Source of the DNA: Alphaproteobacteria bacterium
Lineage (GTDB): Bacteria; Pseudomonadota; Alphaproteobacteria; GCA-2731375
Direction: 5' to 3'
Length of the DNA stretch: 64,000 nucleotides
NCBI GenBank assembly: GCA_965232515.1
Contig: CBDDPY010000002.1
Span: 1,920,001 to 1,984,000, forward strand
This document shows positions 1 through 64,000 of the stretch, in pieces. The position numbers were made by a program, and so were the translations under genes. Position 1 is the stretch's first letter. Each line of letters opens with the position of its first letter. The notes beneath the pieces were generated by a model. That model searched no databases. It saw only the letters and a program-made list of their open reading frames with translations, and had not been told where the DNA came from.

Positions 1-1
1 A

Positions 2-1041
<1,040 letters not shown>

Positions 1042-1212
1042 CTATGTACTTCCCTGTCGTATCAGCCGTTTTGCTTATCTTTGGCTTGGACGTTAGACAC
1101 GTTTTCACCGCGGTGCAACAATAGTGGCGTTAACCTTGATGATTCCGGGCGCGCGGCTTAGGTTGCCGGTCGCATTTCTTCCGCAACTCCAAAGAATGGT
1201 GTTAAGTCCGTA

Positions 1213-2061
1213 ATGAAATTCTCCGGTACCGACACGTATGTGGCGACCGAGGACCTGATGGTCGCGGTCAACGCGGCCATCACGCTCGAGCGCCCGCTGC
1301 TGGTCAAGGGCGAGCCCGGCACGGGCAAGACCATCCTGGCGCACGAGGTCGCGAAGGCGCTCGACAAGCCGCTGATCCAGTGGCACATCAAGTCGACCAC
1401 CAAGGCGCAGCAGGGCCTCTACGAATATGACGCTGTCTCGCGCCTGCGCGATTCACAGCTCGGCGACGAGCGCGTGCACGACATCGCCAACTACATCGTC
1501 CGCGGCAAGCTCTGGGACGCCTTCGAGGCCGACGAAGCGCCGGTGCTGCTGATCGACGAGGTCGACAAGGCCGACATCGAGTTCCCGAACGACCTGCTGC
1601 TCGAGCTCGATCGCATGGAGTTCTACGTCTACGAGACCCAGCAGGAGGTGAAGGCGCAGAACCGGCCGATCGTCATCATCACGTCGAACAACGAGAAGGA
1701 GCTGCCGGACGCCTTCCTGCGCCGCTGCTTCTTCCACTACATCCGCTTCCCCGACCGCGAGACCATGCTCGACATCGTCGACGTGCATTTCCCCGACGTG
1801 CAGCAGAGCCTGGTCCGCGAAGCGCTCAACATCTTCTACGAGACCCGCGAGGTGCCCGGCCTGAAGAAGAAGCCGTCGACGTCGGAGCTGCTCGACTGGC
1901 TGAAGCTGCTGATGGCCGAGGACATCCCGGCCGAGACGCTGCGCACGCGCGATCCGAAAAAGTTGATCCCGCCGCTGCACGGCGCCCTTCTGAAGAACGA
2001 GCAGGACGTGCACCTGTTCGAACGCCTCGCCTTCCTCGCCCGCCGCGAGCAGGGCAACTAA
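1213..2061 (+). CDS. MoxR-family AAA+ ATPase (CoxD-like)
   Basis: GEPGTGKT, LLIDEVDKAD, ITSNNEKELPDAFLRRC; adjacent to a VWA partner. Confidence 0.9.
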   Translation: MKFSGTDTYVATEDLMVAVNAAITLERPLLVKGEPGTGKTILAHEVAKALDKPLIQWHIKSTTKAQQGLYEYDAVSRLRDSQLGDERVHDIANYIVRGKLWDAFEADEAPVLLIDEVDKADIEFPNDLLLELDRMEFYVYETQQEVKAQNRPIVIITSNNEKELPDAFLRRCFFHYIRFPDRETMLDIVDVHFPDVQQSLVREALNIFYETREVPGLKKKPSTSELLDWLKLLMAEDIPAETLRTRDPKKLIPPLHGALLKNEQDVHLFERLAFLARREQGN

Positions 2062-2080
2062 ACGCCCGGGAGGCCGCCCC

Positions 2081-3259
2081 ATGTTCGTCAACTTCTTCCT
2101 CGAGCTGAAGCAAGCCAAGGTGCCGGTCAGCCTGCGCGAGTACCTGACGCTGATGGAGGCAATGGAGGCGGGCGTCGCCAACTACAAGGTCGAGAACTTC
2201 TACTACCTCTCGCGTTCGACGCTGGTGAAGGACGAGCGCAATCTCGACAAGTTCGACCGCGTCTTCGCCCACGTCTTCAAGGGCCTGGAGCCGGCCGAGG
2301 ACGAGGTCGCGGCCGAGATCCCGGAGGAATGGCTGCGCAAGCTGACCGAGCTGTACCTCACTGACGAGGAAAAGGCGAAGATCGAGTCGCTCGGCGGCTG
2401 GGAAAAGCTGATGGAGACGCTGAAGGAGCGTCTGGAAGAGCAGAAGAAGCGCCACCAGGGCGGCAACAAATGGATCGGCACGGCCGGCACCTCGCCGTTC
2501 GGCGCCGAGGGCTATAACCCCGAGGGCATCCGCATCGGCCAGGACCGTTCGCGCCACCGCCGCGCGGTCAAGGTCTGGGATAAGCGCGAATACCGCAACC
2601 TCGACGACTCGGTCGTGCTCGGCACCCGGAACATCAAGGTGGCGCTACGCCGCCTGCGCAAGTTCGCCCGCGAGGGCGCGCCGGACGAGCTCGATCTCGA
2701 CGGCACCATCAAGTCCACGGCCAAGAACGGCGGCTATATCGACATTCGCATGCAGCCCGAACGCCGCAACACGGTGAAAGTGCTGCTGCTGCTCGACGTC
2801 GGCGGCTCGATGGACGACCACATCCGCACCTGCGAGGAGCTGTTCTCGGCCGCCCGCGGCGAGTTCAAGCATCTGGAATACTATTACTTCCACAACTGCC
2901 TCTACGAGAAGGTTTGGAAGGACAACCGCCGCCGCCACACCGAGCACATCCCGACGACCCAGCTCATCAACACCTACGGGCCGGACTGGAAGCTGTTCCT
3001 GGTCGGCGACGCCAGCATGAGCCCCTACGAGATCGCCTATCCCGGCGGCAGCGTCGAGCACTGGAACGAGGAACCGGGCCAGGTCTGGATGACCCGCCTG
3101 CTCGACCATTACAAGCACGCGGTCTGGCTGAATCCGGTGCCGGAGCGGCATTGGGAATACACGCCGTCGGTGCAGATGCTGCAGCAGCTCATGGGCGACC
3201 GCATGTACGGCCTGACGCTCGACGGCCTCGATCAGGCCATGCGCGAGCTCAATCGCTAA
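2081..3259 (+). CDS. VWA-domain protein (CoxE-like), MoxR partner
   Basis: MIDAS-like LLLDVGGSMD, VGDASMSPYE, WLNP motifs; 19 nt after the MoxR gene. Confidence 0.88.
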   Translation: MFVNFFLELKQAKVPVSLREYLTLMEAMEAGVANYKVENFYYLSRSTLVKDERNLDKFDRVFAHVFKGLEPAEDEVAAEIPEEWLRKLTELYLTDEEKAKIESLGGWEKLMETLKERLEEQKKRHQGGNKWIGTAGTSPFGAEGYNPEGIRIGQDRSRHRRAVKVWDKREYRNLDDSVVLGTRNIKVALRRLRKFAREGAPDELDLDGTIKSTAKNGGYIDIRMQPERRNTVKVLLLLDVGGSMDDHIRTCEELFSAARGEFKHLEYYYFHNCLYEKVWKDNRRRHTEHIPTTQLINTYGPDWKLFLVGDASMSPYEIAYPGGSVEHWNEEPGQVWMTRLLDHYKHAVWLNPVPERHWEYTPSVQMLQQLMGDRMYGLTLDGLDQAMRELNR

Positions 3260-3265
3260 CCGGCA

Positions 3266-3281
3266 TTTACCGCCGGTTAAC
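3266..3281 (+). promoter_or_regulatory. Probable CtrA box (TTTA-N7-TTAAC)
   Basis: One mismatch to TTAA-N7-TTAAC; intergenic. Confidence 0.5.
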
Positions 3282-3415
3282 CTCCACGTTCGTTAAGGCT
3301 GTGCCCGCCGTCGGCGTGGCATAACCGTGGCAGCAGCCCACGGTCGTGGCATTTCTGTGGCCAATCGCCGATTCACCGTGTCAACGCCCCGATTCCCGGA
3401 CGTCGGCCCGGCCGC

Positions 3416-3431
3416 GTTAACTGTTTTTTAA
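3416..3431 (-). promoter_or_regulatory. CtrA box (perfect TTAA-N7-TTAAC on the minus strand)
   Basis: GTTAA ctgtttt TTAA; about 50 nt upstream of the riboswitch. Confidence 0.7.
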
Positions 3432-3479
3432 GACCTGTTTACGAAACTAGAGGATGAAACGGGAACGGGCGTTATCTCG

Positions 3480-3570
3480 TCCTCGAAACGGCATACCACC
3501 GGCAACGGTGGGACGCAAAGCTTCCGGTCCACGAAACTTCATTGCGTGGATAGCGGGGCCGCCGAAAGGA
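3480..3570 (+). ncRNA. c-di-GMP-I (GEMM) riboswitch aptamer
   Basis: GGCATA-CCACCG-GCAA-CGGTGG-GACGCAAAGC-TTCCGG-TCCACG...CGTGGA-TAGCGGGGCCGCCG matches GEMM architecture: P2 with a GNRA loop, GACGCAAAG junction, P3 with TAGCGG. P1 TCCTCG(3480-3485)/CGaaAGGA(3563-3570). Confidence 0.9.
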
Positions 3571-3577
3571 AACGTGA

Positions 3578-4288
3578 ATGCTGATGTCCGTCATCTCATC
3601 GACCGGCAGCCGGGGGGCAGCACAACGCAAAACCCTGTCGACGCTGCTGGCTGGCGGCAGGGGCCTGATCCGGCCACTACGCCAGACACAAAAGACTCTT
3701 CTCGCCAAATCCGCCGCTTTTGTCGTCACCGGACTGCTGGCCCTTAGCGCCGGCGCCGCCGCCGCGCAGTCGAGCGACGAGGCCGCACGCTTCGTGCAAT
3801 CCGTCTGCGATCGGGCGACGCACATCCTGCAGGCAACCAATGCAAACGAAGATCGCAAGCGCGGCGAATTGCGGGGCCTGCTGGAAGAGGTCATGGACCT
3901 GCCGCGGATCGGCCGTTTCACGCTGGGCGGACATTGGGAGAACGTCTCGCTGAAGCAACAGAACGACTTCCAGTCGCTGTTCGCCGACTTCGTGCTGAAC
4001 ACCTATGCCAGCCTGCTGCTGTCGGAGACCGACAGCCGCTTCATCGTGGTCAAGACCGAAGCCCTGACCGACGACAAGGCCATCGTGCACACGCGGGTCG
4101 AACGCGCGTCAGGCGATGGCGTCGACACGGTCTGGCAGATCGGCAAGGCCGCGGACGGCAAATACCGCGTCCTCGACATCTCCGCCGACGGCGTCAGCCT
4201 CGCCGAAACCTATCGCGCGACGTTCAGCGCGTTGATGGCGAATGGCGGCATGCCGGTCCTGCTCGCGGCGCTGAAGAAACGCACCTGA
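3578..4288 (+). CDS. MlaC/Ttg2D-family periplasmic lipid-binding protein (stand-alone)
   Basis: Hydrophobic signal segment ending AAAAQ; MDLPRIGRFTLG.HW, YRVLDISADGVSL..TYR..F motifs of the Ttg2D/MlaC family; AGGA RBS 7 nt before the ATG. Confidence 0.8.
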   Translation: MLMSVISSTGSRGAAQRKTLSTLLAGGRGLIRPLRQTQKTLLAKSAAFVVTGLLALSAGAAAAQSSDEAARFVQSVCDRATHILQATNANEDRKRGELRGLLEEVMDLPRIGRFTLGGHWENVSLKQQNDFQSLFADFVLNTYASLLLSETDSRFIVVKTEALTDDKAIVHTRVERASGDGVDTVWQIGKAADGKYRVLDISADGVSLAETYRATFSALMANGGMPVLLAALKKRT

Positions 4289-4485
4289 TCCAACGCCGGC
4301 ACGCGCCGGCGCCGATATCAGCGGCGCGCCCCACGGTGGGCGCTTGACGCTGTCCGTTTGCCGCCGGGCCATCGCGCCCGGTTTTACTTTGCCTGTGATC
4401 GACCCTCTTCCGATGGTTTTTGCCGGCCTCCACCCGATGGCCTAGGATCCGCCGAAGCTAGGTAACACGCTCGCGGAGACAGGCC

Positions 4486-5460
4486 ATGCGCACCAGACAG
4501 CTCGGATCCCTTTGGCCGGTCAGTGAACTGACGCTCGGCGGCGGCGGCCTCGGCCAGCTCTGGGGCACGACGTCACGCGACGAGGCCATCGCCACCGCCC
4601 GGGCCGCGGTCGACGCCGGCATCACGCTCTTCGACATGGCCCCGCGTTATGGCGAGGGCGAGGCCGAGGTCGTGATCGGCGCCGCCTTCGAGGGCCGCCT
4701 GCCACCCGGCGTGCGCGTGACCAGCAAGTGCCTCCTGGGCGAAACCCCGCCGGACCGCATCGAAGCGCATCTGCGGCAATCGATTGGCGACAGCCTGGCC
4801 CGGCTCAATCTCGAGCGGCTCGACATCTTCTTCCTGCATTCAAACGTCGTGCCGGACGACCATCCCATGCGCCAGCACCCGGACGCCGCGGTGCGCATGA
4901 CCCCGGTCTCGGTGTTCCGCGAGGTCGTCCGGCCGGTGTTCGAGAAACTCAAGGCCGAGGGCCTGATCGGCGCCTGGGGCCTGACCGGCATCGGCTATCC
5001 CGACACCATCATCGAACTTCTGGGCGAGTCACCGAAGCCCGGCGCCGTCCAGTGCATCGCCAATCTGTTGGACTCACCAGGCGGCCTGAAATTCTTCGAC
5101 GGCCCGGCCAAGCCCCGCGACGTCATCGCCGCGGCCGCCGCGAACAATGTGGGCGTCATGGGCATCCGCGCCGTCCAGGCCGGCGCGCTCACCGACCGCA
5201 TCGACCGCCCCCTGCCCGACGACCATCCGGAAATGGCCGACTATCGCCGTGCCGCCGGTTTCCGCCAACTCGCCGCCGAACTCGGCGAACCCACCGCCGC
5301 CCTCGCCCACCGCTACGCCCTGTCGCTGCCGGGTATCGACACCCTCGTCCTCGGCGTCAAGAACCAGGCCGAGCTCGACGACTGCATCGCCGCCGCGGAA
5401 GCCGGTCCCTTGTCGGCCGACCTGATCGCCCGCATCGACGCCGCTGTCGCCACAGGTTAG
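4486..5460 (+). CDS. Aldo/keto reductase
   Basis: LGGGGLG, GITLFDMAPRYG, SL.RL..DIFFLH, LVLGVKN AKR motifs. Confidence 0.88.
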   Translation: MRTRQLGSLWPVSELTLGGGGLGQLWGTTSRDEAIATARAAVDAGITLFDMAPRYGEGEAEVVIGAAFEGRLPPGVRVTSKCLLGETPPDRIEAHLRQSIGDSLARLNLERLDIFFLHSNVVPDDHPMRQHPDAAVRMTPVSVFREVVRPVFEKLKAEGLIGAWGLTGIGYPDTIIELLGESPKPGAVQCIANLLDSPGGLKFFDGPAKPRDVIAAAAANNVGVMGIRAVQAGALTDRIDRPLPDDHPEMADYRRAAGFRQLAAELGEPTAALAHRYALSLPGIDTLVLGVKNQAELDDCIAAAEAGPLSADLIARIDAAVATG

Positions 5461-5481
5461 TCGTTCCGGAATCACCCGCCG

Positions 5482-6768
5482 TTACTCCGCCGCCGCGGCG
5501 TCGTTGCGCCGGCCCAGCAGATACCAGGTCCGCATCCGGCCCTTGCCCTTGACCTCGATATTGCCGCGGGCGGCAAAGTCGTAGGCGTGCGCCAGGCGAT
5601 CGCGCACCGCATCGCTGACCTGGATGCTACCGGCCTCGCCGGCCGCCTCCATGCGGCTCGCCGTGTTCACCGTGTCGCCCCAGAGGTCGTAGAGAAACCG
5701 GGTCTCGCCGATCACGCCGGCGATCAGCGGACCGGTATGGATACCGATGCGAACGCCCAGCAGGCTGCCGTCCGGCGCCGTCATGCCGGCGACCACGTCG
5801 CGCATGTCGAGCGCCAGATCGGCGATCGCCGTATCGTGGCAGTCATGCGCCTGAGCCACGCCGCCCGCCACCATGTAGGCGTCGCCGATGGTCTTGATCT
5901 TTTCCAGCCCATGCCGCTCGACGAGCCGGTCGAAGGCCGCGAACACCCGGTCGAGCAGACCCAGGACCTCTTCGGGCGGATGCGCCGCCGCGATCTGGGT
6001 AAAGCCGACGATATCGGCGAACAGCACGGTCGAGTCGGCGACGTCGTCCACCACCCGCTCGCCCCGCTGCAATCGGTCGGCAACGCTTGCCGGCAGAATG
6101 CTGATCAGCAGCTCGCGGTAGCGCCGCCGTTCGCTCTCGATGATCTCGTCGCTGGCGAAATCGCGGCGCTGAAACAGCTCGCGCCGGTACAGCATGATGA
6201 CGCCGATGACGTTGGCGCTGATCAGCTGCAGCGTCAGCGACAGCAGCTCCACGTCGTTCAGCGTACCGCCCCACCAGACCGAGGCCAGATAGAACACCGT
6301 CGCCAGTTCGGCGCAGACCGCGCCATACATGAAGATCAACGGGATCAGAACGTAGACCCCCATCAGCAGCAGAATAAATCCGCCGATGACCAGCGGCGGG
6401 CCAACGCCGATCACGTTGATCGCAGCATAGAATTCCGTGAAACCCAGCACCAGCGCCACCATCAGCAGCGGCCAGCGCGTGCGGAAATACGGCAGATAGG
6501 TCAGCACCAGCAGCAGGGCCGTATAGGCCGTCATGCCGACGCCCTGCGCGATCATGATCTCGATCTGATAGGCCTGAAAGACGAACGGGCCCATCGCCGC
6601 GAACGGCAGGTTAATCAGCATCGCCACCACCAGCGCCAGCCGCGCCTGCCGCAGGTTTAGTTCGCGCGTCGCCGCTCGGTAGCGGGCCTCTTTCGCGGGG
6701 TCGCGAAAACGCAGCGTCAGCCGCTTGATTTCGTCTTCCGCGATCAGGGGCTGAGTCGATTCAGACAT
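5482..6768 (-). CDS. Membrane-anchored class III adenylate cyclase (about 6 TM)
   Basis: VLFADIVGFT, EKIKTIGDAYM, YDLWGDTVNTASRME, VKGKG; hydrophobic N-terminal half. Confidence 0.9.
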   Translation of the reverse strand: MSESTQPLIAEDEIKRLTLRFRDPAKEARYRAATRELNLRQARLALVVAMLINLPFAAMGPFVFQAYQIEIMIAQGVGMTAYTALLLVLTYLPYFRTRWPLLMVALVLGFTEFYAAINVIGVGPPLVIGGFILLLMGVYVLIPLIFMYGAVCAELATVFYLASVWWGGTLNDVELLSLTLQLISANVIGVIMLYRRELFQRRDFASDEIIESERRRYRELLISILPASVADRLQRGERVVDDVADSTVLFADIVGFTQIAAAHPPEEVLGLLDRVFAAFDRLVERHGLEKIKTIGDAYMVAGGVAQAHDCHDTAIADLALDMRDVVAGMTAPDGSLLGVRIGIHTGPLIAGVIGETRFLYDLWGDTVNTASRMEAAGEAGSIQVSDAVRDRLAHAYDFAARGNIEVKGKGRMRTWYLLGRRNDAAAAE

Positions 6769-6824
6769 GACGCCAGGATAGCCGATTTGCCCGCATCAGA
6801 CGCCGAAAGCGGAGGTAATGGCGA

Positions 6825-7556
6825 TCATGATGCCACCCCCGTAGCCACGGCAGCCCGCGCCCCGTCGTTCGGACCATCCTCGACGATACGGCCATCGACC
6901 AGGTGGATACGCCGGTCGGTGCCGCCGGCGAAGTCGAGGTCGTGGGTGACGGCGACGATCGTCGCGCCCTGCTTGTGCACCAGATCGGCGAAGATCTCGA
7001 ACACGTTGGCCGAGCTGTGACTGTCGAGATTGCCGGTCGGCTCGTCGCAGAGAATGATGCGCGGCTGGTTGGCGAGCGCCCGGGCGATGGCGACGCGCTG
7101 ACGCTGGCCGCCCGAGACCTGATCGGGACGCTTCTTCATCTGGTCGGCGAGGTCGAAATCGGCCAGCAGGCTCTCGGCGCGCTCGCGCATGGCCTTCTCG
7201 GACAGCTGCCCCAGCCGCCGCATCGGCACCATGACATTGCCGAGTACGGTGAATTCCGGCAGCAGGAAATGGAACTGGAAGACGAAACCGATCTTCCTGA
7301 GCCGGGTGTCCGCCAGTCCCTTCTCGTCCAGTGCCGTGGTGTCCTCGCCGTCGAGCAGGATCTGACCCGAGGTCGGGTGGTCGAGCAGGCCGAGCAGATA
7401 CAGAAGCGACGACTTGCCCGAGCCCGACGGCCCGGTGACCGCCACGAACTCGGCCTCGCGCACGGTCATCTCGATGTCCTGCACCAGCGTCACCGGCACC
7501 GGCCCCGGCAGCACCCGGCTGACGTCGCGGGCCTCGATGACAACAGCGCCCGTCAT
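6825..7556 (-). CDS. ABC transporter ATP-binding protein (LolD/MacB-like)
   Basis: GPSGSGKS, GFVFQFHFLL, VSGGQRQR, DEPTGNLD. Confidence 0.9.
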   Translation of the reverse strand: MTGAVVIEARDVSRVLPGPVPVTLVQDIEMTVREAEFVAVTGPSGSGKSSLLYLLGLLDHPTSGQILLDGEDTTALDEKGLADTRLRKIGFVFQFHFLLPEFTVLGNVMVPMRRLGQLSEKAMRERAESLLADFDLADQMKKRPDQVSGGQRQRVAIARALANQPRIILCDEPTGNLDSHSSANVFEIFADLVHKQGATIVAVTHDLDFAGGTDRRIHLVDGRIVEDGPNDGARAAVATGVAS

Positions 7557-8797
7557 GCGGCGCCGCGCAGGATGTCGACCGGCTTGAGCGCCGATGCGCG
7601 CCGCGCCGGCAGATAGGCCGCAAGCGTCGCCGACAGCAGCGCGAAGCCGCCGGCGACCAGATACTGGTCGATGCCTTCATAGAGCGGAAAGCCCTGCTCC
7701 TCGGTGAAGCCGGGCGGCTTGAACTGGATCGTCGCCAGCCCGGCCAGCATGCCGTAGCCGATGATCCAGCCCAGCACGCTGCCGCTGATGCCGACCAGCA
7801 CGCCTTCGATCAGGAAAATGCGCCGGATGTCGCCCGCGTTGAAGCCCATGGACTTCAGGATCGCGATGTCGCGCGTCTTCTCCAGCACCACGGTCGAGAT
7901 GATGTTGAAGATGCCGAAGCTCGCCACCACCAGGATGGCGCCGACGATCGAGTACATGATGGCGTTTCGGATCACCAGCACGCTCAGAACGTCCTCGTTC
8001 GCCTCCTGCCAGGATTCGGCGAGATAGCCGACGCGGGTCTCGATGTCGGCCGCGACCTGCAGCGCCCGGTTCGGTTCCTCCAGACGCAGCCGCAGCCGGT
8101 TCGCCGTTTGCGGCCGGTCGAGCAGCACTTGCGCCTTCTTGATCAGCGAATAAATCGTGCCCTCGTCGATGGCGACGACGCCGGTGCTGAACAGGCCGAC
8201 GACCTTCATCTTGCGCACGACGCCCGCGGTCGAGATCACCGAGATATTGTCGCCGACCCCGGCCTTCAGCTTGTCGGCCATGGCCCGGCCGATGATGATG
8301 CCGTTCGCCGTGGTCTCCAGATCGTCGAGCGTGCCGACGATCATGTCGTCGACCAGCTGCGTCACCAGGCGCTCCCGCGCCGGCTCGATCCCGTTCAAGG
8401 TGGCCGACATGTCCTTGGCGCCGTAGCGCAGGATCACCTGGCCGAACAAGGCCGGCGCCACGGCGACGCCATCGAGCCGGCTCAACAGGTCCAGCTTGGC
8501 CTTGTAGTTGCGGATGCCGCGCACCTCGTCGCGCGGCTTCAGGCTGCGCAGCGATACGGCGCCGGCCGCATACAGCCGCTCCACGGGCTGCAGCGGCGGC
8601 TCGCGGTATTCGTCCTTCACCGTGATGTGCGGCGCCGAGTCGACTAGCTTCTCGATGAAGTCCCGCTCCGAGCCGCGCATCAGCGACGACACCGCAACGA
8701 AGAACCCGACCCCCAGCGCCACGCCCATCACCGATACCGCAGTCTGCCGCCGCCGGTTCTGCAGGTGCGTGAGCGCGATGGAAAAGTCGATCGCCAT
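7553..8797 (-). CDS. ABC transporter permease (LolC/E-FtsX/MacB family)
   Basis: One N-terminal TM, large periplasmic loop, EKTRDIAILKSMG, PARRASALKPVDILRG. Confidence 0.88.
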   Translation of the reverse strand: MAIDFSIALTHLQNRRRQTAVSVMGVALGVGFFVAVSSLMRGSERDFIEKLVDSAPHITVKDEYREPPLQPVERLYAAGAVSLRSLKPRDEVRGIRNYKAKLDLLSRLDGVAVAPALFGQVILRYGAKDMSATLNGIEPARERLVTQLVDDMIVGTLDDLETTANGIIIGRAMADKLKAGVGDNISVISTAGVVRKMKVVGLFSTGVVAIDEGTIYSLIKKAQVLLDRPQTANRLRLRLEEPNRALQVAADIETRVGYLAESWQEANEDVLSVLVIRNAIMYSIVGAILVVASFGIFNIISTVVLEKTRDIAILKSMGFNAGDIRRIFLIEGVLVGISGSVLGWIIGYGMLAGLATIQFKPPGFTEEQGFPLYEGIDQYLVAGGFALLSATLAAYLPARRASALKPVDILRGAA

Positions 8798-8818
8798 GGC
8801 GCTAGCAATCCACGCCCG

Positions 8819-9832
8819 TCACTCCGTCACCGCCATGCGGGTGCGCACGCGGGCGCCGTCGGTCAGGCGTTCCGGTGGGTTCAACAGCACCAGCGCATCG
8901 TCCGTCAGCCCGTCCGCGATCTCGGCCGTGTCCGCGCCGACAATGCCGATGCGCACGGCGCGACGGATCAGGCGCTCGTCTTCGACGATCCAGACATGCT
9001 TGCCGTCGAGCGCGTCAATCGGCACCAGCAGTGCGTTGTCATGCTGGGCGACGACGATATTCACCTCCGACGTCATGCCGATCATCAGTGGCGAGTCCGC
9101 CGGCAGGCCGATACGCACCCGGTAGTTGCGCGCGATCGGATCGCCCTTCGGCGTGATCTCGTCGACCTGGCCCTCGAACACCCGTTCCGGCCAGGCGTCC
9201 GACCGGATCAACGCCGTCTGGCCCAGCGCCACCATCGGGATGTCCTCCTCGTCGACCTCGGCTTCGATCCTGAGCGGCGCGCAGCAGCCGACCCAGATCA
9301 GCACGTCGCCCTTGTCCACGACCTCGCCCAGTTCGCCGTCCTTGCGGATCACCTCGCCGTCGAACGGCGCCTTGAGCAAATGATCGCGCAGCTTCTCGCG
9401 CGCCACCGCCAGCGCGCCTTGCGCCGCATCAAATTCGCTCTCGGCCAGGTCCCGGGTATTGGCGCTGACATGGCCCCGCGCGAACAGGTTGCGGGCGCGC
9501 TCGAGGTCGGACCTGAGGTATCGGGTCTTCGCTTCCAGCTCATTGACACGCGCCTGCGCCTCGCGCTCGTCCAGCCGCAGCAGCACGTCGCCGGCCTTCA
9601 CGCCGTCGCCTTCCTCGACCAGGATCTCGACGATGCGGCCAGTGAGCTTCGGGCCGATCCCGGCCATTTTCTTGGCCTCGACCGTGCCGGTGGCGTAGAC
9701 CGCCAGCACCGCTGGCCCGCGCGTCGGCGTGGTCACGATCACCGTGCGGGCGCCAAGCAGGAAGTACCAGGCGCCGCCCGCCACGACGGCGGCGACGATC
9801 AGAAAAACGACCCCAACCTTCCAGTATCGCAC
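8819..9832 (-). CDS. Efflux periplasmic adaptor (membrane fusion protein, MacA/HlyD-like)
   Basis: N-terminal TM anchor, lipoyl-like V.EGDGVKAGDVL, coiled coil, APFDG; GTG start. Confidence 0.88.
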   Translation of the reverse strand: MRYWKVGVVFLIVAAVVAGGAWYFLLGARTVIVTTPTRGPAVLAVYATGTVEAKKMAGIGPKLTGRIVEILVEEGDGVKAGDVLLRLDEREAQARVNELEAKTRYLRSDLERARNLFARGHVSANTRDLAESEFDAAQGALAVAREKLRDHLLKAPFDGEVIRKDGELGEVVDKGDVLIWVGCCAPLRIEAEVDEEDIPMVALGQTALIRSDAWPERVFEGQVDEITPKGDPIARNYRVRIGLPADSPLMIGMTSEVNIVVAQHDNALLVPIDALDGKHVWIVEDERLIRRAVRIGIVGADTAEIADGLTDDALVLLNPPERLTDGARVRTRMAVTE

Positions 9833-9972
9833 GAGCCCTACCGGTGCTTTCGCTGCCTGTCGCCGAACCCTAACAGAGGGCGCTTTATAGATAATTTCGG
9901 ACGATGACGAACGCCAGTATCACCGATAGGGACGATCGGCCGCAGTCGGAGATTCAGTCGGCAATTCCGGGT

Positions 9973-11013
9973 TCAAGCCCCGTCCATCGCCCGCACCATG
10001 ACGCCGCCGCGGGGACCGGTGTTCAGGCGATCGGCGAATTCGGGCGCCAGCGCACGGCCATGATCGAGATTGAGCCAAAGCCGCAGCAAACGCCGCTTGC
10101 GCGCGGGCTCGGGCCAGTCCTCGAAATCGGTCCGGCTGTGCAGCACCATGTGATTGTTCAGCAGCTGGATGTCGCCGGGCCGGAAATCCATGTCGAACCG
10201 GATACCCGGCCGCATGGCCAGCTCGCGGACGAACTCGACCGCGGCCAGGTCGTCGCCCGACAGCGCCTCACCGGCCTTGGCCATACCGTCGATGATGGTC
10301 TTGCCGTTATAGCGGCAGCTCAGCCGACCCTCGAAATAGCTGAACACCGGCACCCGGTTGAACGTTACTTCATCGGGATCGTCGGTGACGCCTTCGCCGC
10401 GCAGATCGAAGTGATAGCCGCGGCACAGCGGCTCGATGAATTTCGGCCGCTCGGCCAGTATCGTGTTGTAGATCGTCGCGGCACTGGCGACACAACTGGC
10501 ACCGCCCGTCTTGGACGGATGCACGCACAGCAGACCGACAACATCGCTGGCATCGCAGTGCGGCCGCAGCGCCGCCCGTGTGGTGTAGCCGCGCACGTTC
10601 TTGGCCTGATAGTCCCGCCCGCTGTCCGTCACCTGCCCGATCAGATCGCCTTTGGCGTTCTGCGAAATCGGCGTGCCCAGATGCACCGCCAAGCCCCAAT
10701 AGAGCGTGTAGAGCGCGTCCATATCGTAACGCTCGGGCGCCAGCCCGCGCAGCAGCACGACGCCGCGTCCGTGCTCTAGCTCGTGGGCAATGTCTTGCAG
10801 TCGCGCGCCAAGCGTCGGCAACGTGAAATCGTCACGGCCGAATTCGTAAGTGGCGAGGCCCTTCGACCGCACGGCGGCCACCGCCGCGTCGATTTCCTCG
10901 AGCTCAGCCGGCCTGAACGTCTGCAGCCACGACCGATCCGCCGCCAGTTCCTCGGCCGTCCAGGCCGAGGCCTCGGTCACGGGATCTCGAAGCATGCTGA
11001 TCTCTTCGGTCAT
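9973..11013 (-). CDS. TauD/TfdA-family Fe(II)/2-oxoglutarate dioxygenase
   Basis: HCD (HxD), PGDIQLLNNH..LHSR, RRLLRLW. Confidence 0.88.
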   Translation of the reverse strand: MTEEISMLRDPVTEASAWTAEELAADRSWLQTFRPAELEEIDAAVAAVRSKGLATYEFGRDDFTLPTLGARLQDIAHELEHGRGVVLLRGLAPERYDMDALYTLYWGLAVHLGTPISQNAKGDLIGQVTDSGRDYQAKNVRGYTTRAALRPHCDASDVVGLLCVHPSKTGGASCVASAATIYNTILAERPKFIEPLCRGYHFDLRGEGVTDDPDEVTFNRVPVFSYFEGRLSCRYNGKTIIDGMAKAGEALSGDDLAAVEFVRELAMRPGIRFDMDFRPGDIQLLNNHMVLHSRTDFEDWPEPARKRRLLRLWLNLDHGRALAPEFADRLNTGPRGGVMVRAMDGA

Positions 11014-11028
11014 CGCCGGCCTTCACAC

Positions 11029-11805
11029 TCACGTTGCCGGCGGCCGGAACTTGGTCGTGCTCCAGCCGCCGTCCACCGCCAGCACCTGGCCGGTGATGAA
11101 GGCCGCGTCGTCGGAGCACAGAAACAACGCCGCCGCGGCGATGTCTTCCGGCTGGCCGATCCGGCCGAGCGGCGTGCCGCCGACCATGGCGTCGACGAAC
11201 CACTCGTTGCCGGCGATGCGTTCGGCGGTCAGCGGCGTCTCGATGAAGCCCGGCGCCAGCGCGTTCACGCGGATGCCGTCGGGCCCATAGTCCGCCGCCA
11301 TGTTCTGCGTCAGGCCAATGAGCGCCGCCTTGGTGGCCGAGTAGATCGAGCTGCCGGGAAAGCCGCGCAGGCCGAACACCGAGGCCATGTTGACGATGCT
11401 GCCGCCGCGCTCCCGCATCTCGCCCACCGCGGCCCGGGCGAAGCGGAACACGGCGCGCAGGTTGACCTCGGTGAAGCGGTCGAGATCCGCGTCGTCCGTC
11501 TCGTCCACCGGCTTGGCGCCGCCGATGCCGGCATTGTTGATCAGGATATCGAGCCGCTGAAAGGCGTCCTCGCAGGCCTTCATCACGTCGTCCGGGGCGG
11601 TCTCGTCGGTGACGTCGCAGGCGCACAGCTCGACGCGGCCCGGCGACGGCCGCGCCAGTTGCGCCGTCTCGGCGTTGCCCTCGGGGTCGCGGTCGACCGC
11701 CAGCACGTTCGCGCCCTCGGCCGCGAACCGGAGCGTGATCGCCCGGCCGATGCCAGAGCCCGCACCCGTCACCACGGCTATTCTGCCGTTCAACACGCCC
11801 GTCAT
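11029..11805 (-). CDS. Short-chain dehydrogenase/reductase
   Basis: [17 protein letters not shown]. Confidence 0.92.
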
Positions 11806-11823
11806 TCGCCCCCTCCTCGCCCG

Positions 11824-12582
11824 TCAGCCAGCCGTCCAGCCACCATCCACCGGCAGCGCGGCGCCGGTCACGAACGCCGCCTCGTCGGATGCGAGAAACG
11901 CCGCGCAGGCCGCCATGTCGGCCGGCTCGCACATCCGGCCCAGCGGGATCGCCGCCTCCATCTGCCGCACCAGCGCCTCGTTACCCTCACCGACATAGTC
12001 ATAGAACAAGGGCGTCCGCGCCGCCACCGGCAGCAGCGCGTTGACCCGGATCTTGTCCGGCGCCAGCTCGACCGCCAGGGCCTTGGTGAAGGTGACGACG
12101 GCGGCCTTGCTTGCGGCATAGGCCGCATTGCCGGGCCGGGGCTTCAGCGCCGCGGTCGAGGCCGTGTTGATAATCACGCCGCCGCCGTTGTGGCGCATGA
12201 CCGGCGCGGCGAAATGCGCGAACAGATAGATGCTCTTGACGTTGACCGCGAACAGCCGGTCGTACATGTGCTCCTGCAAGTCGGTGACGTTTTCCTTGGG
12301 CGCGACGATGCCGGCATTGTTCATGACGATGTCCAGTCGGCCGTAGCGCTCGGTCGCCAACTCCACCGCCGACGCCACGTCGTCGCGGTCGGAGACGTCG
12401 GTCTGCACGAAGCTCGCCGTGCCGCCGGCTGCGCCGATGTCCTTGGCCACCCGGGCGCCGGCTTCCTCGCTGATATCGGCGATCAGCACCCGTGCGCCTT
12501 CGCCCGCGAAACGGTGCGCGAACGCCTCGCCGAAGCCCGAACCGCCGCCGGTCACGATCGCCACCCTGTCCTGTAACGCCAT
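11824..12582 (-). CDS. Short-chain dehydrogenase/reductase
   Basis: [17 protein letters not shown]. Confidence 0.92.
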
Positions 12583-12668
12583 CTCATCTCCTCCCTTGCC
12601 GCATGGTCGAAACGGACATTTGTTCGTATTCTAGAGGCAATGGCGTCCAGCCGGCAGGGAGGAAATCA

Positions 12669-13748
12669 ATGCAGTTCGGCCAGTTCAATCTTATGGGCCA
12701 CCGCACGCGTGGCACCCCGGCGAAAAAGCTGTTCGACGAGGCCGTCGAGCAGGTGAAGCTGGCCGAGCAGGCGGGCTTCGACGCCGCCTGGTTCGCCGAG
12801 CACCACTTCTCCAACTACTGCGTCTGCCCCTCGCCGCTGATGATGGTCGCGCGCCTTGCCGGCGAGACCAGCCGCATCAAGCTGGCGCCGGCCATCGTCG
12901 TCATGCCGCTCTATCACCCCATGCGTCTGATCTCCGAGATCGGCATGGCCGACTCACTCTGCGACGGCCGCCTGATCCTCGGCATCGGCAGCGGCTATCA
13001 GCCGTTCGAGTTCTCACGCTTCGGCGCCGACCTCGCGGTCTCCAAGGAGGTCACGTGGGAAATGATGGATATGGTCGAGCTCGCCTTCAGCCAGGAGACT
13101 TTCACCTACGAAGGCACGCACTTCCAGATTCCTGAAACCCACATCAGCGTTCGCCCGGTCAACGGCATGCCCGAGGTCTGGATCGCCGGCGACTCGCCCG
13201 TCATTCACCGCGCCGCTGCCCGCCGCGGCTATGTGCCCATGTTCACCGGGCGGTTTTTCGCGGCCGACTATCAGGTCGAGATGCGGTCGAAGATCGAAGA
13301 CTCGTTCAAGGCCGAGGGCCGCGACCCGGAGACCATGCCGCTCGGCATCCAGCGTTTCATGTGCGTCACCGACAGCCGCGAGGAGAGCCTCGAATACTGC
13401 GAGAACGCGCGGCATCAGATGCGCCTTGCCAACAACCTGCGCCGCGGCGTCGAGATCATGGACGGCGGCATGGTGGTCGAGCAACCGGCCGACAACGAGC
13501 CAGACCTGGAGACCATCGCCGATAACCTGCTGGTCGGCGATTGCGAGACCATCGCCGAGAAGCTGACCGAAGAAATCAGCCGGGCCCGCCCCAGCCACAT
13601 GATGTTCCACTTCCAGGTCGGCGAGTCGAACTATCAAAAGGCGCTCAAGACCATCGAGCTGTTCGCCAGCGACATCCGCCCGATGATCGAAAAGACCCTA
13701 GGGCCGTTGGAGAACTTCGGCGCCCCGACAACGGCCGCGGCGGAGTAG
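12669..13748 (+). CDS. Luciferase-like (LLM class) flavin-dependent monooxygenase
   Basis: GFDAAWFAEHHF, GRLILGIGSGY; start set at ATG 12669 after GGAGG. Confidence 0.88.
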   Translation: MQFGQFNLMGHRTRGTPAKKLFDEAVEQVKLAEQAGFDAAWFAEHHFSNYCVCPSPLMMVARLAGETSRIKLAPAIVVMPLYHPMRLISEIGMADSLCDGRLILGIGSGYQPFEFSRFGADLAVSKEVTWEMMDMVELAFSQETFTYEGTHFQIPETHISVRPVNGMPEVWIAGDSPVIHRAAARRGYVPMFTGRFFAADYQVEMRSKIEDSFKAEGRDPETMPLGIQRFMCVTDSREESLEYCENARHQMRLANNLRRGVEIMDGGMVVEQPADNEPDLETIADNLLVGDCETIAEKLTEEISRARPSHMMFHFQVGESNYQKALKTIELFASDIRPMIEKTLGPLENFGAPTTAAAE

Positions 13749-13759
13749 AAAGGGATCTA

Positions 13760-13845
13760 ACCGCCAAGACGCTAAGACACCAAGGGCAGTCCGGCAACGC
13801 GCCAAAACGGGCGGCGTGACCTTGGTGCCTTAGCGTCTTGGCGGT
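13760..13845. repeat. Palindromic intergenic element with 26-bp arms built from 9-mer units
   Basis: ACCGCCAAGACGCTAAGACACCAAGG (13760-13785) and its reverse complement at 13820-13845, 25/26 match. Confidence 0.85.
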
Positions 13846-13877
13846 AAATTTTGGTTTCTACAAACCGGGAGATTGCC

Positions 13878-14615
13878 GTGACCGACGCCGTGGTGCTGTA
13901 TGAATCGATCGACGGCGTGGCCGTCGTCACCATCAACCGACCGGAAAAGCGCAACGCGCTCAGCACTGCCGTGCGCGACCAGATGGCGGCTGCCTGGCGG
14001 CGCTTCCAGACAGACGACGACCGGGTCGCCATCCTGACCGGCGCCGGCGAGCACTTCTCCGGCGGCGCCGACCTCGACGATGCGCCCGAGATGTGGGCCT
14101 TCTCGCCCGGCGTCGCCCAGCCGCTCGATAAACCGGTGATCGCCGCGGTCGACGGCTGGTGCGTCGGCGGCGGCGTCATCCTGGTCCAGCATTGCGATCT
14201 CTGTATCGCCTCGGATCGTGCCCGCTTCTCCTATCCCGAGGCCAAGGTTGGCTTCTCCGGCGGCATGATCAGCTCGATCGTCAGCCGCATACCGCACAAG
14301 GTGGCGATGGAATTCATTCTGCTGGGCGAGCCGATGACGGCTGAGCGCGCCTACGAGATCGGCTTCGTCAACAAGGTGGTGCCGCCAGCAGACCTGATGG
14401 ACGCGGCGATGGACTATGCCCGCCGCCTCGCCGAAAACGCGCCGTTGGTGCTCAGCCTGATCAAGCGCCATGTCGAGGAGGTGCTGCCCAAGGGCCCGTC
14501 CGAGCGCGCCGGCCGCGCCCGCGCCGAGGTCGCCACGACCTTCGACAGCGCGGACCTGCAGGAAGGCCTCGCCGCCTTCAAGGAAAAGCGCAAGCCCCGC
14601 TTCGACGGCCGCTAG
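13878..14615 (+). CDS. Enoyl-CoA hydratase/isomerase family protein
   Basis: INRPEKRNAL, FSGGADL, KPVIAAVDGWCVGGG, EKRKPRF; GTG start after GGGAG. Confidence 0.9.
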   Translation: MTDAVVLYESIDGVAVVTINRPEKRNALSTAVRDQMAAAWRRFQTDDDRVAILTGAGEHFSGGADLDDAPEMWAFSPGVAQPLDKPVIAAVDGWCVGGGVILVQHCDLCIASDRARFSYPEAKVGFSGGMISSIVSRIPHKVAMEFILLGEPMTAERAYEIGFVNKVVPPADLMDAAMDYARRLAENAPLVLSLIKRHVEEVLPKGPSERAGRARAEVATTFDSADLQEGLAAFKEKRKPRFDGR

Positions 14616-14623
14616 TCCGGTTG

Positions 14624-14688
14624 GTCACCCCGGCGAAGGCCGGGGTCCATGGCAACGGCAGATGGATGCCGGCCTGCGCCGGCATGAC
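14624..14688. repeat. REP/RPE-like double-hairpin element
   Basis: GTCACCCCGGCGAAGGCCGGGGTCCAT...ATGGATGCCGGCCTGCGCCGGCATGAC, inverted pair of hairpins. Confidence 0.8.
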
Positions 14689-14717
14689 GTCTGACTCAAG
14701 TTCGATCGCTGTGCAAA

Positions 14718-14936
14718 CTAACGCAGCGGAATGACGTTGCCGCCGCCCACCGGCGTATAGGCGTCGCGTCTCGGCTCAACGCGCGGCTTGCGTCGGAACG
14801 GCACCACGTTGTCGTACGTGAGCCGATCAAGGCCCGTCAGGTCGTTGAGCCTGTAGCCGGGCGTCCGCGAAGCGTTGCGCCGCCGCCGCGCCCGCGCCAC
14901 CAGATAACCGTTGCACAACATCATTAGTCGGTTCAT
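14718..14936 (-). CDS. Small basic hypothetical protein
   Basis: AGAGGG RBS-like sequence before ATG 14936; NVVPFR and GNVIPLR motifs; fills an otherwise empty gap. Confidence 0.5.
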   Translation of the reverse strand: MNRLMMLCNGYLVARARRRRNASRTPGYRLNDLTGLDRLTYDNVVPFRRKPRVEPRRDAYTPVGGGNVIPLR

Positions 14937-15019
14937 CGCCACCACCCTCTGCACGCCTACGCAAAAAGCCTAGTGACGATTTGGTAACCAAAATCCTAAC
15001 GACCGGGATCGCCGTCGCT

Positions 15020-16552
15020 TCAGAACGTCGTCGGCCAGGTCGAAAGGCGGTGCCGGCCGACGCCGTTCGTCGGCCCGCGCCGATGCACGGCCAGCATCTG
15101 CGACAGCCAGGCCCGGGTCTCGCGCGGGTCCAGCACGGCCTGGGCGCAGAACGAGGCCGCGAGGTCGTAGGCCGCGGTGTCCTGCGAGACCTTTTCGGCC
15201 AGCTCGCGGTACCGCGCCGGATCGTCTTCCTCGCGCACCCGGTAGACCACGTTCACGGCCGCGTTCGGGTCCATGAAGCTGACGTCGGCCGAGACCCAGG
15301 CGGCCATGGCGTCGGCCACGCCCGCGCCCATGTTGAGATGCGCCTGTCCATAGCTCTTGCGCATGATCACCGACAGCTTCGGCACATCAGCCAGATGCAG
15401 GGCCTGCATGTAGTTCATGATCTTGCCGGGCAGGCGCAGCCGCTCGCCGGCGACGCCGACCAGGAATCCCGGCGTGTCCGCCAGCGTCACGATCGGCAGG
15501 TTGAAGGAATCGCAGAGCACGATCAGGTTGATCGCCTTGTCGCAGGCGTCCGAGTCGAGCGCGCCACCCTTGAACATCGGGTTGGTCGCGATCACGCCGA
15601 CGCTGCGCCCGTCGATGCGGGCGAGCCCGGTGGTGAGGTTGCGGGCGAAGCGCTCCTTGATCGGGAAATAGCTGTCCTTGTCGACCAGCAGCCGGATCAC
15701 CTTGCGCACATCATAGACCTTGGCCCGGCTTTCCGGCACCAGGTCTAGCAGGCCGTCCTGCGGCTGCGCCTGCTCGGGCGTCACCGCGACATCCGGCGGC
15801 GCCTCGCCCGCATGCGCCGGCAGATAGCTCAAAAACTGCTTCACCGCGTCCAACGCCGCCTCGTCCGTGTCGACCGCCAGATCGGCCTGTCCCGTGACCG
15901 CCGTCTGCATCTCCCAGCCGCCCAGCGTCTGCGGGTCGGCATCCTCCGAGATCGCCACCGAGGTCACGTTGATGCTGGAAATCGCCATCACCGCGCCCTT
16001 GCGCATAACGGTGAAGTCGCTGGTCACGGCCCGCCAGGTCCCGCCGCCATAGCTCTGGCCCAGAACCGCGGCCGCCACCGGCGTCGTGCGGTCACGGGCC
16101 AGATTGAAGTATTCGCCCGTCTTGTGGATGCCGGTCGCGCCCATGACGTCCGGGATGCGCGCGCCCGAGCATTCGCAGAGCATGATCAGCGGCAGGCCGT
16201 TCTCCTCGGCCAACTTCTGGCTGTAGACCAGCTTGTGTCCGGCGATCTCGGCGCTCGACGCACCCATGGCGCTGAAGTCGGCGGCGTTGATCACGGCCAA
16301 CCGCCCGTCGATCCGCCCCACCCCGTCGATGCTGCCGTCGCATGGCGCCCGGTCGTGATCCTCCGACCGCGCCGGCAGCGCCAGCAGCCCATGCTCGACG
16401 AACGTGCCCGCGTCGAACAGGTAATCGAGGCGCTCGCGCACGTTCATCACCCCGGCGTCGCGGAACTCGGCCAGCCGCTTCTCCGATCCCATCGCCAGCG
16501 CCGCGGCCCGCCGCCGCTCCAGCTCCGCCAACTCCGCCTCAAACCCCATCAT
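15020..16552 (-). CDS. Acyl-CoA carboxyltransferase beta subunit (PccB/MmdA-like)
   Basis: ECSGARI, GLARIDGRSVG, DTPGFLVG..E, RKSYG. Confidence 0.88.
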   Translation of the reverse strand: MMGFEAELAELERRRAAALAMGSEKRLAEFRDAGVMNVRERLDYLFDAGTFVEHGLLALPARSEDHDRAPCDGSIDGVGRIDGRLAVINAADFSAMGASSAEIAGHKLVYSQKLAEENGLPLIMLCECSGARIPDVMGATGIHKTGEYFNLARDRTTPVAAAVLGQSYGGGTWRAVTSDFTVMRKGAVMAISSINVTSVAISEDADPQTLGGWEMQTAVTGQADLAVDTDEAALDAVKQFLSYLPAHAGEAPPDVAVTPEQAQPQDGLLDLVPESRAKVYDVRKVIRLLVDKDSYFPIKERFARNLTTGLARIDGRSVGVIATNPMFKGGALDSDACDKAINLIVLCDSFNLPIVTLADTPGFLVGVAGERLRLPGKIMNYMQALHLADVPKLSVIMRKSYGQAHLNMGAGVADAMAAWVSADVSFMDPNAAVNVVYRVREEDDPARYRELAEKVSQDTAAYDLAASFCAQAVLDPRETRAWLSQMLAVHRRGPTNGVGRHRLSTWPTTF

Positions 16553-16669
16553 CGCCTCCCCTGTTTACGATCGGCTCACGAACGAACGCCCGATTATCCA
16601 ACAAGACGCCGTCGAACGCGCCGATGATATAGTCGGGGGCGTAAGTCGCGAGCCTAGGGGGAGGTCGGC

Positions 16670-16984
16670 ATGGCGTTGGATCAGCATCATCGAACGCTCG
16701 GCGTGATCAGTTTCGGTTTGGCGCTGGGTTTGGTCTCGGCGATCTATGTCTTCATTCTCGGCCTTGTCGCCAGCCTGTTCGGCTGGGGCGTGCCGGTGGC
16801 GATGTCGCTCGCTTCGCTCTTCATCGGCTTCGGGCCCAGCTTCGTCGGCGCCATCGCCGGCGCTGTCTGGGCTTTCGTCAACGGCCTGATCGCTGGCGTG
16901 CTGATCGCCTGGTTCTACAACCGTTTCCTGCTGCGCCGCCGTGCGCACATCTCATCCGGCACGACCGGCCAGCACGTCGATTAG
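16670..16984 (+). CDS. Small 2-3 TM membrane protein (family sometimes labelled holin-like)
   Basis: GGAGG RBS; hydrophobic helices ending AWFYNRF; no phage context. Confidence 0.7.
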   Translation: MALDQHHRTLGVISFGLALGLVSAIYVFILGLVASLFGWGVPVAMSLASLFIGFGPSFVGAIAGAVWAFVNGLIAGVLIAWFYNRFLLRRRAHISSGTTGQHVD

Positions 16985-17425
16985 GGCGTCAACCAGTCCC
17001 GCCTGTCCCTTGTGCAACTTGGTCCGCGCGGTCTCCAGATCGACCCAGGCGGCGCGATCCACTTCCGGAAACGCCTGCCGGCGGCCCGAGCGCGGCGGCC
17101 ATTCAATCTCGAACGTGTTGCTGACGACGGCCTCGGCGTCCGCGTCGGCCTCGACCGCAAAGGCGTGCACGACCTTCCCGCCCGACGTTTTCAGCGGCGG
17201 CAAGACATGGAACGGACCGCCCGGAATGGCCAAGCCAGTCTCCTCCGCGAACTCGCGCTTGGCCGCGATCAGCGGCTCTTCGCCATCATCGAACTCGCCT
17301 TTCGGGATCGACCAAGCGTGCTGGTCCTTCTTCGTCCAAAACGGCCCGCCCGGATGCACGAGAAAGATCTCCCAGCCAACGTCCCGCCGCCGGTAGAGCA
17401 ACAGACCCGCGCTCTGCTTCGCCAT
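16952..17425 (-). CDS. NUDIX hydrolase
   Basis: SAGLLLYR, HPGGPFW, Nudix box GEFDDGEEPLIAAKREFAEETG, FPEVDRAAW. Confidence 0.9.
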   Translation of the reverse strand: MAKQSAGLLLYRRRDVGWEIFLVHPGGPFWTKKDQHAWSIPKGEFDDGEEPLIAAKREFAEETGLAIPGGPFHVLPPLKTSGGKVVHAFAVEADADAEAVVSNTFEIEWPPRSGRRQAFPEVDRAAWVDLETARTKLHKGQAGLVDALIDVLAGRAG

Positions 17426-17459
17426 CCTGACCATCCGTGATTTTCGTCTCAGATTATTC

Positions 17460-17550
17460 ACCACAGAGAACACAGAGGACACAGAGTTGGTTGCTTATAG
17501 GCGCGAAGCGTCCGAACACCCCTCTCTGTGCCCTCTGTGTTCTCTGTGGT
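17460..17550. repeat. Palindromic intergenic element with 27-bp arms built from ACACAGAG 9-mer units
   Basis: ACCACAGAGAACACAGAGGACACAGAG (17460-17486) and its reverse complement at 17524-17550, 26/27 match. Confidence 0.85.
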
Positions 17551-17568
17551 TCACCCCTTTTTTGTGAA

Positions 17569-17596
17569 TGTCCCGTCCGCCCGGCCGTCGTTCGTC
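17569..17596 (+). promoter_or_regulatory. Putative ECF42-type promoter TGTCCC-N14-CGTTCGTC
   Basis: Same motif and spacing recur at 19308-19335; lies upstream of the YciI-ECF operon. Confidence 0.7.
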
Positions 17597-17636
17597 AGTC
17601 TGATAGACTGGACGCCATCGCGACGGAAGGACCGCC

Positions 17637-17990
17637 ATGACCGACTACCTGTTGATCCTGCGCGATCACGAGCAGCGCTGGGAGACGTTTTCGCCCGACG
17701 AGTTCCAGCGCATCATCGGCGCGTTCGCGGCCTGGAACGAGAAGATGCAGGCCGAGGGGTCGTTCGTCGGCGCCGGCAAGCTGACCAGCGACCGCGGCGT
17801 CACCCTGCGCGGCCGCGGCGGCGAGCTGGTCGTGGACGGTCCCTATGCCGAAGCCAAGGAGGCCATCGCCGGCTATTACCGCATCCGCGCCGCTGATATC
17901 GAGCAGGCCGGCGAGATCGCCCGCGGCTGCCCGATCCTGACCTACGGCGGCTCGGTCGAGGTCCGCCCCATGGCCGGCGGCGGCCAGTAG
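17637..17990 (+). CDS. YciI/DGPF-domain protein
   Basis: VVDGPYAEAKEAIAGYY, GSVEVRP. Confidence 0.9.
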   Translation: MTDYLLILRDHEQRWETFSPDEFQRIIGAFAAWNEKMQAEGSFVGAGKLTSDRGVTLRGRGGELVVDGPYAEAKEAIAGYYRIRAADIEQAGEIARGCPILTYGGSVEVRPMAGGGQ

Positions 17991-17998
17991 CGGCGGCG

Positions 17999-19276
17999 AT
18001 GACGCGCCGGTTCGCGTCGCCGGCCCGCGCCGCGGTCGACGCCTGCCTCGACGGCGTCTACCGCGAACACTGGCGCAACCTCACGCTGGTGCTGGCCCGC
18101 CGTTTCGGCGCGGCCAATCTGGACCTGATCGAAAGCGCGCTGCAGGCCGCCACCGTGAAGGCGATGGACGCCTGGCCGTTCCAGGGCCTGCCCGACAACC
18201 CCGCCGGCTGGCTGCTGCAGGTCGCCCGCAATCAGGTGATCGACGCGCTCCGTCGCCGCGCCATGCGGGCCGGCAAGGCCGCCGCCGTCGCCGAGCAGCT
18301 CTATGCCGACGCCGCGGTCGAGCCGGTCAGCCCCGATCCGCTCGACGACGACGCGCTGACCATGATGTTCGTCTGCTGCCACCCGGACCTGAAACCGCGC
18401 GAGAGCATCGCGCTGACGCTGCAGGTGATCTGCGGCCTGCGCACGCGCGAGATCGCCCGGGCCATGCTGACCGGCGAGGAAGCCCTACGCAAAACCATCA
18501 CCCGCACCAAGACCAAGATCCGCGACCGCGCCATCCCGTTCGAAACGCCGCCCCGGGCCGACCTCGCCGCCCGCCTCGACCGCGTCCTGCAGATCGTCTA
18601 CCTGCTGTTCAACGAAGGCTATACCGCCCATGTCGGCGACAACCTGGTGCGCCGCGACCTCTGCAACGAGGCCCTGCGCATCGCCTCCCTGATCCTGGCG
18701 AGCACCCTGCCGGACAAGGGCCGGGTCTATGCGCTCGCCGCGCTGATGGCCTTCCAGGCCGCGCGCCTGCCGGCCCGCATCGATGCCGACGGCCGCCTGC
18801 TGCGCCTGGCCGAGCAGGACCGCATGCTTTGGGACCGCGACCTGATCGCCCGCGGCATGACCTGCCTCGAACGCTCGATGACCGGCGATGAGCGTTCCGG
18901 CTATCACCTGCAAGCCGCCATCGCCGCGTGCCACGCCGCCGCACCCTCCTACGAGGCGACGGACTGGCCGCGCATCCGCGCCTTCTACGACGATCTCAGA
19001 TCGATGACGCCCTCGCCCATCGTCGAGCTCAACCGCGCGGTCGCCGTGGCGATGACCGACGGCCCGGCCGCCGGCCTCGCCATCCTGGACCGGCTGGAGG
19101 CCGGGGACGCGCTGCCGGGCGAGCACCTGTTGCCGTCTCTGCAGGCCGACTTTCACCGCCGCCTGGGCGACGCCGAGACCGCCGGCCGCTACTACCGCCG
19201 CGCCCTCGACCTGGTGCAAAACGTGCAGCAGCGCCGCTTTCTGCTACGGCAGATCGAGACCGCCGGCCACTGGTGA
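17999..19276 (+). CDS. ECF sigma factor with C-terminal TPR extension (ECF42-like)
   Basis: WP..G.PDNPAGWL..VARN (region 2), MFVCCHP, YLLFNEGY, YHLQAAIAACH, SPIVELNRAVA; DGPF gene upstream. Confidence 0.88.
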   Translation: MTRRFASPARAAVDACLDGVYREHWRNLTLVLARRFGAANLDLIESALQAATVKAMDAWPFQGLPDNPAGWLLQVARNQVIDALRRRAMRAGKAAAVAEQLYADAAVEPVSPDPLDDDALTMMFVCCHPDLKPRESIALTLQVICGLRTREIARAMLTGEEALRKTITRTKTKIRDRAIPFETPPRADLAARLDRVLQIVYLLFNEGYTAHVGDNLVRRDLCNEALRIASLILASTLPDKGRVYALAALMAFQAARLPARIDADGRLLRLAEQDRMLWDRDLIARGMTCLERSMTGDERSGYHLQAAIAACHAAAPSYEATDWPRIRAFYDDLRSMTPSPIVELNRAVAVAMTDGPAAGLAILDRLEAGDALPGEHLLPSLQADFHRRLGDAETAGRYYRRALDLVQNVQQRRFLLRQIETAGHW

Positions 19277-19307
19277 GAACGCAATAGGCGTTTCGACTCC
19301 CGGCGCC

Positions 19308-19335
19308 TGTCCCATCTCAGCCGCATCCGTTCGTC
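19308..19335 (+). promoter_or_regulatory. Putative ECF42-type promoter TGTCCC-N14-CGTTCGTC (second copy)
   Basis: Identical -35/-10 elements and spacer length to 17569-17596. Confidence 0.7.
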
Positions 19336-19374
19336 ATTGCCATGACAACACCGCAAACAACGAAGGGACACGTC

Positions 19375-19743
19375 ATGTCGGACAACAAGATCAACGTGAA
19401 CTGATTCGAGATTCCGGTGGCAAACCTCGACCGCGCCGCGAAGTTCTACAGCACCGTGCTCGGAACAACCCTGGTGCCGATGGAAATGCCCGGCATCCGC
19501 ATGCAGGCATTCCCCGGCCCTGAGAACATGACCGGCGCGCTGGTCGAGAGCGAGCACAACAAGCCGGCCGGCACCGGCACGCTCGTCTTCCTCGATGCGG
19601 CCGGCGACATCCCGGCCATTCTCGCCCGCGTCGGCGACGCCGGCGGCCAGGTCGTGCTGCCGAAGACGCCCATCGGCGAGTTCGGCCATGTCGGCCAGTT
19701 CATCGACACCGAGGGCAACCGCATCGCGCTGCACAGCCACTGA
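19375..19743 (+). pseudogene. VOC/glyoxalase-family protein with in-frame TGA at codon 10
   Basis: GAAGGG RBS, ATG 19375: MSDNKINVN*FEIPVANLDRAAKFY...GG.V.LPKT.IG..G....FIDTEGNRIAL; TGA at 19402-19404 sits where the family has W (NWFEIP). Confidence 0.75.
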
Positions 19744-19791
19744 CCGCGGCGGCCACGGGCGCAACCCAAGCGTCCGTGGCCCTTCGGCGGC

Positions 19792-20169
19792 TCAGAGCAG
19801 ACCGCGCTCGCCCAGCACGTCCTCGGCGATGCGGAAGCTGTCGATACAGGCCGGGATGCCGCAATAGGCGACGGTCTGGTACAGCACCTCCTGGATTTCC
19901 TCGACCGTGCAGCCGTTGTTGATGGCCGAGTTCACGTGCATGCGGATCTCGTGCGGCCGGTTCAGCGCCGTCAGCATGGCGAGGCACAGCATGCTGCGCA
20001 CCTTGCGTTCAAGGCCGGGTCGCGCCCAGATATCGCCGAAGGCGTTCTCCTCAGAAAAGCGCCGGATCGGCGCGTTGAAATCGTTGGTCGCCGCATCGCG
20101 CTTGGCCATGTAATCGGCGCCCAGCACCTCGGTCAGGATCTGCCGCCCGCGTTCCCGCTTCTCACTCAT
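19792..20169 (-). CDS. Carboxymuconolactone decarboxylase family protein
   Basis: FGDIWARPGL.RK.RS, H...A.NNG, EI.EVL.Q..AYCG.PA. Confidence 0.9.
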   Translation of the reverse strand: MSEKRERGRQILTEVLGADYMAKRDAATNDFNAPIRRFSEENAFGDIWARPGLERKVRSMLCLAMLTALNRPHEIRMHVNSAINNGCTVEEIQEVLYQTVAYCGIPACIDSFRIAEDVLGERGLL

Positions 20170-20188
20170 CGCCTGTCTCCCTCCAGAT

Positions 20189-20929
20189 TCAAAGCAATAC
20201 GAAACCACCGTCGGCGATCAGCGTTTCGCCGACCACGTAGGACGCGGCGTCGGAGGCCAAGAACACGGTCAGCTTCGCCATCTCCTCCGCGTTGCCAAGA
20301 CGACCGGCCGGGATCATCTTCAGGCTCGCCGCGTATTGCGCCGGGTCGTCCCGCAGGTACTGATTGATCGCCGTCAGCGTGCGGCCCGGCGCCAGCGCCA
20401 CCACGCGCACGCCGTGCGGCGCCCACTCGGCCGCCGCCGCGCGGGTGAACTGCGAGATGCCGGCCTTGGTCGCCGAATAGACCCCGCGCTCGGCCGAGCC
20501 CCAGAACGCGAGCTGCGAGGACGTGCTGACGATCACGCCGCGCCCGCGTTCCACCATGCCGCGGCCCACGGCGACGGCGAGCTGAACCGGCCCCGCGAAA
20601 TTGGTGGCGACTAGCGCCTGGATGTCCTCCGGCGTCTGATCGAGCAACGGCCCCAGACGGGCGATGCCGGCATTGTTGCAGAGCACGTCGACCGCGCCGG
20701 CCGCTTCGGCCAGCGCCAGCACCGACGTCAAATCCGACTGGTCATAGACATGCCACGTCGCACCAAGCGTCTCGGCGACCGCCTGCACGCCCGCCTCGTT
20801 GACATCGGCCAACAGCAGCTCTGCGCCATGGCCGGCGAAGGCTTCCGCCATCGCCTGTCCGAGCCCGCTCGCGGCGCCCGTCACCAGCACCCGCTTGCCG
20901 TTGAAATCGAAGTCCTTACTCTCCAGCAT
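20189..20929 (-). CDS. Short-chain dehydrogenase/reductase
   Basis: TGAASGLG, NNAG, YSATK; real start near 20929-20935 (the track ORF is over-extended). Confidence 0.88.
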   Translation of the reverse strand: MLESKDFDFNGKRVLVTGAASGLGQAMAEAFAGHGAELLLADVNEAGVQAVAETLGATWHVYDQSDLTSVLALAEAAGAVDVLCNNAGIARLGPLLDQTPEDIQALVATNFAGPVQLAVAVGRGMVERGRGVIVSTSSQLAFWGSAERGVYSATKAGISQFTRAAAAEWAPHGVRVVALAPGRTLTAINQYLRDDPAQYAASLKMIPAGRLGNAEEMAKLTVFLASDAASYVVGETLIADGGFVLL

Positions 20930-21025
20930 CGTCATCCCTCTCCGGTTCCGAATTCCGCCTGCCGACCGTAGCAGAATTCGTGCGACACTCGGCCGTCCGT
21001 TCCGTCCGTCGTACCGGGAGTAAGC

Positions 21026-22222
21026 ATGGCTGAGAGCTATCCGCTGGCCGGGATCCGGGTCATCGACCTGGGCCAGATCTATAACGGCCCGTATGCCACC
21101 TTCCTGATGGCGATGGCCGGCGCCGAGGTCATCAAGGTCGAGCCCAGGCACGGCGAGCCGCTCCGCCGGCGCAGCGTCGCCGATGCCGGCTCGCTGCCGC
21201 TGGCGCTGCTGAACGCCAACAAGCGCGGCATCACGCTCAACCTGAAGCACGAGCGCGGCCGCGAGCTGCTGGTCGCGCTCGCCGAGACCGCCGACGTGCT
21301 GTTGGAGAACTTCGCGCCCGGCGTGATGGCGAAGCTGGGTCTCGGGCACGAGACCCTGCAGGCCGCCAATCCACGGCTGATCTATGCCTCCGGCTCCGGC
21401 TACGGCCGCAGCGGTCCCAACAAGGACGACCTCGCCATGGACCTGACCGTGCAGGCGACTTCCGGCCTGATGAGCGTCACCGGCATGCCAGACGGCCCGC
21501 CGGTCAAAGCCGGCGGCGCGGTCTGCGATTTCCTGGGCGGCACCCACCTCTACGCCGCCGTCGTCACCGCGCTCTACGAACGCGAGCGCACCGGCCGCGG
21601 CCGGCTGGTCGAGGTCGCCATGCAGGAGGCGACGCTGCCGACGCTGGTCTCGAACCTCGGCATGATGCATTTGAACGACGGGGCCGTGCCGCCGCGCACC
21701 GGCAGCCGCCACGGCGGCATGGCGATCGCGCCCTACAACGTCTATCGCTGCCGCGACGGCTACGTCGCCATCATCACCGCCACCGACCAGCATTGGCTGA
21801 ACGTGCTCGACGCCATGGGCCGGCCCGACCTGAAGGACGACCCCCGCTTCGCCAACAACGAGAAACGCGCGGCGCATATGGACATCGTCGACAAGCTTGT
21901 CGAGGACTGGACCATGACGCTCGACCGCGATGACCTGCTGGCGGCGGCCCGCCGGCATCATATTGCCTGCGCCCCGGTGCGCGACCTGACGGAGGTGGCG
22001 GCAGATCCGCACATGCACGAACGCGGCATGCTGACACCTTTCGACCACCCCGATCTCGGCCCGGTCACGGCCATGACCAGTCCGCTGCGCTTCGACGGCC
22101 TGCCGCAGACGCCACTCACGCCCAGCCCACGCCTCGGCGCCGACAATGCCGGTGTCTATGGCGCGCTGCTCGGCCTGACGGCCGATGAGATTACCGAGTT
22201 GGAAAACGATGGCGTGATCTAA
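21026..22222 (+). CDS. Family III CoA-transferase (CaiB/BaiF)
   Basis: PLAGIRVIDL, GAEVIKVE, NANKRG, ENFAPG, PRLGAD. Confidence 0.92.
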   Translation: MAESYPLAGIRVIDLGQIYNGPYATFLMAMAGAEVIKVEPRHGEPLRRRSVADAGSLPLALLNANKRGITLNLKHERGRELLVALAETADVLLENFAPGVMAKLGLGHETLQAANPRLIYASGSGYGRSGPNKDDLAMDLTVQATSGLMSVTGMPDGPPVKAGGAVCDFLGGTHLYAAVVTALYERERTGRGRLVEVAMQEATLPTLVSNLGMMHLNDGAVPPRTGSRHGGMAIAPYNVYRCRDGYVAIITATDQHWLNVLDAMGRPDLKDDPRFANNEKRAAHMDIVDKLVEDWTMTLDRDDLLAAARRHHIACAPVRDLTEVAADPHMHERGMLTPFDHPDLGPVTAMTSPLRFDGLPQTPLTPSPRLGADNAGVYGALLGLTADEITELENDGVI

Positions 22223-22242
22223 CGCTCAGCGGAGACGACCCC

Positions 22243-23538
22243 ATGTCCCACGACCTGATCATCCGCAACGCCAGCCTGCCGGACGGCCGTCGCGGCCAGG
22301 ACATCGCCATCCGCGACGGCCGCATCGCCGATATCGGCCCGGCGCTCGACGGCGCGGCCGGCCGCGAGATCGACGCCGCCGGCCAGCTCGTCGCGCCGCC
22401 CTTCGTCGACGTGCACTTCCATATGGACGCCACCCTGTCGCTGGGCCAGCCGCGCTTCAACGAATCCGGCACTTTGCTGGAAGGCATCCAATTGTGGGGC
22501 GAGCTGAAGCCGCACCTCACCCAGGACGCCGTCGTCGAACGGGCCTTGCGCTACTGCGACCTCGCCGTCTCGCAGGGTCTGCTGGCGATCCGCAGCCATG
22601 TCGATATCTGCGACGACCGGCTGCTCGCCGTCGAGGCCCTGCTCGACGTCAAGGCGCGGGTGAAGCCCTATCTCGACCTGCAGCTCGTCGCCTTCCCGCA
22701 GGACGGCTATCTGCGGTCGGCCAACGCCGTCGCCAACCTGACGCGCGCGCTCGAGATGGGCGTCGATATCGTCGGCGGCATCCCGCATTTCGAACGCACC
22801 ATGGCCGACGGCGCCGCCTCGGTGCGGGCGCTTTGCGAGATCGCCGCCGACCGCGGCCTGATGGTCGACATGCATTGCGACGAAAGCGACGATCCGCTGT
22901 CGCGGCACATCGAGACGCTCGCGGCCGAAACCCAGCGCCTTGGCCTCGGCGGCCGGGTCACCGGCTCGCACCTGACGTCCATGCACTCGATGGACAACTA
23001 CTACGTATCCAAGCTGCTGCCGCTGATGGCCGAAGCCGGCGTCAATGCGGTCGCCAACCCGCTGATCAACATCACGCTGCAGGGCCGGCACGACAGCTAC
23101 CCCAAGCGCCGCGGCATGACCCGGGTGCCCGAACTGATGGCCGCCGGCGTGCCGGTGGCGCTGGGCCAGGACTGCGTCATGGATCCCTGGTACTCGCTCG
23201 GCACGGCCGACATGCTGGACGTGGCGTATATGGCCATTCACGTCGGCCAGATGACCGGTCGCGAGGCCATGCGGGCCTGCTTCGAGGCGGTGACGACGGC
23301 GCCGGCCGCGATCATGGGGCTCGACGGTTACGGCCTTGAACCGGGCTGCCACGCGGATCTCGTCATCCTGCAGGCGAGCGACCCGATCGAGGCGATCCGC
23401 CTGCGGCCGCCGCGCCTCTACGTAATTCGTCGGGGCGAGATCATCAGTGAAACCGCGCCGCGGCATACCGCGCTCAGCCTGGACCGGCGGCCCGCCGCGC
23501 TCGACCCCGCCGCCTATGCGCCGGGGTCGCCGGCCTGA
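22243..23538 (+). CDS. codA: Cytosine/creatinine deaminase-like metal-dependent amidohydrolase
   Basis: VDVHFHMD, AFPQDG, GGIPHFE, MHCDESDD, GQDCVMDPWY; exact substrate unproven. Confidence 0.8.
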   Translation: MSHDLIIRNASLPDGRRGQDIAIRDGRIADIGPALDGAAGREIDAAGQLVAPPFVDVHFHMDATLSLGQPRFNESGTLLEGIQLWGELKPHLTQDAVVERALRYCDLAVSQGLLAIRSHVDICDDRLLAVEALLDVKARVKPYLDLQLVAFPQDGYLRSANAVANLTRALEMGVDIVGGIPHFERTMADGAASVRALCEIAADRGLMVDMHCDESDDPLSRHIETLAAETQRLGLGGRVTGSHLTSMHSMDNYYVSKLLPLMAEAGVNAVANPLINITLQGRHDSYPKRRGMTRVPELMAAGVPVALGQDCVMDPWYSLGTADMLDVAYMAIHVGQMTGREAMRACFEAVTTAPAAIMGLDGYGLEPGCHADLVILQASDPIEAIRLRPPRLYVIRRGEIISETAPRHTALSLDRRPAALDPAAYAPGSPA

Positions 23539-23556
23539 TCCGAAGCGGCGCGCACC

Positions 23557-24207
23557 TTACTCGTCGCTCTGGCCGCCGCCTTTCCAGCGCGGACGGCTGT
23601 GGTTCTCGGTGAAGTCGGTGAACATCAGATTGAAGCTGACGCTGATGCGCCGCTCGGCGCTCTGGTTCGACGGCACCGAGTGGGTCAGCCAGGCCGGAAA
23701 CAGCACGATCGTCCCGGGCTCCACCGTCAGGGTAGCGCTGCGCGAGTTCAACGCGTTCCGGGTCTCGACCCTGGGCAGGATCACCTTGTTCTGAAACCGC
23801 GGATCGTGGAACAGGATCTGGTCGCCGCCGGGCTGGACCTTGGCGTAGTAGACGCCGCTCAGATAATTGTTGGGGTGGGTGTGTTGTTGGTGGCCATGGA
23901 CGCCGGCCGCCTTCACATTCGCCCAGCAGCCGGTCACCACAAGCTCGCGCTCGACCGTGTTCATGGCGGCAAGCGCCTCGGCCGCCGCCGCCTCGGCATA
24001 GCGGTTGAGCGGCGCGAACTCCTCGAGCTCCTGCAAATTGTTCGGGCTCTGCCAGGACCCCTCGGCGTCGAATGCCGGATCGGCCGCCGCCAGGGCGTCG
24101 ATCTTCGGAATGATCGCCGCGTTCAGCGCCTCGCACTCCGCCGTCGCGAGCTTCGAGATCCATACCGGACTGGGGAACAGCCCGATCATATTTTTTGCTT
24201 CGAACAC
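23557..24207 (-). CDS. Putative 2OG-Fe(II) oxygenase (TIGR02466-like)
   Basis: LFPSPVW, WANV, HTHPN..LSGVYY, LFPAWLTHSV, RISVSFN; GTG start after GGAGG. Confidence 0.85.
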   Translation of the reverse strand: MFEAKNMIGLFPSPVWISKLATAECEALNAAIIPKIDALAAADPAFDAEGSWQSPNNLQELEEFAPLNRYAEAAAAEALAAMNTVERELVVTGCWANVKAAGVHGHQQHTHPNNYLSGVYYAKVQPGGDQILFHDPRFQNKVILPRVETRNALNSRSATLTVEPGTIVLFPAWLTHSVPSNQSAERRISVSFNLMFTDFTENHSRPRWKGGGQSDE

Positions 24208-24366
24208 CTTCGTCGACCCTCCAGAAATGTCGGCGGCCGCGGAGGTCCGCTCACGACGGCCGCTTCGGCACGAGTACATCGCCGGCGGGTCGCGATCAAT
24301 AGGCGGCGGCTGGGCAGATTGCCGCATATCGTCGTCGGGGGCGGCACGCCGGTCACGCCTGCACGG

Positions 24367-24382
24367 GTAATGTCTTGTTAAC
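24367..24382 (+). promoter_or_regulatory. Probable CtrA box (GTAA-N7-TTAAC)
   Basis: One mismatch to consensus, 63 nt upstream of the response regulator ATG. Confidence 0.55.
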
Positions 24383-24445
24383 TACCCGCAAATACACTTC
24401 CCGATAGAGGCCCGCGTTTTTTCGCCAGCACCGTTGCGGCACACC

Positions 24446-25006
24446 ATGTCTGATTACAACCTCGATCGTTTTTCCGTTTTGGTTGTCGAAGACAACCGGT
24501 ATTTGCAGTCGCTGCTGGTGCAATCGCTGAAGGCGCTCGGAATCGGCACGATCATGACCGCCAGCGACGGCGGCGACGCGATCGACATGCTGCAGATGAT
24601 GGCGAAGGACCCGATGAAAGCCGGAGTCATGAACTACGATATCGTCATGGCCAACTGGCAGATGTCGCCGATCGACGGCCTCATGCTGCTGCGCTGGGTG
24701 CGCCGTTCCAAGGAATCGCCGCAGCGTTTCATCCCCTTCATCATGGTCACCGGCTATGCCGACAAGGATAAGGTCCAGGAAGCCCGCGACATGGGCGTGA
24801 CCGAGATCCTGGCCAAACCTTTTTCGGTGTCCACCATCGCGCAACGGCTGTTGCAGGTGATCGACCGGCCGCGGCAGTTCGTCCATACACCGAATTATTT
24901 CGGTCCCGACCGTCGTCGGCAGGACGTCGGCCGTCCCGACGGCCCGTGCCGCCGCAAGATCACGGAAGACGAAATCGACATTGTCTACGACTTCGGCACA
25001 AGCTAA
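24446..25006 (+). CDS. Single-domain response regulator with C-terminal YFGPDRRR extension
   Basis: VLVVEDN, MSPIDGL, IMVTG, LAKP; Asn (MANWQM) at the expected phospho-acceptor Asp position. Confidence 0.85.
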   Translation: MSDYNLDRFSVLVVEDNRYLQSLLVQSLKALGIGTIMTASDGGDAIDMLQMMAKDPMKAGVMNYDIVMANWQMSPIDGLMLLRWVRRSKESPQRFIPFIMVTGYADKDKVQEARDMGVTEILAKPFSVSTIAQRLLQVIDRPRQFVHTPNYFGPDRRRQDVGRPDGPCRRKITEDEIDIVYDFGTS

Positions 25007-25535
25007 AGCCGACGGCGAGAAGACCGGCAAGCGCAAGGCGCCGGTTCGCTACTACCGCTTCACAAATCGCCTGAAAGAGAAGGCCGCGAACGGTGTCGGC
25101 CTGTCGTCTGGCGAGCAGGGCTCGATTGCGCTCGAGGCGTTGGAAGCGGCGGAAGCCGAATTCGACCGCATGTCCGAGGACTATCCGGACTGGGTCCAGG
25201 GTCATATCAAGCGCCTGAACGAGCATCTGGCGCAGTGCATCAGGTCGCCCGAGTCGCGGCACAACCAATTCAAGTCGCTGCAGGAAATCGCCCATGACAT
25301 GAAGGGTCAGGGCGGCACATTCGGCTACCCGCTGATCAGCCATTTTGGCGAATCGCTCTATGAGTTCAGCAAGCCCCGCGAGGCCTATTCCGACGACGAC
25401 GTGGAAATCGTCAAGGCCCATATCGACGCCATGAACGCCGTCATCAAAGGCCGGGTCAAAGGCAGCGGCGGTGAGATCGGCAAGGAGCTGTTGCTGTCCT
25501 TCAATGCCGCGATCAAAAAGCGCACCGAGGGATAG
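24981..25535 (+). CDS. Hpt-like phosphotransfer protein
   Basis: AHDMKGQGGTFGYP His motif; overlaps the RR stop; TTG start uncertain. Confidence 0.75.
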   Translation: MSTTSAQAKADGEKTGKRKAPVRYYRFTNRLKEKAANGVGLSSGEQGSIALEALEAAEAEFDRMSEDYPDWVQGHIKRLNEHLAQCIRSPESRHNQFKSLQEIAHDMKGQGGTFGYPLISHFGESLYEFSKPREAYSDDDVEIVKAHIDAMNAVIKGRVKGSGGEIGKELLLSFNAAIKKRTEG

Positions 25536-25612
25536 AACGAAACACGCCGCCACGAGCGACAAGCAAACGTTCCCGATACGGGGAACCGAGGAGCAAGACT
25601 AGGAAAGACGCA

Positions 25613-26434
25613 ATGAACGCCCTATCGAATTGCCGGATATCGGCAATGTTGCGTTCGACGCTGTTGGCCGGCGTCTCGGCCACGGCGATCATCCACCACG
25701 TTCCTGACGCCCATGCCGATATGCCGGTACAGATGAGTCTCGGCGGGCTGTTCAACGAAAACCTGCAAATGCTGCAGAACCCTGCGGCGGTACTGCCGGC
25801 GCCGGACGACGCCGATCGTATCGGCTATTTCACGCCCAGGGTGGCAGGACTTCGTCTCGGCGCCGCCTATGCCGCGGCGGCGGATCCGGGTTGCGGCGAA
25901 AACCGTTGCGGCGACGGCTTCGACGGCTTCGACCTGCCGCAATCGGCCGAGCGGCCGACGGACACCCTGAAACTCGGCGCCGACTACGCGAGCGCGGTCG
26001 CCGGCATTGATCTCAGTCTTCGTGCCGGCTACGGCGCGGCGATCGGTGCCGCCACGCCGCCCGAAGGCGACGAGAGTTGGGGCATGGGCGCCAGCCTGGG
26101 TTTTGCCGGCTTCACCGTGGGGGCCGCGCTTCTGCAGGACGGCGAGCGCTTCAATCCGACCGCGATCGGCGGTATCGACTACGTCATCGGCATGGTCTAC
26201 ACCGCGCCGACCTGGCGCGCGGCGCTGCAATACTCGGATACCGAACCGGTGTTGGAGACCGACGAGGCGCTGGCGCGCAACCGGACCATCGGGCTCGAGT
26301 TCTCCTACACGCCCAGCCCGCAAATGACCTTCTCCGGCGGCATCCAGTACGGCGATGTCGACGATGGCCGCGACCGGACCGTCGCCACGGACGACGACGT
26401 CTTCCTCCTGTTCGGCACCCGTATCGGATTCTAG
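25613..26434 (+). CDS. Outer-membrane porin (alphaproteobacterial type)
   Basis: Signal peptide (LLAGVSA), RIGYFTPRVAG, amphipathic beta strands, C-terminal Phe. Confidence 0.75.
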   Translation: MNALSNCRISAMLRSTLLAGVSATAIIHHVPDAHADMPVQMSLGGLFNENLQMLQNPAAVLPAPDDADRIGYFTPRVAGLRLGAAYAAAADPGCGENRCGDGFDGFDLPQSAERPTDTLKLGADYASAVAGIDLSLRAGYGAAIGAATPPEGDESWGMGASLGFAGFTVGAALLQDGERFNPTAIGGIDYVIGMVYTAPTWRAALQYSDTEPVLETDEALARNRTIGLEFSYTPSPQMTFSGGIQYGDVDDGRDRTVATDDDVFLLFGTRIGF

Positions 26435-26488
26435 CCCGCCCCTGCTATAACCAGTCTCGCGCCAACGGTTCGCGGGACAGGGTCATTC

Positions 26489-27313
26489 ATGGGCGGGATT
26501 ATCTGGCTGGCTTCCTATCCGAAGTCGGGGAACACCTGGATGCGGGCGTTCCTGCACAACCTGCTGCGCAATCCGGAACGGCCGGCCAACATCAACGAGC
26601 TCGATCAGTTCTGCCTGGGCGATTCCCAGGCCGGCTGGTACGAGCAGGTCTCAGGCCGCGACATCAAGAGCCTCAGTATCCGCGAGATCGCCGAATTGCG
26701 GCCGAAGGTGCACGAGGCTTTCACCCGTGCGCATCCCGACTCGGTCTTCGCCAAGACCCACAACATCCTCGGCAGCTTCGAAGGCGTGCCGCTGGTGAGC
26801 ATGCAGTACACCGTCGGTGCGGTCTACGTCGTGCGCAATCCGCTCGATGTCTCGATCTCGCTCGCCGACCATTACGGCATCTCCATCGACGAGGCGATCG
26901 AGATGCTCGGCAATCCGGACGCCGGCAGCGCCGGCGACGCCAACGTCTACGAGATCTACAACACCTGGTCGCGGCACGTCGAAAGCTGGACCCATCAGGA
27001 ATCGGATTCGCTGATCTGGCTGCGTTACGAGGACATGCTCGCCAAGCCGGTCAAGAGCTTCGGCCAGGTCGCCAGGTTCCTGCGCATCGATCCGCCGCGC
27101 CAGCGGCTCGACAAGGCGATCAAGTTTTCCTCGTTCAAGGTCCTGCGCCGGCAGGAGGAGCAGTCCGGCTTCCGCGAGCGCAGCTCCTTCTCCGAGCGCT
27201 TCTTCCGCGCCGGCCGCGCCGGCCAGTGGCGCAAGGCCCTGACGCCGGCCCAGGTCGACGCCGTCGTCGCCGCGCATCACGCACAGATGGAGCGCTTCGG
27301 CTACCTGCCCTGA
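26489..27313 (+). CDS. PAPS-dependent sulfotransferase
   Basis: LASYPKSGNTW (5'-PSB), KTH, VRNPLDV..S (3'-PB), RYEDM, FFRAGRAGQW. Confidence 0.9.
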   Translation: MGGIIWLASYPKSGNTWMRAFLHNLLRNPERPANINELDQFCLGDSQAGWYEQVSGRDIKSLSIREIAELRPKVHEAFTRAHPDSVFAKTHNILGSFEGVPLVSMQYTVGAVYVVRNPLDVSISLADHYGISIDEAIEMLGNPDAGSAGDANVYEIYNTWSRHVESWTHQESDSLIWLRYEDMLAKPVKSFGQVARFLRIDPPRQRLDKAIKFSSFKVLRRQEEQSGFRERSSFSERFFRAGRAGQWRKALTPAQVDAVVAAHHAQMERFGYLP

Positions 27314-27334
27314 CCGCGGCAATGGAGTAGAGCC

Positions 27335-28225
27335 ATGAGCATCGAACGCATCGCCATCATCGGCGCCGGTGATATGGGTCACAAGGTCGGCCGGGCGCTG
27401 CACGACAGCGGCATCGAGGTGATCACCTGCCTCGCCGGCCGCAGCGCCCGTACGCGCGGCCTGGCCGAGGCCGCCGGCATGCGCGACGTGCCGGACCTCC
27501 CTGCACTGGTCGACACGGCCGACCTCGTGCTCTCCATCGTGCCGCCGGCGGTTGCCGTCGATGTCGGTGAGCGCGTCGCCGCGGCGCTGGGCGAAACCGA
27601 CGCCCGCCCGCCGTTCGCGGACTGCAACGCCGTCTCGCCGCGGACCGTGCAAACCATCGGCGCCACCGTCACCGCCACCGGCGCGCCCTTCATCGACGCC
27701 GGCATCGTCGGCTACGGCCCCGGCGGCGCCGCGCCGACCCGGTTCTACGTCAGCGGTCCGGACGTATCGCCGATGGACGTGCTCGACGGCAAGGGCATGC
27801 TGGTCAAGCAGTTGGGACCTGAGATCGGGCGGGCGTCGGCCATGAAGATGTGCTTCGCCGGTCTCAACAAGGGCCGGTTCTCGCTTTACACCGCCGTGAT
27901 GGTCGCGGCCGAGGCGCTCGGGCTCAGCGCCGAGCTTCGCGACGAGTTCGCCTCCAGCCAGCCGGATACGCTCGCGGCCATCGAGCGCCTGCTACCGCGC
28001 CTGCCGGCCGACGCCGAACGCTGGGCGCCGGAGATGGACGAGATCGCCGCCACCTTCGCTTCGGTTGGCGTGACGCCCGGCTTCCATGAAGGTGCGGCCG
28101 ACATCCTGCGCCTGCTGGCAACGACGCCGTTTGCGGCCGAGACCCGCGAGACCATCGACCCCAACCGCGGCCTCGAGGAATCGGTCCGGGTCTACGCGGC
28201 GCATCTACCGAAAAAGGAAGGATAG
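27335..28225 (+). CDS. NAD(P)-dependent oxidoreductase, 6-phosphogluconate/HIBADH-like with DUF1932 domain
   Basis: GAGDMG, DCNAVSP, ASAMKMCFA..NKG, RWAPEMDEIA. Confidence 0.85.
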   Translation: MSIERIAIIGAGDMGHKVGRALHDSGIEVITCLAGRSARTRGLAEAAGMRDVPDLPALVDTADLVLSIVPPAVAVDVGERVAAALGETDARPPFADCNAVSPRTVQTIGATVTATGAPFIDAGIVGYGPGGAAPTRFYVSGPDVSPMDVLDGKGMLVKQLGPEIGRASAMKMCFAGLNKGRFSLYTAVMVAAEALGLSAELRDEFASSQPDTLAAIERLLPRLPADAERWAPEMDEIAATFASVGVTPGFHEGAADILRLLATTPFAAETRETIDPNRGLEESVRVYAAHLPKKEG

Positions 28226-28230
28226 CCGCC

Positions 28231-29010
28231 ATGGATATCAGCGGCGGAGCCGCCATCGTCACCGGCGCCGGCACCGGCATGGGCGCGGCCACCGCGCGCC
28301 GGTTCGCCGAACTCGGCTGCAACGTCGTGGTCAACTGTCCCATCGGCGGCGAGGACGCGGCGGCGACCGTCGCGGCCTGCGAGGCGGCCGGCGTTTCGGC
28401 GGTGCTGGTCAAGGGCGACGTCACCTCGGACGCCGATTGCCGTGCGCTCGCGCAGACGGCGATGGATAGCTGGGGTCGCATCGATGCGCTGGTGAACTGC
28501 GCCGGCATCACCCGCTTCGTCGCCCACGACGATCTCGACGGACTCGACAAGCAGGACTTCCACGACATCTACGACGTCAACGTGGTCGGCGGCTTCCAGA
28601 CTATCCGCGCGGTCGCGCCGCACATGAAACAGGCCGGCCGCGGCGCCGTGGTCAACATCGCGTCAACCGCCGGCCTCGACGGCGCCGGCTCGTCGGTCGC
28701 CTACGCCGCCTCCAAGGGCGCGGTGATCACCATGACCAAGAGCCTCGCCCGCGCGCTGGCGCCGGAGGTCCGGGTGAACTGCATCTGCCCCGGCTTCGTC
28801 GCCACCGGCTGGGTCACCCGCGGCCTTGGCGCCGACGGCTTCGAACGCACCAAGGCCAGCTTCGACCAGATGCTGCCGTTGAAACGCAGCGGCACCGCCG
28901 ACGACATCGCCAACGCCGCCGTCTGGATCTGCACCTCGGCCGACTTCATGACCGGCGAAGCCATGCTCCTCGACGGCGGCCAACGCCTCGGCGTCAACGC
29001 GACGATCTGA
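28231..29010 (+). CDS. Short-chain dehydrogenase/reductase
   Basis: TGAGTGMG, VNCAG, YAASK. Confidence 0.92.
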   Translation: MDISGGAAIVTGAGTGMGAATARRFAELGCNVVVNCPIGGEDAAATVAACEAAGVSAVLVKGDVTSDADCRALAQTAMDSWGRIDALVNCAGITRFVAHDDLDGLDKQDFHDIYDVNVVGGFQTIRAVAPHMKQAGRGAVVNIASTAGLDGAGSSVAYAASKGAVITMTKSLARALAPEVRVNCICPGFVATGWVTRGLGADGFERTKASFDQMLPLKRSGTADDIANAAVWICTSADFMTGEAMLLDGGQRLGVNATI

Positions 29011-29053
29011 CGTCGGTTCGCCGTCGTCCAATTGTTGAAAGGAGGGCAGCAAC

Positions 29054-29491
29054 ATGGATGACTTCCACGTCGCCGTCGGCGAGGAGACCCGCTTCGCCAA
29101 GACCATCGGCGAGAGCGACATCTACGGCTTCGCCGGCATCACCGGCGACTTCGCCGCGCCGCACCTGAACGAGGAATACATGAAGGCCTCGCCCTTCGGC
29201 CATCGGGTCGCGCACGGGGCCATGCTGGTCGGCTTCATGTCGACGGCGTCCGCCATGATGGCGAACCGCGTCATGCACCCCGGCAGCACCGTGACGCCGA
29301 TGTCCGTCGGCTACGACCGGGTCCGGTTCACCGCGCCGGTCTATATCGGCGACACCGTGACCGTCACCTACCGCATCAGCGAAATCGATCCAGCCCGCAA
29401 CCGCAGCCGCGCGGCGCTCACCGCCGTCAACCAGAACGGCGAAACCGTCGGCGTGGCCGAGCACATCATGCAATGGGTGCCGAACGCCTGA
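29054..29491 (+). CDS. MaoC-family (hotdog) dehydratase
   Basis: FAGITGD..P.HLN, RVAHG, RFTAPVYIGDT. Confidence 0.9.
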   Translation: MDDFHVAVGEETRFAKTIGESDIYGFAGITGDFAAPHLNEEYMKASPFGHRVAHGAMLVGFMSTASAMMANRVMHPGSTVTPMSVGYDRVRFTAPVYIGDTVTVTYRISEIDPARNRSRAALTAVNQNGETVGVAEHIMQWVPNA

Positions 29492-29506
29492 CCGGTTTGC
29501 CCCAGA

Positions 29507-29986
29507 CTAGATTGCCGCTTCCGCCACGCCGAACCGCGCCCGCCGGGCATCGCCCATCAGGCTTTCGAAGCGCTTGGATGTCACGTGCACCAAGCTGGCA
29601 TGATCGCCGCCCTCGAAATAGACATCCGGTTGTGACGTCAGACTGTCGTCAAAGATAACGTCGACACCGTACGCCGCGCCGATGGCCGGCACGGCGCCCA
29701 GGTCGCAGTCGTCGAACAGCTCCCCGATTTCCGCTTCCGTCGCCAGCGCCAGATCCTGCTGCAGCCAGTCTTCCAGGTCATGCAGTTGAATCCGATGCGA
29801 GGCCGGCAGCACCGCCAGCAGATACCCGTCATCGCCCTTCAGCAACACCGCCTTGGCGATGCGCTCGCTGGCGATATGGCTCACCGCTGCCGTCTCGATG
29901 GCGGATTCCGTGTGCCGGTGAGTGACGACGTCATAGTCGACATGCTGATTGTCGAGATACGCCTGCAATGTGATCGCGATTGCCAT
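29507..29986 (-). CDS. YbaK/ProX-family aminoacyl-tRNA deacylase-like protein
   Basis: AKAVLL, LATEAE...F.DC.LGAVP.IG, YFEGGDH. Confidence 0.85.
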   Translation of the reverse strand: MAIAITLQAYLDNQHVDYDVVTHRHTESAIETAAVSHIASERIAKAVLLKGDDGYLLAVLPASHRIQLHDLEDWLQQDLALATEAEIGELFDDCDLGAVPAIGAAYGVDVIFDDSLTSQPDVYFEGGDHASLVHVTSKRFESLMGDARRARFGVAEAAI

Positions 29987-30079
29987 GATCATCTCCCTCA
30001 CGATCCGTGCGCGCTGCCGCCGGCAGCATCCGCACGCAGGTCACCATCGCAACGGTGACGTGGCTGGCGTTGCATTGCG

Positions 30080-30093
30080 TTGACCTTCATCAA
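30080..30093. promoter_or_regulatory. FNR/FixK-type box TTGAC-N4-ATCAA
   Basis: One mismatch to TTGAT-N4-ATCAA, between the divergent YbaK and GYD genes. Confidence 0.65.
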
Positions 30094-30248
30094 AGCCCGC
30101 CGACGGAAGTCGGTCTAGGTTCGCAATGTCGCCGCGCCTTGCGGCGTCCCATCAAGCTTCAGTGTCGTGCCGTGCGTCTCGTGTTTTCGGGCAGCCGGCT
30201 GCTGGCGTTGCCGGCGGCCCGCAACCATCGAAACCGAAGGAGGAAAGC

Positions 30249-30581
30249 ATGGGACACTATGCCATGCTGTTCAATTACACCGAGAAGAGCGCCGCCGCCT
30301 TGGCGGCAAACCCGCAGGATCGCGCCGCCGAGGCCGCCAATCTGTTCGAGTCCGTGGGCGGCAAACTGCACCAGTACTATTTCGCCATCGGCGAATATGA
30401 CGGCCTGGTCATTGCCGAGGTGCCCGATACCGTGAGCTATGCCGCGTTGGCGCTCGCCGTCGCCGGGACGGGATCGATCACCAATCTGCGCGGCCTCCCG
30501 CTGCTGACCATGGACGACGCCATGCAGGCCATGCGCAAGGCCGGCGAACTGGTCCAGAGCTACCGTCCGCCCGCAGGCTGA
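30249..30581 (+). CDS. GYD-domain protein
   Basis: ESVGGKL...YFAIGEYDG motif; GGAGG RBS. Confidence 0.85.
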   Translation: MGHYAMLFNYTEKSAAALAANPQDRAAEAANLFESVGGKLHQYYFAIGEYDGLVIAEVPDTVSYAALALAVAGTGSITNLRGLPLLTMDDAMQAMRKAGELVQSYRPPAG

Positions 30582-30588
30582 CGCGCCG

Positions 30589-32331
30589 CTACTCCGCCGC
30601 GGCCTCCCCGCCGCGAAGGCGGCCGGTCGCGGCGGCATCGACGCTACCGTCGGCCGTAATCGCGACGCCATACATTGCCGCGGCCTGTTCGGGCGTGTAG
30701 TAGCCGCGGGCGACGTCGCGGGCGACGAGCGCCGGGTCGCGCTGCAACGGATCGCCGTAGCCGCCACCGCCCGGCGTCGATACCTCGATCACGTCGCCGG
30801 GACCGACCTGGATGTCCTGGTCCTTCGACAGGTGCGGCGGCACGTAGGTCTCGCCGTCGCGGTGGATCGCCACCCGGTTGACCCCGCCGTCGGCGCCGCC
30901 GAGCACGCCCTGCGGACCATAGCGGCCATGGTCCATGACCATCGAGGCCCGAGCCCAGCCGTCGCGGATGCGGATCGTGTAGTCGACACCGAAGCCACCG
31001 CGCTGCCGGCCTGGCCCGCCGGAGCCTTCGCTGAGGGCGAACCGCTCGAACAGCACGGGATAGCGCTGCTCCAGCACCTCGACAGGCTGCATGGTCGAGA
31101 TGCCGATGGTCGAGCAGCCGTTCGACAGTCCGTCGCCGTCCTTCGCGCCGCCATAGCCGCCGCCGGTGAAGAGATACATCACGTAGGGCTTGTCCTTGCC
31201 GGGATCGTGGCCGCCCAGCGCGAAGTTGCCGCTGGTGCCGGCCGGCGCCGCGAACAGGATGTCGGGGATCGCCTGCACCAGGGCCGCGAACACGGCCTCG
31301 GCGATACGTTGGCTGACCTCGGCCGCGCAGCCCGATACCGGCCGCGGATAACGCGCATAGAGGAACGTGCTGTCGGGGTCGGTAATGTGCAGCGGCTCGT
31401 AGGTGCCGGCGTTGATCGGCACTTCGGGAAAGATGTGCTTCATCGCCAGATAGATCGACGAGCGCGTCGAGGCGATGACGCTGTTCATCGGCCCCTTACA
31501 GGGCGGGCTCGAACCGGACAGATCGAAATAGAGCTCGGTGCCTTCTTTGCGGATCTTCATGTCGATCTTCAGCGGCTCGTCGACGACGCCGTCGGAATCG
31601 ACCCAGGCGACGCTCTCATAGCTGCCGTCCGGAATGGTCGCGATCTTGGCGCGCATCTGCTGCGCCGCCCGCGCCCGCATCTCGGTGATGCAGTCCTCGA
31701 CCATACCGGCGCCATAGCGGTCGAGCAGCGCCGTCAGCCGCTTCTCGCCCACCGACAGCGCCGCGACCTGCGCCTTGATGTCGCCGATGGTCTGATCGGC
31801 GATGCGGATGTTGGACATGATGATCGCCAGGATCTCCTCGTCCAGCACACCCGCCTTGTAGAGCTTGACCGGCGGCAGCCGCAGCCCCTCCTGCTCGACT
31901 TCGGTGGCGTTCGCCGAGAAGCCGCCCGGCACCGCGCCGCCGGTATCGCGCCAGTGGCCGGTATTCGACAGCCAGCAGAAGATCTCGCCGTCGTAATAGA
32001 ACGGCTTCGCCATGCGCACGTCCATCAGGTGCGTGCCGCCCAGATAGGGATCGTTGACGATATAGAGGTCGCCCGGCGCCAGGTCCTTCGCCCGCTCGAT
32101 CACCGTCTGCGTCGAATACTGCATGGTGCCGACGAAGATCGGCAGCCCCATCTCGCCCTGGGCGATCAGCTCACCGTTGTCGCGATGATAGATCCCGTCC
32201 GACCGGTCCATGGCCTCGGCGATCACCGGCGAGAAGGCCGAGCGCTGAAACGCCAGGTCCATCTCGTTGCAGACCTGCTGCAATCCGTTCTGAATCACCG
32301 CCAGCGTGACGGGATCGATATTGCGGCTCAT
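30589..32331 (-). CDS. Hydantoinase B / 5-oxoprolinase beta subunit
   Basis: DPVTL, EM...QRSAFS, NDPYLGGTHL.D, GSGGPGRQRGG, TPGGGGYGDP. Confidence 0.92.
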   Translation of the reverse strand: MSRNIDPVTLAVIQNGLQQVCNEMDLAFQRSAFSPVIAEAMDRSDGIYHRDNGELIAQGEMGLPIFVGTMQYSTQTVIERAKDLAPGDLYIVNDPYLGGTHLMDVRMAKPFYYDGEIFCWLSNTGHWRDTGGAVPGGFSANATEVEQEGLRLPPVKLYKAGVLDEEILAIIMSNIRIADQTIGDIKAQVAALSVGEKRLTALLDRYGAGMVEDCITEMRARAAQQMRAKIATIPDGSYESVAWVDSDGVVDEPLKIDMKIRKEGTELYFDLSGSSPPCKGPMNSVIASTRSSIYLAMKHIFPEVPINAGTYEPLHITDPDSTFLYARYPRPVSGCAAEVSQRIAEAVFAALVQAIPDILFAAPAGTSGNFALGGHDPGKDKPYVMYLFTGGGYGGAKDGDGLSNGCSTIGISTMQPVEVLEQRYPVLFERFALSEGSGGPGRQRGGFGVDYTIRIRDGWARASMVMDHGRYGPQGVLGGADGGVNRVAIHRDGETYVPPHLSKDQDIQVGPGDVIEVSTPGGGGYGDPLQRDPALVARDVARGYYTPEQAAAMYGVAITADGSVDAAATGRLRGGEAAAE

Positions 32332-32364
32332 GGCACGGCCCTCGCCCGACTCGACATCGCCACG

Positions 32365-32464
32365 CTTCGAGACGCGCGCTGCGCACGCTCCTCAGCGTGA
32401 GGATCTTTCCTGTATCGATGCAAATCACCCTCGTCCTGAGGAGCGGCAACGCCGCGTCTCGAAG
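32365..32464. repeat. RIME-like palindromic element
   Basis: CTTCGAGACGC...GCTCCTCAGCGTGAGG / CCTCGTCCTGAGGAGC...GCGTCTCGAAG inverted arms between the two hydantoinase genes. Confidence 0.8.
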
Positions 32465-32500
32465 GGCGACGCGCAGAATGGAACACCACCATCACCTCCC

Positions 32501-34552
32501 TCACGCCCTGTAGGCCGGCGGCACGGCGACCACCAGGTTGCCGACATCGTCCACGCGCACCGTGGCCTCGGGCTCGATGACGATCGTGGTATCGAGCTGT
32601 TCGATCACCGCCGGCCCGGCGAACTCGGCGTCGAGCGGCAGCTTCGCGCGATCGTAGATCGGCGTCTCGCGCCAACCGGCCGCGAACCAGACCCGGCGTT
32701 CGCCCGCCTGCGCCGCCGCAACGCTGTCGGCCCGAGCGTCGGCGGCCATCAGGCTCGCCAGCGACACGGCCCCGCGCCGGCCGATCACCGCCGTCTGCAG
32801 GCTGACCAGCACCGGCTGGATCTCTTTCAGTTCGAGCGAGAAACGGTTGAAGTAGACGTCCTCGAACGACCGGCGCAGCGCGTCCTTGTCCACATCAACG
32901 CCCGGCAGCGGCACGTGCAGCATGTGGCTCTGGCCCTGGAACTGCATCTCGGCCCTGTGCACCAGCACCAGTTCCTCGACCGCCACGCCCTCGCGTTCGA
33001 TGGTGGCGCGACCCTCGGCGATCTGCGCTTCCAGCACCGCCCGCACCTCGGCCATGTCGAGCTGGTCCAACGGCCGGTTCACCGAGTTCACGTAGTCGTG
33101 CCGCACGTCGGCGACGACGCAGCCGATGGCGTTGGTAATGCCCGGCCGGGCCGGGATCAGCACTGTCGGGATCGCCAGCTCGGCGGCCAGCGCCACGGCG
33201 TGCAGCGGCCCGGCGCCGCCGAAGGCGAACAGCGCGAAGTCGCGCGGATCGTGGCCGCGCGCCAGGCTGACCATGCGGATCGCGCCGGCCATGCGGTTGT
33301 TGCCGATCTGCAGGATCGCCGCCGCGGCGCCATCGGCGTCCAGGCCCAGGGGTTCGCCGACGACCGTGGCGATCCGCTCGCGCACGTGTTCGAGCGAGAC
33401 TGGGCTATCGACCGACAGCAGGGCATCCGGGTTCAGCCGGCCGAGCGCCAGATTGGCGTCCGTAATGGTCGGCTGCTCGCCGCCGCGGCCATAACAAATC
33501 GGTCCCGGCATGGCGCCCGCCGATTGCGGCCCGACCTGCAGGATGCCGGCGTCATTGATGAAGGCAAGCGAGCCGCCGCCGGCGCCGATCGAGTGCACGT
33601 CGACCATCGGCACGTGGATCGGCATGCCGTATTCCAATTGCAGTTCGGAACTGGTCGCCGGAATGCCGTCTCGGATCAAGCCGACATCGGACGACGTCCC
33701 GCCCATGTCATAGGTGATCACATTGGGAAAGCCCGACTGCGCGCCGGTAAACGCCGCCGCCATAACGCCCGACGCCGGCCCTGACATCACCGTGTTGATG
33801 GCGTGCTCGGCGACGATGCGCGACGACACGGTGCCGCCGTTGCCCTGCATGACCAGCAGGTCGCGGCCATAGCCCTGCCCCGACAGTTCGTCCGTCAGCC
33901 GCGAGATATAGCGGTCCAGCACCGGCTGGATCGCCGCGTTCACCGATGCCGCCACGCCGCGCTCGTATTCGCGGTATTCCGAGATAATGTCGCTGCCGAT
34001 GGTGATATGCCGGTTCGGCCAGACCTCGGCGGCGATTTCGGCCGCGCGCCGCTCGTGCGCCGGGTTGGCGTAGGCGTGCAGGAAATGGATCACCAGGCTC
34101 TCGCAGCCGGCAGCCGCCAGCGCCTCCGCCGCCGCTCGCACGCCCGCTTCGTCGAGCGGCCGCACCACCTCGCCGGCCGCGTCCATGCGCTCGTCCACTT
34201 CGAGGCGATGCTCGCGCGGCACCAGCGGTTCGAACGCGCCCAACAGACCATAGGCGTTCGGCCGCGTGCGCCGGCCCAGCTCAATGACGTCGCGAAAGCC
34301 CTTGGTGGTGATCAGCCCGCAACGGCTAATCTTCTTTTCCAGCAGCGCGTTGGTCGTCGTCGTCGTGCCGTGCACCAGCGCGTCGAGCTCATCCAAACGG
34401 CCGTTCACCTGACCGATCGCCGACATCACGCCGAACGCCTGATTCTCGACTGTCGTCGGCACCTTGGCGATCCGCACCTCGCCCGCCGCCTCGTCGAGCA
34501 GGATCAGATCGGTGAACGTCCCTCCGACATCGCAACCCACGACCTTGGTCAT
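32501..34552 (-). CDS. Hydantoinase A / 5-oxoprolinase alpha subunit (ATP-binding)
   Basis: DVGGTFTD, HGTT..TN, SGPASG, DMGGTSSD, GAGGGS, FGGAGPLH. Confidence 0.92.
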   Translation of the reverse strand: MTKVVGCDVGGTFTDLILLDEAAGEVRIAKVPTTVENQAFGVMSAIGQVNGRLDELDALVHGTTTTTNALLEKKISRCGLITTKGFRDVIELGRRTRPNAYGLLGAFEPLVPREHRLEVDERMDAAGEVVRPLDEAGVRAAAEALAAAGCESLVIHFLHAYANPAHERRAAEIAAEVWPNRHITIGSDIISEYREYERGVAASVNAAIQPVLDRYISRLTDELSGQGYGRDLLVMQGNGGTVSSRIVAEHAINTVMSGPASGVMAAAFTGAQSGFPNVITYDMGGTSSDVGLIRDGIPATSSELQLEYGMPIHVPMVDVHSIGAGGGSLAFINDAGILQVGPQSAGAMPGPICYGRGGEQPTITDANLALGRLNPDALLSVDSPVSLEHVRERIATVVGEPLGLDADGAAAAILQIGNNRMAGAIRMVSLARGHDPRDFALFAFGGAGPLHAVALAAELAIPTVLIPARPGITNAIGCVVADVRHDYVNSVNRPLDQLDMAEVRAVLEAQIAEGRATIEREGVAVEELVLVHRAEMQFQGQSHMLHVPLPGVDVDKDALRRSFEDVYFNRFSLELKEIQPVLVSLQTAVIGRRGAVSLASLMAADARADSVAAAQAGERRVWFAAGWRETPIYDRAKLPLDAEFAGPAVIEQLDTTIVIEPEATVRVDDVGNLVVAVPPAYRA

Positions 34553-35418
34553 GCGCCCGCCCCATTCCCCAGCCGCCGCGCCGGCAGGTCGCCGACGGTG
34601 GCGGTACGGCCGCGCAGGCTGAGATGCGCCGCCGCGATCAATCCTTCGGCCAGCATCGCGCGGGCCCGGTTAACGCCGCCGAGCAGCGCCGCGTCCACCG
34701 CGCCGTCCGGCAGATCGCCGACATCGACCGTCACCGGCAGGTCGCCGAGATCGCTGTCCGGATCCAATTCCCGCGCCGGCGTCCGCTCAATGGCGGGGTT
34801 GTCGACATTGACGGCATTGGCGATCAGTGTCGCCGCCACGTCCGCCGCGGCCGCGCTGCCGGCCAGTACGGTGACCGCATCGGCGATACCCAGTGAATGG
34901 CTACGGCCGCGCCAGCCGCTGGTGGCGATGCCGCGCACGCCCTGCACCGCCTCGATGCGGGCCAGCGCACCGATCTCCGGCCGGCCGATGTCGGCGACGA
35001 TGCCGGCATCGAACCGCTCGCCGTCGGCCAGATACAGCGCGATGTCGCCGCCGTTGTTCACATAGGCCCTGTCCAGATCGCCATCGCCGGTCATCGCCGC
35101 CAGCACCTCGTCGGCCACGGCGCCCGCGACGGCCGCCATCGGCGTCACGTAGTCGCCGCGATGCGGCCAGACCGCCGCCGCCATGCGCCGCGCGACCGGC
35201 CCACGGAACAGCGGATAGGCCGCGCTCAGGGGGCTCCGCAGGCCCGGCAGTTCCTCAACCAGTTTCTCAAGAATGTCGTCGAATCGACTCGTCGCACGTC
35301 GATATGCCGCCTGAATGTCGTCGGTAGGGCCGAATGCCTCCACCACCAGATCGATCGGCCCATGCTGCAGGTGCAGCCGCCGGCCGTCGGGCAACAGGCT
35401 GGATCGCGGCCGCTGCAC
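34549..35418 (-). CDS. UPF0280 / ApbE-like flavin transferase
   Basis: HLQHGPIDL, TPMAAVAG, VNNGGDI, GIATSGW.GRS.SLGIADAVTV. Confidence 0.85.
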   Translation of the reverse strand: MQRPRSSLLPDGRRLHLQHGPIDLVVEAFGPTDDIQAAYRRATSRFDDILEKLVEELPGLRSPLSAAYPLFRGPVARRMAAAVWPHRGDYVTPMAAVAGAVADEVLAAMTGDGDLDRAYVNNGGDIALYLADGERFDAGIVADIGRPEIGALARIEAVQGVRGIATSGWRGRSHSLGIADAVTVLAGSAAAADVAATLIANAVNVDNPAIERTPARELDPDSDLGDLPVTVDVGDLPDGAVDAALLGGVNRARAMLAEGLIAAAHLSLRGRTATVGDLPARRLGNGAGA

Positions 35419-35420
35419 GA

Positions 35421-36905
35421 TCAGGCCCCGCCCACCGGCCAGGGGTTGTCGGGCCGCCAGGGCTGCGCCTGCAGGACCTCACGCGCCAGCACGTCGGCCA
35501 GCGGCACGATGGCGTCGACATAGCCGCCCAGCGCCGCGTATTCGTCGCGCGGCATGGTGAACTCGATCGGCGCCACCAGCGCCGGCGTCGGCACATGGCC
35601 GAACGACCGCGCCGGCATGCGGGTGACATCGACCAGGAAGGTGATGCCGCCGCCGGGCCAGACATAGACCGGCGCGCCGCCGCTCGTCACCCGCGACAGA
35701 GTCTGCCGCACCGAGCGGGTCAGCCGTACCGGGTTCTCGGTGACGCCGGCGCGCAGGCTGCCGCCGGCCCCGGCCATGAACATGACCGAACAGAGCGCGG
35801 GCTCGCAGTTCTCGGCGATGCGCTCGTTCACCACGTCCAGCGGCGCCGGCATCGCGGCCGGCCGGAACCGCAGATCGTCGTCCAGTTCGTAGAAGGCCGC
35901 GTCCTCGCCGGTGGTGCTGACCATCAGCATCCGCAGGCCCGGCCAGGCGGTCTTCGGATCGACCTTTTCGATGATAGTCAGCGGATCGGTCACATCGGTG
36001 CCGCCCCAGCCGTCGCCGTGGTGCGCCACCTGGAAATAGCGGCCGGGCGTCGAACGCCGGCCGCGCACCCGCACGCCGGCGGGCGGCAGGTCCAGGAAGC
36101 GGCCGGCCTGGTGCTCGGTCAAGACGCCGGTGATGTGATCGTCGACGACCACGACCTCATCCGCGTGGCCCTGCCACTGCTTGGCGAACATGCCGATGGT
36201 GGCCGAGCCGCAGCCGACCCGCATGCGTTCCTCGACCTCGCCGTTGATGATGGGCGCGGCCCCGGCCTGCACGACGATGTCGACGCCGTCGTCGACGCTC
36301 AGCTCGACCGGTTCGCCGTTGCAAAGGTCCAGCATCATGCGGCAGGTGACCGTGCCTTCCTTCTTGCTGCCGCCGGTCAGGTGGCGCACGCCGCCCAGCG
36401 CCAGCATCTGGCTGCCGTACTCGGCCGTCGTCACGTGGCCGACCTGCTCGCCCTCGCAGCGCACGGCCTGTTGCTCCTCGCCCAGGAACCGGTCGGTGTC
36501 GATCTTCACCTTGACGCCGCAGTAGCTGAAGATGCCTTCCGAGACCACGGTCACCATGTCGACGCCGTCATGCTCCGCGGCGACGATAAACGGCGCCGGC
36601 TTGTAGTCGGGATAGGTCGTGCCCGAACCCACACCGGTCACGAACGTCGGCGCGTCCGGCACCAGACTGCCGTCCCAGCTCTCCGCCCCCTCCAGGAACG
36701 GCACCATGGCGCCGTCGCGTTCGGCCGTGGCTTGCGCCACCACCAGCGGGTCGACTCGCGTCAGCCGGCCATCGATGTTGGCGTAGCGGTCGCAGGCCCC
36801 GGCCTTGCCCGGCCGGATCCGGCACAGCACCGGACAGGCATCGCAGCGGATCAGGCCGTCATTGCCGGCCGCGTTGTCGTTGCTCGCGGTGATCGCGTCG
36901 CTCAT
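35421..36905 (-). CDS. hnr: 6-hydroxynicotinate reductase-like Fe-S flavoprotein
   Basis: N-terminal CDACPVLC..GACDRY Fe-S motif, TTYPDYKPAPFI, MRVGCGSATIG, GAGGSLRAGV, WPGGGI; start ATG 36905 overlaps the upstream stop. Confidence 0.8.
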   Translation of the reverse strand: MSDAITASNDNAAGNDGLIRCDACPVLCRIRPGKAGACDRYANIDGRLTRVDPLVVAQATAERDGAMVPFLEGAESWDGSLVPDAPTFVTGVGSGTTYPDYKPAPFIVAAEHDGVDMVTVVSEGIFSYCGVKVKIDTDRFLGEEQQAVRCEGEQVGHVTTAEYGSQMLALGGVRHLTGGSKKEGTVTCRMMLDLCNGEPVELSVDDGVDIVVQAGAAPIINGEVEERMRVGCGSATIGMFAKQWQGHADEVVVVDDHITGVLTEHQAGRFLDLPPAGVRVRGRRSTPGRYFQVAHHGDGWGGTDVTDPLTIIEKVDPKTAWPGLRMLMVSTTGEDAAFYELDDDLRFRPAAMPAPLDVVNERIAENCEPALCSVMFMAGAGGSLRAGVTENPVRLTRSVRQTLSRVTSGGAPVYVWPGGGITFLVDVTRMPARSFGHVPTPALVAPIEFTMPRDEYAALGGYVDAIVPLADVLAREVLQAQPWRPDNPWPVGGA

Positions 36906-39673
36906 GCCGCGCCTCCCTGCCGCAATATGGCCGCGCGCACCCGGTCGGGCGTCGCCGGCAGCTTGTAGATCCGCACGCCGGTCGCGTCGTGGATCGCGCC
37001 CAGGATCGCCGGCGCGGTCGGCACCAGGCCGGGCTCGCCGACGCCCTTGGCGCCGAACGCCGCCGTCGGCTCCGGGTCCTCGATCAGGATGGTCTCGATC
37101 TTGGGCATGTCGCCGAACGTGGGGATCAGATAGTCGTGCAGGTTTTCGGTGACGCCGGGCAGGTATTCCTCCATCAGCGCCAGGCCCAGGCCCTGGGCGA
37201 TGCCGCCATGGATCTGCCCTTCGACCAGCGCCGGGTTGATCGCCCGGCCGACATCGTGCGCCGCCACCATGCGCAGGACCCTGGTGGTGCCAAGCTCCCG
37301 GTCGACCTCGACCACCGCGAACTGCGCCGCGAAGGCGTAGGTCGCGTACGGCACGCCCTGCCCGTCCGCGTCGAGCGTCGTGGTCGGCGGATCGAAGCTC
37401 CCGACGCCGCTCAACACATGGCCATCCGCGTCGACGGCCATGTCGGCAAGGCCGATGCGCCGCACCACCGCGCCGTCCTCGATCTCCAGCTCGCCGTCGC
37501 CGATATGGATCACCGCGTCGCCGCCGGCATTGGCCAGCCGCAGGATCTGCGCCCGCAGGTCGGCGGCGGCCCGCGCCACCGCGTTGCCGGAGACGAAGGT
37601 CTGCCGCGAGGCCGAGCTCTTGCCGGCGTCCGCCGTGCGGTCGGTATCGCCGAACACCTGGTTGATGCGGTCGAAGGGGATACCGAGCGCGTCGGCGCAG
37701 ATCTGCGCCATGATCGTGTGGCTGCCCTGGCCGATGTCGATGGCGCCGTTGTAGAGCGTGACGCCGCCGTCCGGCGACAGCCCCACCTTCATGGTCGACG
37801 GGTTCGACATCGAGGTATTGCCGATGCCGTACCACATGCAACCGATGCCTAAGCCTCGCTTCGCAACACGTTGATTTTCATTGAATTCCGCGACATCCGC
37901 CTTGGCCTGCCGCCAAGCCGGCCGCAACGCTTCCAGGCACGCGGCCAGGCCCGCGCTGGCGTCGAGCGTCTGGCCCGTCGCGGTGACGTCGCCGACCCGA
38001 AGCGCGTTCGTCAGCCGGAAGTCCAGCCGGTCCATGCCGACGTCGGCCGCCAGCATGTCCATGCAGGCCTCGTGCGCGACGGCGGCCTGCGGCACGCCGA
38101 AGCCGCGAAAGGCGCCGGCCGGCGGCGCGTTGGTGAACCACGCCCGGCCCTCTGTGCGCACGTTGGCGACGGCATAGGGTCCCATGGCATGCACCGGCAC
38201 GCGGCCGGCGACCGTCGGGCCCCAGGAGGCATAGGCGCCGGTGTCGAAGTCGGCCGCGATGTCGGCGGCGACCAGCTTGCCGTCCGCGTCGCAGCCGAAG
38301 CGGGCCTCGACGCGGGCCGGGTGCCGCTTGGTCGTCGCCGCCATGGATTCCGGCCGCGTGTAGACGCAGGCCACCGGCCGATCCAACCGCCAGGCCGCGA
38401 CCGCGACCATGGGCTGCAGCGACTGATCGAGCTTGCCGCCGAAGCCGCCGCCGCAGGCCGTCGGCACGATGCGCACGGCGTCCGGCGCGATGCCCAGCAC
38501 GTGCGCCGTCTCGTCCCGGTCCATGTAGGGCGTCTGCGTGGTCGCATGCACCTCGATACGGTCGCCGACGCGCTCGGCGAAGCCCGCCTCGGGCTCGATA
38601 TAGGCATGCTCGACGAAGCCGGTCTCCCAGACGCCGGCCGCCACATGCGCGCAAGCTTCAAGCGCCGACGCGGCATCGCCGGAGACGACACGACCCGAGG
38701 TCAGGAAGTTCCCCGGCTTGTCGGCCTGCACCAGCGGCGCATCAGGAGCACGCGCCGCGGCGATACCGGTGACCGGCGCGAGCGGCGTGTACCGGATCGG
38801 TATCTCGTCGTCGCGAATGGCCTCGACGGTTGTCCGGTCGCCGACCAGCGCCAGCACCGCCTCGCCGCGATACCGGACCAGGCGATCGGCGAACACCGGT
38901 TGATCCTTCAGATCAGCATAGATTCCGAAGTTATTGTTTCCGGGCACATCCTTCGCGGTCAGCACCGCGGCCAGACCGGGCCATCGGGCGCGCAGGTCGT
39001 CGAGATCGCCGAGTTCGAACGTGGCGCTGGCATGGGGCGCGCGTACGGCCCGCAGCCACAGCGCACGGTCGGGGATGACGTCGGCGCCGAAATCGGCATC
39101 GCCCGTCAGCTTGGCGACGCCGTCGACCCGGCCGACCCGCGCCCCCACCGCGGCGCCGTGCGCGGCGCCGGGCGGCAGGCCGACATCGGCGGCGTCCATC
39201 ACCGCCTCAACGATCTTCTGGTAGCCGGTGCAACGGCACAGCACGCCGCCCAGCGCATCCATCACCTCTTCCTCGTTCGGATGCTGCTTGCGCGCCAGCA
39301 CGTGCGCCGCGGCGGCCAGCATGCCCGGCATACAGATCCCGCACTGCGCCGCGCCGTGCCGGTGGAAGGCCTGTTGGATCCGGTTCAGCGTGCCGTGCGC
39401 CATCATGCCCTCGACCGAGACCACCATCTTGCCGTCGGCGTGGGCCGCCGGGACCATGCAGGCGCAGACCTGTGCGCCGTCCAGCAGCACCGTGCAGGCG
39501 CCGCAATCGCCGGCGTTGCAGCCGACCTTGACGCCGGTGAAGCCGAACTCGTCGCGCAGCGCGTCGGACAGCCGTTGCAGTGGCAAGACACGCGCCGTCC
39601 GCCGCTGACTGTTCAGGAACAGCGAAATCTCCACGCGGCCGTCATCGTCGCTGATGGGGGCCGCGTCGCTCAT
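36902..39673 (-). CDS. Xanthine-oxidase-family molybdenum hydroxylase, fused 2x[2Fe-2S] and Mo-binding subunits (nicotinate dehydrogenase-like)
   Basis: GCNAGDCGAC, QCGIC.PG, LCRCTGY; GGGFGGK, AFRGFG, SRQT, KGVGEPG. Confidence 0.88.
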   Translation of the reverse strand: MSDAAPISDDDGRVEISLFLNSQRRTARVLPLQRLSDALRDEFGFTGVKVGCNAGDCGACTVLLDGAQVCACMVPAAHADGKMVVSVEGMMAHGTLNRIQQAFHRHGAAQCGICMPGMLAAAAHVLARKQHPNEEEVMDALGGVLCRCTGYQKIVEAVMDAADVGLPPGAAHGAAVGARVGRVDGVAKLTGDADFGADVIPDRALWLRAVRAPHASATFELGDLDDLRARWPGLAAVLTAKDVPGNNNFGIYADLKDQPVFADRLVRYRGEAVLALVGDRTTVEAIRDDEIPIRYTPLAPVTGIAAARAPDAPLVQADKPGNFLTSGRVVSGDAASALEACAHVAAGVWETGFVEHAYIEPEAGFAERVGDRIEVHATTQTPYMDRDETAHVLGIAPDAVRIVPTACGGGFGGKLDQSLQPMVAVAAWRLDRPVACVYTRPESMAATTKRHPARVEARFGCDADGKLVAADIAADFDTGAYASWGPTVAGRVPVHAMGPYAVANVRTEGRAWFTNAPPAGAFRGFGVPQAAVAHEACMDMLAADVGMDRLDFRLTNALRVGDVTATGQTLDASAGLAACLEALRPAWRQAKADVAEFNENQRVAKRGLGIGCMWYGIGNTSMSNPSTMKVGLSPDGGVTLYNGAIDIGQGSHTIMAQICADALGIPFDRINQVFGDTDRTADAGKSSASRQTFVSGNAVARAAADLRAQILRLANAGGDAVIHIGDGELEIEDGAVVRRIGLADMAVDADGHVLSGVGSFDPPTTTLDADGQGVPYATYAFAAQFAVVEVDRELGTTRVLRMVAAHDVGRAINPALVEGQIHGGIAQGLGLALMEEYLPGVTENLHDYLIPTFGDMPKIETILIEDPEPTAAFGAKGVGEPGLVPTAPAILGAIHDATGVRIYKLPATPDRVRAAILRQGGAA

Positions 39674-40509
39674 CCCGCCCTCACTTCTGCGAGCAAACGG
39701 CGCACCAACGTCAGCGCCGCATCCCGCCGATAGTCCGCCGTGCCGCGGCAATCGTCGATCGGCGACAGCGCCGCGAGGTGCGTAGAATCAACAAGACTTT
39801 CCATTGGAATATCAATGGATTGTCCAACTAAGCTCGCTTCAAGTCCGAACAATCGACAAGCCACCTCCGAGCACGAACCGACGGCAATTCGGGCCGCGGT
39901 CACACGCCGGTCGGCGTCCAAGGCGAGGACGCCCGCCGCCATGACGATCGAAATCACCAGGTAGCGCCGGCTGCCGAGCTTGAGAAAGTGGCCGCGCGAA
40001 TCGTCGGCGGGCTTGGGCACGATGATGGCGGTCACCAACTGGTCGGCCGAACGCCGCGTCCGGCGATTGCCGGTAATGAAGTCGGCCAACGGCAGGGCAG
40101 CCAGCCCCGCCGGTCCCGACAGCTCGACGCGGGCGTCCAGGCTCAACAGCGGCGGTACGCCGTCGGCCGCGGGCGAGGCATTGCAGATATTGCCGGCGAC
40201 GGTGCCCATGTTCTGGACCTGCATGCCGCCGACTTCCCGCGCCGCCAGCTTCAGCCCGTCGAAACAGGCCGGCAGCTCGGCCTCGATCAGGTCGGTCCAC
40301 GTCGTGGTCGCGCCGATGCGCCAGTGGTCGCCGGCATCGGCGATGCCGCGTAATTCCTCGATGGCGCTGATATCGAGTACGTCGTCGTCGAGCGGCTTGC
40401 CGACCCGTGCGGGGTAAAAATCGGTGCCGCCGGCAATCACCGTCAGGTCGCCCGCCGCCAGCGCCGCGACCGCCTCCGCTACAGCTGTCGGACGGACATA
40501 CCTGCCCAT
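39670..40509 (-). CDS. FAD-binding subunit of molybdenum hydroxylase (CoxM/XdhB-like)
   Basis: IAGGTD, IGATTT, QVQNMGTVAGNICNASPAAD, PIDD.RGTADYR. Confidence 0.9.
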   Translation of the reverse strand: MGRYVRPTAVAEAVAALAAGDLTVIAGGTDFYPARVGKPLDDDVLDISAIEELRGIADAGDHWRIGATTTWTDLIEAELPACFDGLKLAAREVGGMQVQNMGTVAGNICNASPAADGVPPLLSLDARVELSGPAGLAALPLADFITGNRRTRRSADQLVTAIIVPKPADDSRGHFLKLGSRRYLVISIVMAAGVLALDADRRVTAARIAVGSCSEVACRLFGLEASLVGQSIDIPMESLVDSTHLAALSPIDDCRGTADYRRDAALTLVRRLLAEVRAG

Positions 40510-40661
40510 GCCGCACTCATTCCCCATGCCGCAAACTTGTTTGTGTACATATGAATTTTGCGGGTCGACGGCGGTGGCTGTCAAGGTCGGGCATGGGCGT
40601 CAGCCTCTGAACGACCTGAATTTGACACCGGATTTGCGCTGGCTCAAAGCGTCACGAATTC

Positions 40662-40676
40662 TTAATGATTTACTAA
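40662..40676 (+). promoter_or_regulatory. Probable CtrA box (TTAA-N7-CTAA)
   Basis: Near-consensus box in an AT-rich intergenic segment upstream of the small ORF at 40766. Confidence 0.45.
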
Positions 40677-40765
40677 TAGACAACACCAGCAACAGATCGT
40701 CGATTGCGCGGCGGGTCCCAGGGCCGGTCGCCGTCCGATCACCGGCACGGGGGTTATGCAATCTT

Positions 40766-40993
40766 ATGGGCCGCGTCATCAGCAATGCGCGCGACTACGA
40801 TACGGCATTACGCGAACTGATCGACCTCAGGTTCGAACGCCAATCTGCCAACAGCGCGGCGATCGCCCGCCTGGAATCCGCGATCTATAAATATGTGAGG
40901 CAACGCCAGCAGGCGGCCGATGAAACGACGGCGCCCGCGGCGCGCGGCGCGACTAGCCCGCGTCAAGAAGCGACAGCATATCGTCAAGGGTAA
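40766..40993 (+). CDS. Small hypothetical helical protein
   Basis: MGRVISNARDYDTALRELIDLR...LESAIYKY amphipathic pattern; overlaps the 3' end of the FNR-like gene. Confidence 0.45.
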   Translation: MGRVISNARDYDTALRELIDLRFERQSANSAAIARLESAIYKYVRQRQQAADETTAPAARGATSPRQEATAYRQG

Positions 40994-42266
40994 CGAGCTT
41001 ACGGCGCGGCGCCGGATCGGTTGCGGCGGCCGTCTCGGCCGCGTCGATCCGCTTCCATTCCTCATAGCCCACGCGGCGGACACCGCGCTCGTCCAGGAGC
41101 GATTCCAGAGCCGCACGCCCCGGCTTGTCGCTGCCCGAACCGTGATCCTCGACGATCTGCGCCGCGGCGGCCTGCCCGTCCGGGCGGTTGGTGGCGATGG
41201 TGCCGGTCGGACCGCGCTTGGCCCAGCCGACGGCATAGAGCCCGTCGTCGACCCGGCCATCGTCGTTGACGAAGCGGCCCTCGCGATCGTCGAAGGCGAC
41301 TCCCTCGATGCCGCTCGACCGATAGCCGATGGCCGGGATCACCAGGCCGCATTCGACATCGAAAAACTCGCCGGTGCCGACGGCGCGGCCGCCCTCGACC
41401 TTGGTCCGCTCCAGCCTTAGGCCCTCGACCCGGTCACCGCCCAGCACCTCGACCGGCGCGGCATAGAATTCGAAATGCACGCGTTTCGGCAGCTCGTCGG
41501 CCTTGCGTTCGGCGAAGTCCTTCAATGTCGCCAGGTTGCGCGCCTTCAACCGGGCATCGCGGTCCGACAGTCCGGGGTCGTCGACCTCGTCCGGCAGCAC
41601 GGCGGCATCGACAACCGGCACGCAGGTCTCCAGCTTGCCCATCTCGCGCAGCTCAACATTGGTGAACTTGGCCTCGATCGGACCGCGCCGGCCGAACATG
41701 TAAACGTCCGTCACTGAACCGGCCTGCACCGCGTCCAACGCGTAGTCGACGATATCTGACGTCGCCATTTCTTCGCGGGTCTTGACCAGCACCCGGGCGA
41801 CATCGATCGCAACATTGCCGTTGCCGATCACCGCCACCGCCGAGGTGTCGAGATCCGGATTCACGTCCCGGAAATCGGGATGGCCGTTATACCAGCCGAC
41901 GAAAGCGGCCGAGCCGATGACGCCGGCCTTGTCGCTGCCGGGAATGCCGAGCGGCCGATCGAACGGCGCGCCGACAGCCAGCACAACGGCGTCATAGACC
42001 GCCCGCAACTCGTCCAGCCCGACGTCGCTGCCGACCTCGACATTGCCGAAGTAGCGCACATCTGGCTGCGAGGCCGTCTTGTCGTAGTTGCGCTGAACGT
42101 TCTTGGTGGTCTGATGGTCCGGCGCCACGCCATAGCGGATCAGGCCGAACGGCGCCGGCAGGCGCTCGATGATGTCGATCTGGCAATCGGCCTCGTTCTT
42201 CAACAGAGCTTCGGCCGTATAGAACGCCGCCGGGCCCGAGCCGACGATGGCTACACTAATGGAAAT
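40953..42266 (-). CDS. Ferredoxin/adrenodoxin-NADP+ reductase-like flavoprotein (FprA type); probable AUU start
   Basis: The FAD motif VAIVGSGPAAFY lies upstream of the track start; PFGLIRYGVAPDH, IGNGNVAIDVAR, GWAKRGPTG. Confidence 0.85.
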   Translation of the reverse strand: MSISVAIVGSGPAAFYTAEALLKNEADCQIDIIERLPAPFGLIRYGVAPDHQTTKNVQRNYDKTASQPDVRYFGNVEVGSDVGLDELRAVYDAVVLAVGAPFDRPLGIPGSDKAGVIGSAAFVGWYNGHPDFRDVNPDLDTSAVAVIGNGNVAIDVARVLVKTREEMATSDIVDYALDAVQAGSVTDVYMFGRRGPIEAKFTNVELREMGKLETCVPVVDAAVLPDEVDDPGLSDRDARLKARNLATLKDFAERKADELPKRVHFEFYAAPVEVLGGDRVEGLRLERTKVEGGRAVGTGEFFDVECGLVIPAIGYRSSGIEGVAFDDREGRFVNDDGRVDDGLYAVGWAKRGPTGTIATNRPDGQAAAAQIVEDHGSGSDKPGRAALESLLDERGVRRVGYEEWKRIDAAETAAATDPAPRRKLVTLDDMLSLLDAG

Positions 42267-42354
42267 CGGACTGCCTCCCTGCTGCCGGTTTCACCTTGTT
42301 GTTCTTGAACGCGATGGCGAAGCCCGCAATCGGCCGGACGCCGTGTTCATACGC

Positions 42355-43380
42355 TCAGGCGTCCACCGTCCAGGTATGGCCGGACCGCAGCAGGTCGTTG
42401 AGGCTCGGGGTCGGCCCCTTGGCTTTCGCCGCAGTGGCCTGTTCGGCAACCGCGGCCTCATAGGTCGGCGCCGGGTCGCAATAGAGCACGCCGACCGCGA
42501 CCGGATGCGGCGGCTCGAGGCGGCACAGCAGGCCGGCGAGCGTCCGGTTGGTCTCGTCATGCACCAGCAGGTCGGCCTCGGTGACGCCGTTCTCGCCGAT
42601 GGTGACGATCTCGAGTTCGACAGCGCCGGGCTTCATGCGCAGGCCCTTGTCGCGCTCCTTGCCGAAAATCAGCGGCTGGCCGTGCTCGACATGGATCTGC
42701 ATGTCCTGGGCGACGGCCTTCTCGGTGAAATCGCTGAAGGCGCCGTCGTTGTAAACGATGCAGTTCTGGAAGATCTCGACGAAGGACGTGCCCCTGTGCG
42801 CATGCGCCCGCTGCAGCACGCCCGGCAGGTGCTTCTGCTGGGTGTCGATCGAGCGGGCGACGAACCGGGCGCCGGCGCCGAGCGCGAACTGGGTCGCGGA
42901 GACCGGCCGGTCGACCGAGCCCATCGGCGTCGACGGCGAGCGCGTGCCGACGCGCGAGGTCGGCGAATACTGGCCCTTGGTCAGGCCGTAGATCTCGTTG
43001 TTGAACAACAGCAGCTGCAGATCGACGTTGCGGCGCAGCAGATGCAGCATGTGGTTGCCGCCGATCGACAGACCGTCGCCGTCGCCCGTCACAACCCAGA
43101 CATCGAGATCTGGGTTGGAGAGCTTGACGCCCGTCGCGAACGCCGGCGCCCGGCCGTGGATGGTGTGAAAGCCGTAGGTCGACATGTAGTACGGGAACCG
43201 CGCGGCGCAGCCGATGCCCGAGATGAACACCGTGTTCTCACGCGTCGCACCAATGTCGGACAGCGACTTCTGTACCGCCTTGGTGATGGCGTAGTCGCCG
43301 CAACCGGGACACCAGCGGATCTCCTGGTCGGACGCGAAATCCTTCGGCGACAGCTTTTCGACAGTTGTCGGGGCGTTCAT
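42355..43380 (-). CDS. korB: 2-oxoacid:ferredoxin oxidoreductase beta subunit
   Basis: WCPGCGD, SGIGC, TPP motif GDGD...NNEIYGLTKGQ.SPT. Confidence 0.92.
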   Translation of the reverse strand: MNAPTTVEKLSPKDFASDQEIRWCPGCGDYAITKAVQKSLSDIGATRENTVFISGIGCAARFPYYMSTYGFHTIHGRAPAFATGVKLSNPDLDVWVVTGDGDGLSIGGNHMLHLLRRNVDLQLLLFNNEIYGLTKGQYSPTSRVGTRSPSTPMGSVDRPVSATQFALGAGARFVARSIDTQQKHLPGVLQRAHAHRGTSFVEIFQNCIVYNDGAFSDFTEKAVAQDMQIHVEHGQPLIFGKERDKGLRMKPGAVELEIVTIGENGVTEADLLVHDETNRTLAGLLCRLEPPHPVAVGVLYCDPAPTYEAAVAEQATAAKAKGPTPSLNDLLRSGHTWTVDA

Positions 43381-43381
43381 C

Positions 43382-45250
43382 CTACTCCTCCAGGACCGAC
43401 CGGATCGCCGCTTCGATTTCGGCGATCTTGAACGGTTGGCCGTTTACCTTGTTCAGGCCCTGCGCGGGCACCAGGTACTCGCTGCGCAGCAGCGTCTTCA
43501 GCTGGCCCTTGTTCATCTCCGGCACCAGCACGTTCTCGAAGCCGCCCAGCAGTTCGCCCAGGTTCTTCGGCAGCGGCCAGATATGCCGCAGATGGATATG
43601 CGAGCAGTCGAGGCCGATCTCGCGCATGTTGGCGACGCCGCGGCTGATCGGACCGAATGTCGAGCCCCAACCGACCACCGCCAGCTTGCCCTTCTCGGCG
43701 CCCTGATCGACGGTCTGCGGCGGGATGTCGTCGGCGATGCCATCGATCTTGGCGGCCCGGACATCGGTCATGCGCTGGTGGTTCTCCGGCTCGTAAGAGA
43801 TATTCCCGGAGTCGTAGGCCTTCTCGATGCCGCCGATGCGGTGTTCCAGGCCCGGTGTGCCCGGAACGGCCCAGTTCCGCGCCAGCGTCTCGTCGTCGCG
43901 CAGGAACGGATGGAAGCCCTCGGGGTCGGTGCGGAACTCGACCGGAAACGGCGTCATCTTGTCAATATCCGGGATCTTCCACGGCTCGGCGGCGTTGGCG
44001 ATATAGCCGTCGGTCAGGACCATCACCGGCGTCATGTATTTGGTCGCCAAGCGGATCGCCTCGACCCCGACCTCGAAGCAGTCACCCGGCGCGTGGCTCG
44101 CCAGCACCACGATCGGGCTGTCGGCGTTGCGGCCGAACACGGCCTGATAGAGGTCCGACTGCTCGGTCTTGGTCGGCATGCCGGTCGACGGGCCGGCGCG
44201 CTGCGAATTGACGATGACCAGCGGCAGCTCGGTGCTGATCGCGAGGCCGATGGCCTCCATCTTCAGCGCGATGCCGGGGCCCGAGCTCGAGGTCACGCCG
44301 ATGGCGCCGGCATAGGACGCGCCGATCGCGGCGCAGGCGGCGGCGATCTCGTCCTCGGCCTGGAAGGTGGTGATGTCGTGCGCCTTCAGACGGGCCAGGA
44401 TATGCAGCAGCGACGAGGCCGGCGTGATCGGATAGGACGCGAACGTCATCTTCAGGCCGGCGAGCTGCGCGCCGACCGCCAGCCCCCAGGCCATGGCCTC
44501 GGCGCCCGAGATGGTCCGGTAAAGACCGGGCGCGATCTCCGCCGGGCCGATGGTAAATCCGTGTACCGTGCCGGGCAGCTCGGCCGTCTCGCCCAGCGCG
44601 TGGCCGGCGTTCAACGCCGCGATGTTGGCGTCGGCCAGTTCCTGCCGCTTGGCGAACTTCTGCTGCAGCCAGTCGACCGTCGGCTGCCGGTCCCGGTCGT
44701 ACATCCAGTAGATCAGGCCCAGCAGCCACATGTTCTTGCAGCGCAGCGCCTCTTTCTGGGTCAGGCCGAACGGCTTCACCGCTTCCAACGTCAGCTTCGA
44801 GACATCGATCTCGATGGTCTCGAAGTTGCTCAACGTGTCGTCTTCCAGCGGGTTCTGCTCGAAGCCGGCCTTCTTCAGGTTGCGGTCCGAGAAGCTGCCG
44901 GTATCGATGATCGCCAGGCCGCCCGGCTTCAGGCTGTCCAAATTAACCTTCAGCGCCGCCGGGTTCATCGCCACCAACACATCCGGCGCGTCGCCAGACG
45001 TCAGGATATTGCGGGCGCCGAAATTGATCTGGAAGGCCGAGACACCGAAGGTGGTGCCGGCCGGGGCGCGGATTTCTGCGGGAAAGTCGGGAAATGTGGC
45101 CAGATCGTTGCCGGCCAGCGCCGTTGCCTCGGTAAAGCGGCTGCCCGTCAGCTGCATACCGTCGCCGGAATCTCCGGCAAATCGAACGACAACGGATTCC
45201 AGGTGTTCTCTTTCAAGTCCGACCGGGTCGAACTTCTCGGCGGTGCTCAC
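43382..45250 (-). CDS. korA: 2-oxoacid:ferredoxin oxidoreductase alpha subunit (gamma-alpha fusion)
   Basis: FAGDSGDGMQ, YPITPAS, QAEDEI, SSGPG, QRAGPSTG.PT, PEMN.GQ; GTG start. Confidence 0.92.
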   Translation of the reverse strand: MSTAEKFDPVGLEREHLESVVVRFAGDSGDGMQLTGSRFTEATALAGNDLATFPDFPAEIRAPAGTTFGVSAFQINFGARNILTSGDAPDVLVAMNPAALKVNLDSLKPGGLAIIDTGSFSDRNLKKAGFEQNPLEDDTLSNFETIEIDVSKLTLEAVKPFGLTQKEALRCKNMWLLGLIYWMYDRDRQPTVDWLQQKFAKRQELADANIAALNAGHALGETAELPGTVHGFTIGPAEIAPGLYRTISGAEAMAWGLAVGAQLAGLKMTFASYPITPASSLLHILARLKAHDITTFQAEDEIAAACAAIGASYAGAIGVTSSSGPGIALKMEAIGLAISTELPLVIVNSQRAGPSTGMPTKTEQSDLYQAVFGRNADSPIVVLASHAPGDCFEVGVEAIRLATKYMTPVMVLTDGYIANAAEPWKIPDIDKMTPFPVEFRTDPEGFHPFLRDDETLARNWAVPGTPGLEHRIGGIEKAYDSGNISYEPENHQRMTDVRAAKIDGIADDIPPQTVDQGAEKGKLAVVGWGSTFGPISRGVANMREIGLDCSHIHLRHIWPLPKNLGELLGGFENVLVPEMNKGQLKTLLRSEYLVPAQGLNKVNGQPFKIAEIEAAIRSVLEE

Positions 45251-45441
45251 AACGGTTTCCCCGTTCCTCTCTACCAGTACGCGGCCTGCAAGCAAGCCGA
45301 CTCTAGTACGGGCAACATCGTCGCCTCAAGGCGTTCTCGAACCAATAGATAGGCGTGGATGCTGCGTTTATGAATACAACTTCGGCCATGGCCGAGGGAA
45401 TAACATATCGGTGATGGCCGTCCTTGTCCTCGATCAGGTAC

Positions 45442-45888
45442 CTAAGTCAGGCGTTTCAGCAAAGCAAGCAAAGTTCGCTGCTCGTCGGCGTCCAGCGGGG
45501 AGAGCGTCTCCGCGCTGACGCGCGGGCCGTTCGGCAGCAGCCGGGCGACCAGCTCACGGCCTTCGCCCGATAGCCGCAGCAGCGTGCGGCGGCGGTCGTC
45601 GGTGTCCGGCCGGGTCTCGATCAAATGGCGCTCGACCAGCCGCCGGATCACGCCCTGAATGGTCGCCGGATCCATGGCGGTCAGCCGACCGAGATGATTC
45701 TGCGAGGTCTCGCCCTCCTCCAGCAGCCGAACCAGGGCCGCGAACTGCGTCGGCGTCACGTTGCCATCGCCGATCTCGGCTTGAAAGATCGATGTGGCCC
45801 GCTGATGCGCGCGGCGCAGCAGATGGCCGATCTGCGCCTCCAGGCGATAGCCGACGGGCGGCTCCGGTACGGGCTTGCGCTGCGTCAT
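45442..45888 (-). CDS. MarR-family transcriptional regulator (NicR-like)
   Basis: YRLEAQIGHLLRRAHQR, TPTQFAAL, SQNHLGRLTAMDPATI.GVI.RL, D..DRR. Confidence 0.88.
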   Translation of the reverse strand: MTQRKPVPEPPVGYRLEAQIGHLLRRAHQRATSIFQAEIGDGNVTPTQFAALVRLLEEGETSQNHLGRLTAMDPATIQGVIRRLVERHLIETRPDTDDRRRTLLRLSGEGRELVARLLPNGPRVSAETLSPLDADEQRTLLALLKRLT

Positions 45889-45954
45889 CGATCTTCCCAA
45901 ACGGCAACCGGCCAGTCTTAGCATGCCTGGCGGCCGCTGGCCCATCGACCTTGC

Positions 45955-46962
45955 TTATGGCTTCACCACCATAAGGCTGTCGTCAGCGAGCCCGTAGACC
46001 AGTTCCGCACCCGCCTGCCCGTCGAGGTCGGCGGCGACAATGGCCGTGACGATTTCCGCCGGCTGGTTCAGCCGCACCAGCTCGCGGAACCGTCCGCCCG
46101 CGAAACTGACGATCCGGAGGCTGCGCCGCGCCGCGTCCGGCACGGCGATATCCGGGACGCCGTCGCCGTCGGTATCGAGAATGGCGGCCATGCCCAGCTC
46201 ACGCGAGTCGAGCGCATGGTTGGAAAACCCCGGCTCGGCCGCGAGCCGCCGCAGGTGGCCGTCCCGCATCCGGTAGAGCGTCAGGATGCCGCCGATATGG
46301 GGTGTGATCACCATGGCCACCTCCGGACCGCCGTCGCCGTCGAAATCGGCCACGCCGACCGGATTGAGCCAACGGTGCGGGGTGCCGATAGCCGGCGCCT
46401 CGGCGACGATCCGTACCTCGTCATCGACCAGGTCCAAAACCGCCAGCGCCGCCCCGGCATCGAGATAGGACCGCACGACCACCAGTTCCTCATCGCCGTC
46501 GCCGTCCACATCCGCCAGCCGCGCCAGCCGATCCTCGAACACCGAGTCGGACGGCAGCCGGAAGTGCCGCGTACGGCCGTCGGCCAGCGCCACGCTCAAG
46601 CCCGAGGCCTCGATGGCATCCCCAAGGACGGCATGCCGATAGCGGTCCGTCGGTCCCGTCAGCCAGGCGGCCGCAATCTCGCCACTGCCTTCGGTAACGA
46701 TGCCGTCCGGCAGCATGTCCGGGCGGTCCTTGTTCAACGGCGGCGAGAACGATCGCTGCCGCACAACGTCGAGGCCCCCGTCCGTCAGCGCCACCCGGAA
46801 ATACGATCCGCTGCCGTTGCGCATGACCAGCCCCTCGGCATCGGAAATGAACGCCGCTACCGCACCGAAGCCGGTCGCGCGGTACATCTGCGGCTCGGCC
46901 GCGGCGGCCGCCGCCAGGCCGGCCGTCAGCGCCGCCGCCAGAACGCCGCTGCTACTTCGCAA
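45955..46962 (-). CDS. Secreted FG-GAP/VCBS-like repeat protein
   Basis: Ala-rich signal peptide; repeated DxDGDG Ca-binding motifs (ADVDGDGDEE, ADFDGDGGPE, LDTDGDGVPD); start approximate. Confidence 0.7.
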   Translation of the reverse strand: MRSSSGVLAAALTAGLAAAAAAEPQMYRATGFGAVAAFISDAEGLVMRNGSGSYFRVALTDGGLDVVRQRSFSPPLNKDRPDMLPDGIVTEGSGEIAAAWLTGPTDRYRHAVLGDAIEASGLSVALADGRTRHFRLPSDSVFEDRLARLADVDGDGDEELVVVRSYLDAGAALAVLDLVDDEVRIVAEAPAIGTPHRWLNPVGVADFDGDGGPEVAMVITPHIGGILTLYRMRDGHLRRLAAEPGFSNHALDSRELGMAAILDTDGDGVPDIAVPDAARRSLRIVSFAGGRFRELVRLNQPAEIVTAIVAADLDGQAGAELVYGLADDSLMVVKP

Positions 46963-47896
46963 GCTGCGCCATCTGGCCGAACAGGCCGACGATGTCGGGC
47001 GGCGTCGTGTCGCCGCTGAACTCGCGATAGAGCGTCGAGACATTGACGATGATCCGTTCGGCGTCGCCCCAGGAGGAATAGTCGTCGAGCGCGATGTCCT
47101 GCGCCGCTTCCATGGCGCTCATGCCGGCATCGTAGCGCTTGCGGGCTTCTGCCTGCACGTAGGCCAGATAATCCCGCACTTCAGTCACGCCCGCCTTGTC
47201 GGTCAGCGGACCGTGGCCCGGCACGATGACATCCACGTCCATGGCCAGGATCCGCTCGCAGGCCCGGATCCAGTTGTCGACCGGCCCGGCCCAGACGATC
47301 GGGTGGCCCTCGATGAACAGGATGTCGCCGGTGAACACAGCGCGGTCGGCCGGCACGTGCACCAGCACGTCGCCGCGCGTATGCGCCGGACCGACCTCAA
47401 TCAGCTCGACCCGCTTGTCGCCGACGTCCAACGTCAGCTCGGCATCGAAGGTCCGGGTCGGCGGCGTCAGCGTGATGCCCTCGAAATCGAAGTCGCCGAA
47501 GATGCGCGTCAGATAGTCGCCCAGCTCGCCCATATCGGGCGCCGAGCGCATGATCTGCGCCAGCATCGCCGCCGGCACCTCCTCCATCTCCTCGGCGCCG
47601 GCGCGCGAGGCGACGATTTCGGCGCCCTCGACCAGCTCGTTGCCCCAACAATGGTCGCCGTTGGCGTGCGTGTTGACCAGCGTGCCGATGTCTTTCGCCG
47701 CCGGCACCGCCCGCCGCATTTCGTCCAGCATGGTCTGGGTCAGGTTCAGGTCGAACAGCGTGTCGACCAACATCGTCTGGTCGCCGTCGGCGATCAGCCC
47801 GGCATTGCTCCAGCCCCAGGAACCGTCCGGCTGCAGATAGGCGAAGATGCCGTCGCCCAGATCGTGCAGCCCCTTGGCATAGGATGTCTTCGCCAT
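46952..47896 (-). CDS. Metallo-beta-lactamase-fold hydrolase (cyclase-like)
   Basis: GWSNAG, NTHANGDHCWGN, AHTRGD, FTGD, VPGHG. Confidence 0.88.
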   Translation of the reverse strand: MAKTSYAKGLHDLGDGIFAYLQPDGSWGWSNAGLIADGDQTMLVDTLFDLNLTQTMLDEMRRAVPAAKDIGTLVNTHANGDHCWGNELVEGAEIVASRAGAEEMEEVPAAMLAQIMRSAPDMGELGDYLTRIFGDFDFEGITLTPPTRTFDAELTLDVGDKRVELIEVGPAHTRGDVLVHVPADRAVFTGDILFIEGHPIVWAGPVDNWIRACERILAMDVDVIVPGHGPLTDKAGVTEVRDYLAYVQAEARKRYDAGMSAMEAAQDIALDDYSSWGDAERIIVNVSTLYREFSGDTTPPDIVGLFGQMAQLAK

Positions 47897-48681
47897 CACG
47901 GCGCTCCGTCTTCCAATATCGCAACGGCCCGCGTCCAGCCGGCGGACGCGCCGCGGATCTTCACCGGAAAGCAGGCGACCGTGAAGCCGTCCGCCGGCAG
48001 CGCTTCCAGGTTATGCAGTTTCTCCAGATGGCAATAGCCGATATCGCGGCCGGCCTTGTGGCCCTCCCAAATGATGCTGGCGTCCTGGCTCTCGGCGTAT
48101 TTCTCCGCCGTGTAGACGAACGGCGCGTCCCACGACCAGGCGTCCGTGCCCGTCAGCCGCACGCCGCGCTCCAGCAAGTACATCGTTGCTTCATAGCCCA
48201 TGCCGCAGCCGGCCTCGACATAGTCGTCCTGGCCGTAGGCCGAACCGGCCCGCGTGTTGACCACGACGATATCGAGCGGTTGCAGGTCATGCCCGATGCG
48301 GCCTAGCTCGGCCTCGACGTCGGCCGCCGTCACCACATAGCCGTCATCGAACTGCCGGAAGTCCAGCTTCACGCCGGGCCGGAAGCACCAGTCCAGCGGC
48401 ACCTCGTCGATGGTGATCGCCCGCTCGCCCTTGTTCATGGTCGAGGCGAAGTGATACGGCGCATCCAGGTGCGTGCCGTTATGCGTGATCAGCTCGACCT
48501 TCTCGATCGCCCAGGCCTCGCCGTCCGGCAGGTCCTGCTTCCGCAGACCCGGAAAGAAGGCCGTCATCTGATCGACCGACATCTCATGGTCGATATAGCT
48601 GATCTTCGGGTTGAACGGCTGCGGGTCGGAGACGACGTCGTTCTCCAGCGGCATGGAAATGTCGATGAACTGCCGGGCCAT
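47896..48681 (-). CDS. Cyclase-family (kynurenine formamidase-like) metal-dependent hydrolase
   Basis: THNGTHLDAP.H motif, GTDAWSWD, HLEKL.NL. Confidence 0.88.
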   Translation of the reverse strand: MARQFIDISMPLENDVVSDPQPFNPKISYIDHEMSVDQMTAFFPGLRKQDLPDGEAWAIEKVELITHNGTHLDAPYHFASTMNKGERAITIDEVPLDWCFRPGVKLDFRQFDDGYVVTAADVEAELGRIGHDLQPLDIVVVNTRAGSAYGQDDYVEAGCGMGYEATMYLLERGVRLTGTDAWSWDAPFVYTAEKYAESQDASIIWEGHKAGRDIGYCHLEKLHNLEALPADGFTVACFPVKIRGASAGWTRAVAILEDGAP

Positions 48682-48694
48682 GGCGTCCTCCTCG

Positions 48695-49363
48695 TCAAGC
48701 CGTTGCGGTCAGTCGCCGGCGGGGCGTTCCGGCCGCCGCCGTCCCGGCGCGGAAGCCGGCCGCTAGGAACGGCACCATATGTGCCGTGATGCGCGCGAAG
48801 TCGGCCGAGCGGAAGCGGCCGTCCGTCAGCCGGTCGACGCGGCCGGTGTCGGCGAAGGTATGCAGCATGGCGCCCATCAGGAAATGGAAGCTCCAGACCA
48901 CCTCCTCCTCGCTGCGCTCGGGCAGCGCCTTCCGGAACGCGGCGATAAACCGGCGCGCGACCGGATCGAACTGATCGATGATCGTCGCCAGCGACGGCGT
49001 CGCGCCGCTGTTGGCGACCTGCGCGATCAGGCGGGCATAGTTCTTCCAGCCGGGATCGCCGCCCATCGAGATCTCCAGCAACGGCTGCACGAACGCGGTG
49101 ATCAGCGCTTCGACCGTCGGCCGGTCGCCCGCCGCCTCGGCCTCGGCCAGCATCGCCAGCCGCCGCTCGCCCAGCACCGCGGTGCGGCGTTCGAACACAC
49201 GCTCCCACAGGCCGGTCTTGCTGCCGAAATGGTAATTCACCATGGCCAGCTGCACGCCGGCCTCGGTCGTGATCTGGCGCAGCGAGACGCCGTCATAGCC
49301 GTGGTCGGCGAACAGCCGTTCGGCGGCGTCGAGGATCTTCGTGCGGGTGGCTTCGCCGGGCAT
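48695..49363 (-). CDS. TetR/AcrR-family transcriptional regulator
   Basis: TRTKILDAAERLFADHGYDGVSLRQIT.EAGV..VNYHFGSK. Confidence 0.9.
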   Translation of the reverse strand: MPGEATRTKILDAAERLFADHGYDGVSLRQITTEAGVQLAMVNYHFGSKTGLWERVFERRTAVLGERRLAMLAEAEAAGDRPTVEALITAFVQPLLEISMGGDPGWKNYARLIAQVANSGATPSLATIIDQFDPVARRFIAAFRKALPERSEEEVVWSFHFLMGAMLHTFADTGRVDRLTDGRFRSADFARITAHMVPFLAAGFRAGTAAAGTPRRRLTATA

Positions 49364-49388
49364 CTCTGCTTCGTGTCGCGATTCCAGA

Positions 49389-49420
49389 TTGATTGAACGT
49401 TCGTATAAATTTCTTGTCAA
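49389..49420 (-). promoter_or_regulatory. Sigma70-like promoter (TTGACA-N17-TTCAAT) overlapping a GAACGTTC palindrome (putative TetR operator)
   Basis: Minus strand reads TTGACA agaaatttatacgaacg TTCAAT; lies between the divergent tetR and dctP genes. Confidence 0.55.
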
Positions 49421-49572
49421 TGCCGGATCGCCCTGTCTAGAGTCGAGACGAGCAAACGAACAGCCAGGAGCGCCCGATAGGGGGGCCGCATCCAGGCCGA
49501 TAACCAACGACGGCGCGACCTCGGGCAGCGCAAGCAGTTGACGGGTCGCCGCCGACAGGGGAGGAGGCGACC

Positions 49573-50676
49573 ATGACGACAGCGCTGTTGCGCCGGATTT
49601 CCGAAACCTTGCCAGGACTGACCAAGCTTGCCGCCACCGGCGCCGTCGCCGCGGCGCTGTTGACAACGCCGGCGCGAGCCGAGACCTACAACCTGACGGT
49701 CGCGGCCGGCCATCCGCCGGTCTTCCTCTGGGTCAAGCTGATGAGCGAGTTCTTCATCCCCGAGGTCGACAAGCGCCTGGCCGCCGCCGGCGGCGCGCAC
49801 AAGGTCGAATGGACCGAGGCCTATGGCGGCACGGTCGCCAAGATCGGCGGCGTGCTGGAGGCGATCGAGGAAGGTCTTGTCGACATGGGCTTCGTCGGCA
49901 CCATCTTCGAAGCGCCGAAGATGCCGCTGCAGAACGTCTCATACGTCACGCCCTTCGGCAGCGACGACATCGGCGTCGTCACCGGCGCCATCATCAAGCT
50001 GCAGCAGGACATCCCGGCCATGGGCGCGTCGTGGGAGAAGTACAATCAAGTCTTCCTTGGCGGCGCCGCGCTCGACAGCTACCACCTGTTCACCACCTTC
50101 CCCGTGACTTCCGTTGCCGACATCGACGGCAAGAAGATCCTGGCGCCCGGCCCATCCGCCAACTGGGTCAAGGGCACCGGCGCGGTCGCCGTCGCCGGCA
50201 ACCTGCAGACCTACTACAACGACATCAAAACAGGCGTCGCCGACGGCGTGTTGACCTTCACCACCGGCGCCTGGGGCTGCAAGTGCTTCGAGGTCGCGCC
50301 GCACATCACCAAGGTCAACTTCGGCTCCCAGTTCGCCGGCGGCATCTCCATCAACAAGGACACCTGGGACGGCATGGCGCCCGAGGTCCAACAGGTGTTC
50401 CGCGACGTCGCCGCCGAATACACCACGCGCTTCGCCCAGGCACAGCAGAACGCCGCCAACGCGTTGCTCGCCAAGATGGTCGAGGCCGGCGCCAAGGTCG
50501 CCGAGATCGACGCTGGCGAACGGGCGAAGTGGGCCGGCATGGTGCCGAACATCGCCAAGCAGTGGGCCGCCAAGCTCGACGGCGAAGGCCAGCCCGGCAG
50601 CGAAGTCCTGAAAGGCTTCATGACGCAGCTCAGCGCCGCCGGCGCCAATGTGCCGCGGGACTGGTCGGCGGAATGA
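49573..50676 (+). CDS. dctP: TRAP transporter substrate-binding protein
   Basis: Signal peptide, GG.V.K...L..I..G.VD, Y..IKTGV.DG; followed by small and large permeases. Confidence 0.88.
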   Translation: MTTALLRRISETLPGLTKLAATGAVAAALLTTPARAETYNLTVAAGHPPVFLWVKLMSEFFIPEVDKRLAAAGGAHKVEWTEAYGGTVAKIGGVLEAIEEGLVDMGFVGTIFEAPKMPLQNVSYVTPFGSDDIGVVTGAIIKLQQDIPAMGASWEKYNQVFLGGAALDSYHLFTTFPVTSVADIDGKKILAPGPSANWVKGTGAVAVAGNLQTYYNDIKTGVADGVLTFTTGAWGCKCFEVAPHITKVNFGSQFAGGISINKDTWDGMAPEVQQVFRDVAAEYTTRFAQAQQNAANALLAKMVEAGAKVAEIDAGERAKWAGMVPNIAKQWAAKLDGEGQPGSEVLKGFMTQLSAAGANVPRDWSAE

Positions 50677-51233
50677 GCGACGCGGGCGAAGCTGGCGCGG
50701 ACCGCCCCGCCCGCTTCGCCCTGCACCGGCTGACCGGCGGCATGAACGCCGTCGGCACGGCCTGGATCTTCGTGCTGATGGTGTTGATCAACGCCGACGT
50801 CATTGGCCGCGAAGCCTTCGGCGCGCCGGTCCGCGGCGTCACCGAGATCGTCTCGCTGTCGATCGTCGGCATCGTCTTCCTGCAGCTCGCGCACACGCTC
50901 TGGGCCGGTCGCATCACCCGCTCCGACGCCCTGCTCGGCCGGCTGCTCGGCGCCCGTCCCCGCCTCGGCCACACGCTGGAAGCGGTCTATCATCTCACCG
51001 GCGCCGTCCTGTTCCTGATCCTGTTCTGGGCCTCGAAACCCTATTTCGAACGCGCCTGGACGGACGGCGAATACATCGGCGCCTTCGGCGACTTCACCGC
51101 CCCGACCTGGCCCGTGCGCCTGATCATCCTGATCGGCAGCCTCGCCACCGCCGCCACCTTCGCCCTCCTCGCTTGGCGGCACGTCAGGGCGTGTTTCGGT
51201 GGGCCGGACGAACAGAGCGTGGAAGAACATTGA
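50673..51233 (+). CDS. dctQ: TRAP transporter small permease
   Basis: ATG overlaps the dctP stop; INADVIGR..F.AP..GVTE; 4 TM. Confidence 0.85.
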   Translation: MSDAGEAGADRPARFALHRLTGGMNAVGTAWIFVLMVLINADVIGREAFGAPVRGVTEIVSLSIVGIVFLQLAHTLWAGRITRSDALLGRLLGARPRLGHTLEAVYHLTGAVLFLILFWASKPYFERAWTDGEYIGAFGDFTAPTWPVRLIILIGSLATAATFALLAWRHVRACFGGPDEQSVEEH

Positions 51234-51252
51234 ACGCCACCGCCCCAATAGT

Positions 51253-51437
51253 CCCCTCTCCCGCTTGCGGGGGAGGGCTAGGGTGGGGGCATGTGAAACT
51301 GCCCCAGCGTTCAGCTGCGACAAGTAGATGGGCTCAATCTGTCGCTGCGGTCGATAGAGAAATCTTGAAGCGCGCTGTGCGCGGTGCCCCCCTCACCCTA
51401 CCCTCTCCCCCCACTGCTGCGCAGCGGGGGGAGAGGG
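51253..51437. repeat. CCCTCTCCC...GGGAGAGGG-type palindromic element
   Basis: CCCCTCTCCCGCTTGCGGGGGAGGGCTAGGGTGGGG and inverted partner CCCCTCACCCTACCCTCTCCCCC...GGGGAGAGGG, inside the TRAP operon. Confidence 0.8.
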
Positions 51438-51447
51438 AGTTTGGCTC

Positions 51448-52755
51448 ATGACCGGCCTCGAGATCGGCGCGCTGTCGCTTGCCGCCATGCTGCTGCTGAT
51501 CTGGGCCGGCATGCATGTCGCGGTGGCGCTGACGCTGCTCTCTTTCGTCGGCGTCTGGGCCATCAAAGGCAATTGGGTGATCGCCTCGAAGCTGCTGGCG
51601 CTCGCCGCCTACGATTCCATCGCCAACCACATCTTCGGCGTCGTGCCGCTGTTCGTGCTGATGGGCCTGCTGGTCAGCGTCTCCGACATCGGCAAGGACA
51701 CGTTCGAGGTGGCGCACCGCCTGTTCCGGCGCCTGAAAGGCGGGCTCGGCATCGCCACGGTCGCCGCCAACGCCGTGTTCGCGGCGATCACGGGCATCTC
51801 GATCGCCAGCGCCGCCGTCTTCACCAAGGTCGCGGTGCCGGAAATGCTGAAGCTCGGCTACACGCCGCGCTTCGCCACTGGCGTCGTCGCCGGCTCGTCG
51901 GTCCTGGGCATGCTGATCCCGCCCAGCCTGCTGCTGATCCTCTACGGCTTCCTGTCCGAGACCTCGGTCGGCGCGCTGTTCATCGCCGGCATCATCCCCG
52001 GCCTGCTGCTTGCCGTCGCCTTCGGCCTGGCGATCCTGGTGATGGCGCACCGCTTCCCCGCCTTGGTCGGCGGCGAGACGGCAAGCGATCAGGGCGAGGC
52101 CATCACGCTCGTCGAGGCCGGCGCCAAGCTCGCGCCCATCGTGCTGCTGATCGCCGTCGTGCTGGGCGGCATCTACGGCGGCCTGTTTACGCCCACCGAG
52201 GCCGGCGCCGTCGGCGCGCTCGGTGCGCTGCTGCTGGCGCTGGCAAAACGCAAGCTGACGCCGGCCGGGTTCTGGCGCGTGCTGGTCGAGACCGGCCATG
52301 TCACCGTCTCGATTTCGTTCCTGATCATCGCCGCCAGCATCTATACCCGCATGCTGACGCTGGCCGGCATTCCGCAATTCCTGATCGCCGGCGTCGAGGG
52401 CGCCGAGCTCGGCTTCGCCGCCCTGCTGGCGATCTATGTGATCGTGATCCTGATCATGGGCACGGTGCTGGACTCGACCTCCATCCTGCTGATCGCCCTG
52501 CCGCTGATCCTGCCCATCGTCGGCGGCTTCGACGTCGACCTCGTCTGGTTCGGCATCGTCACCATTCTGGCGGTCGAGATCGGTCTGCTGACGCCGCCGC
52601 TCGGCATCGCCGTCTATGTCATCAAGAGCACGCTCGACGACGCCCGCATCGGCCTCGGCGATATTTTCGTCGGCGCCGCGCCCTTCGCGCTGATCATGCT
52701 CTTCGTGCTATTCGCCGTCATCGCCTGGCCGCAGTTGAGCTTGGCCCTGCTATAA
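51448..52755 (+). CDS. dctM: TRAP transporter large permease
   Basis: VPLFVLMG, LGMLIPPS, GIYGG.FTPTEAGA, IGLLTPPLG. Confidence 0.92.
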   Translation: MTGLEIGALSLAAMLLLIWAGMHVAVALTLLSFVGVWAIKGNWVIASKLLALAAYDSIANHIFGVVPLFVLMGLLVSVSDIGKDTFEVAHRLFRRLKGGLGIATVAANAVFAAITGISIASAAVFTKVAVPEMLKLGYTPRFATGVVAGSSVLGMLIPPSLLLILYGFLSETSVGALFIAGIIPGLLLAVAFGLAILVMAHRFPALVGGETASDQGEAITLVEAGAKLAPIVLLIAVVLGGIYGGLFTPTEAGAVGALGALLLALAKRKLTPAGFWRVLVETGHVTVSISFLIIAASIYTRMLTLAGIPQFLIAGVEGAELGFAALLAIYVIVILIMGTVLDSTSILLIALPLILPIVGGFDVDLVWFGIVTILAVEIGLLTPPLGIAVYVIKSTLDDARIGLGDIFVGAAPFALIMLFVLFAVIAWPQLSLALL

Positions 52756-52790
52756 GATTGGCCGCGTGGCGCACGATTCGCGCCGCAGGT

Positions 52791-53693
52791 ATGGGAATCG
52801 ATGGCGTGTCCGACGCGGCGTTGCAACGATGTGCGGGTCTAAGCTGCTGGACCGGTCCGGTCGATCCGGAACCGCTGCCCGGCGGGCTCAGCAACAGCAA
52901 TTTCCTGGTCCATGACAACGGCCAAGTCTACGCCGTGCGCATCGGCGACGACGCGCCCGAGCATGCCGTTTACCGCTTCAACGAGATCACCGTGGCGCAG
53001 GCCGCCGAGGCCGCCGGCCTCTCGCCGCCGATCGTGCATCACGAACCCGGCGCCCTGGTCATGGACTACATCGAGGGCGGACGGCCGCTCGACAAGGCCG
53101 ATATCGGCCGCGACGACATGCTGCCGCGCATCGTCGATCTTATCCGCGACTGCCACCTGGAAATGCCGCGCCATCTCGAGGTGCCTGGCCCGATGTTCTG
53201 GGTCTTCCAGGTCAACCGCCGCTACGCGCGGATCCTGGTGAACGCCCGCAGCCGCATGGCCGACAGCTTGCGCGCCTGGCTCGAGCTGAACGACGAATGG
53301 GAAGAGACGATCGGCGCCATCCGTCCGGTCTTCTCGCATAACGACCTGCTGGCCGCCAACATCGTCGACGACGGCCGGCGTCTCTGGCTCATTGACTGGG
53401 AGTACGGCGGCTGGAACACAGCGCTATTCGACCTCGCCAACCTGGCGTCGAACAACGAGTTGCCCCCGAACCGTGATGCCTGGCTGCTCGAAGCCTATTT
53501 CGAATCACCGGCCGGCACCGATTGCCAGCACGCCTTCCGCGCCATGAAATGCGCATCGCTGCTGCGCGAGTTGATGTGGAGCCTGGTGACGGAGGTCTAT
53601 TCGACGCTCGACATTGACTTCGCCGCCTACAGCGACGAACTCGTCGGCCGCCTGGACGCGGCCATCGCGGTATACCGCTCTGGCGGCGGCTGA
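52791..53693 (+). CDS. Choline/ethanolamine kinase-like (APH-family) phosphotransferase
   Basis: GGLSNSN, Brenner motif SHNDLLAANI, LIDWEYGG.N. Confidence 0.88.
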   Translation: MGIDGVSDAALQRCAGLSCWTGPVDPEPLPGGLSNSNFLVHDNGQVYAVRIGDDAPEHAVYRFNEITVAQAAEAAGLSPPIVHHEPGALVMDYIEGGRPLDKADIGRDDMLPRIVDLIRDCHLEMPRHLEVPGPMFWVFQVNRRYARILVNARSRMADSLRAWLELNDEWEETIGAIRPVFSHNDLLAANIVDDGRRLWLIDWEYGGWNTALFDLANLASNNELPPNRDAWLLEAYFESPAGTDCQHAFRAMKCASLLRELMWSLVTEVYSTLDIDFAAYSDELVGRLDAAIAVYRSGGG

Positions 53694-53729
53694 CGCCTGT
53701 TCAAGACGAAAACAGACGGAGTCGGTTGC

Positions 53730-53819
53730 CCTGGATGCCCGTGTCGAGCACGGGCATGACAGTTCTGGTGTTGATGCGGAATCTAACTGTCATTGCCGGG
53801 CTCGACCCGGCAATCCAGG
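53730..53819. repeat. REP/RPE-like double-hairpin element
   Basis: CTGGATGCCCGTGTCGAGCACGGGCATGACAGTT...AACTGTCATTGCCGGGCTCGACCCGGCAATCCAG between convergent genes. Confidence 0.8.
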
Positions 53820-53841
53820 TGACGGCCGTCGCGATCGACGC

Positions 53842-54669
53842 CTAATCCAGGTAGACCCGCATGTTCTCCCGCGCGACGAAAGCGCCGTCCCAGGTGTAGC
53901 GGGCTTCCGAGTCGAGACGCTCCATGAAGGCGTCCTCGTGGTCGGGGTCGTGGTGGAAGATCGCCAGGCGCTTGACGTCGGCCATGTGGCAGAGCCGCAC
54001 GCCTTCCTGCCAGGTCGAATGACCCCAGCCGACGTGGGCCGGGAATTCCTTGTCGGTGTACGTGGAATCGTAGATCACCAGATCGGCGCCGGCGATCAGA
54101 TCGAGGATGTTCTCATCCGGCTTGTCGGGGATGTGCTCGGTGTCGGTCACATAGCACAGCGAGCGGCCGCGATAGTTGATGCGGTAGCCGGTGGCGTTGT
54201 CCGGGTGGTTCAGCGCGCAGGTCTTGACCTCGACGCCGGTGCCCAGCTTGAAGGTCTCGCCGGCCTTGAAGTCCTCGAACTCCATGGTCGACCGCATGGC
54301 CTCCAGCGGCACGGGAAAGGTCGGCGCGGTCATCTGCCCGGCCAGCACGTCGCGGATGCCGATATCCTTATCCCAGAGATGGCCGGCCATGATCTTGAAC
54401 TTGAAGCCTTCGCGGAACGCCGGCGAGAAGAACGGGAAGCCGTTGATATGGTCCCAATGCGTATGCGACATCAGGATATGCGCCTCGCGCACGTTCTTCT
54501 TCAAAAGCCAATGGCCGAGATTGCGCGCGCCCGTGCCGAGATCGAAGACGATCTTCTGGCCGCCGGCTGAAATTTCGACGCAACTCGTATTGCCGCCGAA
54601 GGCGACGTACTTCGCCGACGGACAGGCGATGCTGCCACGCACACCCCAGAACTTTATCTTGAAGCTCAT
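53842..54669 (-). CDS. MBL-fold metallo-hydrolase (RNase Z / phosphodiesterase-like)
   Basis: FWGVRGS, GGNTSC, SHTHWDHING, TDTEH, WGHS, FHHDP. Confidence 0.88.
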   Translation of the reverse strand: MSFKIKFWGVRGSIACPSAKYVAFGGNTSCVEISAGGQKIVFDLGTGARNLGHWLLKKNVREAHILMSHTHWDHINGFPFFSPAFREGFKFKIMAGHLWDKDIGIRDVLAGQMTAPTFPVPLEAMRSTMEFEDFKAGETFKLGTGVEVKTCALNHPDNATGYRINYRGRSLCYVTDTEHIPDKPDENILDLIAGADLVIYDSTYTDKEFPAHVGWGHSTWQEGVRLCHMADVKRLAIFHHDPDHEDAFMERLDSEARYTWDGAFVARENMRVYLD

Positions 54670-55030
54670 TTGCGCCCTCGTCTGACTCTATCGGGTTGCA
54701 CGCATGGTCGGCGCCATTTGTTTAACCGCGGTCCCCCAAAACCTGCTCCGTACCGTCGCCCGACAAGCCAATGGCTCCCTCCAACAACGACAAAGTAATA
54801 GCACCTTTCGCGCAAGTGTTGGTGCGCGTAAATGTAAATATAAGCACATTGCGAAGCATGCTGAGTGACGGTTATCACACGGTTCTGGCCGTTCGAACCG
54901 ACCGAAATCCGCGGATTTTCGGCATTTGAGATCGGAATGTTGTTTGCCGCATCCGCTCACGAATGCTTGGCGCCGGCGGCCCGTTCGACGCTGGCGATGC
55001 GGTGACGAAACAGCGATGCGCGAATCAGAA

Positions 55031-55056
55031 CGGCGGCGAAGTCCGCTTCGCCGCCG
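55031..55056 (-). terminator. Probable intrinsic terminator downstream of the USP gene
   Basis: 11-bp GC stem CGGCGGCGAAG/CTTCGCCGCCG with a 4-nt loop and a weak T-tail on the minus strand. Confidence 0.55.
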
Positions 55057-55081
55057 CCAGGTAACTAATGCATATTAGCGG

Positions 55082-55900
55082 TCAGTGCGACATCAGCACC
55101 GGCACCGTCATCGATTGCAGGATCCGGCGAGTGGCGCCGCCAAGGGCCAGCTCGCGAATCCGCGAATGACCGTAGCCGCCCATCACCAGCACGTCGCATT
55201 CGTTGTCGGACAACGCCGACAGCAGCGCGTCGCCGACATCGAGGTCGGGCGCGACGATGCGTTTGACCTCGACCTTCACGTTGTGACGCGCAAGATGGGT
55301 CCCGATCTCGGCGCCGGAAAGATGCGAATCGTCCCGCGGATTGACGCTCTGCACCACGACCTCGTCTGCCGCCATCAGGAACGGCAAGGCGTCGTGCACG
55401 GCGCGTGCCGCCTGGGCCGACGCGTTCCATGCGACCAGGACCCGCCGGCCGAACGAGTTCGCCGCGCCGATATAGGGCGCGATCAGCAGCGGCCGCCCCG
55501 ACGACATCAGCAGATTGTCCGCCATGTTGTCATAGGGCGTCGGCGTATCCGGATCGGCCTGCGGCACCACCGCCAGATCGGCATAGTGGGCCGACTGGTT
55601 CATGGCGTCGATCGCGTCGCCTTCCATCAGGCGCCACTCGCCCTCGACCTCCGCGTCGCTCAGCCGTTTCAGGAACACCGGTTCCGCGGCCGCGGCCTTT
55701 TCCCGCTGCGCCGCCATCTGCTGTTCCAAGATCTCGCGGCCGACCTCGACCTGCATGTAGGTCGGCAGCGCCGGGTAGGTCAGCACATGCAGTCCGGTCA
55801 GACGCGCGCCGTGCCGCTTGGCGGCCGAGACCGCGATATCCATGCGGGTGTCGTTGTGCGGATCGTTGCCGTGATAGACCAGGATGTCGCGGATCGCCAT
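55082..55900 (-). CDS. Universal stress protein (tandem USP domains)
   Basis: IRDILV, VLVAWN.S..A.RAV.DA, VMGGYGHSR..E..LGGAT, PVLMSH. Confidence 0.92.
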   Translation of the reverse strand: MAIRDILVYHGNDPHNDTRMDIAVSAAKRHGARLTGLHVLTYPALPTYMQVEVGREILEQQMAAQREKAAAAEPVFLKRLSDAEVEGEWRLMEGDAIDAMNQSAHYADLAVVPQADPDTPTPYDNMADNLLMSSGRPLLIAPYIGAANSFGRRVLVAWNASAQAARAVHDALPFLMAADEVVVQSVNPRDDSHLSGAEIGTHLARHNVKVEVKRIVAPDLDVGDALLSALSDNECDVLVMGGYGHSRIRELALGGATRRILQSMTVPVLMSH

Positions 55901-55988
55901 GGGCCTCTCCTTCTTACGTTACGGGCAGCCTTGCCGGACAGTCCGGCGACGCCTGCAACCGTGATAGGGCGCGGATCGGCCCAAGAAA

Positions 55989-56002
55989 TTGATATCGATC
56001 AA
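55989..56002. promoter_or_regulatory. FNR/FixK box (perfect TTGAT-N4-ATCAA)
   Basis: TTGAT atcg ATCAA, about 90 nt upstream of the USP start. Confidence 0.8.
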
Positions 56003-56048
56003 GGCGAGTGAAACGCGGCGGCAGATCCAAACCGTTGGGATCGGCCAA

Positions 56049-56420
56049 TCAATCCCCCGTTGGCGGCTCGACCGCGCCCAACAGATCCTCGACCACGACA
56101 CGAAGCCGCCCCAGCGCCGCGCGCATGCGATCGAGATGGGCCGCGCGGCCCTCGGTCACGCCGCCGACCATGGCCTCCGCATCCTCAGCCAGACCCGCGA
56201 CTTCCCAGGCGCCAAGACCGCGCGCCGCCCCTTTCATGCCATGGGCGGAGCGATGCCAGATCTCGTCCGTCTCGGCCGCCGCCATGGTTTGCAAATGCGC
56301 GTCCGCGTCGGGAAAGAACATGCCGAACAGCTGACGCTCCAGATCCTCGTCGCCCTCGGTATAACGGCGCAGATGTTTCAGATCGAGCGGCGCTGCGTCG
56401 TCGCGATCGGTCGCTGTCAC
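56049..56420 (-). CDS. Stand-alone Hpt domain protein
   Basis: PLD..HL..YT.GD..LE, W...AHGMKGAARGLGA; GGAGG RBS, GTG start. Confidence 0.85.
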   Translation of the reverse strand: MTATDRDDAAPLDLKHLRRYTEGDEDLERQLFGMFFPDADAHLQTMAAAETDEIWHRSAHGMKGAARGLGAWEVAGLAEDAEAMVGGVTEGRAAHLDRMRAALGRLRVVVEDLLGAVEPPTGD

Positions 56421-56450
56421 GAATACCCTCCCGGCAATGGCCGCGCGGGC

Positions 56451-58481
56451 CTAAAACAGGCCGCGAATGGCGTCGGCAATGCGTTCCTGCGACGGGATCA
56501 CCTGCCGCTCCAGCTCGTCATTGTACGGCATCGGCACGTCGAGCGCGCCAACCCGCGTGATCGGCGCGTCGAGATAATCGAACGCCTTCTCGACCACCAC
56601 GGCCGCCACTTCCGCGCCGAAACCGCCCTTTGTCCAGGCCTCGTGCGCGATCACCAGCCGGTTGGTCTTGCGCACCGAGGCCAGGATCGTCGCCTCGTCG
56701 AGCGGCCGGAGCGTGCGCGGGTCGACCACCTCGACGCTGATGCCCTCGCGCTCGAGCTGTCGGGCCGCGGCCAGCGCCCGCGGCACCATCGACAGCGTCG
56801 CGACCACGGTGACATCCGTGCCTTCGCGCTTCACGTCGGCCTTGCCGAGCGGGATGGCGTATGCCTCCTCCGGCACCGGACCGTTCGATTCCAGGTACAG
56901 CATCTTCTGTTCCAGGAAGATCACCGGATTGTCGTCGCGGATCGAGGCGGCCAGCAGGCCCTTGGCGTCGTACGGCGTCGACGGCGCCACCACGACCAGC
57001 CCCGGCACGTGCGTGAACCAGGCTTCCAGGCTCTGGCTGTGCTGGGCCGCCAGGCGAATGCCGCCGCCCTGCGGGCCACGCACCACCAGCGGCACGGTCG
57101 GCTTGCCGCCCAGCATATAGCGGAACTTGGCCGCCTGGTTGACCAGCATGTCCATGGTCAGCGCCACGAAGTCGAAGATCTGGATCTCGACCACCGGCCG
57201 CAAACCGGCGATGGCGGCGCCGACGCCGCAGCCCGCGAACGTCGCTTCCGAGATCGGCGTGTCGCGGACGCGTTCCGAACCGAACGCGTCCATCAGCCCT
57301 TTCGAGACGCCGAAGATGCCGCCCGTGGCGCCGACATCCTCGCCCATCAGCAGAACGTTTCCGTCCCGCGCCATCTCCTGCCGCAGCGCTTCGTTCAGCG
57401 CCTCGACGAAAGCCAGCTCGCGGTCCGTCGCGGCCGCGCCCGGTTCGGCATAGTCGGCGTGCGGCGCATAAACCGCGTCCTCCATCATCGCGCGGACCGG
57501 TTCCGGACTGTCGTTGCCGAAGGCGACGGCCTTGTCCAGCTCCGCCTCCGCCTCGGCGGCGATCTCGCCCAGGCGCTTCTTCGCCAGCAGCCGGCCACGG
57601 CCGATCTCCGTCTCCATGCGCTTGATCGGATCGCGCGCCACCCACTCGTCGTATTCGTCCTGCGGCCGCGGATCGGCCAGGTTGGCGCGCATCGAATGCT
57701 GTCCCCAGCGATAGGTCATGGCCTCGATCAGGGTCGGCCCCCCACCCTCGCGGGCGCGCGCCACCGCATCGCCGACCACGTTGTAGACCTCGACCGCATC
57801 GTTACCGTCGACGGTCAGTCCCGGCATGTCATAGCCCACCGCCCGGATCGAGATTTGTTGCACCGAGGTCGAGTTCCGGTAGGACGTCGTCAGCGCATAT
57901 TGGTTGTTCTCGCAGACGAACACCACCGGCAGGTTCCAGACCGAGGCCAGGTTCAGTGACTCGTGAAAAATGCCCTGGTTGGACGCGCCGTCGCCGAAGA
58001 ACGCCACGACCACTTGGCCCTGATCGCGCAGCTTCGCCGCCAGGCCGGCGCCCGTGCAGAGCGGCATCGCCGCGCCGACGATACCGTTGGCGCCCAGGAT
58101 GTTCAGGTCCATGTCGGCGATGTGCATCGAGCCGCCGAGCCCCCGGCAATAACCGGTGTCGCGGCCCATCAGCTCGGCCATCATCTTGTCGACATCGGCG
58201 CCTTTGGCGATGCAGTGGCCGTGGCCGCGGTGATAGCTGCCGATGAAATCGTCGTCGTTCAGGTTGGCGCAGACGCCGGCCGCGATCGCTTCCTCGCCGA
58301 TATAGCTGTGCGCCGTACCCTTGACGATGCCTTCGTTGAACAGCTTGACGGTGCGCTCCTCGAAGGCGCGGATGCGCCGCATCGTGGTGTAGAGCCGTTC
58401 GGCCTCGGCCCGGCTGACCGACATGTTGCCGCGCGCCGGCGCGGTGCGTTTCTTCGCCGTCCTGCTCGCCGCCGTCGCCAT
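56451..58481 (-). CDS. 2-oxoacid/acetoin dehydrogenase E1, fused alpha and beta subunits
   Basis: [21 protein letters not shown]...NNQY (TPP motif), then GEDV, DTPISE, QHSQ, VVDPRTL.PLD. Confidence 0.9.
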
Positions 58482-58554
58482 GCCGTGTCCCTCCCCGTTT
58501 TGTTGTTTCGCTTCTTGTTAGGCCGCCGATCCTAGCAGCGGGCCGCGCCGGCGC

Positions 58555-58962
58555 TCAATGCGCCGTGGCGGGCGCCTCGAACAACCGGTCGATAATCGGG
58601 CAATCGGGTCGCTGATCGTCGTCGCAAAGCGCCGCCATCTCGACCAGCGTGCGTTCGATCCGTTGCAACTCCGCAATCTTGTCCCGCACCACGCTGACCT
58701 GCGCCAGCGTCCGCTCGCGCACCTGACGGCAGACGACGCCATCGGTGTCGACGAGATTCAGCAGCTCGCGGATTTCTTCCAGGCTGAAGCCCAGATCGCG
58801 TCCCCGCCGCACGAAGGTCAGGCGCCGCAGGTGATCCGTATCGTAGAGACGATGACCGCCGTCGCTGCGCGGCGGCGGCGGCAGCAGACCGATGCGTTCG
58901 TAGTAACGGATGGTCTCGACATGACAGCCGGTTCGTTTCGACAGCACGCCTATCGTCAGCAT
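58555..58962 (-). CDS. MerR-family metal-responsive regulator (Hg/Cd/Pb/Zn type, three Cys)
   Basis: LTIG.LS..TG..VETIRYYE.IGLLP, GHRLY, LGFSL.EIRELL; Cys in VVCRQ and C-x7-C (CDDDQRPDCPII). Confidence 0.9.
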   Translation of the reverse strand: MLTIGVLSKRTGCHVETIRYYERIGLLPPPPRSDGGHRLYDTDHLRRLTFVRRGRDLGFSLEEIRELLNLVDTDGVVCRQVRERTLAQVSVVRDKIAELQRIERTLVEMAALCDDDQRPDCPIIDRLFEAPATAH

Positions 58963-58978
58963 ATTAGCAACCCCGTGC

Positions 58979-59009
58979 TTGAACCTGTAGCAGCTACGGG
59001 CCGCATAGT
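58979..59009 (+). promoter_or_regulatory. MerR-type promoter/operator (TTGAAC-19 bp-CATAGT)
   Basis: Over-long 19-bp spacer containing the dyad CCTGTAGC-A-GCTACGGG; divergent from merR. Confidence 0.8.
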
Positions 59010-59035
59010 ATCACGGCGGCGATCACGGCACGGCG

Positions 59036-59152
59036 GTGACGACGAATGGCAAGGCTGAGCCCACCCTCCCCAAGGGGTCGATGGGCGGCTCTCACAGCCA
59101 GGCTACATGTTGGGGTCTATCCGCCGGCGGTTGGTCGCCGCATCTTTCTTCA
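59036..59152 (+). pseudogene. Probable remnant of a MerT-like membrane transporter gene
   Basis: Directly after the MerR promoter: GTG-started peptide ending ...WGLSAGG, then LVAASFF in a shifted frame, abutting the stop of the convergent cyclase. Confidence 0.35.
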
Positions 59153-60439
59153 GTCGCCGGCGCCGTAGATCTGCACCGGCTGCTGTCGGCCGCGGAGTTG
59201 CGCCGGCGGCAGCGGCGTCCAGTCCGCCGTCGCCCCGCCGGCCGCGTCGAGCAGATCCTGGGAGACGATCAGCGGCCGGCCGGCGCGCTTCGTTTCCTCC
59301 TCCAACCGGGCTGCGACGTTGACGGTATCGCCCAGCACGGCGAACTCCAGCCGGTTGTCGTCGCCGACCGCGCCGCAGAACACCTCGCCCCAGTGAATGC
59401 CAATGCCAGCCGAGACCGGGTCGCTCCCCTCGGCCGCGCGTGCCGCGCTCCACGCGGCAAGCGACGCCAGGATCGCCCTGCCGCAGGCGACGGCGCGCGC
59501 GGCGTCTTCCGATCTCGGCGACGGCAGTCCGAACACCACCATCACCGCATCGCCGATGAACTTGTCGATGACGCCGCCATGGGCCTCCACTGCCGCCGCC
59601 ACGCGCTGGCGGAAGGCACCGGTGAAACGGCCGAGATCGGTCGGGTTCATGCTCTCGGCGCGCTGCGTAAACCCGCGCATGTCGACGAACATCACCGCCG
59701 CCGGCTGGCGCCAACCCCGGCGGATGTCGCCGGCGTCGGCGTCGACCACCATGCCGGCGACCTGCGGCGGCAGATAGCGCGTCAGGCTGTCCCGTCGCCG
59801 CGTCTCGTCGATCGCGCGCAGCAGCATGGCGCGCGACCGGGTGACGGCGATCGTCAGCACCAGTCCGGCCAGCAGCAGCATCACCAAGCGCATGACATTG
59901 GGCGGCAACTGAAACAGCGGCAGAAGACCGACCGGCGGCGCCAGCGGCGCGCTGTCGCCGGATGGCGCACCGGCGACGGCCAAATAGCCGATGCCGCCGA
60001 CCAGCAGCAGCGCCACATAGGCGACCAGGCGCGGCTCGTAACGCATGGCGCCGAAGGCCAGCACCAGCGGCGTCAGCCATACCACTGGCAGGCTGACGGC
60101 ATAATTGGCCGAGACCTCGGTGTTGCGGATGCCGAGCTCCAGGCTGACGAGTATGAACACGACATCGAGCGTCGCCACGACCCATGACATCCAGGGTCTG
60201 TAAAGGCCCGGTCGCGACAGCCAGAAGGCGACGATGCCGAGCAGCAGATAGGCCGAGACCGTCGCTTCGGCAACGATCAGCTGTTCATGCACCAGCGCGC
60301 CTTGGCGCCGTGCCGGTCCGACCACCACCAGCAGCAGGCTGCCCAACAACAGCGCCGAGACGACGATCCGGACGATGGCGCCGATGCGTTCGGCGCGCAC
60401 TTCGGATTCCGCGAACAGGCGTTGCGCGAAGGGGTCCAC
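59150..60439 (-). CDS. Membrane-anchored class III nucleotide cyclase
   Basis: About 6 TM; VMFVDMRGFT, IDKFIGDAVM, FAVLGDTVNVAARLE, LRGR; GTG start. Confidence 0.88.
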   Translation of the reverse strand: MDPFAQRLFAESEVRAERIGAIVRIVVSALLLGSLLLVVVGPARRQGALVHEQLIVAEATVSAYLLLGIVAFWLSRPGLYRPWMSWVVATLDVVFILVSLELGIRNTEVSANYAVSLPVVWLTPLVLAFGAMRYEPRLVAYVALLLVGGIGYLAVAGAPSGDSAPLAPPVGLLPLFQLPPNVMRLVMLLLAGLVLTIAVTRSRAMLLRAIDETRRRDSLTRYLPPQVAGMVVDADAGDIRRGWRQPAAVMFVDMRGFTQRAESMNPTDLGRFTGAFRQRVAAAVEAHGGVIDKFIGDAVMVVFGLPSPRSEDAARAVACGRAILASLAAWSAARAAEGSDPVSAGIGIHWGEVFCGAVGDDNRLEFAVLGDTVNVAARLEEETKRAGRPLIVSQDLLDAAGGATADWTPLPPAQLRGRQQPVQIYGAGD

Positions 60440-60449
60440 GTTCGGGACC

Positions 60450-61661
60450 TCAGATCTGTCGGGCCGTTTCGCGCGGCGCCCAGATGGCCTGCGGTTCGGC
60501 CACGCCCTTGAGCTTGTGCGCACCCAGCGGCCGCACCTGGCCGCGCAAGCGTTCGGCGAAGTCAGCCGACAGCAGCACCGGTTCGTTCAGCACCCGGGTC
60601 TGCTCTTCGATGCGCGTCACCAGGTTCACGGCCGGGCCGATCACCGTGAAGTCGAGCCGGTCCTCGGCGCCGATATTGCCGTACAGCACGTCGCCCACAT
60701 GCAGGGCGAGGCCGAACTCGATCACCGGGCGGCCGTCCTGCTTGCGCGCCTGGTTCAGCGCCGCCGCGCCGGCGATGGCCTCGGCCGCGGCATCCAGCGC
60801 GGCGGCGCAGACGCCCGCTTCACGCGACGCGTCGGGAATCGGAAACACGGCCAGCATGGCGTCGCCGATGAACTTCAGCACCTCGCCGCTCTGCGCCTGC
60901 ACGGCCGCCGCCATGCAGCCGAAATAATCGTTCAGCAGACCGATCAGATCGTCGCGCGGCAGCCAGTCCGACAGCGGCGTGAAGCCGCGCATGTCGCAGT
61001 ACCACAGCACCGCGTGAATAGTCTCGCCGTCGCCGCGCAGGATGCGGCCCTCCAGCACGCGCTCGCCGGCCTGGTGTCCGACATAGGTATCGAGCAGGTT
61101 GATCGCGGTGGTGCGCCGGCTGTGGATTTCCATGATCCGCGCGAACAGAAAGCTGAGCGCGTACATGCGGTCGAGATCCTGCCGCGAGAACCCGCCGGGC
61201 CGGTCGCTGGTCACGCTCAACGCGTCGATATGCCCGTCGGTGAACGTCACCGGCATGACGACATAGTCCGTCGCGCCCTCGTCTTTCAACTCGCGCAGCA
61301 CCGGGAACGAGACTTCCGCCTCGCCCTCCAGCCGCACGCGCTGCGCCCCACCGCCCTCGAACACGCGCGGCAGCGGGTTGTCGAGATAGTCCGATGTGCC
61401 GATCAGCGAATGCGGCGCCTGGGCCGACTCGACGCCGCGCCCGCGGCGCCAGAAATAGCCGGTGCCCAGATAGGCCGGATGCAGCGTGAGTTGGAAATAG
61501 CCCAAGCGGTAGAGCGGAATGCCGGCGGCCACCAGCTGCTCGCCCGTGGCCGCGATCAGGGTCTCGGTATCGGTGATGCGATAGGCGTCCCGCACGAACC
61601 AGCGGGCGACCGGATCGCCGTAGTCGAAATCATCGTTGGCGTCTGTCTGCGTCTCGGCCAC
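60450..61661 (-). CDS. Soluble class III adenylate cyclase with N-terminal GAF-like region
   Basis: TLHP, LWYCDMRGFT, VLKFIGDAML, DFTVIGPAVN..TRIE, LKGV. Confidence 0.88.
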   Translation of the reverse strand: MAETQTDANDDFDYGDPVARWFVRDAYRITDTETLIAATGEQLVAAGIPLYRLGYFQLTLHPAYLGTGYFWRRGRGVESAQAPHSLIGTSDYLDNPLPRVFEGGGAQRVRLEGEAEVSFPVLRELKDEGATDYVVMPVTFTDGHIDALSVTSDRPGGFSRQDLDRMYALSFLFARIMEIHSRRTTAINLLDTYVGHQAGERVLEGRILRGDGETIHAVLWYCDMRGFTPLSDWLPRDDLIGLLNDYFGCMAAAVQAQSGEVLKFIGDAMLAVFPIPDASREAGVCAAALDAAAEAIAGAAALNQARKQDGRPVIEFGLALHVGDVLYGNIGAEDRLDFTVIGPAVNLVTRIEEQTRVLNEPVLLSADFAERLRGQVRPLGAHKLKGVAEPQAIWAPRETARQI

Positions 61662-61677
61662 GGCCGCTGACGACGGG

Positions 61678-62718
61678 CTAGCTTAGCCGTCCCTCTTCCA
61701 CCGCGTGACAGGCGACATGTGTGTCGTCGAACACGCGCAGCACGGGCCGCTCGGCGGCGCAGCGCTCGTTCGCGTGCGGGCAGCGCGGGTGAAACGGGCA
61801 GCCCGTCGGCGGATTGATCGGGCTCGGCACCTCGCCCGCCACTGGCACGCGTTGGCGGCCGGTCATCTCCAGATCCGGAATCGCGTCCAGCAGCATGCGC
61901 GTGTAGGGATGCTTCGGCTGATTGAACAACGTCTTGGTGTCGGCCCATTCGACCAGCCGGCCGAGATACATCACGCCGACCGTGGTCGAGACGTGATAGA
62001 CCACGGCCAGGTCGTGGCTGATGAACAGATAGGTCAGGTTGAAGCTACGCTGCAGCTCCTTCATCAGGTTCAGGATCTGCGACTGCACCGAGACGTCGAG
62101 CGCCGAGGTCGGCTCGTCGCAGATCAGGAATTCGGGCTCGCCCGCCAGCGCCCGGGCGATCGAGATCCGCTGCCGCTGACCGCCGGAGAATTCGTGCGGA
62201 TACTTCTCGCCGTCCTTCGGCGACAGGCCGACCTGGGTCAGCAGCTCGCCGACACGCTGATTGATCTGCGCCTTGTCCGTCAGCAGACGCCGGGCGTAGA
62301 TCGGCTCCGCGATGATGTTGGTGACGCGCCAGCGCGGGTTTAACGAGGCGTAAGGATCCTGAAAGATCATCTGCATGCGCGACTGCACGCCCTGTCGGAA
62401 GCTGCGTGCGCCGGGCTGGCCCATATCGATGCCGTCGTAGACGATGCTGCCGTCGGTCGGCCGGTAGAGCCCGACGATCAGCCGCGCCACCGTCGACTTG
62501 CCGCAGCCGGATTCGCCCACCAGGCTGAAGGTCTCGCCGCGGCCGATCTCGAAACTGACGCCGTCGACGGCTTTCACCACGGCCCGGCCGGTGCGTTCGA
62601 TCAGCCGGTTCAGAAGCGGCGGCGAGACGTCGAAATAGCGGGCGAGATCGTCGACCTTGACCAGCGTCCGCGCATCGGCGGGCTGGGCGTCGGTGGTCAC
62701 GGCGGCAGTATCAGTCAC
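61678..62718 (-). CDS. dppF: Dipeptide/oligopeptide ABC transporter ATP-binding subunit
   Basis: [39 protein letters not shown]. Confidence 0.9.
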
Positions 62719-63718
62719 CGGCGGCGGCCCTCCGTTCCTCGGCGTCGTAGAGATGGCAGGCCACATAGGACGCCTCGACCGGCTGCAGGTCGGGCCGGTC
62801 GTGATAGCAGCGGTCGAAGACCTTCGGACAACGCGGATTGAAAGCGCAGCCGGCCGGGATCTCGGTCAGCCGCGGCATCGCCCCTTGGATCTGCGTCAAC
62901 TCGTCGACATCGTGGCCGATATGCGGGATCGAGCCCATCAAGCCGTGCGTGTAGGGATGCTTGGCGTTGCGCACGACCTCGCGCACCGGGCCGATTTCGG
63001 CGATGCGGCCGGAATACATCACCGCCACGCGGTCGGCGGCTTCGGCAATCACGCCCATGTCGTGCGTCACCAGCATCACCGCGGTCTGGTGTTCCTTGCA
63101 GAGCCGCTTCAGCAGGCTGATGATCTGCGCCTGGATCGAGACGTCGAGCGCCGTCGTCGGCTCGTCGGCGATGATCAGCCGCGGCTCGGCGCATAGCGCC
63201 AGCGCGATCACCACCCGCTGGCGCATGCCACCCGAGAACTGATGCGGATAGTGGTCGACGCGTTCCTCGGCGCTCGGAATGCCGACCTCCTTCAAGAGCT
63301 CGATGGCGCGCGCGCGGGCGTCCTTCTCGCTCAGCGGCAGGTGAGTCATGATCGTTTCGACCAGCTGCCGGCTCACCGTGTAGAGCGGGTTCAGACTGGT
63401 CAGCGGGTCCTGGAAGATGGCGCCGATGCGCCGCCCGCGGATGCGCCGCATCTCTTCGTACGGCAGATTGTCGATGCGCTGTCCCTCGAGCAGGATCTGC
63501 CCCTCGGCGATCCGGCCGGGCGGCTCCAGCAGGCCGATGATGGCCGCGCCCGTCAGCGACTTGCCGGCGCCGGACTCGCCGACCACGCCCAGCACCTCGC
63601 CCGGATCGATATGCAGCGACACATCGTTGACGGCGACCAGCGTGCCGCGCCGCGTCGGGAACTCGATCCGGAGGTTCTTGACCTCCAGCAGGGGTTGATT
63701 GGCGGGTACCGCGGCCAT
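62711..63718 (-). CDS. dppD: Dipeptide/oligopeptide ABC transporter ATP-binding subunit
   Basis: GESGAGKS, FQDPLTSLNP, FSGGMRQR, DEPTTALD, GCAFNPRC. Confidence 0.9.
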   Translation of the reverse strand: MAAVPANQPLLEVKNLRIEFPTRRGTLVAVNDVSLHIDPGEVLGVVGESGAGKSLTGAAIIGLLEPPGRIAEGQILLEGQRIDNLPYEEMRRIRGRRIGAIFQDPLTSLNPLYTVSRQLVETIMTHLPLSEKDARARAIELLKEVGIPSAEERVDHYPHQFSGGMRQRVVIALALCAEPRLIIADEPTTALDVSIQAQIISLLKRLCKEHQTAVMLVTHDMGVIAEAADRVAVMYSGRIAEIGPVREVVRNAKHPYTHGLMGSIPHIGHDVDELTQIQGAMPRLTEIPAGCAFNPRCPKVFDRCYHDRPDLQPVEASYVACHLYDAEERRAAAGD

Positions 63719-63726
63719 GACGCTTC

Positions 63727-64000
63727 TTACCTCAGCTTCGGATTGAGGGCGTCGCGCAGCCAGTCGCCCAGAAGGTTCACCGCCAGCACCAGGATCGCCA
63801 GCGTCGCGCCCGGGAAGATCACGATCCACCATTCGCCGGAGAACAGAAAGTCCTGGCCGATCCGGATCAGCGTGCCCAAGGACGGCTCGGTCGGCGGCAC
63901 GCCGACGCCCAGGAACGACAGCGTCGCCTCGCTCAGGATCGCCACCGCCAGGCTGATGGTGGCGATCACCAGCACCGGTCCCATGACGTTCGGCAGCACA
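63727..64000 (-). CDS. dppC: Dipeptide/oligopeptide ABC transporter permease, 3' part only
   Basis: LPNV, EATLSFLG.G, WW...FPG, NLLGDWLRDALNP; truncated by the window edge. Confidence 0.9.
   Translation of the reverse strand, partial: VLPNVMGPVLVIATISLAVAILSEATLSFLGVGVPPTEPSLGTLIRIGQDFLFSGEWWIVIFPGATLAILVLAVNLLGDWLRDALNPKLR

Follow-up and report, generated by a model that had tools for sequence, protein, structure and literature searches.

A CtrA box and a c-di-GMP-I riboswitch precede a stand-alone MlaC-like gene in an uncultured marine alphaproteobacterium: a candidate translational OFF switch

Results

Organization of the locus and the MlaC-like protein

The window, that is, the whole stretch of DNA analyzed, covers 64 kb of the genome of an uncultured marine alphaproteobacterium and forms part of a contig or chromosome of 7.33 Mb. 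Near its beginning, a gene of the MlaC/Ttg2D family is preceded by a CtrA box and by an aptamer of the c-di-GMP-I (GEMM-I) class. The terminator-like hairpin that follows the gene suggests that it is transcribed as a monocistronic unit. The features discussed below are the following:

3417-3431, strand not assigned: CtrA box TTAACTGTTTTTTAA (TTAA-N7-TTAA), 63 to 49 nt 5' of the aptamer
3441-3461, + strand: putative -10 region and transcription start zone
3450-3484, + strand: predicted competing hairpin, in which GAGGAUGA (3450-3457) pairs with UCGUCCUC (3477-3484), plus four inner pairs (folding)
3461-3476, + strand: leader segment with complementarity to 3582-3597, early in the coding sequence (duplex energy, MFE)
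3480-3566, + strand: c-di-GMP-I (GEMM-I) aptamer (RF01051 match, P2/P3 covariation)
3480-3485, + strand: 5' strand of P1, UCCUCG (the anti-Shine-Dalgarno UCCU plus CG), pairing with 3563-3570
3563-3570, + strand: 3' strand of P1, CGAAAGGA, with the Shine-Dalgarno AGGA (3567-3570) inside it (sequence)
3578-4288, + strand: coding sequence of the MlaC/Ttg2D family (236 aa, stop codon included)
4363-4382, + strand: terminator-like hairpin with a T-rich tail behind it, 3' of the MlaC-like gene (consensus scan)

The encoded protein matched the Pfam family MlaC (PF05494) over residues 75-234 (E 3.6e-32, 111.9 bits against a cut-off of 26). In the predicted model, residues 63-233 adopted an MlaC fold with block-mean pLDDT values mostly between 70 and 90, residues 1-62 formed an N-terminal extension with pLDDT below 50, and the top 12 Foldseek matches in the PDB were all of the MlaC/Ttg2D type. 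A hydrophobic, signal-like segment at about residues 46-64, ending in AAAAQ, suggests export to the periplasm. We also considered whether the protein could be the canonical MlaC of the MlaFEDB-MlaA pathway and rejected this assignment: the NCBIfam equivalog models scored below their cut-offs (MlaC, 26.2 against 195 bits; HpnM, 82.5 against 160 bits), and neither mlaFEDB nor mlaA was found nearby. Genes for MlaD, MlaE, and MlaA were absent from the window; they are located at 1.76, 1.81, 2.15, 2.17, and 6.34 Mb of contig C2, the nearest MlaE, MlaD, and MlaA genes being at least 114 kb from the MlaC-like gene. The description of the gene as a stand-alone MlaC/Ttg2D-like carrier, put forward in the original prediction, is borne out by the Pfam match and by this distance. 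The genome encodes eight MlaC paralogs and two MlaD/MlaE sets, and the riboswitch-linked paralog is divergent. Searches of genome contigs and of metagenome contigs with the protein returned no relative.

Translation had been predicted to start at the ATG at 3578, and several observations support this start. Five orthologs (79-90% identity) were all 236 aa long and shared an invariant MLMSVISS at the N terminus, an in-frame TGA (3575-3577) lies directly 5' of the ATG, and the sole other in-frame ATG, GTG, or TTG upstream of the hydrophobic segment is the ATG at 3584.

A complete GEMM-I aptamer upstream of the gene

A cmscan search of the whole window against Rfam, the check that had been proposed for the predicted GEMM-I element, returned c-di-GMP-I (RF01051) with 61.8 bits against a gathering threshold of 35 (E 1.2e-9). 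The match spanned model positions 1-87 of 87 without truncation and was the single match above threshold in the window, and every structural element named beforehand lay at its place. P2 is formed by CCACCG (3496-3501) and CGGTGG (3506-3511) around a GCAA loop (3502-3505), and the junction GACGCAAAG (3512-3520) follows. The distal arm of P3 consists of TCCACG (3528-3533) and CGTGGA (3545-3550), continued by TAGCGGGG (3551-3558). G3490 corresponds to model position 11, the unpaired G ahead of a GC pair, which is equivalent to G20; C3562, the first C past P3, is equivalent to C92. A3517 is aligned to the A47 position of RF01051, and we take it to be an A47-type ligand contact. The tetraloop on P2 is of the GNRA type, and the cmscan alignment was gapped at consensus positions 51-54, which presumably form the tetraloop-receptor bulge in P3; GEMM-I variants without a tetraloop receptor exist.

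For comparison, we examined a set of 76 riboswitch copies from the same bacterial family, with 74 or 75 of them entering individual alignments and counts. Across 74 copies, P2 was paired in 98.9% and P3 in 93.1% of the cells, compared with 27-47% in slid controls, and changes on both sides were seen for three P2 pairs and five P3 pairs. Both helices are thus supported by covariation across the family, and comparative sequence analysis confirms a genuine GEMM-I aptamer at 3480-3566.

Position of the ribosome-binding site within P1

TCCTCG (3480-3485) is able to pair with CGaaAGGA (3563-3570), and by this pairing the 3' strand of P1 becomes the Shine-Dalgarno sequence itself, since AGGA (3567-3570) ends 7 nt ahead of the ATG at 3578. 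The distance from the end of the aptamer to the ATG is 11 nt, which leaves no room for a terminator, and the consensus scan found no terminator-like site between the two. A Shine-Dalgarno sequence embedded in P1, with no terminator behind it, fits a translational OFF switch. The placement of the ribosome site had been anticipated in the original prediction, and the layout found here is the one expected of it.

In the MFE structure of 3458-3600, AGGA was paired with UCCU and the mean unpaired probability of the ribosome site was 0.15-0.26; the z-score of the whole-leader fold was modest (-1.81). Because the ribosome site is already masked in this structure, which was computed with no ligand term, thermodynamics alone leaves the ON state unexplained. 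The leader segment 3461-3476 can also pair with the early coding region (3582-3597), and in an alternative register 3468-3473 pairs with 3577-3582, covering the AUG. The duplex of the leader with the ribosome site and early coding sequence had an energy of -23.4 kcal/mol, compared with -15.7 kcal/mol for shuffled sequences (z -2.57; 3 of 200 shuffles as good). In a relative's contig, which is about 87% identical over 3501-3899, the 3' half of the aptamer is still joined to the gene. Three differences fall within 3501-3622 among the 24 listed of its 51 differences, which provisionally indicates nucleotide conservation of this segment. On the 3' side of the extended P1, which this contig covers, positions 3574 and 3577 are both changed; they are paired in one register of that helix.

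When the same pairing was examined across the family, the signal was smaller. A helix of at least 3 bp over the GG of the Shine-Dalgarno sequence was found in 43 of 75 copies; slid or shuffled controls gave 30-32 of 75. P1 as defined by alignment columns was paired in only 55% across 74 copies, partly because of one-base register shifts. Native pairs of 5' and 3' flanks paired better than non-native ones (-8.89 versus -8.06 kcal/mol, p 0.005), the loci being kin. A P1/ribosome-site helix general to the family was rejected as a claim, because the duplex z-scores against shuffled flanks averaged about -0.5, which is too small. The predicted pairing of the ribosome site within P1 therefore holds well for the MlaC leader and is only weakly enriched family-wide.

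A CtrA box and a putative transcription start

The box at 3417-3431 is the sole perfect TTAA-N7-TTAA site in the 64-kb window, where 0.01 would be expected. On the 7.33-Mb contig, 46 perfect sites were found, with a spacing of 7 enriched over other spacings, and three of them sit 63-81 nt 5' of three of the six genomic GEMM-I copies. Across the family, a perfect box lies upstream of 15 of 74 riboswitches (0.12 expected), and a box with at most one mismatch lies upstream of 47 of 74 (2.8 expected), nearly all between -57 and -95. The genome encodes a CtrA equivalog (NF045991, 426.7 bits, cut-off 350), and perfect boxes also precede ctrA/fliI, a flagellin gene, motA, a CheY-like REC gene, SLT genes, and mreB. 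The original prediction had assigned the promoter to CtrA; given the perfect box, the encoded regulator, and the recurrence of this box upstream of ctrA/fliI, flagellin, and motA, we infer that the promoter of the MlaC-like gene is CtrA-activated. GTGGCA repeats at 3316-3361 form a candidate sigma-54-like promoter.

The loci of the family carry a GCTA-like element about 10-14 nt 3' of the box, and the match to a -10 region at the MlaC locus is weak (aCTAgAgg, 3446-3453). From the end of the box at 3431 and the family spacing of this element, transcription is predicted to start near 3454-3461. RNA-library contigs span 3172-3454 and 3501-4700, and such contigs alone cannot reveal the start, the strand, or transcription itself; the gap at 3455-3500 probably arises from the repeated aptamer (loose ends at 3480) and is uninformative on the transcription start.

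The position of the start bears on a further helix that had been predicted to compete with P1, formed by GAGGATGA (3450-3457) and TCGTCCTC (3477-3484). This helix is present, with seven Watson-Crick pairs and one G-U pair, and the hairpin that contains it (3450-3484) is stable, with a folding energy of -14.8 kcal/mol and a z-score of -2.73 (equaled by 3 of 200 shuffled sequences), and makes up 89% of the ensemble for 3448-3486 if this stretch is transcribed. Its place in the mRNA is the doubtful part of the prediction, since transcription probably begins at its 5' arm or downstream of it. On this hairpin an alternative switch can be built, with the same net logic and an explicit anti-P1 element added: a transcript beginning before 3450 would hold the anti-Shine-Dalgarno UCCUC in the 5' hairpin (ON), and c-di-GMP would capture 3480-3485 into P1 (OFF). 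Such a switch would provide the ON state that is missing from the MFE structure of the shorter transcript, and in the OFF fold of the longer transcript 3592-3599 could serve as an alternative partner for GAGGAUGA. However, the predicted start near 3454-3461 falls inside or after the 5' arm, and no comparable upstream GAGGA element was found in the other five genomic copies. We therefore regard the two-hairpin arrangement as unlikely and favor a shorter leader in which P1 itself is the switching helix.

Recurrence of the leader design

The host had been predicted to be an alphaproteobacterium, in agreement with the database labels of the relatives (Alphaproteobacteria or Rhodospirillaceae MAG). 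Six GEMM-I copies are present in the genome, and the element was found in 21 of the 24 relatives searched, with up to six copies per genome; the view of the MlaC leader as a one-off system had to be abandoned. A Shine-Dalgarno-like triplet lies at most 9 nt past the aptamer end in all 76 family copies, and in 71 of the 76 an ATG opening an ORF of at least 25 aa follows 8-16 nt past the aptamer. Predicted GEMM-I elements are not rare in this alphaproteobacterial family, and most copies lie behind a CtrA box. Outside it, a sample of 149 further alphaproteobacterial families contained 10 with GEMM-I, with the same layout in most of their 14 copies, and a control search of 14 reference genomes, including Caulobacter vibrioides, gave no GEMM-I.

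The genes behind the cassette, in the genome and in the family, encode flagellin, CheY-like, PilZ, and ParA-like proteins and small uncharacterized proteins. The pairing with MlaC was found once: no other GEMM-I/MlaC-homolog pair within 25 kb was present in 33 family genomes, and MlaC was absent among the scanned ORFs downstream of other GEMM-I loci (sets of 30 and 28, covering part of the loci). In the literature searched, neither an MlaC target nor the recurring CtrA-riboswitch cassette was found.

The placement of the ribosome site also bears on whether the riboswitch might act on the fate of the transcript, either through Rho termination or RNase decay following a ligand-dependent loss of translation, or through stabilization of the 5' end by the aptamer. 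Control of RNA stability is reported in a study of Vc2 (bioRxiv 10.1101/617340). With no intrinsic terminator after the aptamer, a transcriptional effect would need Rho or decay, and the Shine-Dalgarno placement (76/76) and the ATG (71/76) point to initiation as the primary target. We consider such effects improbable as the main mode of control, and most likely secondary to translation initiation, which we take as the controlled step.

Ligand specificity

In a published description of the aptamer (PMC11705072), G20 contacts one G of the ligand, C92 pairs with the other, and an adequate P1a helix is required for ligand binding. Of 74 family copies, 73 have a G at the G20 position and 63 have a C at the C92 position, the MlaC-leader copy being among both. 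The exceptions are an A at the G20 position in one copy (L094) and a U at the C92 position in 11 copies, so that specificity varies within the family. At the MlaC locus, G3490 and C3562 fit c-di-GMP rather than cGAMP as the ligand, in line with what had been predicted from these two positions. A different ligand (3',3'-cGAMP), or an ON switch, is very improbable: the variable specificity positions in the family, and the PilZ and ParA/BcsQ-like genes of the same design that would more naturally be c-di-GMP-induced, speak for these options, but the MlaC-leader copy carries the c-di-GMP-type G and C there, its ribosome site belongs to the helix that the ligand stabilizes, no alternative pairing was found that holds this site in the free state alone, and flagellin leaders share the design.

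Discussion

Our preferred reading, which we consider probable on the strength of these sequence features, is that a CtrA promoter and a translational OFF switch govern a monocistronic gene whose product, divergent, stand-alone, and of the MlaC fold, is a putative periplasmic lipid-binding protein. The consensus CtrA box (3417-3431) would act as the first layer, confining transcription to periods when CtrA, a regulator of the cell cycle and of motility, is active. A leader of about 20 nt would lead into the c-di-GMP-I aptamer (3480-3566), closed by P1 through pairing of UCCUCG (3480-3485) with CGAAAGGA (3563-3570). Binding of c-di-GMP is expected to require P1 and to stabilize it, and in the MlaC leader pairing of 3461-3476 with the first codons (3577-3597) could lengthen it. 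At high c-di-GMP, the ribosome-binding site and the start codon would be masked and translation would be off; at low c-di-GMP, P1 would be weak and the ribosome site open. The MlaC-like protein would be made alongside the motility set, when CtrA is active and c-di-GMP is low, and would be off in the sessile state. The OFF direction gains support from the flagellin genes that share the leader design and from Vc2, reported to be an off-switch as well. The same layout before PilZ and ParA/BcsQ-like genes, for which higher expression at high c-di-GMP is the usual expectation, is uneasy with a uniform OFF logic.

A broader and more tentative interpretation, to which we give slightly less than even weight, extends this logic to a portable cassette composed of a CtrA-box promoter, a short leader, GEMM-I, and a Shine-Dalgarno sequence fused to P1, which would gate each mRNA by CtrA and low c-di-GMP and could be placed before new genes, here an orphan MlaC paralog. 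The cassette would be family-wide and sparser in other Alphaproteobacteria. As part of this interpretation, pairing with the leader may be what keeps the first codons of the gene conserved.

The element itself is ordinary, since both this class of riboswitch and a P1 helix that masks a ribosome site are textbook matter. Vc2, from the tfoY leader of Vibrio cholerae and the type example of RF01051, belongs to the same aptamer family and has G20/C92-type contacts; it is reported as a c-di-GMP-responsive off-switch in the study cited above (bioRxiv 10.1101/617340). Unlike Vc2, the MlaC leader has a Shine-Dalgarno sequence that is the 3' strand of P1, an ATG 11 nt past the aptamer, a GCAA loop on P2, alignment gaps at positions 51-54, an alphaproteobacterial host, and an MlaC-like target. 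Flagellin as a recurrent target in the alphaproteobacterial family recalls another GEMM-I element, Cd1. Located in the leader of the flgB operon of Clostridioides difficile, Cd1 mediates repression of flagellar genes by c-di-GMP and works by transcription termination, whereas no terminator fits between the aptamer of the MlaC leader and the ATG.

In Caulobacter, cross-talk between c-di-GMP and CtrA runs through proteins (CckA, PopA), and high c-di-GMP opposes CtrA-dependent output. The boxes described here resemble the Caulobacter CtrA regulon in that TTAA-N7-TTAA precedes ctrA as well as genes for flagella and motility. In contrast to Caulobacter, a riboswitch would let c-di-GMP control CtrA-dependent mRNAs directly, an arrangement of which we found no description in the literature searched. 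If the cassette is real, it would tie the CtrA regulon to c-di-GMP directly at the RNA level, beside the protein-level links of Caulobacter, in the form of a simple gate.

The MlaC-like protein shares PF05494 with Escherichia coli MlaC and Pseudomonas Ttg2D (PDB 5uwa, 6hsy, and relatives), and its predicted fold gave target-normalized TM-scores of 0.59-0.73 with them. It differs from these proteins by an identity of just 15-23%, by the N-terminal extension of about 60 residues, and by the lack of mlaFEDB or mlaA alongside. Should the proposed control hold, envelope lipid handling would join the motile-cell program, and an MlaC-fold protein without partners in a motility-centered regulon would offer a lead to the role of orphan MlaC paralogs.

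A c-di-GMP-I aptamer in front of an MlaC-like gene

Searching the 64-kb window with cmscan (Rfam 15) returned c-di-GMP-I (RF01051, GEMM-I) as the sole match over threshold, an untruncated hit to the full model with 61.8 bits (gathering threshold 35, E = 1.2e-9). The aptamer of the original prediction is thus confirmed, and reading the cmscan alignment against the sequence showed every element listed for it in its expected place:

3480-3566, + strand: c-di-GMP-I aptamer
3480-3485 with 3563-3570, + strand: P1, the closing helix, UCCUCG with CGAAAGGA, two A residues left unpaired
3490, + strand: G3490, unpaired G preceding a G-C pair, G20-equivalent
3496-3501 / GCAA / 3506-3511, + strand: P2
3512-3520, + strand: junction GACGCAAAG
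3517, + strand: A3517, first A of the junction
3528-3533 / 3545-3550, + strand: distal arm of P3
3562, + strand: C3562, first C past P3, C92-equivalent

A47 has a ligand-contact role in GEMM-I aptamers, and A20 confers a preference for cGAMP. According to PMC11705072, C92 pairs with one ligand guanine while G20 contacts the other, and stable ligand binding requires an outer helix (P1a) of sufficient length. The window aptamer is a plain RF01051 member.

The gene downstream had been described as encoding a stand-alone MlaC/Ttg2D-like lipid carrier starting at 3578, and both parts of this description held:

3578-4288, + strand: MlaC-like ORF, 236 aa
4363-4382: terminator-like hairpin 3' of the MlaC-like gene

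Pfam MlaC matched residues 75-234 (E = 3.6e-32), and the NCBIfam equivalog scores were far under their cut-offs (MlaC, 26 vs 195 bits; HpnM, 82.5 vs 160 bits). An AlphaFold model built with six orthologs as input reached a mean pLDDT of 68.5, with block means mostly of 70-90 for residues 63-233 and below 50 for residues 1-62. Its best 12 PDB fold matches were all phospholipid-binding proteins of the MlaC/Ttg2D type, in agreement with the sequence-level PDB matches. The start codon at 3578 is well supported, since an in-frame TGA lies immediately 5' of it, ATG 3584 is the only other in-frame start ahead of the hydrophobic segment, and five metagenomic orthologs (79-90% identity) all have 236 residues and an invariant N-terminal MLMSVISS. 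The protein carries an N-terminal extension of about 45 residues ahead of the hydrophobic segment (residues 1-62 correspond to 3578-3760), of which residues 1-13/15 are the best conserved among orthologs.

The upstream neighbors encode a MoxR-like AAA ATPase and a VWA protein; downstream lie an aldo-keto reductase gene and then, on the opposite strand, genes for a class III cyclase and LolC/E. Pfam and NCBIfam scans of the window found no lipid-transport link among the neighbors. The source genome holds eight PF05494 genes and two each for MlaD, MlaE, and MlaA; none of the latter three lies inside the window, the nearest being an MlaE gene 114 kb away. The best non-self matches across all 33 family genomes were at most 36% identical, the best same-genome paralog was 41% identical, and the Tat-like SRRxF signals that mark the conserved MlaC orthogroup of the family are absent from the window protein. 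With no Mla partners nearby, low identity in the 33 genomes, and no SRRxF signal, the gene is, judged by its sequence, a divergent, stand-alone, genus-level paralog. At the RK of the window protein some orthologs read RR, faintly reminiscent of the Tat motif. The class III adenylate/guanylate cyclase gene (5482-6768, - strand; PF00211, E = 5e-58) lies 1.2 kb downstream.

Predicted switching mechanism

As originally proposed, UCCUCG pairs with the 3' strand of P1, which contains the Shine-Dalgarno sequence AGGA 7 nt ahead of ATG 3578. Between aptamer and start codon there is no room for a terminator, and a scan found none. The outer helix is both needed for ligand binding and completed by it, so c-di-GMP is expected to hide the ribosome site and shut off translation. 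The element should thus be a translational OFF switch, like Vc2, which is reported to respond to c-di-GMP in this way (bioRxiv 10.1101/617340). Flagellin, which GEMM-I copies in the family repeatedly precede, fits this reading. Masking of the ribosome site by P1 is an already known type of expression platform.

With no ligand term included, the minimum free energy fold already hides the ribosome site (whole-leader fold, z -1.81); an ON state therefore has to arise kinetically or through an alternative fold. One such fold had been drawn as a hairpin at 3450-3484 competing with P1. It folds as drawn and is stable (-14.8 kcal/mol, z -2.73), but nothing comparable occurs in the other five GEMM-I copies of the source genome. 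Moreover, 47 family leaders anchored on their CtrA boxes show a GCTA-like element approximately 10-14 nt past the box; assuming the usual alphaproteobacterial promoter structure, transcription would start approximately 23-30 nt past the box, here at roughly 3454-3461, and the 5' arm of the hairpin would be missing or cut. Switching through this hairpin is therefore unlikely.

In the window copy, leader positions 3461-3476 are complementary to codons 2-7 (3582-3597), with an alternative register (3468-3473 with 3577-3582) spanning the AUG. The duplex between the 36-nt 5' flank and the 38-nt 3' flank has -23.4 kcal/mol vs -15.7 for dinucleotide shuffles (z -2.57; 3 of 200 shuffles equally good). 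Conservation in the MlaC-like N-terminal region is highest over the first 13-15 codons, and in the contig of a relative with approximately 87% identity only three of 24 listed differences (51 in all) fall within 3501-3622; pairing between leader and coding sequence may explain both. Family-wide, the mean z of the flank duplex is about -0.5, column-defined P1 is 55% paired, and anti-Shine-Dalgarno pairing is weakly enriched (43/75 copies vs 30-32/75 in controls). What the copies share may be no more than a compact liganded aptamer that ends 1-3 nt ahead of the ribosome site.

CtrA boxes ahead of the riboswitches

3417-3431: CtrA box TTAACTGTTTTTTAA (TTAA-N7-TTAA)

This box is the only perfect site in the window (0.01 expected). 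On the 7.33-Mb main contig (C2) there are 46, and spacing 7 is clearly favored over spacing 6 (27 sites), 12 (18), and 3-5 or 8-11 (5-11). Of the six GEMM-I aptamers in the source genome, three have one of these 46 sites 63-81 nt upstream, and two more have boxes with one mismatch, at -59 and -87. Perfect boxes occur in 15 of 74 family leaders, where shuffles give 0.12. Allowing up to one mismatch raises the number to 47 (2.8 expected), and almost all of the boxes are at -57 to -95. The genome encodes a CtrA equivalog (426.7 bits, cut-off 350). In the space between ctrA and a divergently oriented fliI-like gene, a perfect box 48 nt upstream of the CtrA ORF (L244, G000:C2:6671377-6671391) suggests autoregulation as in Caulobacter. 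Others precede genes for flagellin, MotA, a CheY-like protein, two SLT proteins, MreB, and a GGDEF protein, and one (L206, C2:739768) adjoins another class III cyclase gene. Only the window copy among the eight MlaC paralogs is preceded by a box. The predicted CtrA control of the riboswitch gene is well founded statistically, if unproven, given the sole perfect box, the family enrichment, and the CtrA equivalog.

Upstream of the box, intergenic positions 3316-3361 hold four GTGGCA/GTGGCC repeats spaced by 10-18 nt, one pair of which looks, by eye, like a sigma-54 -24/-12 element apart from two mismatches.

Distribution and targets of GEMM-I copies

The window riboswitch is not a one-off. Six matches exceeded the RF01051 threshold in the source genome, and GEMM-I was present in 21 of 24 family relatives searched (2-5 copies listed per genome); those family members that have names are MAGs labeled Alphaproteobacteria or Rhodospirillaceae bacterium. 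It occurred in none of 16 genomes searched from other families; with one genome sampled per family, 10 of 149 further families in the class had hits (1-2 copies each). In all 76 family copies gathered, a purine triplet resembling a Shine-Dalgarno sequence lies no more than 9 nt from the 3' CCGAA of the aptamer, and 71 have an ATG 8-16 nt past the aptamer opening an ORF of at least 25 aa; four of the remainder have such an ATG with a shorter ORF, and the fifth is the upstream member of two aptamers in tandem. In this pair (L103, G013:C27:155537-155765) 42 nt separate the aptamers; a short ORF follows them, and the upstream aptamer lacks its own start codon. Most of 14 copies from other families share the layout.

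Pfam scans of 30 + 28 downstream ORFs identified flagellin, CheY-like receivers, PilZ, ParA/MipZ-like ATPases, Sel1-repeat proteins, BTLCP proteases, a flagellar rod protein, subtilase, and many small ORFs with no Pfam family; MlaC was not among them, and across the 33 family genomes no MlaC homolog had a GEMM-I hit within 25 kb. The 3' half of the aptamer is joined to the MlaC-like gene in two matching contigs, X3 record 6 (3501-3899, 51 differences) and X4 record 11 (3501-4039, 8 differences), which indicates that the link persists in close relatives.

The observation is confirmed, and every part of its interpretation that could be tested is supported. The element belongs to a known riboswitch class, has an unusual target, and is embedded in a recurrent cassette of CtrA box and riboswitch worth study in its own right. 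The searchable literature, which omits most subscription journals and supplements, yielded no report of GEMM-I before an MlaC-family gene and only incidental co-mentions for the source lineage; supplementary Rfam lists could already include these loci. No description was found of CtrA promoters coupled to c-di-GMP riboswitches, the listed co-mentions looking incidental by title and abstract.

Variation at the ligand-specificity positions

In the alignment of 74 family aptamers (A3), 73 have G at the G20-equivalent position (column 15). The exception, before a Sel1-repeat gene (L094, G024:C291:16912-17002), has A, the change characteristic of the cGAMP-sensing GEMM-Ib of Geobacter. At the C92-equivalent position (column 110), the window copy has C and 11 of the 74 have U (L002, L005, L030, L068, L071, L097-L100, L104, and L105). 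L005 and L097 (Pfam scan) and L071 (by ORF only) are flagellin leaders, and most others precede Pfam-unscanned 272-aa ORFs with a flagellin-like start.

The source assembly totals 7.39 Mb, with 65.5% GC in the main contig. Two small contigs, C3 (5.5 kb, 45.8% GC) and C4 (10.9 kb, 42.3% GC), lie approximately 20 points under the chromosome and may be foreign or contaminant DNA.
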